From an uncultured Clostridia bacterium (GTDB lineage Bacteria; Bacillota; Clostridia; Christensenellales; UBA1242), in assembly GCA_947584775.1 (NCBI GenBank), contig CANPWT010000002.1, positions 1 to 33,214 of the forward strand: DNA of 33,214 nt. Reading direction: 5' to 3'. The translations under genes were made by a program, and so were the position numbers. Under the pieces are notes generated by a model. The model was not told where the DNA came from and searched no databases. It worked only from the letters and a program-made list of their open reading frames with translations. Numbering within the stretch: position 1 is the stretch's first letter; every line of letters begins with the position of its first letter. This document shows positions 1 through 33,214 of this stretch, one piece after another.

Positions 1-128
1 AATTTGACAAAATTAAATTTTTTTTTATTATTTTATTTGATTTTACGACATTCATACCACAAGGCTTTTTAATTTGTTTCAAATTTGAAAAGCATAGTTG
101 ATTTGATTGACAAATTTTAAAATTTAAC

Positions 129-216
129 GAGATTCACTCCATGCGCTTCGCTTAGTCGGAATGACGCGTCACAAACTGCACTTTTGCTAGTTTGCAAGGT
201 ATTGCAAACATAAGCC
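129..216 (+). repeat. 88-bp composite repeat, copy 1. A 37-nt GAGATTC..GGAATGAC module is followed by a 43-nt module containing a GCAAACT/AGTTTGC hairpin.
   Basis: Direct repeat of 407..494 at an offset of 278 bp, 85/88 identical. All 3 differences are A/G transitions. The 43-nt module recurs at 30529..30571. Confidence 0.85.
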
Positions 217-223
217 TAAGTTT

Positions 224-283
224 GTTTGTTCCTTTTATGAGGGAGACCGCAAAGTTCTCCCTCATGTCTCCTACTCCATAAGG
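224..283. repeat. 60-bp module containing the 29-nt hairpin ATGAGGGAGA-N9-TCTCCCTCAT (237..265)
   Basis: Inverted copy of 511..570. The sub-segment 224..244 is the perfect reverse complement of 550..570. Hairpin 237..265 is the exact reverse complement of 30611..30639. Confidence 0.85.
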
Positions 284-406
284 CTATAATAATTAGAAGT
301 GGTGAAATTTACGAATACTTGGAGTGAAGCAAAGCGCAGCCTATGACATTGTCATACCGAGCGAGTGGAACGAGCCGAGTATATCTCTTTATTAACATAT
401 ATTTCT

Positions 407-494
407 GAGATTCGCTCCATGCGCTTCGCTTAGTCGGAATGACGCGTCGCAAACTGCACTTTTGCTAGTTTGCAAGGTATTGCAAACATAGGCC
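407..494 (+). repeat. 88-bp composite repeat, copy 2
   Basis: Direct repeat of 129..216. The similarity continues through 443..557, which matches 30525..30639. Confidence 0.85.
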
Positions 495-510
495 TTTTCT
501 AATTAATAAA

Positions 511-570
511 CCTTATGGAGTAGGAACCATGAGGGAGAACCCTCGGTGTTCCCTCATAAAAGGAACAAAC
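511..570. repeat. 60-bp module containing hairpin 529..557; inverted copy of 224..283
   Basis: CCTTATGGAGTAGGA flank plus an ATGAGGGAG..CCCTCAT hairpin plus AAAAGGAACAAAC. The same orientation is seen at 30591..30639. Confidence 0.85.
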
Positions 571-716
571 TGCATTTTTGCTCATTTACTCCAAGTATTC
601 GTAAATTTCGATTATGGCTTGCTTAACTTATTTAACTTAACCAAAGTGTTTTGCGGGTCTTTATTTAATCCCGCATTTTTTACTTTAAAATATTTGGCTA
701 AAATTGTTGAATTTAT

Positions 717-745
717 TTGTAAAATATTGGTTAATGTGGTAAAAT
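717..745 (+). promoter_or_regulatory. Candidate sigma-A promoter for the giant gene
   Basis: TTGTAA (717..722), a 17-nt spacer ending in TGg, then TAAAAT (740..745). This predicts a leader of about 238 nt. Confidence 0.45.
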
Positions 746-789
746 AATTAAAAATATATATGCTAGGTTAATTTTGCTCGTTTGTTAGG

Positions 790-965
790 TGGCAAAACTT
801 CCGTTGTCTTGTTGTGCCCTTATCGGGCAGGGCGTAAGCCAAGTTGGGCGTATTGGTTTAAGTGAGGGCAATCTGGGTTCCAATCACGGCCGCTTACATG
901 ATGGCTAAATTGTAAAAAATGTTTGGCTTGCCGCGCCTTATGGGTATATAGCAAATTACAGCGCA
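790..965 (+). promoter_or_regulatory. GC-enriched, hairpin-rich 5' leader of the giant gene; candidate cis-regulatory RNA of unidentified class
   Basis: Local GC is clearly above the flanking AT-rich DNA. Helices seen: TGCCC-TTATC-GGGCA (815..829), and GCGTATTGG (848..856) pairing with CCAATCACG (880..888) with one bulge. No ORF is present. Confidence 0.35.
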
Positions 966-989
966 TGCGGATGAATTAGGGGGAATAAA

Positions 990-3900
990 ATGCCGGTTAA
1001 AAGAGTAAAAAAATTTTTAATTATTTTAACGTTTTGCTTGGTGGTAGCGTTGGCGTCTTTTTCAGTTGTATACGCACTTTCCAAACAAAGTAAAACCGCC
1101 TCACCCGCCCTCCAAGTAAGCGCCGACACATCGAACTTGGCAAAGAATGGTACGGATTATACAATTGACAACAATGGGGCAATTCATATTTATACTGCCC
1201 GCGGCTTAAATTGGTTTAGATGCCAAGTTAATGGCCAGAATGAAGAAAATAACTCATTTACACATAAATGGGGTTTGGGAGGAATGTTTGAATCTTTTAA
1301 TGATTTGCATTATAATGGTGCCACTGTTTATCTTGAAAACGATATTGATTTAAAAGATTATTCCAATTGGACACCGATAGGTTATTACAATTACGTAAGT
1401 GATGGAAGTACATTGGCTAATTATGGCAGAGTAAATGATAGAGCATTCCGTGGGACTTTTGACGGGCAAGGGCATACTATTTACAATTTAAAAATGCAAA
1501 ACAAAACAGATGATAATAATTTTGATAACAAAGGTGAGGTTGTTGGCTTATTCGGTTTAGTGGCGGGTGGTAATGCCGTTATAAAAAATTTGTGTTTAAA
1601 TGGTGTATCAATAAAACTTGAAGGAATGACGGCCACAAGTGTTGGAACATTGGTTGGGAATGCGGGAGAATTTTTGAAAATCGATAAGCTGGGAGGACAC
1701 AGTTATAATAATAATGAGCAGATAACAATAGAGAATTGCATGGTTTTAAATGCGAACATAAACGTAACCGGTCCATCAAATAGTTCTGATGTTGTAGCGT
1801 GCGGAGGGCTTATTGGGACTGCTGATGACCAGCTAACAATCAAAAATTGTGCGGTTCAAGCAGAAATAACTAATAAAGGATCAGAAGATCGTCATGCTAG
1901 AGGATTGTTAGGATATGTGTATTGTTCTTATTCATACACAGAAGCCCCAGAAGGTTTGACTTCGACCGCAACTTATGGTTTTGGTAAGATAATAATGCAA
2001 GATTGTTATTTTAAAGGTGGGTTAAAAGTCAATGACAATCTTCAAAAAGACAACACACAAGGCTTAAATATTCCTACTGCACTCTCAACTTCTTTGCATT
2101 ATGAATTTGTGCTTGGTACAGCAACATATGAAAATGTCTACATCAACGACAATCGCAACACGGTAATTGATCACTTTGAAAAACTTGGTTCAATTAGCGG
2201 AGGTGCTGGAACTACTCGCTGGAAAGCATATGGGTACATTGATAATGATCCGTGGGGTAATGGATACCCTATTTTAGATCAATTTGTAAATCCAAAATCT
2301 TATGTTTATTTTGGGGTGGATGATGCTGGTGACGTGTTATTAACTATTACAGGAAAAGATATTTATAATAGCCAAAAAACATATGTTAACAAAAGCAGTA
2401 ATGTAACTTTAGCCTATTATATGCCTGTTGACCTTTACACAAAAGGTAGTGACGGCGTCATGAAAATCGATGCAAGTAAAAATTTAATTTATAATGATGC
2501 ATTATCGCCTTGTTTTAGAAGTTCTGAGAAATCTTCTTCAATTACAATATCAATAATTGGCTATGAAATAACATTTGAATGTGCAGAAGAAAACAAATAT
2601 TTAGAATTACAGTTAATCAAGGATCGTGATGATAAATATACGATAACTGCAACAAAAAAACAAGCACCAATTTCAACTATTAGATTATCAGTAACTGACA
2701 CATATTATCCAAAAGGCTTAAGTTTTAGATATAAAGATAATTCATATGAATGCAGTAATCAAGCGTTTGTTTTGAGTGGCCTTTCTATTCCTAATGAATT
2801 CTCTTTATCATATTCAAAAAACGGAGCCGATATTAGTCAATTTATTCCTTGTCATGCTAGATTAGATTGGAACGATGAAAAAAATGGACAAGAGAGTGTT
2901 AGCTTATATCAAAGCGATGGTCGATATAGGTTAAAAAAAGTTATAATAAAAGGCGGCCCTACTTTCGACACGGCTAATAGTAACAGAGATTGGGATTCTG
3001 CTTCATTTCAGTATAGTGAATCGGAAATTTTAGAAATCCAATTTGATATAGAACCCGTTTATACATACATAACTTTCAGTGTGGGTCTTTTAACAAATGG
3101 TCAAATATATCCAGGATATAATAATGTTGCAGTGAACGAATTTATTCAAAGAGAGTTTTATTTAAATGGTGTTAAGCAGAACGAAATCTTGGGCGCGGTT
3201 GGATTGGTTAATGATTACGATACCATTGAAATCAACAAAGATGGTAGTGCAGTCATATTATCTAACATCATCAAAGATAATAAGCGTTATACATTAAACA
3301 TAACAATAAACAAAAATGTTAAAGGTTTTAGGTTTATTAAATGGCAACGTGGCGATTTGTCAAACGATTTTTACGATTTAGAAAACGATGCCGACTATGG
3401 CTATGACAATATTATGTATTCAGACATGGACGATCTTTATTATATAAATATGCGCGCTGTTTTTCAGCCGGTGAATTACTCAGTTGGGTTGGCATATTCG
3501 GCGAATGCGGAAGGTGTAATTAGGGCGACCAATGTTCAATATAATATTTTATCGGGGGCGAATTTAACTGACTATGCGCCAAAAACCGATTCAGAAATTT
3601 TAACTGACGCAGAAAAGAGTTATTTATCATCACGAAGTTTGGAATTTTCATCCTTTATAATTGACACTGCAAAAATAGATGCAGATCTTTATAATTGCAG
3701 TTTTAATGCGGGAGATAAAAAATTTATAATTGACAGTAAAAACAATGACAATGTTCACATTATTTTTGGCTATAATAAATTTTTGCAATATGTTGACAAT
3801 GGGGACACATACTATTACGTTTATGTAGACAAAATTTACCCAGGCTCGTATGGTGATTACAAGAAATTTACTTCATTTTTAGAATTTGATACATGGGATA

Positions 3901-6900
3901 ATGGTTGGGATTTTCCTGAACCTATTACAAATTTGCCTGACAATATGAGTTTAAAAATTAACAGCGGATCTTATCACAACCTTACCGTTGATAACGAAAA
4001 GTTAAGTTTTACTTATTACAATAATACATTGTGCGAAGATGTTATATACTTTAATTCTGATGAGTTTAATTCATTGATTGAAGATCAAAATGGTTATATT
4101 TTTAATCGATATCTCATAAAAAACAATCCTTATCAATATTATCAATTTAGGAGGTCGGGGAACAGCGTCCTTTTAAACATTAATTGCCAACAAAATACTA
4201 CTCTTACTATAACAGTAACATTAAAGTATACCATTTCTGGCACATTAGAATTTAATGATACTTATGAACTAATAGAACGGGCAATCGCTACCAAATATTA
4301 TGTAATTTCGAGACCGGAGGGGTGGTTCTTGCCAATGGGAAAAGATGCTCTCGACTATGATAGTTGGGATCTCCCAATGCTGAAAGATGCGCCTATTTAT
4401 GCGCGTTTTGCCCCTGTTTACGACATTAAAATTACCAATGGCACGGCAGATTATTTTGACGGGCTAGATAATGAGGCAGAGTTGCAAGGCGTTGGTGGCG
4501 GAGTGTTAAACGGCAACTCGGACGATGTCACAATAAGCCAAGATGGCGTTACAATTAAAGTTCAAGATAGCGGTAACTATATGTATCCGTTTATGACAAG
4601 TTATTACGCCGAAAATTTAACGGATGATAACGGGCGGGCTATAAAGTTTTTAGACATGGCGTCCATTGGAGATGCATCCCTAATTTCATACATTACGCCG
4701 TTAAGTTTTTACAAGTTAAATGATTTTAGCGCTAACATCTCGGCGGCCAGCAACAAAGGTTATTATTATGTGTATAACTATGGGCATCAAATTTCGGCTT
4801 GGGTAATTAAAATTACCATACCAACAAAGGGCTCGCAGGAGGTTATCACAAAATATTTAACCGCGGAAACGGACGGTGACGATGGAAACGGACCAATTAT
4901 TTGGAGTTTAAAAGAAGTTCAAAACGGGGTGATACCTTATACTCCTATTGGCTTGTTAACCGGCAGCAACCTGGAAAACCTTGGTTTAATAACCGAATTT
5001 GTGGATTTAATTGTTAAAAACGGCAACACGGGGGACATTGGCATTGAGATGTATCCATTGTGGGAAAATGTTAGCCTTGGCGTAACGGGCGAGGAAGATA
5101 TTAACTTTACCAACACAAACGATGGCGTTATAACTTATGGTGGCGATTATGAGTTAAACGGCGGAACGGTTGAAGCAGGCAAATCTTTGGCGCATTATGT
5201 TTTAGAGGATTCAACCTACAAAGACGGCGAGGAACTAGACGCTAATTCTAAAATTGCTGTTAAAAAAGCAAAATGGAACTACACCTATTTTAACAAAGAC
5301 GATTTCACACTAGAATTTACCGATGAGGGCAAAGTAATTTACAACATTGCGTTGCGCCCTGTTAATTTGGACATGTTGTTCCGCGTTCAATTAAACCTTA
5401 ATGGCGGCGAGGAATTAACAAGCGAAAATTATGTAACTAAAGCAGAAGTTCCAGATGCTAGAAAGATAAAAACAAGCGTTGCGTGGGGCATGGCTGATTA
5501 TTATGACGGTTGGGTAGAACGCTATTTAGAAGAGTATAAATTTAAATTTAATTATTTTGTTAATTGCATAACAAACAAAGTGGATATCTATCCTTTTGAC
5601 AATAATTTTAATTTGCGAACGCTATATATTACAACCCAAGGGGAATATTTCATCTATTTAGCAAACAACCAAACCCCAATTTTACCGGTGTTTAGCAAAA
5701 ACGGCTTCGATTTGATTGCATATTCAAGCGATAATGACCGCGATGACTATAAAGAGGTTGTTTACACAACAAGTTTGTATAAAGCGGAAGAGCACGAAGC
5801 GTCTGTTAGAGAATTAGCCAAAGGTTTATTAAAACCTATGGAAAAGTTTAGCATCTCGTACGAGCAAAGTGCAGACACTATTATGTTTACCGCGGAGTAT
5901 TATAGGCAATTTTACTATTTGCAAGTTGACACCTTGTTTGAAAATGCATCTGGCCTGTATGGCTATGCAATTATAAAAGTTGACGATAATTTAGACAATA
6001 CTTTAGATGCAAATTACCTTGCAATTTATTCTACCGCCAACCGGGCTATGTATTATTCAAAAGTGGGTTCAGACCAACTTTCTGATATATTTGTAAACAA
6101 CAAATTTACCGGCACAAAAGTGGACAATATTAAAGTTTACAACAACAGCGTTGTAACAATCACCGCTTGCGACCAAAGTTCGTATCCTGAACTATTTAGT
6201 TCGTCCAATTATGACAACATGATTGGTTATAGGTTCGATAATTTTGTTATATCTCATGAAATTTTAGACAATAATCCGGACATTTACATTGCTGAATACA
6301 ATATTCAGGAATTGCCGCTAAAAACGGGGGATGTTATTGCAGTTGAACTTAATTACGTTAAAATAACTTACACATTTACCCTGGCGTTGGTGGACGAGGC
6401 GGCGGGCAGCCTAAACTATATTTACAACGGAATTACAAGCGCCAATTTTGATACGGCCGACATAACCCTAACAGTGGGCGATGTTTACTTAATAACCTAC
6501 AACGCAGAGTTGGGCTACGAGTTTAGCGAAGACGCATTTGTTTTAAATGTTGGCGGGCAACAAGTTGTTCTTAAACGCTACAGCGAAAGCATAAATTATG
6601 TCCGCACGCGCGATAGCGTTATTGATAGCGATAAAGTTTACTACGCTTTAATTAATGGCGTTTACACAAAAGTTAACAAGCCAATATCCGCCAACTTGGC
6701 CGATTATTACGAGGTTAGCAGCATAAGCCAAAACTACATTTTAACTTTAAACGGGCAATTTTTAAAGGATAACTATTATTCAATTGCAGATACTGCCTAT
6801 ACAACAAAAAATGCAACCGCTGGCAAACTTGATGTTAACACTCAAAAAATCGAATTTGGCTATTTATTAAAAGTGTACGATTCGGGCAACAGGGTTTGGC

Positions 6901-9239
6901 TTCCAACCAGGGAGTTGGGGGGCAACAATGATACGCGCGCAACCTTTGTGGTGGGCGACCGAATTGATATAATTAATGCATTTACTTGCTATGACGACAT
7001 GTATATCTATAACGACAGCGAAAACAACAAATATGCAATACTTACAAGTTACGCTTACAATATTTACGACCCTCAAAGCAGCAGCCTTTTATCTAAAACC
7101 TATAACTTCCCGCAAATAGAAGTGCCTGTGGGTAAATATGAAGTAAGCATACAAAATTTGTATTACATGGTTAAATCGAACTACAATCAAATTGTGTTGC
7201 CATCGTCACGAACATTTTACATGGTTTTAAATGTTAGGGAGTTATTTAAAATTAACTTAGAACTTGCAACAAACAACCCTGATTATGACAGTATTGGCAA
7301 CAAAACCCTTAGCGTTTACAATGTGGATAACCTGTTGCAAGAAAACCGCAAAACAGCAACCAAAATTAATGACGAAATAAAATATTATAACGGCAGCACG
7401 CTAGGCGGCAGAGAGGTTAAAACCAACTATATTTACACCTACTTTGGCTTGTACAACAACATCTCTTACACGCTGGACGAAACATTCTTTAATTCTGCAA
7501 CACTAAGTTTAAATAATGGCGAAACTGACTTTGAATTGGCAAGCAATCAAGTTGCGCTTTCCAACAACTTAACATTTGGCCTAGATGCAGTTTCGTTCGG
7601 GGAAAAACCGCGCGCAACTATCATAAAAGCAACCTTTATTGCCAAGCCTTTAACTGCTAAAATAAATTACACATTAACGGACGATAAAGGCACGCGTTCC
7701 ACCACAAATTTAAGCGAATTATCGGGCGTGTTAGATAAATTTGAACTAACCCCTAATGAGGAAATTTATATTAACACCACATTAAATATTAGTTACGCGT
7801 TAAATGTGGACTATGTTATGAAAGTGGAAATTGTGGATGCGGGCGAGGACGGGCAAAACACCGTATTCAACATAGATGCAGAATTAAACAGCGAGGATTT
7901 ATCTTACACGGTAAGCGCAAACAATTATTTGGCAAATAATGTAATAATCAATGTGGAAATAAGCAAAAAGAACAACGAAAACATAATCTTCCATGTTGTA
8001 GATAAATCTAGCAACGAAGTTATTAATCAATTTGGCGAGTTCGAACTAATTATTAATGGCGTAAAAACAGAATTTGCACAAAATAACAGTTACAACATTG
8101 TTGAATCTAGAAAAGTGGAATTGAACATAATTTCAGTGGAAAACGGCTATGTTTACGCCGGCTACAATTTTAAGGGCAGACATTATGACGATGAAATTAC
8201 AATAGAATCGTTTAGCCAAAGCGCTAATGCGGGCAACTATTACATTTTGCTTGAAAAATTGCCGGTTAACATAAGTTTGCAGTTGGATGAAAACCAAGCG
8301 CAAGAATATCAATTGTTTACTACTAACAATAGTTCTACAATCGACCAATCATCTCACACAATAACTTCCGCTCGCCTTGGCGATACAATAACCTTAGATA
8401 ACAGTTTGGTGGTTGGTGAAAGGCTTATAAATCAAGTGTATATTGACGGCAAAAATGTTGAACACAATCTAACAAAAGAGTTCACAATAACAAGCGAATT
8501 GCTAGCCGATTGTTATGACGAGCAAAATTCGTGCTACAATTTAAAAATTAAACTTTACACAACTAAAATTTATAAATTGGATGTGCAAATAGATGCGGGC
8601 GAAGAATTTATTAACAGTTTAACAACAGACCCTAACAATATGTTAAATGATAAGTTTGTCTATTTTGACCAAGGCACAAACATAAACTTAAAAATAACTT
8701 CAAAAATTGCCGGCAAATATAACATAACAATCCGCTATTTTGCTTCTGGGGAAGAGCAAGTTATTTCAGGCGATGAAATTGATGAAAATATAACACTTAA
8801 TTCCGATATTGTAGTGCACGTGTTGGCTGAAAGAAAAAGTTACGATGTAAATATATTGGAAAACCATTTCGACACAATGAACCAACTTGAAACCAACTCG
8901 CCAGTCCAGGCCGAAAACGCAGTTAATAATTTAACTACCACACAAAATCGCTTTGGCTTGGAAAATGAGTTGTCGGTTGCTCTCCGCTCAACCGATTACA
9001 ATTTGCGTCAATTAGTGTTCAGTTCAGAGGATGCAGAATTTACATTAACCTTTATTAACGACAAAATTTCAGTTTACAGCGAAGAGGATTACACCTTTAA
9101 AGATAATGTAATTAAAATTAACGGTTTAACTTTTGCTTTAAGCATGGATGGCGATAAACTTACAATTAATTACACTGTAACTTGCGAGGTTAACATAACT
9201 GTAAATTATATTTCAATTAAGGCTATAACCGATAAATAA
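990..9239 (+). CDS. Giant secreted or surface protein (2749 aa). It has an N-terminal signal peptide, a GLUG-motif beta-helix-like region, and then many divergent beta-rich modules.
   Basis: SD GGGGG lies 6 nt upstream of the ATG. The N-terminus MPVKRVKKFLIILTFCLVVALASFSVVYA reads as a signal sequence. FRGTFDGQGHTIYNL..VGLFGLVAGG..VGTLVGN..CGGLIGT matches the GLUG/IgA-protease-type repeat pattern. Recurrent G[YF]xF motifs are present (KGFRFIKW, LGYEFSEDAF, IGYRFDNF). No LPXTG or C-terminal TM segment. Confidence 0.9.
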   Translation: MPVKRVKKFLIILTFCLVVALASFSVVYALSKQSKTASPALQVSADTSNLAKNGTDYTIDNNGAIHIYTARGLNWFRCQVNGQNEENNSFTHKWGLGGMFESFNDLHYNGATVYLENDIDLKDYSNWTPIGYYNYVSDGSTLANYGRVNDRAFRGTFDGQGHTIYNLKMQNKTDDNNFDNKGEVVGLFGLVAGGNAVIKNLCLNGVSIKLEGMTATSVGTLVGNAGEFLKIDKLGGHSYNNNEQITIENCMVLNANINVTGPSNSSDVVACGGLIGTADDQLTIKNCAVQAEITNKGSEDRHARGLLGYVYCSYSYTEAPEGLTSTATYGFGKIIMQDCYFKGGLKVNDNLQKDNTQGLNIPTALSTSLHYEFVLGTATYENVYINDNRNTVIDHFEKLGSISGGAGTTRWKAYGYIDNDPWGNGYPILDQFVNPKSYVYFGVDDAGDVLLTITGKDIYNSQKTYVNKSSNVTLAYYMPVDLYTKGSDGVMKIDASKNLIYNDALSPCFRSSEKSSSITISIIGYEITFECAEENKYLELQLIKDRDDKYTITATKKQAPISTIRLSVTDTYYPKGLSFRYKDNSYECSNQAFVLSGLSIPNEFSLSYSKNGADISQFIPCHARLDWNDEKNGQESVSLYQSDGRYRLKKVIIKGGPTFDTANSNRDWDSASFQYSESEILEIQFDIEPVYTYITFSVGLLTNGQIYPGYNNVAVNEFIQREFYLNGVKQNEILGAVGLVNDYDTIEINKDGSAVILSNIIKDNKRYTLNITINKNVKGFRFIKWQRGDLSNDFYDLENDADYGYDNIMYSDMDDLYYINMRAVFQPVNYSVGLAYSANAEGVIRATNVQYNILSGANLTDYAPKTDSEILTDAEKSYLSSRSLEFSSFIIDTAKIDADLYNCSFNAGDKKFIIDSKNNDNVHIIFGYNKFLQYVDNGDTYYYVYVDKIYPGSYGDYKKFTSFLEFDTWDNGWDFPEPITNLPDNMSLKINSGSYHNLTVDNEKLSFTYYNNTLCEDVIYFNSDEFNSLIEDQNGYIFNRYLIKNNPYQYYQFRRSGNSVLLNINCQQNTTLTITVTLKYTISGTLEFNDTYELIERAIATKYYVISRPEGWFLPMGKDALDYDSWDLPMLKDAPIYARFAPVYDIKITNGTADYFDGLDNEAELQGVGGGVLNGNSDDVTISQDGVTIKVQDSGNYMYPFMTSYYAENLTDDNGRAIKFLDMASIGDASLISYITPLSFYKLNDFSANISAASNKGYYYVYNYGHQISAWVIKITIPTKGSQEVITKYLTAETDGDDGNGPIIWSLKEVQNGVIPYTPIGLLTGSNLENLGLITEFVDLIVKNGNTGDIGIEMYPLWENVSLGVTGEEDINFTNTNDGVITYGGDYELNGGTVEAGKSLAHYVLEDSTYKDGEELDANSKIAVKKAKWNYTYFNKDDFTLEFTDEGKVIYNIALRPVNLDMLFRVQLNLNGGEELTSENYVTKAEVPDARKIKTSVAWGMADYYDGWVERYLEEYKFKFNYFVNCITNKVDIYPFDNNFNLRTLYITTQGEYFIYLANNQTPILPVFSKNGFDLIAYSSDNDRDDYKEVVYTTSLYKAEEHEASVRELAKGLLKPMEKFSISYEQSADTIMFTAEYYRQFYYLQVDTLFENASGLYGYAIIKVDDNLDNTLDANYLAIYSTANRAMYYSKVGSDQLSDIFVNNKFTGTKVDNIKVYNNSVVTITACDQSSYPELFSSSNYDNMIGYRFDNFVISHEILDNNPDIYIAEYNIQELPLKTGDVIAVELNYVKITYTFTLALVDEAAGSLNYIYNGITSANFDTADITLTVGDVYLITYNAELGYEFSEDAFVLNVGGQQVVLKRYSESINYVRTRDSVIDSDKVYYALINGVYTKVNKPISANLADYYEVSSISQNYILTLNGQFLKDNYYSIADTAYTTKNATAGKLDVNTQKIEFGYLLKVYDSGNRVWLPTRELGGNNDTRATFVVGDRIDIINAFTCYDDMYIYNDSENNKYAILTSYAYNIYDPQSSSLLSKTYNFPQIEVPVGKYEVSIQNLYYMVKSNYNQIVLPSSRTFYMVLNVRELFKINLELATNNPDYDSIGNKTLSVYNVDNLLQENRKTATKINDEIKYYNGSTLGGREVKTNYIYTYFGLYNNISYTLDETFFNSATLSLNNGETDFELASNQVALSNNLTFGLDAVSFGEKPRATIIKATFIAKPLTAKINYTLTDDKGTRSTTNLSELSGVLDKFELTPNEEIYINTTLNISYALNVDYVMKVEIVDAGEDGQNTVFNIDAELNSEDLSYTVSANNYLANNVIINVEISKKNNENIIFHVVDKSSNEVINQFGEFELIINGVKTEFAQNNSYNIVESRKVELNIISVENGYVYAGYNFKGRHYDDEITIESFSQSANAGNYYILLEKLPVNISLQLDENQAQEYQLFTTNNSSTIDQSSHTITSARLGDTITLDNSLVVGERLINQVYIDGKNVEHNLTKEFTITSELLADCYDEQNSCYNLKIKLYTTKIYKLDVQIDAGEEFINSLTTDPNNMLNDKFVYFDQGTNINLKITSKIAGKYNITIRYFASGEEQVISGDEIDENITLNSDIVVHVLAERKSYDVNILENHFDTMNQLETNSPVQAENAVNNLTTTQNRFGLENELSVALRSTDYNLRQLVFSSEDAEFTLTFINDKISVYSEEDYTFKDNVIKINGLTFALSMDGDKLTINYTVTCEVNITVNYISIKAITDK

Positions 9240-9242
9240 ATT

Positions 9243-9270
9243 AAGAGGCTTAAATTGCCTCTTTTTTTAT
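9243..9270 (+). terminator. Rho-independent terminator of the giant gene
   Basis: AAGAGGC-TTAAATT-GCCTCTT followed by a T-run. Confidence 0.8.
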
Positions 9271-9287
9271 TTTTTTTCAAAAAACAG

Positions 9288-9353
9288 TTGACAATTGAAT
9301 ATATTTTCAACTATAATGTAATAATTGAATAAGCATTCAACTATAATAATATT
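9288..9353 (+). promoter_or_regulatory. cad operon promoter with a tandemly duplicated ArsR/SmtB-type operator plus -10 module
   Basis: TTGACA at 9288..9293. A 30-bp unit is duplicated (9294..9323 and 9324..9353). Each copy carries an inverted repeat (TTGAA-N6-TTCAA at 9295..9310; perfect TTGAAT-AAGC-ATTCAA at 9325..9340) followed by CTATAAT. Confidence 0.6.
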
Positions 9354-9363
9354 AGGAGGAATT

Positions 9364-9732
9364 ATGGGTAAATGCAAATGTTCGGCGTGCGATTGTAATG
9401 TTATTCATGCCGACAATGTAACGCAAGTTAAACAAAACATGCAAACTGAAGAAGTTTTGCTTGCCATGTCCGATTTTTACAAGGCGCTAAGCGATAGCAC
9501 GCGCATAAAAATTATAAACGCGCTAGATTGTAGCGAACTTTGTGTGTGTGATATTTCCGCGCTACTTAACATGACAAAATCCGCTGTTTCGCATCAATTG
9601 CAAAATTTAAAGGAAATGAATTTAATTAAAAGCAGAAAGCAGGGCAAAGAGGTGTTATATTCACTTGCCGACCAACACGTTTTACGCGTTTTTGAAATTT
9701 CATTAGAGCATGTTTTGGAGGATAAACAATGA
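9364..9732 (+). CDS. cadC: ArsR/SmtB-family metal-sensing repressor, CadC-like
   Basis: SD AGGAGGA precedes the ATG at 9364; the track start at 9325 is a non-ATG codon inside the operator. Cys-rich N-terminus (MGKCKCSACDC), ELCVCD metal site, and wHTH NMTKSAVSHQLQNLKEMNLI. ATGA overlap with the downstream ATPase. Confidence 0.85.
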   Translation: MGKCKCSACDCNVIHADNVTQVKQNMQTEEVLLAMSDFYKALSDSTRIKIINALDCSELCVCDISALLNMTKSAVSHQLQNLKEMNLIKSRKQGKEVLYSLADQHVLRVFEISLEHVLEDKQ

Positions 9733-11777
9733 AATATCAACTAAAAATATCTGGCCTAGATTGTCCAAACTGCGCACGCAAACTTGAAGAGGCTATCAAC
9801 AAATTAAAAGGTGTTAAAAATGCAAAAATAGAGTTTGTTAAAAACACCTTAACTTTTGAAAGCGAAAATTACACCCAGGCAAAGTTAGACATTATAAAAT
9901 TAGCAAAGGTTATGGAGCCGGATGCAAAAATAACCGAGCCAAACATAACAACAAAAACTAGCAACAAAAAACTAATTTTAAACATAGCGCTAATTGTTGT
10001 TGGCGTTGCAATTGGCGTGGTGCTGTATTTTGTTAAAATGCCTACTTGGTGCTATTGGACATTTTACATCATCAGCGCCTTACTACTCGGCTATAAAACA
10101 TATATTAAAGCAATAACTTTACTTTTTAAAGGCACAATTAACGAAAATATGCTTATAACACTATCGGTTATTGGCGCAACTTTTGTTAGCGAACACATGG
10201 AAGGCTTAATGGTAATTGCCCTTTATTCAATTGGTAAACTTTTTGAAGGCCTGGCAGTGGATAAATCGCGCAAAAGCATAGAAAAACTTGCCAAATTGCA
10301 GCCCGAATACGCATATGTTGTTTCGCCAGATGGCAGTGTAGTTCAAACCGAGCCCCAAAAAGTTAAAGTTGGCAACACAATTTTAGTAAAAGTTGGGGAT
10401 AAAGTTCCACTTGATGGCGAAATTCTATCGGGCGAAAGTTTTGTAGATATGCAAAGTTTAACGGGCGAAAGTGTGCCTGTAAAATTAAAAAAGGGCAATA
10501 AAATTTTATCGGGCTCGATTGTGCTAGATAGCGCGCTTACAATTAAAACCACAAAAGCGTACGAGAACAGCACAATTAGTAAAATTATGAACCTGGTGGA
10601 AAACGCCAGCCAAAACAAAAGCAAAACTGAAACATTTATTTCTAAAATTACAAAATGGTACACCCTGGGCGTGGTGTTGCTTGCCATATCTGTTTTTGGC
10701 ATTGTGTTTGCCGTAACAAAAGATTTTAACACGGCTTTTTACCGCGGACTTACATTTTTAGTTGTGTCCTGCCCATGTGCGTTTGCAATATCAGTGCCAT
10801 TGGCGTATTTTTCCGGATTGGGCAACGCTTCAAAACATGGTGTGTTAATTAAGGGCTCTAACTTTTTAGATGCCTGCGCAAAGTTAAATTTAATTGCCTT
10901 TGATAAAACCGGAACACTTACAACCGGCAAATTTAAAATTGAAAAGATTGATGTATTGGATAAAACTAAAACCAAACAAGACATTTTGTATTTAGCAAGT
11001 TTGGGCGAACAATATTCCATTCATCCGCTGGCAAAAGCAATAACGGCAGACTGCCATAAAAAATTAGAAAAAGTGGACGAGGTTAAGGAAATTGCTGGCT
11101 CGGGCGTGCAGTTTAAATATAATCAAAAAACATATTTTGTGGGCAGGCTAGATGATAGCCTCACCATAACTGCGGTTGAACTATATGAAAACAACACAAA
11201 AATTGGGCAAATAAATTTAACAGATTCAATAAAACACACCGCACCGCAAACCTGCCAAGAATTAAAAAATATGGGCATTAAAACGGTTATGCTTTCGGGC
11301 GATAACAATGAAATTGCCAAAACGGTGGGAGATAAGGTTGGCGTGGACGAGATTGTTGCAAAACTTCTTCCGCAAGATAAATATAATTACATCAAAACTT
11401 ATCAAAACAACAAATACCGCGTAGGCTATGTTGGGGACGGCATAAACGATGCACCATCGTTAACGCTTGCCGATGTTGGCATAAGTATGGGCATTAACGG
11501 CTCGGCTGTCAGCGTGGAAGCAAGCGATATTGTGCTGGTGGACGATAATCCAATAAAGATAATAGACGCAATTAAAATTTCAAAGTACACCAAAAAAATT
11601 GTAATAGAAAACATTGCCATTTCCGCCATTGTAAAAATAATATTTTTAACCCTAGGGGCGTTGGGCATAACCGGAATGTTGTTCTCGGTGTTTGCCGATG
11701 TTGGCGTAACTTTGCTTGCAATTTTTAACAGTATGCGCGCATTAAAATATAACCCTAAAAAAAACAAAAAAAATTAA
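9729..11777 (+). CDS. cadA: P1B-type heavy-metal (Cd/Zn/Pb-type) translocating ATPase
   Basis: N-terminal HMA domain with CPNC, CPC in a TM helix (VVSCPCAF), DKTGTLT phosphorylation motif, and GDGINDAP hinge. Confidence 0.92.
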   Translation: MKYQLKISGLDCPNCARKLEEAINKLKGVKNAKIEFVKNTLTFESENYTQAKLDIIKLAKVMEPDAKITEPNITTKTSNKKLILNIALIVVGVAIGVVLYFVKMPTWCYWTFYIISALLLGYKTYIKAITLLFKGTINENMLITLSVIGATFVSEHMEGLMVIALYSIGKLFEGLAVDKSRKSIEKLAKLQPEYAYVVSPDGSVVQTEPQKVKVGNTILVKVGDKVPLDGEILSGESFVDMQSLTGESVPVKLKKGNKILSGSIVLDSALTIKTTKAYENSTISKIMNLVENASQNKSKTETFISKITKWYTLGVVLLAISVFGIVFAVTKDFNTAFYRGLTFLVVSCPCAFAISVPLAYFSGLGNASKHGVLIKGSNFLDACAKLNLIAFDKTGTLTTGKFKIEKIDVLDKTKTKQDILYLASLGEQYSIHPLAKAITADCHKKLEKVDEVKEIAGSGVQFKYNQKTYFVGRLDDSLTITAVELYENNTKIGQINLTDSIKHTAPQTCQELKNMGIKTVMLSGDNNEIAKTVGDKVGVDEIVAKLLPQDKYNYIKTYQNNKYRVGYVGDGINDAPSLTLADVGISMGINGSAVSVEASDIVLVDDNPIKIIDAIKISKYTKKIVIENIAISAIVKIIFLTLGALGITGMLFSVFADVGVTLLAIFNSMRALKYNPKKNKKN

Positions 11778-11846
11778 AAAATAAATAAAATAGCAAAAAT
11801 TTAACAAAAAACAGCAAAAAATTAATAAATTTTTAAAAAATTTAAT

Positions 11847-11876
11847 AAAAAATTCCACTTTATTGTGGATTTTTTT
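11847..11876. terminator. Weak bidirectional terminator between convergent genes
   Basis: TCCAC-TTTATT-GTGGA flanked by an A-run and a T-run. Confidence 0.4.
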
Positions 11877-12369
11877 ATAGGTTTTTAAGAATAGATAAAA
11901 TATATTTTTGGCCGTCTTTATTGTATGTAACCACTTCATAAATTTGGCCATAAAAGTTTGGCTTTTTTATGTTGTAGATGCCATATTGTTTTGCTTTTGG
12001 CGTGGCAATAGTTTTACGCTTGCCGCCCTCAATTTTTTCCTCCAACAGGCCGTGCGCTTTTAAAAAATCGGTAATGGCTTTGTGTTTTGGCTTTTTCATT
12101 TCCGGGTATAACTCGGCAATTTTGTTAATTATATTGGTTAGGTTTAATTCGTTTTCATAACTAAATTCATTTTCCAAATTTGTTGGGCAAATAAACACAT
12201 TTTTAGTTAATTTTTCAGGCTTAATATTTTTTAAGTCATCGCAAATATTGTATAGGCTGCGCACAATTTTAGGGTCGTTCAAAATGCAATTTTCATCACA
12301 TTTTTCACCCGTAAAATAATTAATGCCGTTTGCTAAGGCTTTTAAAATTTTAATTTGTTCTTCAAACAT
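11875..12369 (-). CDS. Hypothetical protein (164 aa from the MFEEQ start)
   Basis: ATG at 12369 is preceded by SD GGAGTG. The track start at 12396 is a non-ATG codon overlapping the TATAAT. No recognisable motifs. Confidence 0.7.
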   Translation of the reverse strand: MFEEQIKILKALANGINYFTGEKCDENCILNDPKIVRSLYNICDDLKNIKPEKLTKNVFICPTNLENEFSYENELNLTNIINKIAELYPEMKKPKHKAITDFLKAHGLLEEKIEGGKRKTIATPKAKQYGIYNIKKPNFYGQIYEVVTYNKDGQKYILSILKNL

Positions 12370-12477
12370 ATTCACTCCGCTATTATTATAATTCAAAATT
12401 TTTGTGTTGTAAAGGGGAAAATTTAAAATTTAGTTTAAAACACAATATTTTGTTAAACATTTAACCAAGGAGATATT

Positions 12478-13287
12478 ATGAACCCATTAGATGTACAAAC
12501 AAAAGAAGTTGATGAAAACAATATAAATTTTAACAAAATGTACCCAAAAGCGTACAACAAAAAAACCACTGGTCCGTACACTAAAACGCGCGTTATTCTT
12601 TTAAACGGCACGGAGTATGAAAGCGTGTGGTTTTTGCATCAATTTGCCCGCCACACAAATAATGACGAAATAAAAAACGCCATAGCGGTGGTGCGCAACC
12701 AAGAGCAACAGCAACAAAAGCGCATCGCCTGCCTAAAACCACTAAACGAAAGCATTTTAGAAACCACTATTGCCTACGAGCAGTTGGCAATAGATCTAAC
12801 TGCAACGCTTGCCCAAAACGATAGCGACAGCAACAACAAACAAGCCCTAAATTTTGCCTTGCTTGAAGATTTTGACCATCTTTATAGGTTTAGCAATTTA
12901 ATGATGTTAGATGTTAAAGGCGCTGACCCAAGTTTTTTGGTAGGGCAGTTTACCGAAATTACGCCAGGCAGGCCAACATTGGCGCATTATCGCTACCCAA
13001 TGGACAATGTTAAAAGAGCAATGAACGCAAAAAAGGCGGATTTATACACCAAACTTGTGGCAAACATAATCACCGCCGCCGAACAGCAAACGATGAATTA
13101 TTATATGAATATCAGCCAGTGGTATAAAAACGATTTAGGCCGAAAATTATACGCCGAAATTGGCATGGTGGAAGAAGAACACGTAACGCAGTACGAAAGT
13201 TTAAAAGACCCAAACCTAACCTGGCTTCAACTTTGGGTTTTGCACGAATACACCGAGGCGTATTTGTATTATAGCGCTTACTTGTAG
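12478..13287 (+). CDS. Ferritin-like (diiron-carboxylate type) protein, N-terminal 269 codons, ending at an in-frame TAG
   Basis: SD AGGAG. Helix-type motifs LEDFDH and VEEEH are spaced as in four-helix-bundle diiron proteins. The reading frame continues into 13333..13722. Confidence 0.75.
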   Translation: MNPLDVQTKEVDENNINFNKMYPKAYNKKTTGPYTKTRVILLNGTEYESVWFLHQFARHTNNDEIKNAIAVVRNQEQQQQKRIACLKPLNESILETTIAYEQLAIDLTATLAQNDSDSNNKQALNFALLEDFDHLYRFSNLMMLDVKGADPSFLVGQFTEITPGRPTLAHYRYPMDNVKRAMNAKKADLYTKLVANIITAAEQQTMNYYMNISQWYKNDLGRKLYAEIGMVEEEHVTQYESLKDPNLTWLQLWVLHEYTEAYLYYSAYL

Positions 13288-13332
13288 GAAAAAGAAAAAA
13301 ATATTAAAGAAATTTGGCACGAGCATTTCCTT

Positions 13333-13722
13333 ATGGAGTGCGCTCACCTAAAATTGGCGTGCAAATTGCTAAAAAAGTTTGAAAAAACCAACCCAAGCGC
13401 TGTAATTGGCGATGGAGAATTCCCGCTTCTTTTAAAATTGGGCACAAATAAAGAGTATGTCCGCGATGTTTTAAATAGAACGGTGCTTTTAACGGGGGAT
13501 AGGCAAAGTTATATCGATGTTATGAAATTAAAACCAAACGCCGATTTCTTTTTGTATCAAAACGAAATGATACCAGACGAAAAGAATATCGCAAGCCATA
13601 AAGTTATTGAAGAAGTTATTAAAATTCATGGCAAAGATTATCGCTTTGAAGACAAATTAAACCCAATAAAAGCGCTTCAAAACCGCAAAAAGGATAATAT
13701 AAACCTCGCCCGCAAACAATAA
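13333..13722 (+). CDS. Same-frame continuation of the ferritin-like gene (no SD of its own)
   Basis: Same frame as 12478..13287. Codons 13288..13332 are open (EKEKNIKEIWHEHFL). No SD precedes the ATG at 13333. Confidence 0.55.
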   Translation: MECAHLKLACKLLKKFEKTNPSAVIGDGEFPLLLKLGTNKEYVRDVLNRTVLLTGDRQSYIDVMKLKPNADFFLYQNEMIPDEKNIASHKVIEEVIKIHGKDYRFEDKLNPIKALQNRKKDNINLARKQ

Positions 13723-13822
13723 TGGCAAATATAGGCCTAATTTTTGCTTCATTTTAATATGCGCAAATAGACAAGTTTAACACTCTAGTTACATTTGCAT
13801 ATAATGTGGTGAGGAGAAAAAG

Positions 13823-14356
13823 ATGAACTGTTTTAATTCTAACTATCCTTTAAAGGGATGTTGCAAAAATTTCCCACCTCAAAAACCAAATTCATATTCA
13901 CAAATCATTTTGCAGCCCGGTCAAATTGGCCCAACCGGCCCAACCGGTCCTACCGGCCCCGCGGGTGCAAGCGCAATTAATACAACCGCATTTTTCACCG
14001 CACCACGCGTGGTTAATGCCGAGCCAACTTTGTTGCTGGAAAATTCTTACCCAACCGAACAAACGGACATAACTTATGCAGGCGCAAACACAATAAACAT
14101 TGCACCAGGCACATATTTAATGCGTTTTGGCTCTACGGTTACAAGTTCCAACGGCACATTGCCAACAATTTCAATTTCGGTCAACAACCTGGTTGAAAAT
14201 GGCACAATAAGAACAGGTGTTGCGTTTGGCTCGTCCAATTTAACAGGGGACGCATTAATTACAATCCCAACAGAGTCAGTGTTGTCGTTTAATGTTACGC
14301 CGGCGGCAGAATTAACTTATGATGAAAACTTTTTAATCATAACCAGGCTTGGCTAA
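13823..14356 (+). CDS. Collagen-like triple-helix-repeat protein, BclA/exosporium-like
   Basis: SD GAGGAG. GPTGPTGPTGPAG collagen triplets follow a Cys/Pro-rich N-terminus. The C-terminal domain of about 130 aa is beta-rich. Confidence 0.8.
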   Translation: MNCFNSNYPLKGCCKNFPPQKPNSYSQIILQPGQIGPTGPTGPTGPAGASAINTTAFFTAPRVVNAEPTLLLENSYPTEQTDITYAGANTINIAPGTYLMRFGSTVTSSNGTLPTISISVNNLVENGTIRTGVAFGSSNLTGDALITIPTESVLSFNVTPAAELTYDENFLIITRLG

Positions 14357-14363
14357 CAAAAAT

Positions 14364-14386
14364 CCACGGGCAATCCGTGGTTTTTT
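14364..14386 (+). terminator. Rho-independent terminator
   Basis: CCACGG-GCAAT-CCGTGG followed by T6. Confidence 0.85.
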
Positions 14387-14627
14387 ATTATGAAATCTTA
14401 ATTTAATTTGGTATTTATGCCTATTTATCACCGAACGATTTTCAGCCTTTCTAAAACGCAAATTTGCTGGCAAAATTTGAACCGCTTTACACAAACATCA
14501 TCGTTTTATTTTCAAATGTGCTTAATCAATTTGAATTTTAAATTGCTAAATTTTAAAGTTTTCGAGGCAAATCAATTTAAAACTACGTCCTACTCATTTA
14601 TATAACAAAAGCACCCAAAAAATGTTT

Positions 14628-15698
14628 TTAATTTAATATTGGCTCGGTTATAGTTATTGTAAGTTTATCAAAATCCACTTTCGTTTTGGCGTCATATGGC
14701 ACAATGCATCTTGGCACGGCATGGCCAAAATTTACATTGTATAAAACCGGGGTAGACAAATCGGCAAAAACCTTTTTGTAAACAAGTTTGTATTCCTCGT
14801 AATATTTTTCATCCATTGGTTTGCCAACAATAACGCCTTGCACCAAACTTAAAATATTTTTTTCTTTTAGCAGTTGCAACATCTCTTCCAATTTTTTAGG
14901 CTCAGGGCAAGACTCACTTGTTTCAATGAATAAAATTTTTTGTTTCCACTCGCTTTCAGTTGGCATAATTTTATATTTTTTGTAAATTTCCGCCTCAACG
15001 CTACTCCTAATGCCGGACAGGGCATAATAAATAATATCCAAACATCCGCCATATAACTTGCCCGTAGCAACTCCGCCACCATTTAAGCATTCAAATCCGT
15101 GCTGCTCTTTGTGAGATAAGCGCGGCTTGTTTAGTTCACTTTCAGCATAACTTGCGCGGTCGCTATACCAAATTGGGCTGGATTGTATAATAAACTCCTT
15201 TTCACGACCAAAAAACTTCAAAAAATATTCCTTTGTGTAAGGCAACATTTCCTTATCTAGTTCGGCAATGTCCACCATAAAGCATGGGCCGTAAAAAGTG
15301 CTTAAACCTAATTTGTTTAACATCAAATGAGTGTTGGTTGTGTCGGAAAAACCGGTAAAAATTTTAGGGTGGGTTTTAACCGCCTTTTTAAATTCCGCAT
15401 CCTCCATAAGATATGGTATGGTTTTGTAACTATCATCACCACCTATTGCGGTTATAATTGCTTTTATGCTGTCGTCCATAAACGCTTGCTTTAAATCTTG
15501 CGCGCGCTTTTGCGGATTTTGGGAAATAAAATCAATCCCCTTTAAGGCGTTTGGCATAAAAACCGGCTCTAAGCCCATTTCCTTTAACCTTTTAATGCCT
15601 AAATCCAACTCATGCTTGCAAAATGGCATGCCCAACAATCCAGCGGACAGGCTAACAATTGCAATTTTATCTCCTTTTTTTAAGGCTTGCGCTTTCAT
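14628..15698 (-). CDS. S66-family LD-carboxypeptidase (MccF/LdcA-like)
   Basis: Start MKAQALKKGDKIAIVS with SD GGAGGGAG; the longer track ORF runs through the SD. GFSDTT serine nucleophile motif, with His and Glu in the C-terminal half. Confidence 0.85.
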   Translation of the reverse strand: MKAQALKKGDKIAIVSLSAGLLGMPFCKHELDLGIKRLKEMGLEPVFMPNALKGIDFISQNPQKRAQDLKQAFMDDSIKAIITAIGGDDSYKTIPYLMEDAEFKKAVKTHPKIFTGFSDTTNTHLMLNKLGLSTFYGPCFMVDIAELDKEMLPYTKEYFLKFFGREKEFIIQSSPIWYSDRASYAESELNKPRLSHKEQHGFECLNGGGVATGKLYGGCLDIIYYALSGIRSSVEAEIYKKYKIMPTESEWKQKILFIETSESCPEPKKLEEMLQLLKEKNILSLVQGVIVGKPMDEKYYEEYKLVYKKVFADLSTPVLYNVNFGHAVPRCIVPYDAKTKVDFDKLTITITEPILN

Positions 15699-15826
15699 AC
15701 TCCCTCCACTTTCATTATACCACACCCCGCCCCGCATTTCAAACAAATTCTCCATCCCCATTAAAAAATTAATTTATATTTTCAACGAATAAAGGAATGT
15801 AATAGGTGGAATTTTATAAAGTTTTA

Positions 15827-15835
15827 TGATATAAT
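15827..15835 (+). promoter_or_regulatory. Extended -10 (TGaTATAAT) positioned 6 nt upstream of the ATG at 15842; candidate leaderless start
   Basis: TGATATAAT-AAAATT-ATG, with no SD. Confidence 0.5.
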
Positions 15836-15841
15836 AAAATT

Positions 15842-16540
15842 ATGGAAAAGGTAATTTATATAAAAAATAGGCAAAATGTAAAAATGGCGGTCAAACTTAA
15901 TGTTTCGCCAGAACGCAAAAAATGTGCTTTTTTAGAGCATGGGCTTAGTGCAAGAAAAGAATATCCACACATGAAAGTGTTGGAAGAATATTTCGCGAAG
16001 AACGGATATAACGTGGTGAATATTGACGCTACAAATTCTTTGAATGAAAGTGGTAAAACAAAGGACGGAATAACATTTACGGGTCATTATCAAGATTTGG
16101 AAGATGTAATCGAATGGGCTAAAACGCAAGATTTTTATAAAGAGCCTTTTGCTTTGGCAGGTCAATCTCTTGGCGCGTCTGCAAGTCTTTTATTTGCAGG
16201 AACATATCCACAAAAAGTCAATTTGCTAATCTTGGCGGCTTTTCCTTGGCTTGATGGCGAAAAGGACGCCCTTCAAAATAAGCGAAGGAAAGATATTCTT
16301 GAAAAGGGCTACTATGACCAACTTTCAAAAAGCACAGGTAAAGTTTTAAGAATATATAAAAATTATTTAGATGATTTAGCAAAATGGAATTTGGCTCCTT
16401 ATGCCGAAAACATTGTTGCAAACACGTTCATTGTAACAGGAACAGAAGATAGCGAGTGGCACAAAGACAACGCACAACAGCTTTTCAATATTCTAAATTG
16501 TAAAAAAGAATTAACTTTCTTGCCAGGTGTTTCCTCATGA
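15842..16540 (+). CDS. Alpha/beta hydrolase, apparently frameshifted near the 3' end
   Basis: GQSLGA nucleophile elbow. The ORF ends at TGA 16538, but the +1 frame continues as HDLANTPETEKEF.. to TAA 16629..16631, which overlaps the next ATG. Confidence 0.8.
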   Translation: MEKVIYIKNRQNVKMAVKLNVSPERKKCAFLEHGLSARKEYPHMKVLEEYFAKNGYNVVNIDATNSLNESGKTKDGITFTGHYQDLEDVIEWAKTQDFYKEPFALAGQSLGASASLLFAGTYPQKVNLLILAAFPWLDGEKDALQNKRRKDILEKGYYDQLSKSTGKVLRIYKNYLDDLAKWNLAPYAENIVANTFIVTGTEDSEWHKDNAQQLFNILNCKKELTFLPGVSS

Positions 16541-16630
16541 TTTGGCAAATACGCCAGAAACAGAAAAAGAATTTAGAAAATGCTTGGATAATATTTTTGC
16601 AAATATCGATAAAATCCAAAAGGAGTTTTA

Positions 16631-17485
16631 ATGAAAATTATTGATGTTGTAACCAAAAGGGGAGATACTCTTTGTGGCTGTTGGTATGGCGAAAATTTTA
16701 GAAATACAATTGTTATAATTACAAATGGCACAGGCGGAAACATTTTTGAAAACAAATTTTTGCAAGTCGTTGGTGAGCAGTTAGAACTAAATGGCATTTC
16801 GTTTGTTTACGCACATAATTCTGGTGCTTTTCAAATAATAGACCTTCCGTCAAAAAGCAAAAATTTCAGTGGGTTGACTTTTGAAATGTTTGATAATTGC
16901 GTTGAAGATTTGCAGGCCTATGTTGATTTTGCAAAAGAACAAGGCTACAAGAAGATTATTCTTGGCGGACATAGTTATGGCTGCAACAAAGTTGTTTATT
17001 ATCTTTATAAAACAAAGTGCAAAGACGTTGACAAGTATATTTTACTCTCTCCAACGGACACTGAATATCATATTGAAGGCGAGGAAAAGTCTATTGCACA
17101 GTTTAATGATTACATTGCACAAAACAATCCAAAACAAGACGATATAATCCCTTTTTTGTTTGATAAATATAATTTTTTCACAACACGAACCTATTTAGAT
17201 TTTTTAAACAACTCTCATCACAAAAATCTGCCTGTTTATAGCAACAAAAAGCATTTCAATCAATTAAAGAGTATAAACATTGACGGTTTGTTTGTCATGG
17301 GGCAAAATGATGTTTTTGCTAAAAGAAATGGCAGAAATCACTTGCAAATAATTTTAGAAAATAGCAACAAAGAAGCAAACAACGAAGTGGAAGTTATTGA
17401 AAACGCGGGGCACGTTTATCGCCAGCACGAGCAAGATCTTGCCAAGGCTATAATAGATTTTGATAAAAACACAAATTGTAACTAA
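16631..17485 (+). CDS. Alpha/beta hydrolase
   Basis: SD AGGAG. GGHSYGC nucleophile elbow. C-terminal NAGHVY carries a candidate catalytic His. Confidence 0.8.
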   Translation: MKIIDVVTKRGDTLCGCWYGENFRNTIVIITNGTGGNIFENKFLQVVGEQLELNGISFVYAHNSGAFQIIDLPSKSKNFSGLTFEMFDNCVEDLQAYVDFAKEQGYKKIILGGHSYGCNKVVYYLYKTKCKDVDKYILLSPTDTEYHIEGEEKSIAQFNDYIAQNNPKQDDIIPFLFDKYNFFTTRTYLDFLNNSHHKNLPVYSNKKHFNQLKSINIDGLFVMGQNDVFAKRNGRNHLQIILENSNKEANNEVEVIENAGHVYRQHEQDLAKAIIDFDKNTNCN

Positions 17486-17531
17486 TTTAATGCTGAAAAA
17501 AATTTAAAAACTGCATGGCAAAAACTAGCGT

Positions 17532-17837
17532 TCAGTTTTCTAAATAGACAATTTTTTTGCAAAGCGTTTGCGCATATTTTATTTCAGATTTTGTGCTTTC
17601 GCCAATATATCCACCTTTGTTTATAACAAAAATTTCATCAGATATTTCAATTTTGCGTTTGTGTATTTTACTTAATAAATTTTTTATTTCTGCGGGAACG
17701 CTCGTTTTTTCAAATTCTTTTAAAAATAGCGGAGTTAAAACAACATTGCCCGCAATTGTTAATTTCAAGCAAATTTTTTCAAACTCATCCCTAAATTTTA
17801 TACTTCCACATAAAGTTATTATTTTTAATCTTTCCAT
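17532..17837 (-). CDS. Small Rossmann-like protein resembling the nucleoside 2-deoxyribosyltransferase-like superfamily
   Basis: The pattern IITLCGSIKF .. H..KI..SD.IFVIN..GYIGESTKSEIKYA is typical of that fold. The assignment is from memory of family patterns only. Confidence 0.55.
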   Translation of the reverse strand: MERLKIITLCGSIKFRDEFEKICLKLTIAGNVVLTPLFLKEFEKTSVPAEIKNLLSKIHKRKIEISDEIFVINKGGYIGESTKSEIKYAQTLCKKIVYLEN

Positions 17838-17843
17838 ATTTTT

Positions 17844-17871
17844 ATATTAACAAATAAACCACAAAATTCAA
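17844..17871 (-). promoter_or_regulatory. Promoter with an extended -10 placed 6 nt upstream of the ATG at 17837; candidate leaderless start
   Basis: On the minus strand: TTGAAT, 16 nt, TGtTAATAT, AAAAAT, ATG. Confidence 0.5.
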
Positions 17872-17924
17872 AATAGTTTACAACCACTCGCTAAATACTA
17901 CAACTTAAAATTTTTGTCAACCTA

Positions 17925-17953
17925 TTGATTTTTTTAAGATTATGTGATATAAT
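17925..17953 (+). promoter_or_regulatory. Promoter of the tyrS leader transcript
   Basis: TTGATT (17925..17930), a 17-nt spacer containing TGa, then TATAAT (17948..17953). Confidence 0.6.
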
Positions 17954-17973
17954 AATTGTGCATTGAGGGAATT

Positions 17974-18021
17974 ATGAAAAAATTATTTGCAAACACTTCA
18001 TATTATTACTACTACAAATAG
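17974..18021 (+). CDS. Tyr-rich leader peptide MKKLFANTSYYYYYK (15 aa)
   Basis: SD GAGGGA (17965..17970). Five consecutive Tyr codons TAT TAT TAC TAC TAC at 18001..18015, stop TAG at 18019. Located 237 nt upstream of tyrS. Confidence 0.75.
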   Translation: MKKLFANTSYYYYYK

Positions 18022-18022
18022 A

Positions 18023-18088
18023 TCGCTATATGTAGGAGTTTTATTTTGCAAATAATAAAAATTTTATAAAACATCTGCCATATAGCGA
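18023..18088 (+). promoter_or_regulatory. Candidate antiterminator helix of the tyrS attenuator
   Basis: TCGCTATATG (18023..18032) is perfectly complementary to CATATAGCGA (18079..18088). That segment overlaps the 5' arm of terminator 1. Confidence 0.6.
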
Positions 18089-18109
18089 ATTTGCTTGTGG
18101 CAGTTTTTT
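18075..18109 (+). terminator. Attenuator terminator 1
   Basis: CTGCCATA (18075..18082) pairs with TGTGGCAG (18096..18103) with one G-U pair. An inner AGC/GCT pairing follows, then T6 at 18104..18109. Confidence 0.7.
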
Positions 18110-18115
18110 ATTTCT

Positions 18116-18153
18116 ATCTGTCATGAGCATTAAAACTTATGGCAGATTTTTTT
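18116..18153 (+). terminator. Attenuator terminator 2
   Basis: ATCTGTCAT (18116..18124) pairs with ATGGCAGAT (18139..18147), followed by a T-run to 18153. The 3' arm is also perfectly complementary to 18073..18081. Confidence 0.65.
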
Positions 18154-18257
18154 AATAGGAGTTTATATGATTTTATTTATAAAAACATACGCCCTTTGGG
18201 GCGGGAAAATAATTTGAATTTAATTTTGAAAATTGTATAATTAAAAAGGAGAAGAAC

Positions 18258-19493
18258 ATGGAATTCATAGATAATGCTTTTGAGCAATTAGAAAAACGTG
18301 GATTTGTTTTTCAAACCACGCATTTAGAAGAAACGAAAAAAGCCTTAAAATCAGGGCCTGTGACTTTTTACATTGGCATTGATCCTACGGCTGACGATTT
18401 GCATATTGGTCACTTCTTTGGCTTGCAAATGGCAAGAATTTTGCAAGACTGTGGTCACAAGTGTATTGTGCTTGTTGGCGGTGCCACCGCTTTAATTGGC
18501 GATCCGACAAACAAAACTGATATGAGAAAAATGCTTTCAAAAGAAGAAGTTGCACGAAATGCGCGCGAAATTTCAAGTATAATTAAGCGATTTGTGCGTG
18601 TTGACGGCGACAATCCTGCCATTGTTGTTGACAATGCCGATTGGCTTAAACCTATCTCATACATTGATTTTTTAAGAGATGTTGGCGTGCATTTTAATGT
18701 CAACGAAATGCTGTCAAAAGACCTATACAAAAACAGGCTTGCAAAAGGTGGCTTGACCTTTATGGAAATGGGATACATGCTTATGCAATCTTTTGATTTT
18801 GTGCATTTGAACGACAAGTTTGGCTGCACACTTCAAATTGGCGGATCTGACCAATGGGGAAATATTTGCGGTGGAGTTGATTTGTCACGCAAAATGAATT
18901 TTAAGGACGGAACGCCAAGGCCGCTTATGATGGGTCTTACGTGCCCACTTTTGACAAACGCAGACGGAATTAAAATGGGCAAAACAGAGAAAGGAACACT
19001 TTGGGTGTCCAGAGAAAAGACTTCTGCATTTGAATTCTTTCAACACTTTGTTAACTGCTTGGACGCAGATGTTGAAAGGCTGTTAAGATTTTTTACAAAG
19101 ATTGATGTTGAAGAAATTCAAAAAATGTGCCGTGAAGATATTGTGAGCGCAAAAAAGCGTATGGCTTTTGAAGTGACAAAACTTGTGCATGGGCAGGAAG
19201 AAGCCTTAAAAGCACAACAAGCAGCAATATCTTTGTTTGAAAACAAAAATACAACTGACAATATGCCAACAGAAACCATTTCACTAACAGGTGAAGTGAG
19301 CATAATAGATTTTCTTTCAAGTTTATCAATAATAAAATCAAAGTCCGAGGCACGCCGCCTGATTGAACAAGGCGGGATTATTATTGACAACGAAAAAAAG
19401 ACCGATTTGAACGAGATTTTAAATCTAAATAATAAAAAAGAATTTATTGTTAAAAAAGGCAAAAAGACCTTTGTTAAAGTGCAAATAAAATAA
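18258..19493 (+). CDS. tyrS: Tyrosyl-tRNA synthetase
   Basis: SD AGGAG. HIGH motif (LHIGH), KMSKS-type KMGKT, and a C-terminal S4 domain (SKSEARRLIEQGG). Confidence 0.95.
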   Translation: MEFIDNAFEQLEKRGFVFQTTHLEETKKALKSGPVTFYIGIDPTADDLHIGHFFGLQMARILQDCGHKCIVLVGGATALIGDPTNKTDMRKMLSKEEVARNAREISSIIKRFVRVDGDNPAIVVDNADWLKPISYIDFLRDVGVHFNVNEMLSKDLYKNRLAKGGLTFMEMGYMLMQSFDFVHLNDKFGCTLQIGGSDQWGNICGGVDLSRKMNFKDGTPRPLMMGLTCPLLTNADGIKMGKTEKGTLWVSREKTSAFEFFQHFVNCLDADVERLLRFFTKIDVEEIQKMCREDIVSAKKRMAFEVTKLVHGQEEALKAQQAAISLFENKNTTDNMPTETISLTGEVSIIDFLSSLSIIKSKSEARRLIEQGGIIIDNEKKTDLNEILNLNNKKEFIVKKGKKTFVKVQIK

Positions 19494-19500
19494 AATTAAA

Positions 19501-19528
19501 ACACCCAAAATTGCGTTGGGTGTTTTTT
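19501..19528 (+). terminator. tyrS terminator
   Basis: ACACCCAA-AATTGCG-TTGGGTGT followed by a T-run. Confidence 0.85.
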
Positions 19529-19724
19529 GTAAAAATTGTTGGTAAAGTTAAACGGCCGTTTGTTGGCAAGGGCGGGGAAGAGGGCTATATAAAATTCAAT
19601 ATCGTTTATAAATTTGTATATTTAAACTGTTGCAAATGTAAAAATTGTACTAGGGCATCAACAGGTTTATTTTTAATTTAAATTTTAATAAAATAATAAA
19701 ATTGCTGGCATTATTAAAAAAGAT

Positions 19725-19859
19725 TTATTTTATTTTGGTTTTAATTTGGTTAAGATCTTCTTGATAACCCTTTGTTAAATGTAGGCCGTCAGATGCAAGC
19801 GGGATTTCCAAGCCACGGCTTTGTTCAAATTTGTACCATTTGTCATAATATATAATGGT
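19725..19859 (-). pseudogene. C-terminal fragment of an SGNH/GDSL hydrolase (44 codons, no start)
   Basis: The minus-strand translation TIIYYDKWYKFEQSRGLEIPLASDGLHLTKGYQEDLNQIKTKIK* contains the block V D-x-x-H (DGLH) motif. It is bounded upstream by a stop codon and has no Met. Confidence 0.6.
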
Positions 19860-19939
19860 TTAATTTTTTTTGTTTTTTAGTGTGCGTAATTTTAAACTTC
19901 AACAAGGCAACATTTGTAGGGCAGCGTGTCCAAATATAA

Positions 19940-20620
19940 TTATTTGTTTCTTTCAACCTCTGCCACCATGGAAACGCTAAAACCAGAAATTTTATGGTCG
20001 AGATACAAGTTTAAAATTTTTAAATTAGCGCGTTCAATTTCGCTTGCAAATTCATCTTTCGTTACCATTCTACAAGAGGTTGTGACAACCCGAATTGTAT
20101 CATTGCCAAATTGACGGTCGGTTAGGTCAAATGCCTTTGTTTTGTCCGTTTTTCTAGTTGTGACGCCGTCACCCATAACGATAATAAAGGCCTTTCCGTC
20201 CGGTTTTAGATGATTAAAAATAAATTGTAAAAATTTATGCCTATCTTCATCGTCAACCAGCATATGCAAAACTGCCACCGAATAAATGAAATCGAATTTC
20301 TTGCTAAATTTGTTAGATAAAACATCCATAACAAAAAACGCCTTTTCATTTACTTTTTTTACTTCGGCTTTTTGCTTACACCAATCAATGGCCTCACTAG
20401 ACACATCGCTCGCAATCACATTGTAACCCTGCGAGAGTAAGTAAATTGCGTTTTGCCCCTCGCCACATCCAATTTCTAAGATGGACGAATTTATAGTCGC
20501 CCCATATTTTATTAACAACTTTTCTATTGTGGGGCTGTGCGCTTCACCTGCCCAAGCAAGATTTTTTTCGTTATGAACCTGCCTGTATCTATCGTCATAA
20601 GCCTCATAATATTTTTTCAT
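19940..20620 (-). CDS. Class I SAM-dependent methyltransferase
   Basis: SD GAGGGG. Motif I ILEIGCGEGQNA and an acidic loop at VIASD. Confidence 0.85.
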   Translation of the reverse strand: MKKYYEAYDDRYRQVHNEKNLAWAGEAHSPTIEKLLIKYGATINSSILEIGCGEGQNAIYLLSQGYNVIASDVSSEAIDWCKQKAEVKKVNEKAFFVMDVLSNKFSKKFDFIYSVAVLHMLVDDEDRHKFLQFIFNHLKPDGKAFIIVMGDGVTTRKTDKTKAFDLTDRQFGNDTIRVVTTSCRMVTKDEFASEIERANLKILNLYLDHKISGFSVSMVAEVERNK

Positions 20621-20688
20621 ATTCCCCTCATAAAGAGTATATCAATTATTAAAACAAATTCAAACAAAATTCAACCCAACACCCTTAA

Positions 20689-20877
20689 AAATTCACACCC
20701 GTTTTAAATTCAGGATACAAACAGTTTCCCTTTTGGCATACTATTGGCAATAGTATGCTGGAATATGTTATACAAGCATTAGTAGGACATGAAAAAGGCA
20801 GCAAAGTAACAAAACAAGTGTACACACACTTTAATTTTGAAGATAATTTAACTTATGTAAATAAGTTAGATGATTAA
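20689..20877 (+). pseudogene. 3' fragment of a tyrosine recombinase / phage integrase gene
   Basis: The translation ..FPFWHTIGNSMLEYVIQALVGHEKGSKVTKQVYTHFNFED..* matches the C-terminal R-H-T..LGH..Y-x-H catalytic region. There is no N-terminal part and no start. It ends 100 bp from the 3' end of tRNA-Ser. Confidence 0.65.
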
Positions 20878-20977
20878 AAACTCTACTCAAACTCTACTCA
20901 ATAAAAAAAATGACTTAAATCAATACCGCAACATATAGATTTAAGCCATTATCACCACTACAACATATTGTGTAGTA

Positions 20978-21068
20978 TGGCGGAGAGTGAGGGATTTGAA
21001 CCCTCGCGCGCATTGCTACGCCTACATCCTTAGCAGGGACGCCTCTTCGACCTCTTGAGTAACTCTCC
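20978..21068 (-). tRNA. tRNA-Ser (anticodon GCU), class II with a long variable arm, CCA encoded
   Basis: Reverse complement reads GGAGAGT TA CTCAAGAGGTCGAAGAG G CGTCC CTGCTAA GGATG TAGGCGTAGCAATGCGCGC GAGGG TTCAAAT CCCTC ACTCTCC G CCA. Cloverleaf folded by hand. Confidence 0.93.
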
Positions 21069-21315
21069 ACATCGAAGTATTTAATTATTGTGCTTACTTT
21101 GGTGTTGAATTGCAGTTTCATAGCAATCTCGATTAATGTGGGTAGAATATTTAAACAGTAGGTTAAGCAAGTTTGTGTTGCTATTGTGTTTGAAATTAGG
21201 AACACAATTGCATTTCCATTAATTAGTAAGCATGTAGATTATATCAAATTAATTTTGCTTTGTCAACCCAAAAGTGAGGCAAATTTAATAAATTGTAAAA
21301 AGAAAAAATTTTCAA

Positions 21316-21406
21316 AAATTTTAAAAAATTCACATAAAAACTGCAAAAAAAGCGTGAAATTTAATTTGTTTTTTGAAAAATTTATAAAAAAATTATTAAA
21401 TTTAAT
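21316..21406 (+). repeat. About 90-bp AT-rich direct repeat, copy 1
   Basis: Matches 21665..21755 at roughly 85-90 percent by eye. Contains TTCACA-N17-(C/T)GTGAA. Confidence 0.75.
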
Positions 21407-21664
21407 ATTTATTACGTACATGTTTGCGCTTGAAAAAAGAGTTTAAAAAAATTTTTAAAAGGGAAAATTTTGGAGTATATATAATTTTGGGTAGAGTGGA
21501 AAACTAAACTTAAAAAACCAAATATTTATCATGTTGTAAAATAAATTGCTTAGAAACTTTTTGATAGATTATGATTAAATTGTGCAATTATTATTGCAAA
21601 ATCTTTATACAAGGAAATACTAAATGAAAAATTGATGCCAATAATGTCTACTATCAAATACATA

Positions 21665-21755
21665 AAATTTTAAAAAATTCACATAAAAACTGTAAAAAAG
21701 TGTGAAATTTAATGCATTTTTTGAAAAATTTATAAAAAAATTAAATAATTTTAAT
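21665..21755 (+). repeat. About 90-bp AT-rich direct repeat, copy 2
   Basis: See copy 1. Contains a perfect TTCACA..TGTGAA inverted pair. A partial third copy lies at 31421..31446. Confidence 0.75.
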
Positions 21756-21897
21756 GTTTTGAATTAATTTGGACGGCAAATAAGGTTTTTAAAATTTATG
21801 TTTTAATCAATTTTTTAATTTTAAAATTTCTATATTATGGAAATTTATTTTTGAATATTCGGCCAAAGTTTACACAAAATAACAATGGAGGTGCTAA

Positions 21898-22062
21898 ATG
21901 TCTAAAAACAATCAATGGCGTCCTGGTGAGGAAGTCCCTAAGTCTGCTACTTATGTAGCATATGACGCAGAAGGGCACAATGGCGGTAGTTTGTACCTTG
22001 AAAAAGGTAAAAGATTCCCTGCCACCCAAAATTCAGGAAGTTATTATACATTAGGTAAATAG
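21898..22062 (+). CDS. YjzC-like small protein (54 aa), not in the supplied ORF track
   Basis: SD GGAGGTG. MSKNNQWRPGEEVPKSATYVAYDAEGHNGGSLYLEKGKRFPATQNSGSYYTLGK fits the YjzC pattern (PGE.aP..G.Y......G.......l.kG.rFP.t). A terminator follows. Confidence 0.7.
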   Translation: MSKNNQWRPGEEVPKSATYVAYDAEGHNGGSLYLEKGKRFPATQNSGSYYTLGK

Positions 22063-22070
22063 TATCTATC

Positions 22071-22096
22071 AAAAAAGGGCCATCAGGCTCTTTTTT
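22071..22096. terminator. Terminator with A-run and T-run flanks
   Basis: A6-GGGCC-ATCA-GGCTC-T6. Confidence 0.6.
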
Positions 22097-22171
22097 ATTT
22101 AAACCATAAATATAAATACCATTAATTAGATAAGCAAAATTTAAAAGATAAAATATTTTATTATAAAATAT

Positions 22172-22199
22172 TTACAAATTTGGCGAATTATGATATATT
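22172..22199 (+). promoter_or_regulatory. Promoter with the -10 positioned 6 nt upstream of the ATG at 22206; candidate leaderless start
   Basis: TTACAA, 16 nt, TGaTATATT, ACAAAC, ATG. Nearly identical to 32257..32284. Confidence 0.55.
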
Positions 22200-22205
22200 A
22201 CAAAC

Positions 22206-24050
22206 ATGATTAGTGAAACAAAAACGAATGAAATAAACATTAAAAATAAAAAGTTTAATTTTTGGCAATATTTTAAACCTTACAAAGGCTTAATTTTTTT
22301 AATGCTCTTATTTGAAGTTTGGTTTATGTTCTCTTCAGTTTTTACAACTCTTTTTTCAGCACACGCAATTCAAGACATAACTTATGGTCTATTTTTAGAC
22401 GCAATACGCAAATTTGTAATAATAGCCTGCGTGCAAATAATTAATGGAATAATAAATTTTTTTTACAATAGACTGTGGTACAAATTTCAATTAAAAGTTA
22501 CAAAAGCGATGAGTTTTGATATTGTTCAACAATCCTTTTTAATTTCTTCCAAGGCGTATGCCGACCATAGCACTGCAAACTTTTTAAAAAGAATTGATAC
22601 CGATCCACAAACAATTTTTGGTGCATTAACTAGTTTTGTTGGACATGTTGCGAGCGTTATAACTAGTGTTATTGTCATTGGTTACATTGTTTATCTTAAC
22701 TTTATAATTGGCTTAGTTATTGTTGGTTTGATAGTAATTTGCGGATTAATTGAGACCTATCGCAAACGCAAAATTAAAGCAATGAGAAAAGAGTATTACA
22801 AGCGAGAAGAAAAATATTCTAGTTTGTTAAACGAATCGGTTAGAAGTGAAAAAGATGTTAAATCTTTAAACTTGGAAAAAGAATTAAAACGCAGCATCGA
22901 AGGCAGTTTTGACAATTATCATAATTATAGAATTAAAACGAATATTACTAACGATAGATTATATTTCTTAAGGCAAGTCATACGAGATGTTTTGAGTTGT
23001 GTGGCGCTAGTTTTGGGCGTGTATTTTATGAGTTTAACTTGGCTAACCCTTGCATCATTTTTAATTATACAGCAAAATAGATCATATATATTCAATTTAA
23101 TTACTGCGTATGAAAATTTGGCTGGAAACATTGCAGATATTAAATTGGCGGTGGAACGCATAAGTGAACTTTATCAGGACGACGAATATGAAATTGAAAA
23201 ATTTGGCAAGGTAAAACGCAATAAGATTGTTGGCAAAATTGAATTTAAAAATGTGGCATTTAGTTACACCGAATATAAGCAGCGTGGCGAAAAGGAAATT
23301 AAGGCGGAAAAGCGTGCCAACAAACGCAACAAAATTAAAGCGACAGTGCCAACAAGAGTTGAAATTGGCAAAACACAAGTGTTTGAAAATTTGTCCTTTA
23401 CTATAGAGCCAAACACAACAGTGGCCTTTGTGGGCAAATCGGGCAGCGGAAAATCTACAATTCTAAATTTAATTTCCAAAATGTATTTAGTGGATGGCGG
23501 AAAAATTACACTAGATGGGGTTAATATCAACAATTTAGATAAACAAACACTGCGTTCTTCCATTGCGTTGGTGAATCAGTTCCCATATATTTTTGACATG
23601 ACAATTAAAGAAAATTTGCTGCTTGCAAAACCGGATGCAACCGATGAAGAATTAAACCAGGTTATTAAAGATAGCGCACTTGACGAATTTATTTCCACAC
23701 TAACAAATGGGCTGGACACAAGGGTAGGCGAAAGCGGAATAAAACTTAGCGGTGGACAAAAACAACGCCTTGCAATAGCTCGCGCATTGCTTAAAAAATC
23801 GAGCATAATTTTGTTTGACGAAAGCACAAGTTCGCTAGATAATCTTGCGCAAAACCACATCAAACAAAGCATAGATAACATTAAGGGTAAATCTACAATT
23901 GTAATAGTTGCGCACAGGTTGACAACCATTAAAAATGTGGATAAAATTTTCTACCTAGAAGAAGGCAAAATTGTGGACACCGGCACGTTTGAAGAATTGT
24001 ATAAACGCAACAAAAATTTTAAAACCATGTTTTTGGCGGAGAATATATAA
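22206..24050 (+). CDS. ABC exporter half-transporter (fused TMD-NBD, MsbA/bacteriocin-exporter type)
   Basis: Six predicted TM helices in the N-terminal half. Walker A GKSGSGKST, signature LSGGQKQR, Walker B ILFDEST. Confidence 0.92.
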   Translation: MISETKTNEINIKNKKFNFWQYFKPYKGLIFLMLLFEVWFMFSSVFTTLFSAHAIQDITYGLFLDAIRKFVIIACVQIINGIINFFYNRLWYKFQLKVTKAMSFDIVQQSFLISSKAYADHSTANFLKRIDTDPQTIFGALTSFVGHVASVITSVIVIGYIVYLNFIIGLVIVGLIVICGLIETYRKRKIKAMRKEYYKREEKYSSLLNESVRSEKDVKSLNLEKELKRSIEGSFDNYHNYRIKTNITNDRLYFLRQVIRDVLSCVALVLGVYFMSLTWLTLASFLIIQQNRSYIFNLITAYENLAGNIADIKLAVERISELYQDDEYEIEKFGKVKRNKIVGKIEFKNVAFSYTEYKQRGEKEIKAEKRANKRNKIKATVPTRVEIGKTQVFENLSFTIEPNTTVAFVGKSGSGKSTILNLISKMYLVDGGKITLDGVNINNLDKQTLRSSIALVNQFPYIFDMTIKENLLLAKPDATDEELNQVIKDSALDEFISTLTNGLDTRVGESGIKLSGGQKQRLAIARALLKKSSIILFDESTSSLDNLAQNHIKQSIDNIKGKSTIVIVAHRLTTIKNVDKIFYLEEGKIVDTGTFEELYKRNKNFKTMFLAENI

Positions 24051-24080
24051 TTTTTAAGAAATAAAATTAGGCTTTAAGCA

Positions 24081-24109
24081 TTGCAAAAAATTGCAAATTG
24101 TTGTATAAT
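24081..24109 (+). promoter_or_regulatory. Promoter with TATAAT positioned 6 nt upstream of the ATG at 24116; candidate leaderless start
   Basis: TTGCAA (24081..24086), 17 nt, TATAAT (24104..24109), TTTGTT, ATG. Confidence 0.5.
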
Positions 24110-24115
24110 TTTGTT

Positions 24116-27100
24116 ATGTTAAACTTAACCGATTGCCCATCAATTTATTCAGCACTTTATGGTGTTGCAAATTTTTGCCGTAAAACGGGCGAAGTGGTGG
24201 TGCTTGTGCCGGACAAACTTAGTCTTTTTATGGAAAAATTTGTTTTTGAACAATTAAATTTAACATCTAGTTTCGATATTTTAATAAGTACGCTAAATAG
24301 GTTTGCTAAAAAAACACTAACAATTGATAAATCAAAACAAATTTCAAAAAACGGCAGCATAATTTTAATACATAAAATTTTATCTGAAAACGGGGCAAAC
24401 TTTAAGGTTTTAAAAAGCGGAAATTATAATTATAGTTATGCTGAAAATATTTACGCCACAATTATGCAATTAAAGGCATCTAAAATTACGGCAAATGAAA
24501 TGTTTGGCTTTGAGTGCGAAAATAAAAATTTGCAAAATAAAATTTTAGATTTAGCACTAATTTATTCGCAGTATGAAGAGGGTAAGGCGGGGTTGCTTGA
24601 TAGTTCGGATCAATTTTTAATGTCCACGCTAACATTGGACAGAGATGTGCAAAATAAAAACATCCTATTTGTTGGGTTTGACGATTTTACCGAGATTGAA
24701 TATTCAATAATTGAACAATTAATTAAAAATAATAATGTTACAATTTTTAATTATAATTCTACTAGCACAAATAAATATATTTTTAACAGCGAAGTTTATG
24801 AACAACTTAAAAAAATTGCATACACTTGCGAACAACCATTTACCCACAACAATTTAGAAATTAAATGTGATGATTTTAAAGAGTTTTTATTTAAAAATCT
24901 ATACGCTATTAAAAAAGAAAATTTTAATTTATACCAAGAAAGGTTTAAAATTTATTCTGCAAACACACTGGACGAGGAAATAGAATTTATTGCGCGCGAT
25001 ATACGAACAAAAATCCTAAACGGAGCGAACTATGATGATTTTGGCGTTGCCGTTTTTAATTTGGATGGAAAAGAGGAAAAATTTAAAGAAATTTTTGCAA
25101 AATATCAAATAAATTATTATATTGATAACAATTTTACATTAAATAAAAGCATTTTTTATAAATTTTTAGTTGATATTTTAAAATATAGTATAAAAGGCAG
25201 TTCAGTTACAACTTTGATTGATATTATAAATTCGCCTTTCTTTTGCCTGGACGAATTAGATAAAGAAAAGTTGATTGATAGGCTAATTAACTTTAAATCT
25301 AGTTATAAGTCAGTTGCCAATTTCGATTTTGGGCAAGAATTAAGCGAACAAAAACAAAATTTAGTTAATTTTTTAAACATTTTTAAAATAAATAAAGCCA
25401 GCACGATAGAAAATTTTATAAAATTAATAAAAAATGCAGACAATTTACTTAATTTTAATCAAATTATTGAAGAAATTAATAAAAAAGTGGATTTAACCGA
25501 GCAAATTTTATTAACCAAATCTAGGGATGTAGTGTTGGAAGTGCTGGACGAAATAGAAAAATTTTACCCAAATGCAGATATGGAAATTGTGTTTGATGTG
25601 CTAACCCACATTGTATCCAGCGTAAAAATTAACAATTTGCCACTAACTATTGACGCCGTTAAGGTTGTAGAAGCGGGCGATAACATGGAAATTTTTAACA
25701 ACCTGTATTTAGCCAATGTAACTAAACAAGATGCGCCAAGCCTTAAATATGATTGTGGCATAATTTTAGATAATGAAATAGATAAATTGAATTTTGCGCA
25801 TAAACTTTCCCCAACAATTGCGCATTTGAACAAATTAAAAAGATTGCGTGTATTTAATGCGTTAACTTTGTTTGAAAATAGTTTAACATTGTCCTTTTCA
25901 GCCCCCTGTGCTGATTGTGTAACAGACTTGGCAAAATTTATTAAAATTAACAAAAAGTCAGTAAAAATTTATTCCAAATTTAATTACTCAGTTCATCAAA
26001 TTCTTTCAACGGACGATTTAATTGATTTTGCTTCAACAAATAAAATAAATTTAAAAAATGAGTTGAAAAACAACAAAAAATGCGCAAAAAATGATGAAAA
26101 TAATGAATTTTTTAAAAATTTTTACAATTTAACCACAAATAGAATTCCACAAATTTTAAATAATAAAAACATTTTTAAAGATTTAAAAAACATTTCCCCT
26201 TCCCAACTTGAAAGTTATTTTGTCTGCCCATTTAGTTCGTTTTTAAAATATAGTTTAAGAATTAAGCCAAGAATGGCGGACAATGTTCAAACTTTTGATG
26301 TGGGCAACATACTGCACGAAATTTTGCGAGATTATTATGCAAAAGCCTGTGATGTTGGCGATATTTATGAATTTTGCAAAAATAAAGTTTTTGATTATGT
26401 TAAAAATGTGGAGAGGTTAAAATTAGATATCTCCAACCCAATGCTTATAAACTTAATTGATGAGGCGGTCAGGGTGATATCTGGCATGCAATACATAGAT
26501 AAAAACACTAAATTTATGCCTTTTAAGCAAGAATTTGAATTTAACAATAACTTTGCATTAAAATTAAAGGACGCAAACATCATTGGCAAGGTGGACCGCA
26601 TTGATAAATATAACGACCTATATCGTATTGTGGACTATAAATCGGGCAAGGTGGACACTAATTTGGCCGAACTTTATTACGGCAACAAACTGCAATTGTT
26701 TTTATATTCGCTTGCAGTGGAAAATATTTTTGGCAAAACGGTGGGTTGCTTTTATTTGCCATTGCATAACGAATACACAGTAAAAGAGGGCAACAATTAC
26801 GCGCTAAAAGGCTATTTTATTAATGATAGCGATGTTGTTTCTATGCTAGATAATAGGTTAGAGCCGCTTAAAAAAAGCGACATTGTTAACATCGCCGCAA
26901 CTAAGGAAATGACCGCGCGCCGAATAATAAATTACGATTTTGAAAACCTTAAAAATTACACCCTGCGCCTAACAAACAATGCAATATCAGACATAAAATC
27001 TGGCTACATTTCGCCAAGCCCAAGCGAGGTTAGTTCGCCTTGTAAATATTGCGAATTTGCCAGCATTTGCCTGCCAAAAAGTTCGTCAGTAAAAGAGCGC

Positions 27101-27157
27101 GTCTGCAACAAAGTTAACGGGGAATCGTTTAAGGAGGTGGAAGATGAAAAAATTTGA
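24116..27157 (+). CDS. addB: Helicase-nuclease complex subunit B (AddB/RexB)
   Basis: C-terminal PD-(D/E)XK nuclease motif (GKVDRID..VDYKSGK). Four Fe-S cluster cysteines (FVCPFSSF ... SPCKYCEFASIC). Positioned immediately upstream of addA and overlapping it. The ATG at 24116 is preferred to the TTG at 24098. Confidence 0.88.
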   Translation: MLNLTDCPSIYSALYGVANFCRKTGEVVVLVPDKLSLFMEKFVFEQLNLTSSFDILISTLNRFAKKTLTIDKSKQISKNGSIILIHKILSENGANFKVLKSGNYNYSYAENIYATIMQLKASKITANEMFGFECENKNLQNKILDLALIYSQYEEGKAGLLDSSDQFLMSTLTLDRDVQNKNILFVGFDDFTEIEYSIIEQLIKNNNVTIFNYNSTSTNKYIFNSEVYEQLKKIAYTCEQPFTHNNLEIKCDDFKEFLFKNLYAIKKENFNLYQERFKIYSANTLDEEIEFIARDIRTKILNGANYDDFGVAVFNLDGKEEKFKEIFAKYQINYYIDNNFTLNKSIFYKFLVDILKYSIKGSSVTTLIDIINSPFFCLDELDKEKLIDRLINFKSSYKSVANFDFGQELSEQKQNLVNFLNIFKINKASTIENFIKLIKNADNLLNFNQIIEEINKKVDLTEQILLTKSRDVVLEVLDEIEKFYPNADMEIVFDVLTHIVSSVKINNLPLTIDAVKVVEAGDNMEIFNNLYLANVTKQDAPSLKYDCGIILDNEIDKLNFAHKLSPTIAHLNKLKRLRVFNALTLFENSLTLSFSAPCADCVTDLAKFIKINKKSVKIYSKFNYSVHQILSTDDLIDFASTNKINLKNELKNNKKCAKNDENNEFFKNFYNLTTNRIPQILNNKNIFKDLKNISPSQLESYFVCPFSSFLKYSLRIKPRMADNVQTFDVGNILHEILRDYYAKACDVGDIYEFCKNKVFDYVKNVERLKLDISNPMLINLIDEAVRVISGMQYIDKNTKFMPFKQEFEFNNNFALKLKDANIIGKVDRIDKYNDLYRIVDYKSGKVDTNLAELYYGNKLQLFLYSLAVENIFGKTVGCFYLPLHNEYTVKEGNNYALKGYFINDSDVVSMLDNRLEPLKKSDIVNIAATKEMTARRIINYDFENLKNYTLRLTNNAISDIKSGYISPSPSEVSSPCKYCEFASICLPKSSSVKERVCNKVNGESFKEVEDEKI

Positions 27158-30100
27158 GCCAATTCAACAACAAATCCTTGACTCGACAAGCAAAAACCAA
27201 CTGGTCAGCGCGGGTGCGGGCAGCGGCAAAACAACTGTAATGATACAAAAAATTGCAAACATAATTTTATCTTCGGGCGATATTGATTCACTTTTAGTTG
27301 TAACCTTTACAACGCTTGCCAGCAACGAAATGAAAGATAGGCTAATTAGTTTTTTGCAAGACGAATTAAATAAAACAGATAGTAACAAAGAACAAATTTT
27401 ATCCCTGCTTGAAAAGGTTAAAACTGCCAGCATAGACACGATTGACGGATTTAGTTCTAAAACAATAAAAAAATATTTTTACGAGTTAAACATTTCACCT
27501 AACATAGAAATTTTGTCCGACACCACCAAAGATTATTATTTAACCATTGCAATGAAGCGCACAATTAAAGAATATTCGCAAAATTTTAACAACTTTAATG
27601 TGTTGTTAGATTTATTTGGCGGCAACACGCGCAGTGAAAAGGCACTAACTAGCATTATTTTAGATTGCTTTAACAATGTTATAAATTTAATAGACTACAA
27701 CAAATTTTTATCTGACTCGCTTGAAGAGTATAAAAATTGCAAAAATAGCAAAAAAATTGTAAAAAATTATATAATTTACATAAAAAATAAGGCAAAAAAT
27801 AAAATTATTGAAAATAATTATAATTTCCCAACCGATGTTAACAACAAAATTTTAAGTATTGTGGGCGAGTTAGATAGACTTAACGAAAATTTAAGTTTAG
27901 AAGAAATTATTGCAAATTTATTAACGCTAAATTTTGCCACATTTACCAGAAAGGAAACGAGCGAGTATCCACAATTAAAGGAAATTAAAACAAGTCTAAC
28001 CCCTATTTTGGGTTTAATTAAAACTTTTAACGAAAACGGAATAAATGAAAAATTTTTACAATACTCCCAAAAAATTGTTGAATATTACACATATTTTGTG
28101 GAAATTTTAAAAATTTTTATAAAAAATTACAACGAAATTAAATTAAAAAACAATTTAATAGACTTTAACGATTTAAACCGTTTAATGTTAAAACTTTTAG
28201 AAAACGATACAGTTAAATCCGAGTTAATTAACAAATATCGCTACATTTTTGTTGACGAATATCAAGATATAAATCCGTTGCAAGATAAGTTAATAAAACA
28301 ACTAACTGGCGAAAACACAACCCTATTTACAGTGGGGGATGTTAAGCAGTCCATTTATGGGTTTAGGGGCAGCAGCCCAGAGTGGTTTTTAAATCAGTAT
28401 AACGATATGAAAAATGCCAACACGGGCGAAGCCTTTGACATGAACATCAATTTTAGGTCTAACCCAAAAATATTGGAATTTGTAAACGATATTTTTACCC
28501 GCCTAATGACAAAAAAAGATAGCGATATCGACTATTTAAACAGTTCAGTTATCGAGCCAAAGCGTGTGGACATTGTGGACGACAAAGTTAAAATTATGGC
28601 TGTGGTCAAGCAAAACGAAAAACCGCTTGCAACCGGCATTTACAGCGTGAAAAAAACATCTAGTGCAGTTGCAGACAAAAGCGAGGCATTGCTTGTTGCA
28701 AAAAGCATTACTGAATTAATTAACACCACCTTTTATGACGCCAACTTAAAAGAATATCGCACATTAACATACAAGGACATTGCAATTTTAACCCGTTCGG
28801 AGAACGATGACGGCGTAAAACTTTTGTGCGAAGTGCTTAGGCAAAACACCATTCCAATAAAACTTAACAACAAATTGACGGTTTCAAAAAGCGAGGGCGT
28901 AAAATTAATTTTATCAATACTAAAATGCGTCACCAACACGGCGGACGATGTGGATGTTTTGTCGGCATATATGGCTTTGTCGCATTTATCTATTGACGAA
29001 CTTGCCGCTTTTAGAGATAAATCTATAAGTTTAAAAGAGGATTTTAAAAAGAATATAGCCAATACTAACATTAGCATGGCGCAACAAAATTTAAACAAAA
29101 TTAAAACACAAAGTTACACAAAAACTAACAGCGAATTAATCCGCTACATTTTAAACGATTTGCAAGTAAAATTTTATTTGCTAAGTAAAAGTGATGGCCA
29201 AAAAGAAGTGGAGGCAATAACCGAAAGTTTAAACAAACTTACCAGCATTGAAAATAATGTAAGCCTAGCCGAATTTATAGACATTGTGGAAAGCAATATT
29301 TCCCGCGGGAGCGATGTGGTAAGCCAGGACAGCGAAGATAGTGTTTCCATTATGACCATACACAAAAGCAAGGGATTGGAATTCCCGGTTGTAATTTTGT
29401 ATGAGGCGGGCAAGCGCTTTACATATATAAGTGAACATAACCTTATAAACTTTAACCAGAATATCGGTTTTGGCATGGATTATTTTGATAGAATTAACCG
29501 CACCAAGGCCATGAGTTTGCCAAAATATGCAATAAAAATAACCAATGCGCAAAAGGGCTATAAAGAGGAATTAAGGCTGCTTTACGTTGCCTTAACCCGT
29601 GCCAAAAATAAGTTGATAATAACAGGGGAGTATACCCCGAGCGAAAACGGCATAACAAAAAATAGTTATTTGAACATGATTTTATCTTGTTTTATAGATA
29701 GTTGCACAAACCAATTTAACGAATTTGAAAATTGTCAAATTAATTTTTACAACCAGGTTGAAGAATTAAATATAAACAAGCAAAAAGATGCATTTTCTGT
29801 TCCGTATCAAATTGTTGCGCTAGATTACGCCTACCCAAACGCAAACAAGTTTAACATTCCGTTTAAAAACACGGTTACTGGGTTAAATTCTAAAAAAAGT
29901 GAAACGGAAAGTTTTAGTTTGCCAAAATGGATTAACAAAAAAATGCAATACGAGCAAGAGGACCGCGCCCAAATAGGCACAGAATATCATAAGGCACTAG
30001 AAATGTTGGATTTAACAAAACCTTACGAGCAAAATTCAAATTTCAACATGGTGGATTATAGCAAAATTAAACTAGCCCATAGCGTGTTAAGCGGTTTAGC

Positions 30101-30398
30101 AAAGGATAGTGTTAGTATAAAAAAAGAGGCGGAATTTATGATGTATTTGCCATACAATCAACTAGTGGATAGCCCAATTACAGATAAAGTTTTGGTGCAA
30201 GGCGTGGTGGATTTGTTAATAGAAAAGGCAGATAGTTTTATTTTGGTGGATTATAAATTTTCCTCCCTTCCTGCGCATGTTTTAAAACAAAAATACGCCG
30301 AACAACTAAATTTGTATAAACTTGCAATAGAAAAAGCGTACAACAAAAAAGTTGAACATATGTACATATATTCAATCAACAGTGGGGAACTTGTTTGA
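27144..30398 (+). CDS. addA: ATP-dependent helicase/nuclease subunit A (AddA/RexA)
   Basis: SD AGGAGG. UvrD-type motif I AGAGSGKT, motif II VDEYQD, and a C-terminal nuclease motif (VDLL..LVDYK). Confidence 0.93.
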   Translation: MKKFEPIQQQILDSTSKNQLVSAGAGSGKTTVMIQKIANIILSSGDIDSLLVVTFTTLASNEMKDRLISFLQDELNKTDSNKEQILSLLEKVKTASIDTIDGFSSKTIKKYFYELNISPNIEILSDTTKDYYLTIAMKRTIKEYSQNFNNFNVLLDLFGGNTRSEKALTSIILDCFNNVINLIDYNKFLSDSLEEYKNCKNSKKIVKNYIIYIKNKAKNKIIENNYNFPTDVNNKILSIVGELDRLNENLSLEEIIANLLTLNFATFTRKETSEYPQLKEIKTSLTPILGLIKTFNENGINEKFLQYSQKIVEYYTYFVEILKIFIKNYNEIKLKNNLIDFNDLNRLMLKLLENDTVKSELINKYRYIFVDEYQDINPLQDKLIKQLTGENTTLFTVGDVKQSIYGFRGSSPEWFLNQYNDMKNANTGEAFDMNINFRSNPKILEFVNDIFTRLMTKKDSDIDYLNSSVIEPKRVDIVDDKVKIMAVVKQNEKPLATGIYSVKKTSSAVADKSEALLVAKSITELINTTFYDANLKEYRTLTYKDIAILTRSENDDGVKLLCEVLRQNTIPIKLNNKLTVSKSEGVKLILSILKCVTNTADDVDVLSAYMALSHLSIDELAAFRDKSISLKEDFKKNIANTNISMAQQNLNKIKTQSYTKTNSELIRYILNDLQVKFYLLSKSDGQKEVEAITESLNKLTSIENNVSLAEFIDIVESNISRGSDVVSQDSEDSVSIMTIHKSKGLEFPVVILYEAGKRFTYISEHNLINFNQNIGFGMDYFDRINRTKAMSLPKYAIKITNAQKGYKEELRLLYVALTRAKNKLIITGEYTPSENGITKNSYLNMILSCFIDSCTNQFNEFENCQINFYNQVEELNINKQKDAFSVPYQIVALDYAYPNANKFNIPFKNTVTGLNSKKSETESFSLPKWINKKMQYEQEDRAQIGTEYHKALEMLDLTKPYEQNSNFNMVDYSKIKLAHSVLSGLAKDSVSIKKEAEFMMYLPYNQLVDSPITDKVLVQGVVDLLIEKADSFILVDYKFSSLPAHVLKQKYAEQLNLYKLAIEKAYNKKVEHMYIYSINSGELV

Positions 30399-30484
30399 TA
30401 TGAGGGCGCGCGTTGCAAACGGCATTCTAGATTATTTGTCCCAAGCATTCACAATTACGCCTTCACTTATTTGCTCCTTCTTCT

Positions 30485-30513
30485 ATGAAGGAGCACCGAG
30501 GGTTCTCCTTCAT
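30485..30513. repeat. 29-nt hairpin module; inverted relative of 529..557
   Basis: ATGAAGGAG-CACCGAGGGTT-CTCCTTCAT matches about 26/29 positions of the reverse complement of 529..557. Confidence 0.75.
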
Positions 30514-30524
30514 TGCTTCTTCTC

Positions 30525-30664
30525 CGCGTCACAAACGGCACTTTTGCTAGTTTGCAAGGTGTTGCAAACATAATCCTTTTCTAATTTAAGAACCTTATGG
30601 AGTAGGAGTAATGAGGGAGAACTTTGCGGTCTCCCTCATATAAGTTACTTGTTTGTTCCTTTTC
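30525..30664 (+). repeat. Composite repeat homologous to 443..570, containing hairpin 30611..30639
   Basis: CGCGTCACAAACGGCACTTTTGCTAGTTTGCAAGGTGTTGCAAACATA..CCTTATGGAGTAGGAGTA + ATGAGGGAGAACTTTGCGGTCTCCCTCAT + ..GTTTGTTCCTTTT. Confidence 0.85.
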
Positions 30665-30775
30665 CCCACAAAACTTTTGGTTTCGCGGGGACCCCGTAAA
30701 ATGTTCTCCCTCATCCTCTTTCCCAAAAGGTCGAGAATTGTTATGTATACAAGAGGGCGCAAAGTTCTCCTTATT

Positions 30776-30862
30776 GTCATTCCGACCAAGCGTCAGCGCG
30801 TGGAGTGAATCTAATATTTTCATCAGAGATACGCTCGGTTCGTTTCACTCGCTCGGTATGAC
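30776..30862. repeat. Two facing 37-nt GAGAT..ATGAC-family modules (30776..30812 inverted, 30826..30862 forward)
   Basis: Related to 129..165 and to the reverse complement of 351..387. Confidence 0.75.
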
Positions 30863-30867
30863 AAGGC

Positions 30868-30996
30868 CACAAACTGCACTTTTGTTCATTTACTGCAAAT
30901 GTTCGCTCGTCGCAAATGGCACTTTTACTCATTACTGCAAGTGTATCTCGCGTTCAAACGGCGATTTTGTTCCTTTGCTCACAAATTTCAGTCATT
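30868..30996 (+). repeat. Three contiguous degenerate 43-nt units of the CACAAACNGCACTTTTG..TGCAA family
   Basis: Units at 30868..30910, 30911..30953 and 30954..30996. The same family occurs at 169..211, 447..489, 565..607 and 30529..30571. Confidence 0.7.
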
Positions 30997-31049
30997 GCTT
31001 GGTATTGCTACAAAGTAAATTCTTATGGGGTTTTATATAAAAAGCGGGG

Positions 31050-31268
31050 TTATTGTTCGTCTAATTCGTTAAGTTTTATGTTGTATTGGTTAATTAACGG
31101 AATATAGTCGTCCCACATATATTCGCGGATGGGGATTGGCTTATGGTTGTCAAAATAAAACACCAGGGCGGGCGAGATGTGGTGATAATCTTTAAACATG
31201 GTTGCCGCCAGGCAGTGACCGGAATTAATCAGCCTCTTTGCAATGGCGTGATAATTGTAATAACTCAT
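31050..31268 (-). CDS. Hypothetical small protein (72 aa)
   Basis: Clean ORF with ordinary, non-low-complexity amino-acid composition. TAAAAT lies 6 nt upstream of the ATG and there is no SD. Confidence 0.6.
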   Translation of the reverse strand: MSYYNYHAIAKRLINSGHCLAATMFKDYHHISPALVFYFDNHKPIPIREYMWDDYIPLINQYNIKLNELDEQ

Positions 31269-31632
31269 ACCATTATTTTAACTAAAAATGGCTATTTTAT
31301 TAAAATCAACCAAATTTTCACTTCCGCCCAAAGTCAAACTGGCAAAAGCAAAAAAATAATAAAAAAAATCAAACATAAAATTCTTAATTTTTGAGTTTTT
31401 TCTAGCATTTTTACCTCATGTTTGAAAAATTTACAAAAATTATTGATTTTTTTATTAGATATTATAATTGTAAGCAGGAGTAGTTAAAAAAACGAAAGTT
31501 CACTTTTTAAAAGCCGGCTTTTTTTATTTGTTGAATGATCCTAACAAAAAGGCTGTAATTTCATATATTGCTTTTATTCAATTTGTATAGTGTTTTTTTA
31601 AAAACAAATTTAAGGCTCAAAAACAAACAATT

Positions 31633-31659
31633 AAAAAGATGCACAGATGTGCATCTTTT
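31633..31659. terminator. Bidirectional terminator downstream of the membrane-protein gene
   Basis: A5-GATGCAC-AGAT-GTGCATC-T4. Confidence 0.8.
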
Positions 31660-31678
31660 GGTTTTATACATATCGGTT

Positions 31679-32191
31679 TTACATATTGGTTATTTCTATT
31701 TCGCCTGTCTTTTTATATTTATCTTCAATTTTATTATATGTTTTATTTAAAGCAATAAACCTATAAACAAAATAGCCGCAAACGGCAAGCACAAACACCG
31801 CCATAACTGCATAATGCACCGGGGTGATAGTAAGTTCAAAGGCGGTTGGTGCGCGGTAAACCACTTTTTTAACTAAAAGATTGTCGCACTCGGCCTTGGT
31901 TTTATATTCATTTGCTTGGGCAGACCAATTTGAACTGCCGTCATTTTCCAACCTATCTTCGTTATAATAAATTACAAAATATTTATCTTCCGCTTCTTTA
32001 ATGCAATAAGCAACTGTAACATCGCTTTGAATAAATGCACGGTCGCTTTTGGTTTTAAGCGCGTTTAAATTTATTCCATAAATCATGCCCTCCATTAAAA
32101 TAATGGCAAGGAAGGCCGCAAGAATGCCAATTATGGTTTTGATGCCGATTTCAATATTTTCCCTAAGCCTCATTTTTTTTATGAATTCCAT
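31679..32191 (-). CDS. Hypothetical membrane protein with two TM helices
   Basis: SD AGGAG. Hydrophobic segments IIGILAAFLAIILMEGMIYGI and VHYAVMAVFVLAVCGYFVY flank a soluble domain of about 90 aa. Confidence 0.75.
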   Translation of the reverse strand: MEFIKKMRLRENIEIGIKTIIGILAAFLAIILMEGMIYGINLNALKTKSDRAFIQSDVTVAYCIKEAEDKYFVIYYNEDRLENDGSSNWSAQANEYKTKAECDNLLVKKVVYRAPTAFELTITPVHYAVMAVFVLAVCGYFVYRFIALNKTYNKIEDKYKKTGEIEITNM

Positions 32192-32256
32192 AATATTCTC
32201 CTACTTATAATGATAATCAAAAATAAAAAAAAGTCAAAGATTTTAAGCCACTTCCT

Positions 32257-32284
32257 TTACAATTTGGCGCAATTATGATATATT
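32257..32284 (+). promoter_or_regulatory. Promoter with the -10 positioned 6 nt upstream of the GTG at 32291; candidate leaderless start
   Basis: TTACAA, 16 nt, TGaTATATT, TTTATT, GTG. Confidence 0.5.
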
Positions 32285-32290
32285 TTTATT

Positions 32291-32683
32291 GTGGAAGAAA
32301 AAAATATTAATCCAAGTTATTATAAAAACGCGTTAACTTTGTCCTTTTTAGGCGATGCTGTTTTTACGCTTAAAGTTAGGGAATATTTGGTTAAAAATAG
32401 CAACAACAAACTAAATATGCTAAACAAAACGGCAAATTCCATTGTTTGCGCAACAAACCAGGCGCAAATTATGTTGGGCTTAAAAGGGGACTTAGATGAG
32501 GACGAGTTAGACATTGTTACCCGAGCAAGGAACAGCCACACAAACAACAAAGCAAAGCACAGCACCTTGCAAGAGTATAACTTAGCAACACAGTTTGAAG
32601 CGCTTGTTGGCTATTGGTATTTAACCGGCAACACGCAAAAAATAGACGCCATGTTTAAAACTTGGGTGGAGGAAAGGCTATGA
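32291..32683 (+). CDS. mrnC: Mini-ribonuclease III
   Basis: NALTLSFLGDAVF (RNase III-like signature), ..TRARN..K.. and FEALVGYWYL resemble B. subtilis MrnC (YazC). Conserved synteny with rlmB downstream. Confidence 0.85.
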   Translation: MEEKNINPSYYKNALTLSFLGDAVFTLKVREYLVKNSNNKLNMLNKTANSIVCATNQAQIMLGLKGDLDEDELDIVTRARNSHTNNKAKHSTLQEYNLATQFEALVGYWYLTGNTQKIDAMFKTWVEERL

Positions 32684-33214
32684 TAGTTGACGGTATTAAC
32701 GTTGTTAGGGAACTATTAAAAAATTGCAAAGTTGTAGATAAAATTATTGCATTTGATAGCCCTAATGTGGAACTAAATAATGTGCTAGATAAAGCGCGCG
32801 GCATGGGCATAAAAGTGGAGGTTTTGCCAAAGGAAAAATTTTTTTCCAACTTTACCTCGCAGCAGGGCATTGTGGCGTTTATTCCAAACTTTAAATATTG
32901 CGAACTTAGCGATATTTTAGTGGTTTCTAAAAATAAATCCAGCAAAGCGTTTATTGTGATTTTAGACGGAATAGAGGACCCGCACAATTTAGGCGCAATT
33001 ATCCGCACGTGTGAGTGCGCGGGCGTGGATGGGATTATCATACCTAAAAACCGTGCAGTTGATGTTAATGCAACCGTATTTAAAACAAGTGCGGGCGCAG
33101 CCATACACACCAAAATTGCAATGGTAACAAACATCAATTCGGCAATAGAAACGCTAAAAAAAGCGGGCGTGTGGGTTTATGGCTTAGAGGCAGGCGAAAA
33201 ATCTATATATAACG
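32680..33214 (+). CDS. rlmB: 23S rRNA (guanosine-2'-O)-methyltransferase RlmB / TrmH-family, 5' partial (runs off the window); not in the supplied ORF track
   Basis: ATGA overlap with the mrnC stop, and SD GGAGGA. The hand translation MIVDGINVVRELL...ILDGIEDPHNLGAIIRTCECAGVDGIIIP...AGVWVYGLE shows SpoU/TrmH motifs. No stop occurs before the window end. Confidence 0.88.
   Translation, partial: MIVDGINVVRELLKNCKVVDKIIAFDSPNVELNNVLDKARGMGIKVEVLPKEKFFSNFTSQQGIVAFIPNFKYCELSDILVVSKNKSSKAFIVILDGIEDPHNLGAIIRTCECAGVDGIIIPKNRAVDVNATVFKTSAGAAIHTKIAMVTNINSAIETLKKAGVWVYGLEAGEKSIYN

Follow-up and report, generated by a model that had tools for sequence, protein, structure and literature searches.

How is the tyrosyl-tRNA synthetase gene of this uncultured Clostridia bacterium controlled? 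In Bacillota, tyrS is the textbook T-box gene, and T-boxes are regarded as controlling aminoacyl-tRNA synthetase genes almost universally in that group. An earlier note on this DNA proposed that ribosome-mediated attenuation at a tyrosine-rich leader peptide operates here in place of a T-box. We examined that proposal in the window, by which we mean the whole stretch of 33,214 nucleotides, and in related loci; all of the sequences compared are MAGs or metagenomes. The tyrS product scores 406.7 bits against NCBIfam TIGR00234 (cutoff 113.8). The gene and the start of its leader are laid out as follows:

17925-17953, plus strand: predicted promoter P1 with an extended -10 element (TTGATT at 17925-17930, 17 nt, TATAAT at 17948-17953; TG at 17945-46)
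17965-17970, plus strand: Shine-Dalgarno sequence (SD) of sORF1, GAGGGA
17974-18021, plus strand: sORF1, ATG at 17974 and 15 sense codons, leader peptide MKKLFANTSYYYYYK followed by a stop
18258-19493, plus strand: tyrS coding sequence, 411 aa, with the SD AAGGAG at 18246-18251

Both the sequence itself and a consensus scan (10 of 12 matches, with TG ahead of the -10) bear out the promoter TTGATT-17-TATAAT of the earlier note, and P1 is predicted to act as the promoter that supplies the transcription start of the leader. The SD and the 15-codon ORF described there are likewise in place, with five consecutive Tyr codons at 18001-18015, upstream of tyrS. One value needs correction: 236 nt, and not 237 nt, separate the leader stop codon from the tyrS ATG (18258).

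Consistent with the earlier report that no T-box could be found in the leader, the Rfam search it suggested gave no hit to RF00230, either at the gathering score in the whole window or at E values up to 10 in positions 17700-18400. The 13 Rfam matches obtained in the latter segment at E up to 10 include no His, Trp, Thr, Leu or Phe leader family. No T-box was found in related loci either (approximately 350 kb of related DNA). As a positive control we searched four loci of other lineages, none of which contained a T-box; the absence therefore carries information only about the DNA immediately 5' of tyrS, aspS and argS.

What the leader does contain is a series of RNA segments with alternative pairing partners:

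17982-17993, plus strand: 5' arm of helix P0, sORF1 codons 3-7, ATTATTTGCAAA, pairing with 18045-18056 on folding
18008-18021, plus strand: region 1, spanning Tyr codons 3-5, the Lys codon and the stop, pairing with region 2 as the anti-antiterminator
18023-18044, plus strand: region 2, pairing with region 1 (via 18026-18039) or with region 3 as the antiterminator
18045-18056, plus strand: 3' arm of helix P0, TTTGCAAATAAT, from folding
18066-18088, plus strand: region 3, forming the antiterminator with region 2 (-21.1 kcal/mol) or terminator T1 with region 4
18093-18109, plus strand: region 4 (18093-18103) and a T6 tract, closing T1; region 5 is its alternative partner
18116-18128, plus strand: region 5, which serves as the 5' arm of terminator T2 or else pairs with region 4 (4:5, -15.3 kcal/mol)
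18136-18153, plus strand: region 6 and a T7 tract, closing T2

In T1 (18075-18109), nucleotides 18075-18086 pair with 18093-18103 ahead of the T6 tract (-15.0 kcal/mol, z -4.5). T2 (18116-18153) consists of a hairpin at 18116-18147 and the T7 tract (-14.9 kcal/mol, z -6.0). Two exact complementarities link these hairpins to the rest of the leader. The segment 18023-18032 (TCGCTATATG) is perfectly complementary to 18079-18088, which makes its pairing exclusive with the T1 hairpin, and the 3' arm of T2 at 18138-18147 is the exact complement of 18073-18082; the earlier note had described both relationships, along with the second hairpin and its T-run, and both hold. The helices sort into two mutually exclusive sets, an off state composed of P0, 1:2, T1 and T2 and an on state composed of 2:3 and 4:5. 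Folding of the leader gives z -5.45 against shuffled sequence, with 0 of 200 shuffles equal, and P0 together with 1:2 contributes -18.7 kcal/mol (z -4.9). We confirmed the observation at these coordinates, far beyond chance.

The model first proposed lacked the 1:2 anti-antiterminator, which sits inside helix P0, and the antiterminator that T2 has of its own, 4:5. Further downstream, a second small ORF with a Tyr codon beside a hairpin, and probably a second promoter, add to it (see below).

These structures suggest how the leader could sense tyrosine. Transcription would start at P1, and a ribosome would then translate the 15 codons of sORF1. With plentiful Tyr-tRNA, the ribosome would reach the stop codon and cover the 5' half of region 2, so that T1 (3:4) and T2 (5:6) form and the transcript terminates at 18109 or 18153. 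If sORF1 were not translated, P0 and 1:2 would sequester region 2, again giving termination. With scarce Tyr-tRNA, the ribosome would stall at the first Tyr codons and cover P0 and region 1, leaving region 2 free. Region 2 would then pair with region 3 and the freed region 4 with region 5, blocking both terminators and allowing read-through into tyrS. The ribosome-footprint argument that relates a stop codon to a segment such as region 2 is established knowledge, and we infer that it applies here.

The earlier note had suggested comparing related leaders for the Tyr-run ORF and for covariation in the helices. Both the ORF and the two helix sets proved to be conserved, with covariation, and the leader is retained in relatives whose TyrRS is 70-93% identical. 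We counted 35 related tyrS loci, namely those whose upstream sequence extends for 300 nt or more. An sORF1 with a Tyr run occurs in 34 of them, locus L033 being without sORF1; parts of the plan are missing from L016, L035, L036 and L130. In 34/35 leaders the ATG is accompanied by an SD-like motif no more than 18 nt away, and the length is exactly 15 sense codons in 33/35. Among the 35 leaders, the number of Tyr codons is five in 27, four in 7 and three in 1, and the stop codon is TAG in 25, TAA in 9 and TGA in 1, with stop function retained. SD, ATG, length, Tyr run and stop position are thus all conserved, and most substitutions in the Tyr codons and the stop leave the meaning unchanged (TAT/TAC; TAG/TAA/TGA). 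No helix includes the first two Tyr codons, yet they remain Tyr through TAT/TAC changes. The stop codon is placed 0-7 nt (mostly 3 nt) 5' of the sequence GCTRTRTGT in region 2. Conservation of the N-terminal part of the peptide is explained by helix P0.

Both sets of helices are supported by covariation. Across 34 sequences, 90.1% of cells in the off-state helices are paired, with 14 doubly changed pairs; 0 of 500 shuffles equalled this, and slid controls reached 20-48%. For the on-state helices 2:3 and 4:5 the paired fraction is likewise 90.1%, with 9 doubly changed pairs and again 0 of 500 shuffles equal. RNAalifold independently recovered 1:2, T1 and T2. Helix 2:3 is 94% paired over the 34 sequences and shows compensatory A-U to G-C changes in L026 and L043, 1:2 carries compensating changes (CTGG...CCAG) in L027, regions 3, 4, 5 and 6 are altered in concert in L017 and L022, and T2 has both sides changed in 8 of 11 pairs. 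The P0 duplex beats shuffles (z < -2) in 29/33 loci and has visibly compensating variants. High sequence conservation leaves much of the pairing invariant, so the covariation is carried by a minority of sequences.

If a ribosome reads the leader, its codons should follow the genes downstream. In tyrS-trpS operons the leader peptide ends in YYWWTY, and region 2 has compensating changes. Operons of non-discriminating aspS with gatCAB, and of asnA, are preceded by leaders with runs of 6-7 Asn codons. This match between leader codons and operon content supports ribosome-mediated attenuation. A metagenome scan with the non-discriminating AspS protein recovered no further Asn leaders; nearly all of the proteins in it were 42-47% identical (one 59%) and came from other lineages. 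Approximately 120 kb of additional flanking DNA around tyrS held no further amino-acid leaders.

Downstream of the two terminators, the consensus scan located another promoter-like sequence:

18214-18241, plus strand: promoter-like P2 (TTGAAT, 16 nt, TATAAT), immediately 5' of the tyrS SD

Relatives retain TTGAAw and TGnTAnAAT at the equivalent site, and P2 is probably a second promoter, which would give basal tyrS expression. If active, it bypasses the attenuator, which may therefore govern just part of tyrS expression.

We weighed three other explanations of this leader. A divergent T-box, or another riboswitch for tRNA or a ligand, could drive the hairpins and leave the small ORF incidental; the T-box tradition of tyrS in Bacillota and the terminator/antiterminator pair both invite that idea. 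We regard it as extremely improbable, given that RF00230 is unmatched even at E = 10 and absent from the roughly 350 kb of related DNA, that the segment from sORF1 to T1 is approximately 130 nt, very AT-rich and devoid of the T-box sequence, and that sORF1 keeps its frame, SD, length and stop position through mostly synonymous changes. Leader codons that vary with operon content are equally foreign to it. Attenuation by proteins is widespread in Bacillota, the rplJL leader being one example (PMC4538822). A protein that binds RNA, whether of the TRAP, PyrR or ribosomal-protein type or TyrRS, might select the hairpin with no sensory role for the ORF. The data are compatible with an additional factor, but no repeated protein-binding motif was seen, and a protein model gives no role to the Tyr run, whose exchange for Tyr plus Trp or for Asn elsewhere is exactly what codon sensing predicts. 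The spacing between stop codon and region 2 is conserved as well. We consider a protein in place of the ribosome very unlikely.

Alternatively, sORF1 could be a separate gene for a Tyr-rich micropeptide, or the attenuated RNA could be a trans-acting sRNA; T1 and T2 would then simply mark its end, and tyrS would be expressed from P2 alone. Leader peptides that function in trans do exist (peTrpL, PMC7298713), and the conserved P2 stands immediately before tyrS. A plain terminator, however, needs neither a covarying antiterminator nor a 4:5 partner for T2, and P0 accounts for the N-terminal conservation of the peptide. Moreover, the element always lies upstream of its cognate gene with codons that follow the operon, and L137 and L139 leave no room for P2 between the last hairpin and the SD. 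An independent gene of this type seems to us a slim prospect, on a par with the protein.

Taking these comparisons together, the conserved sORF1, the covariation of both states and the match of codons to operon favor the ribosome-mediated reading put forward in the earlier note. The leader is very probably a ribosome-mediated attenuator through which transcription of tyrS responds to charged tRNA-Tyr; its termination and tyrosine dependence are predicted from sequence and comparative evidence. It appears to be a real attenuator of the classical type with an unusual two-terminator design, and its putative second sensor, described below, may be new. The phrase "in place of a T-box" fared less evenly: the absence of a T-box stood, but an actual replacement is no more than possible, as the nearest outgroup tyrS loci (TyrRS at most 56% identical) have neither a T-box nor the leader.

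Between T2 and tyrS lies a further small ORF with a hairpin inside it:

18157-18217, plus strand: SD2 (AGGAG, 18157-18161) and sORF2 (18167-18217), MILFIKTYALWGGKII followed by a stop, with one Tyr codon at 18188-18190
18190-18203, plus strand: GC hairpin C-GCCC/TTTG/GGGC-G, -10.3 kcal/mol, whose first pair includes the last base of the Tyr codon

The SD, in-frame ATG and invariant TAY codon are present in 31/34 loci, and sORF2 is predicted to be translated. Over 30 distinct sequences the closing pair of the hairpin is C-G in 22, T-A in 4 and T-G in 4, with 0 mismatches, and loops measure 4-9 nt. The codon abutting the hairpin is cognate to each leader type: Tyr; Tyr plus Trp; Asn; and Asn plus Asp.

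Several familiar roles for this unit were considered and rejected. In translational attenuation of the erm/cat type, stalling in sORF2 would release a sequestered tyrS SD. Pairing of sORF2 with the tyrS ribosome-binding region is not conserved (median z +0.5, with z below -2 in 1 of 23 loci), and the tyrS SD is unpaired in the predicted fold. The hairpin is not a minus-strand terminator, since the T-tract of that strand is not conserved in relatives. Nor is it a palindromic DNA operator, because its arms stand anywhere between 4 and 9 nt apart, as would be expected of an RNA hairpin but not of a fixed operator. Nor does it look like a dispersed repeat, the window having only 2 matches to its pattern, a number that accords with chance. 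Programmed frameshifting is also rejected, as in the window both other frames stop within a few codons, short of tyrS.

The read-through RNA would carry sORF2, possibly as a second, post-transcriptional checkpoint. The units would be joined in series to mirror the operon: Tyr followed by Trp for tyrS-trpS, and Asn followed by Asp for non-discriminating aspS. One option is that a ribosome paused at a hungry sORF2 codon keeps the hairpin open; another is that A-site cleavage at the paused ribosome leaves the hairpin as a protective 5' cap that stabilizes tyrS mRNA. That this codon-hairpin unit is a new modular, ribosome-dependent post-transcriptional sensor, forming with the leader peptide a lineage-wide substitute for the T-box regulon, is a tentative proposal that we think somewhat less likely to be right than wrong. 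Were it a true sensor, the unit, which is compact and apparently programmable, would offer a new way of reading tRNA charging and a useful part for synthetic biology.

The attenuator itself follows a familiar plan. The E. coli pheST, trp, pheA and his leaders likewise include a small ORF that is translated and in which cognate codons stand in a row, with the same 1:2, 2:3 and 3:4 alternatives and a stop-positioned ribosome that blocks the antiterminator. The his leader forms a longer chain of alternating hairpins, as here. Unlike the E. coli leaders, the element described here would sense tyrosine, belongs to a Clostridia lineage and shows no similarity to them in sequence or model. It also differs in its two terminators in series, whose arms are repeated, in the 4:5 antiterminator that serves the downstream one, in P0 over the leader coding region and in a second sORF with the codon-hairpin unit. 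Its likeness to the proteobacterial leaders in Rfam is one of mechanism, not descent. The target of the pheST attenuator is also an aminoacyl-tRNA synthetase (pheST is cited in PMC11802643 and PMC1262725).

Closer in phylogeny, His leader peptides precede a hisS paralog and hisZ in bacilli, replacing T-boxes in Firmicutes (PMC2965389), and His-leader attenuators occur in three Firmicutes lineages (PMC9413887); his operons are a further known case of a leader peptide supplanting the T-box. Those leaders, too, stand at a gene family otherwise under T-box control and were predicted by comparative genomics. Here, however, the amino acid and the lineage are different, the target is the essential tyrS itself, and the modular plan, with its sORF2 unit, repeats in operons for Tyr, for Tyr plus Trp and for Asn. 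According to PMC1262725, no Firmicutes synthetase gene was known to use classical attenuation. The trpS and leuS attenuators of Streptomyces (PMC1262725) are also classical and act on Gram-positive synthetase genes; they belong to GC-rich Actinobacteria and have a single terminator without a second sORF. The AroR leader of C. glutamicum (Phe-Tyr-Phe) is reported to be unresponsive to Tyr (PMC11802643). Searches of the literature turned up no leader peptide for tyrS or for Tyr, and so far as they showed, the tyrS attenuator would be the first tyrosine-specific leader-peptide attenuator. Its repeated terminator arms illustrate how a two-stage attenuator switch can be built.

For the sORF2 module there are two possible analogies. 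Cleavage in B. subtilis thrS leaves a 5'-end hairpin that stabilizes the synthetase mRNA (Condon et al. 1996, as summarized in PMC7913692); that hairpin is the T-box terminator and not a codon-abutting hairpin within an ORF. In ermB (PMC8274638) two leader ORFs stand in series, but they sense an antibiotic and act through exposure of an SD, a mechanism that does not apply here.

The most direct comparison is with the tyrS T-box of B. subtilis (RF00230), which controls the same gene by the same logic, induction at low tRNA-Tyr charging through a terminator and antiterminator. A whole clade of uncultured gut Clostridia of low GC content (Christensenellales-like; Ca. Onthoplasma, Caccovivens and Caccosoma) appears to rely on ribosome stalling rather than a T-box at tyrS, tyrS-trpS, aspS-gatCAB and asnA. 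The B. subtilis leader itself recognizes uncharged tRNA by means of a specifier codon and the T-box sequence; in the leader described here those elements are absent, and the reader would be the translating ribosome.

The promoter, Shine-Dalgarno (SD) sequence, Tyr-run ORF and two terminators that the earlier note had claimed upstream of tyrS are all present in the window. Its set of structures stands, and three helices (1:2, the enclosing P0 and 4:5) extend it beyond the first model. Leader arms are numbered 1 to 6 in order; sORF1 is the Tyr-run ORF and sORF2 a second mini-ORF before tyrS.

17925-17953: promoter P1 (TTGATT, 17 nt, TGaTATAAT)
17965-17970: SD of sORF1, GAGGGA
17974-18021: sORF1, product MKKLFANTSYYYYYK then stop, with five Tyr codons at 18001-18015
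17982-17993 (sORF1 codons 3-7) with 18045-18056: helix P0, 12 bp, enclosing 1:2
18008-18021 (Tyr codons 3-5, Lys codon, stop) with 18026-18039: helix 1:2, a classical anti-antiterminator
18075-18086 with 18093-18103, then T6: terminator T1 (3:4), -15.0 kcal/mol
18116-18147, then T7: terminator T2 (5:6), -14.9 kcal/mol
18157-18217: sORF2 region, directly after T2, with a strong SD; ORF at 18167-18217
18190-18203: GC hairpin of sORF2, abutting a single Tyr codon
18214-18241: promoter-like P2 (TTGAAT, 16 nt, TATAAT), immediately 5' of the tyrS SD
18258-19493: tyrS (NCBIfam TIGR00234, 406.7 bits)

The predicted fold of the 298-nt leader is far more stable than those of shuffled sequences (z -5.45), and P0 and 1:2 jointly account for -18.7 kcal/mol. 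Alternatively, region 2 can choose region 3 as its partner in a long antiterminator (2:3, -21.1 kcal/mol), and region 4, once freed, can pair with region 5 (4:5, -15.3 kcal/mol). According to these fold energies, a check that the earlier note had proposed, 4:5 blocks T2 in the same manner as 2:3 blocks T1. Given P0 with 1:2 and these two exclusions, the leader is, in our model, a two-state chain: P0, 1:2, 3:4 and 5:6 make up the off state, and 2:3 and 4:5 the on state.

The mechanism we propose combines this geometry with what is established for attenuators of the trp, his and pheST type. On reaching the sORF1 stop, a ribosome would cover approximately 12-13 nt downstream, where region 2 pairs with region 3, and with region 2 masked both T1 and T2 would form. 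A ribosome stalled with an early codon of the Tyr run in its A site would instead cover P0 and region 1 and leave region 2 free, so that 2:3 and 4:5 could form and polymerase could read through. Without any translation, region 2 would be held by P0 and 1:2 and transcription would terminate.

Both states were tested on a 34-sequence alignment. Each had 90.1% of its cells paired, with 14 pairs changed on both sides in the off state and 9 in the on state. None of 500 shuffles matched the observed values for either state, and slid controls paired 20-48% (off) and 33-53% (on) of cells. Two relatives (L026 and L043) carry the compensating change GCTGTATG with CATACAGC, and in two others (L017 and L022) regions 3, 4, 5 and 6 are altered in concert. 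RNAalifold recovered 1:2, T1 and T2 independently, with no structure supplied. The P0 duplex beats shuffles in 29 of 33 loci and has compensating variants (TTTGCAA/TTGCAAA, TTTCGCA/TGCGAAA and TTTACACA/TGTGTAAA); it also explains the apparent conservation of an N-terminal 'LFA' in the peptide.

Uncultured Clostridia and Christensenellales contribute hundreds of TyrRS homologues at 79-93% identity. When species-representative genomes were scanned with TyrRS, 46 loci emerged, 39 of them at 70% identity or more (names include Ca. Onthoplasma, Caccovivens and Caccosoma). sORF1 is present in 34 of the 35 loci in this subset that have sufficient upstream sequence. The alignment of relatives called for in the earlier note bears out both the Tyr-run ORF and the covariation of both helix sets. 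Among 35 leaders (these 34 and the window), sORF1 has exactly 15 sense codons in 33 and is preceded by an SD in 34; Tyr codons number five in 27, four in 7 and three in 1. The stop is TAG in 25, TAA in 9 and TGA in 1, and lies 0-7 nt from region 2. The TAA variants lose the G-C pair of helix 1:2 and keep the stop codon, and Tyr codons 1-2, which lie outside every helix, vary between TAT and TAC and are still Tyr. These two patterns point to selection on the translation of sORF1, beyond RNA structure alone.

Several leaders depart from this plan. L033 (2850-3000, local coordinates here and below) has no sORF1, a different antiterminator/terminator pair (TATCGGCAAT / ATTGCCGATA / CGGCAAT) and the GC hairpin; L036 (2873-3000) has a short leader peptide, MKGLQKYCYNYYCYI then stop, and, just 80 nt upstream of tyrS, a single GC-rich terminator. 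In L004 (~2830-3000) and L034 (~1880-2050), the leader, including a P2-like site, is separated from tyrS by an additional ORF of ~70-75 aa that has an SD of its own. In relatives the P2 site itself is kept, immediately ahead of the tyrS SD, as TTGAAw and TGnTAnAAT; it is probably a second, unattenuated promoter giving basal expression. The corresponding stretch in L137 and L139 is too short to accommodate it.

The match between leader codons and operon content is the strongest functional argument for attenuation. In three related loci, trpS lies downstream of tyrS (TrpRS, TIGR00233, 241 bits against a cutoff of 176.75), and the leader peptide, M..LTSNLYYWWTY then stop, contains both Tyr and Trp codons. 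Region 2 is altered in these leaders so that pairing with the new codons persists. Scanning clade DNA for short ORFs that contain amino-acid runs and have terminators after them uncovered Asn leaders with 6-7 Asn codons each, upstream of non-discriminating aspS-gatCAB or of asnA operons.

L027, 2664-2711 and 4270-5313: tyrS-trpS operon
L137, 3974-4396 and 5687-6730: tyrS-trpS operon
L139, 4079-4481: tyrS-trpS operon
L016, 2904-3240: Asn leader, aspS-gatCAB
L127 (with L128), 5126-5380: Asn leader, aspS-gatCAB
L129, 9714-9910: Asn leader, aspS-gatCAB
L027, 462-700: Asn leader, asnA operon
L137, 1683-1925: Asn leader, asnA operon
L130, 40-150: sORF2, all that the contig end leaves visible

A Thr-rich leader (MKNAVVSQLNITTTTILF then stop) occurs in L030 (4292-4544), where the regulated gene lies beyond the contig end. 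Like the leaders in L027 and L137, it has two terminators with repeated arms, and 4:5 pairing is therefore built into all three. Its sORF2 has ATT ACC at the start of an ACCC-GAAA-GGGT hairpin.

The earlier note had also found no conserved T-box element upstream of tyrS. Rfam agrees: no T-box match reached the gathering score in the whole window, and none appeared in 17700-18400 up to E = 10. RF00230 was likewise not found in ~350 kb of related loci (~40 tyrS genes, four aspS-gatCAB operons and one argS), an absence that applies to the loci scanned. The scans do work, since they detected tRNAs, a SAM riboswitch (L009, 2349-2440, 49.5 bits) and OLE RNA (L037, 6963-7224, 132.8 bits, running off the locus end). 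Where TyrRS identity is 56% or less, the tyrS leaders are short and neither a T-box nor an sORF was found in them, so replacement of a T-box by leader-peptide control is one possible direction of evolution among others.

Unexpectedly, Rfam also matched L025 (4423-4555) to HPnc0260, an antisense RNA family of Helicobacter, at 67.4 bits (cutoff 59). Elsewhere in the window are a tRNA-Ser(GCT) gene (20978-21068, minus strand), a 130-aa protein with an RNase III domain only (32291-32683, Mini-III-like) and a 2749-aa ORF (990-9239) in which Pfam recognizes no domain. This ORF is preceded by ~180 nt of unusually GC-rich, structured-looking sequence (800-980) with a GCCC-N5-GGGC hairpin at 816-828. 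The remaining genes are ordinary chromosomal ones (AddAB-like nuclease/helicase, ABC exporter, ArsR regulator and P-type ATPase, LD-carboxypeptidase).

In 31 of 34 tyrS leaders, sORF2 has an in-frame ATG, an invariant Tyr codon 6-8 codons on and, at once, a GCCC-loop-GGGC hairpin whose closing pair uses the third base of the Tyr codon. This pair covaries (C-G 22, T-A 4, T-G 4) with no mismatch among 30 distinct sequences. Asn leaders place AAT or AAC immediately before GCC..GGC; the tyrS-trpS sORF2 carries two units in order, TAT with one hairpin and TGG with a second; and in L130, upstream of a non-discriminating AspRS gene, an Asn unit precedes an (Asn)-Asp unit. The signature has no other occurrence in ~310 kb of sequence searched. 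Because the unit recurs with cognate codons and is absent elsewhere in that sequence, we read it as a candidate modular sensor, made up of a cognate codon and a hairpin, within a putative sORF2.

How such a sensor might act is narrowed by what it is not. A role as intrinsic terminator is ruled out by the lack of a U tract after the hairpin; release of a sequestered SD and a fixed-spacing DNA operator were ruled out as well. We speculate that a ribosome, at the moment it pauses because the hungry codon occupies its A site, would have just opened the entire stem. Cleavage of the mRNA at the paused ribosome, or protection by it, could then yield a synthetase mRNA that begins with the hairpin, much like the stabilizing 5' hairpin produced by leader processing of B. 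subtilis thrS (summarized in PMC7913692). If so, tandem units would confer OR logic.

Overall, our evidence, computational throughout, supports the claim of leader-peptide attenuation through sORF1 conservation, covariation of both folds and the codon-operon match. The tyrS leader shows every sequence-level hallmark of this attenuator class, and action in the manner of trp or pheST is supported; its mechanism would be like that of curated leader families, with homology to none of them. As of 2005, no Firmicutes aminoacyl-tRNA synthetase gene was known to use classical attenuation, which is used by Streptomyces trpS and leuS (PMC1262725). His leader peptides 'replacing T-boxes' were predicted in 2010 at a hisS paralog and hisZ in bacilli (PMC2965389), and predicted His-leader attenuators in three Firmicutes lineages followed in 2022 (PMC9413887). 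In our literature search no description of a leader for tyrS, or of one specific for tyrosine, turned up; the Phe-Tyr-Phe AroR leader of C. glutamicum is reportedly unresponsive to Tyr (PMC11802643). Two leader ORFs also stand in series at ermB, but that system, unlike the two sORFs of tyrS, senses an antibiotic and acts by exposing an SD (PMC8274638). Four things are new in the predicted system: it is specific for Tyr and for Tyr + Trp, it chains two terminators, it recurs as a family in several amino-acid operons within one uncultured clade and, above all, it includes the codon-hairpin unit in a putative second sORF.
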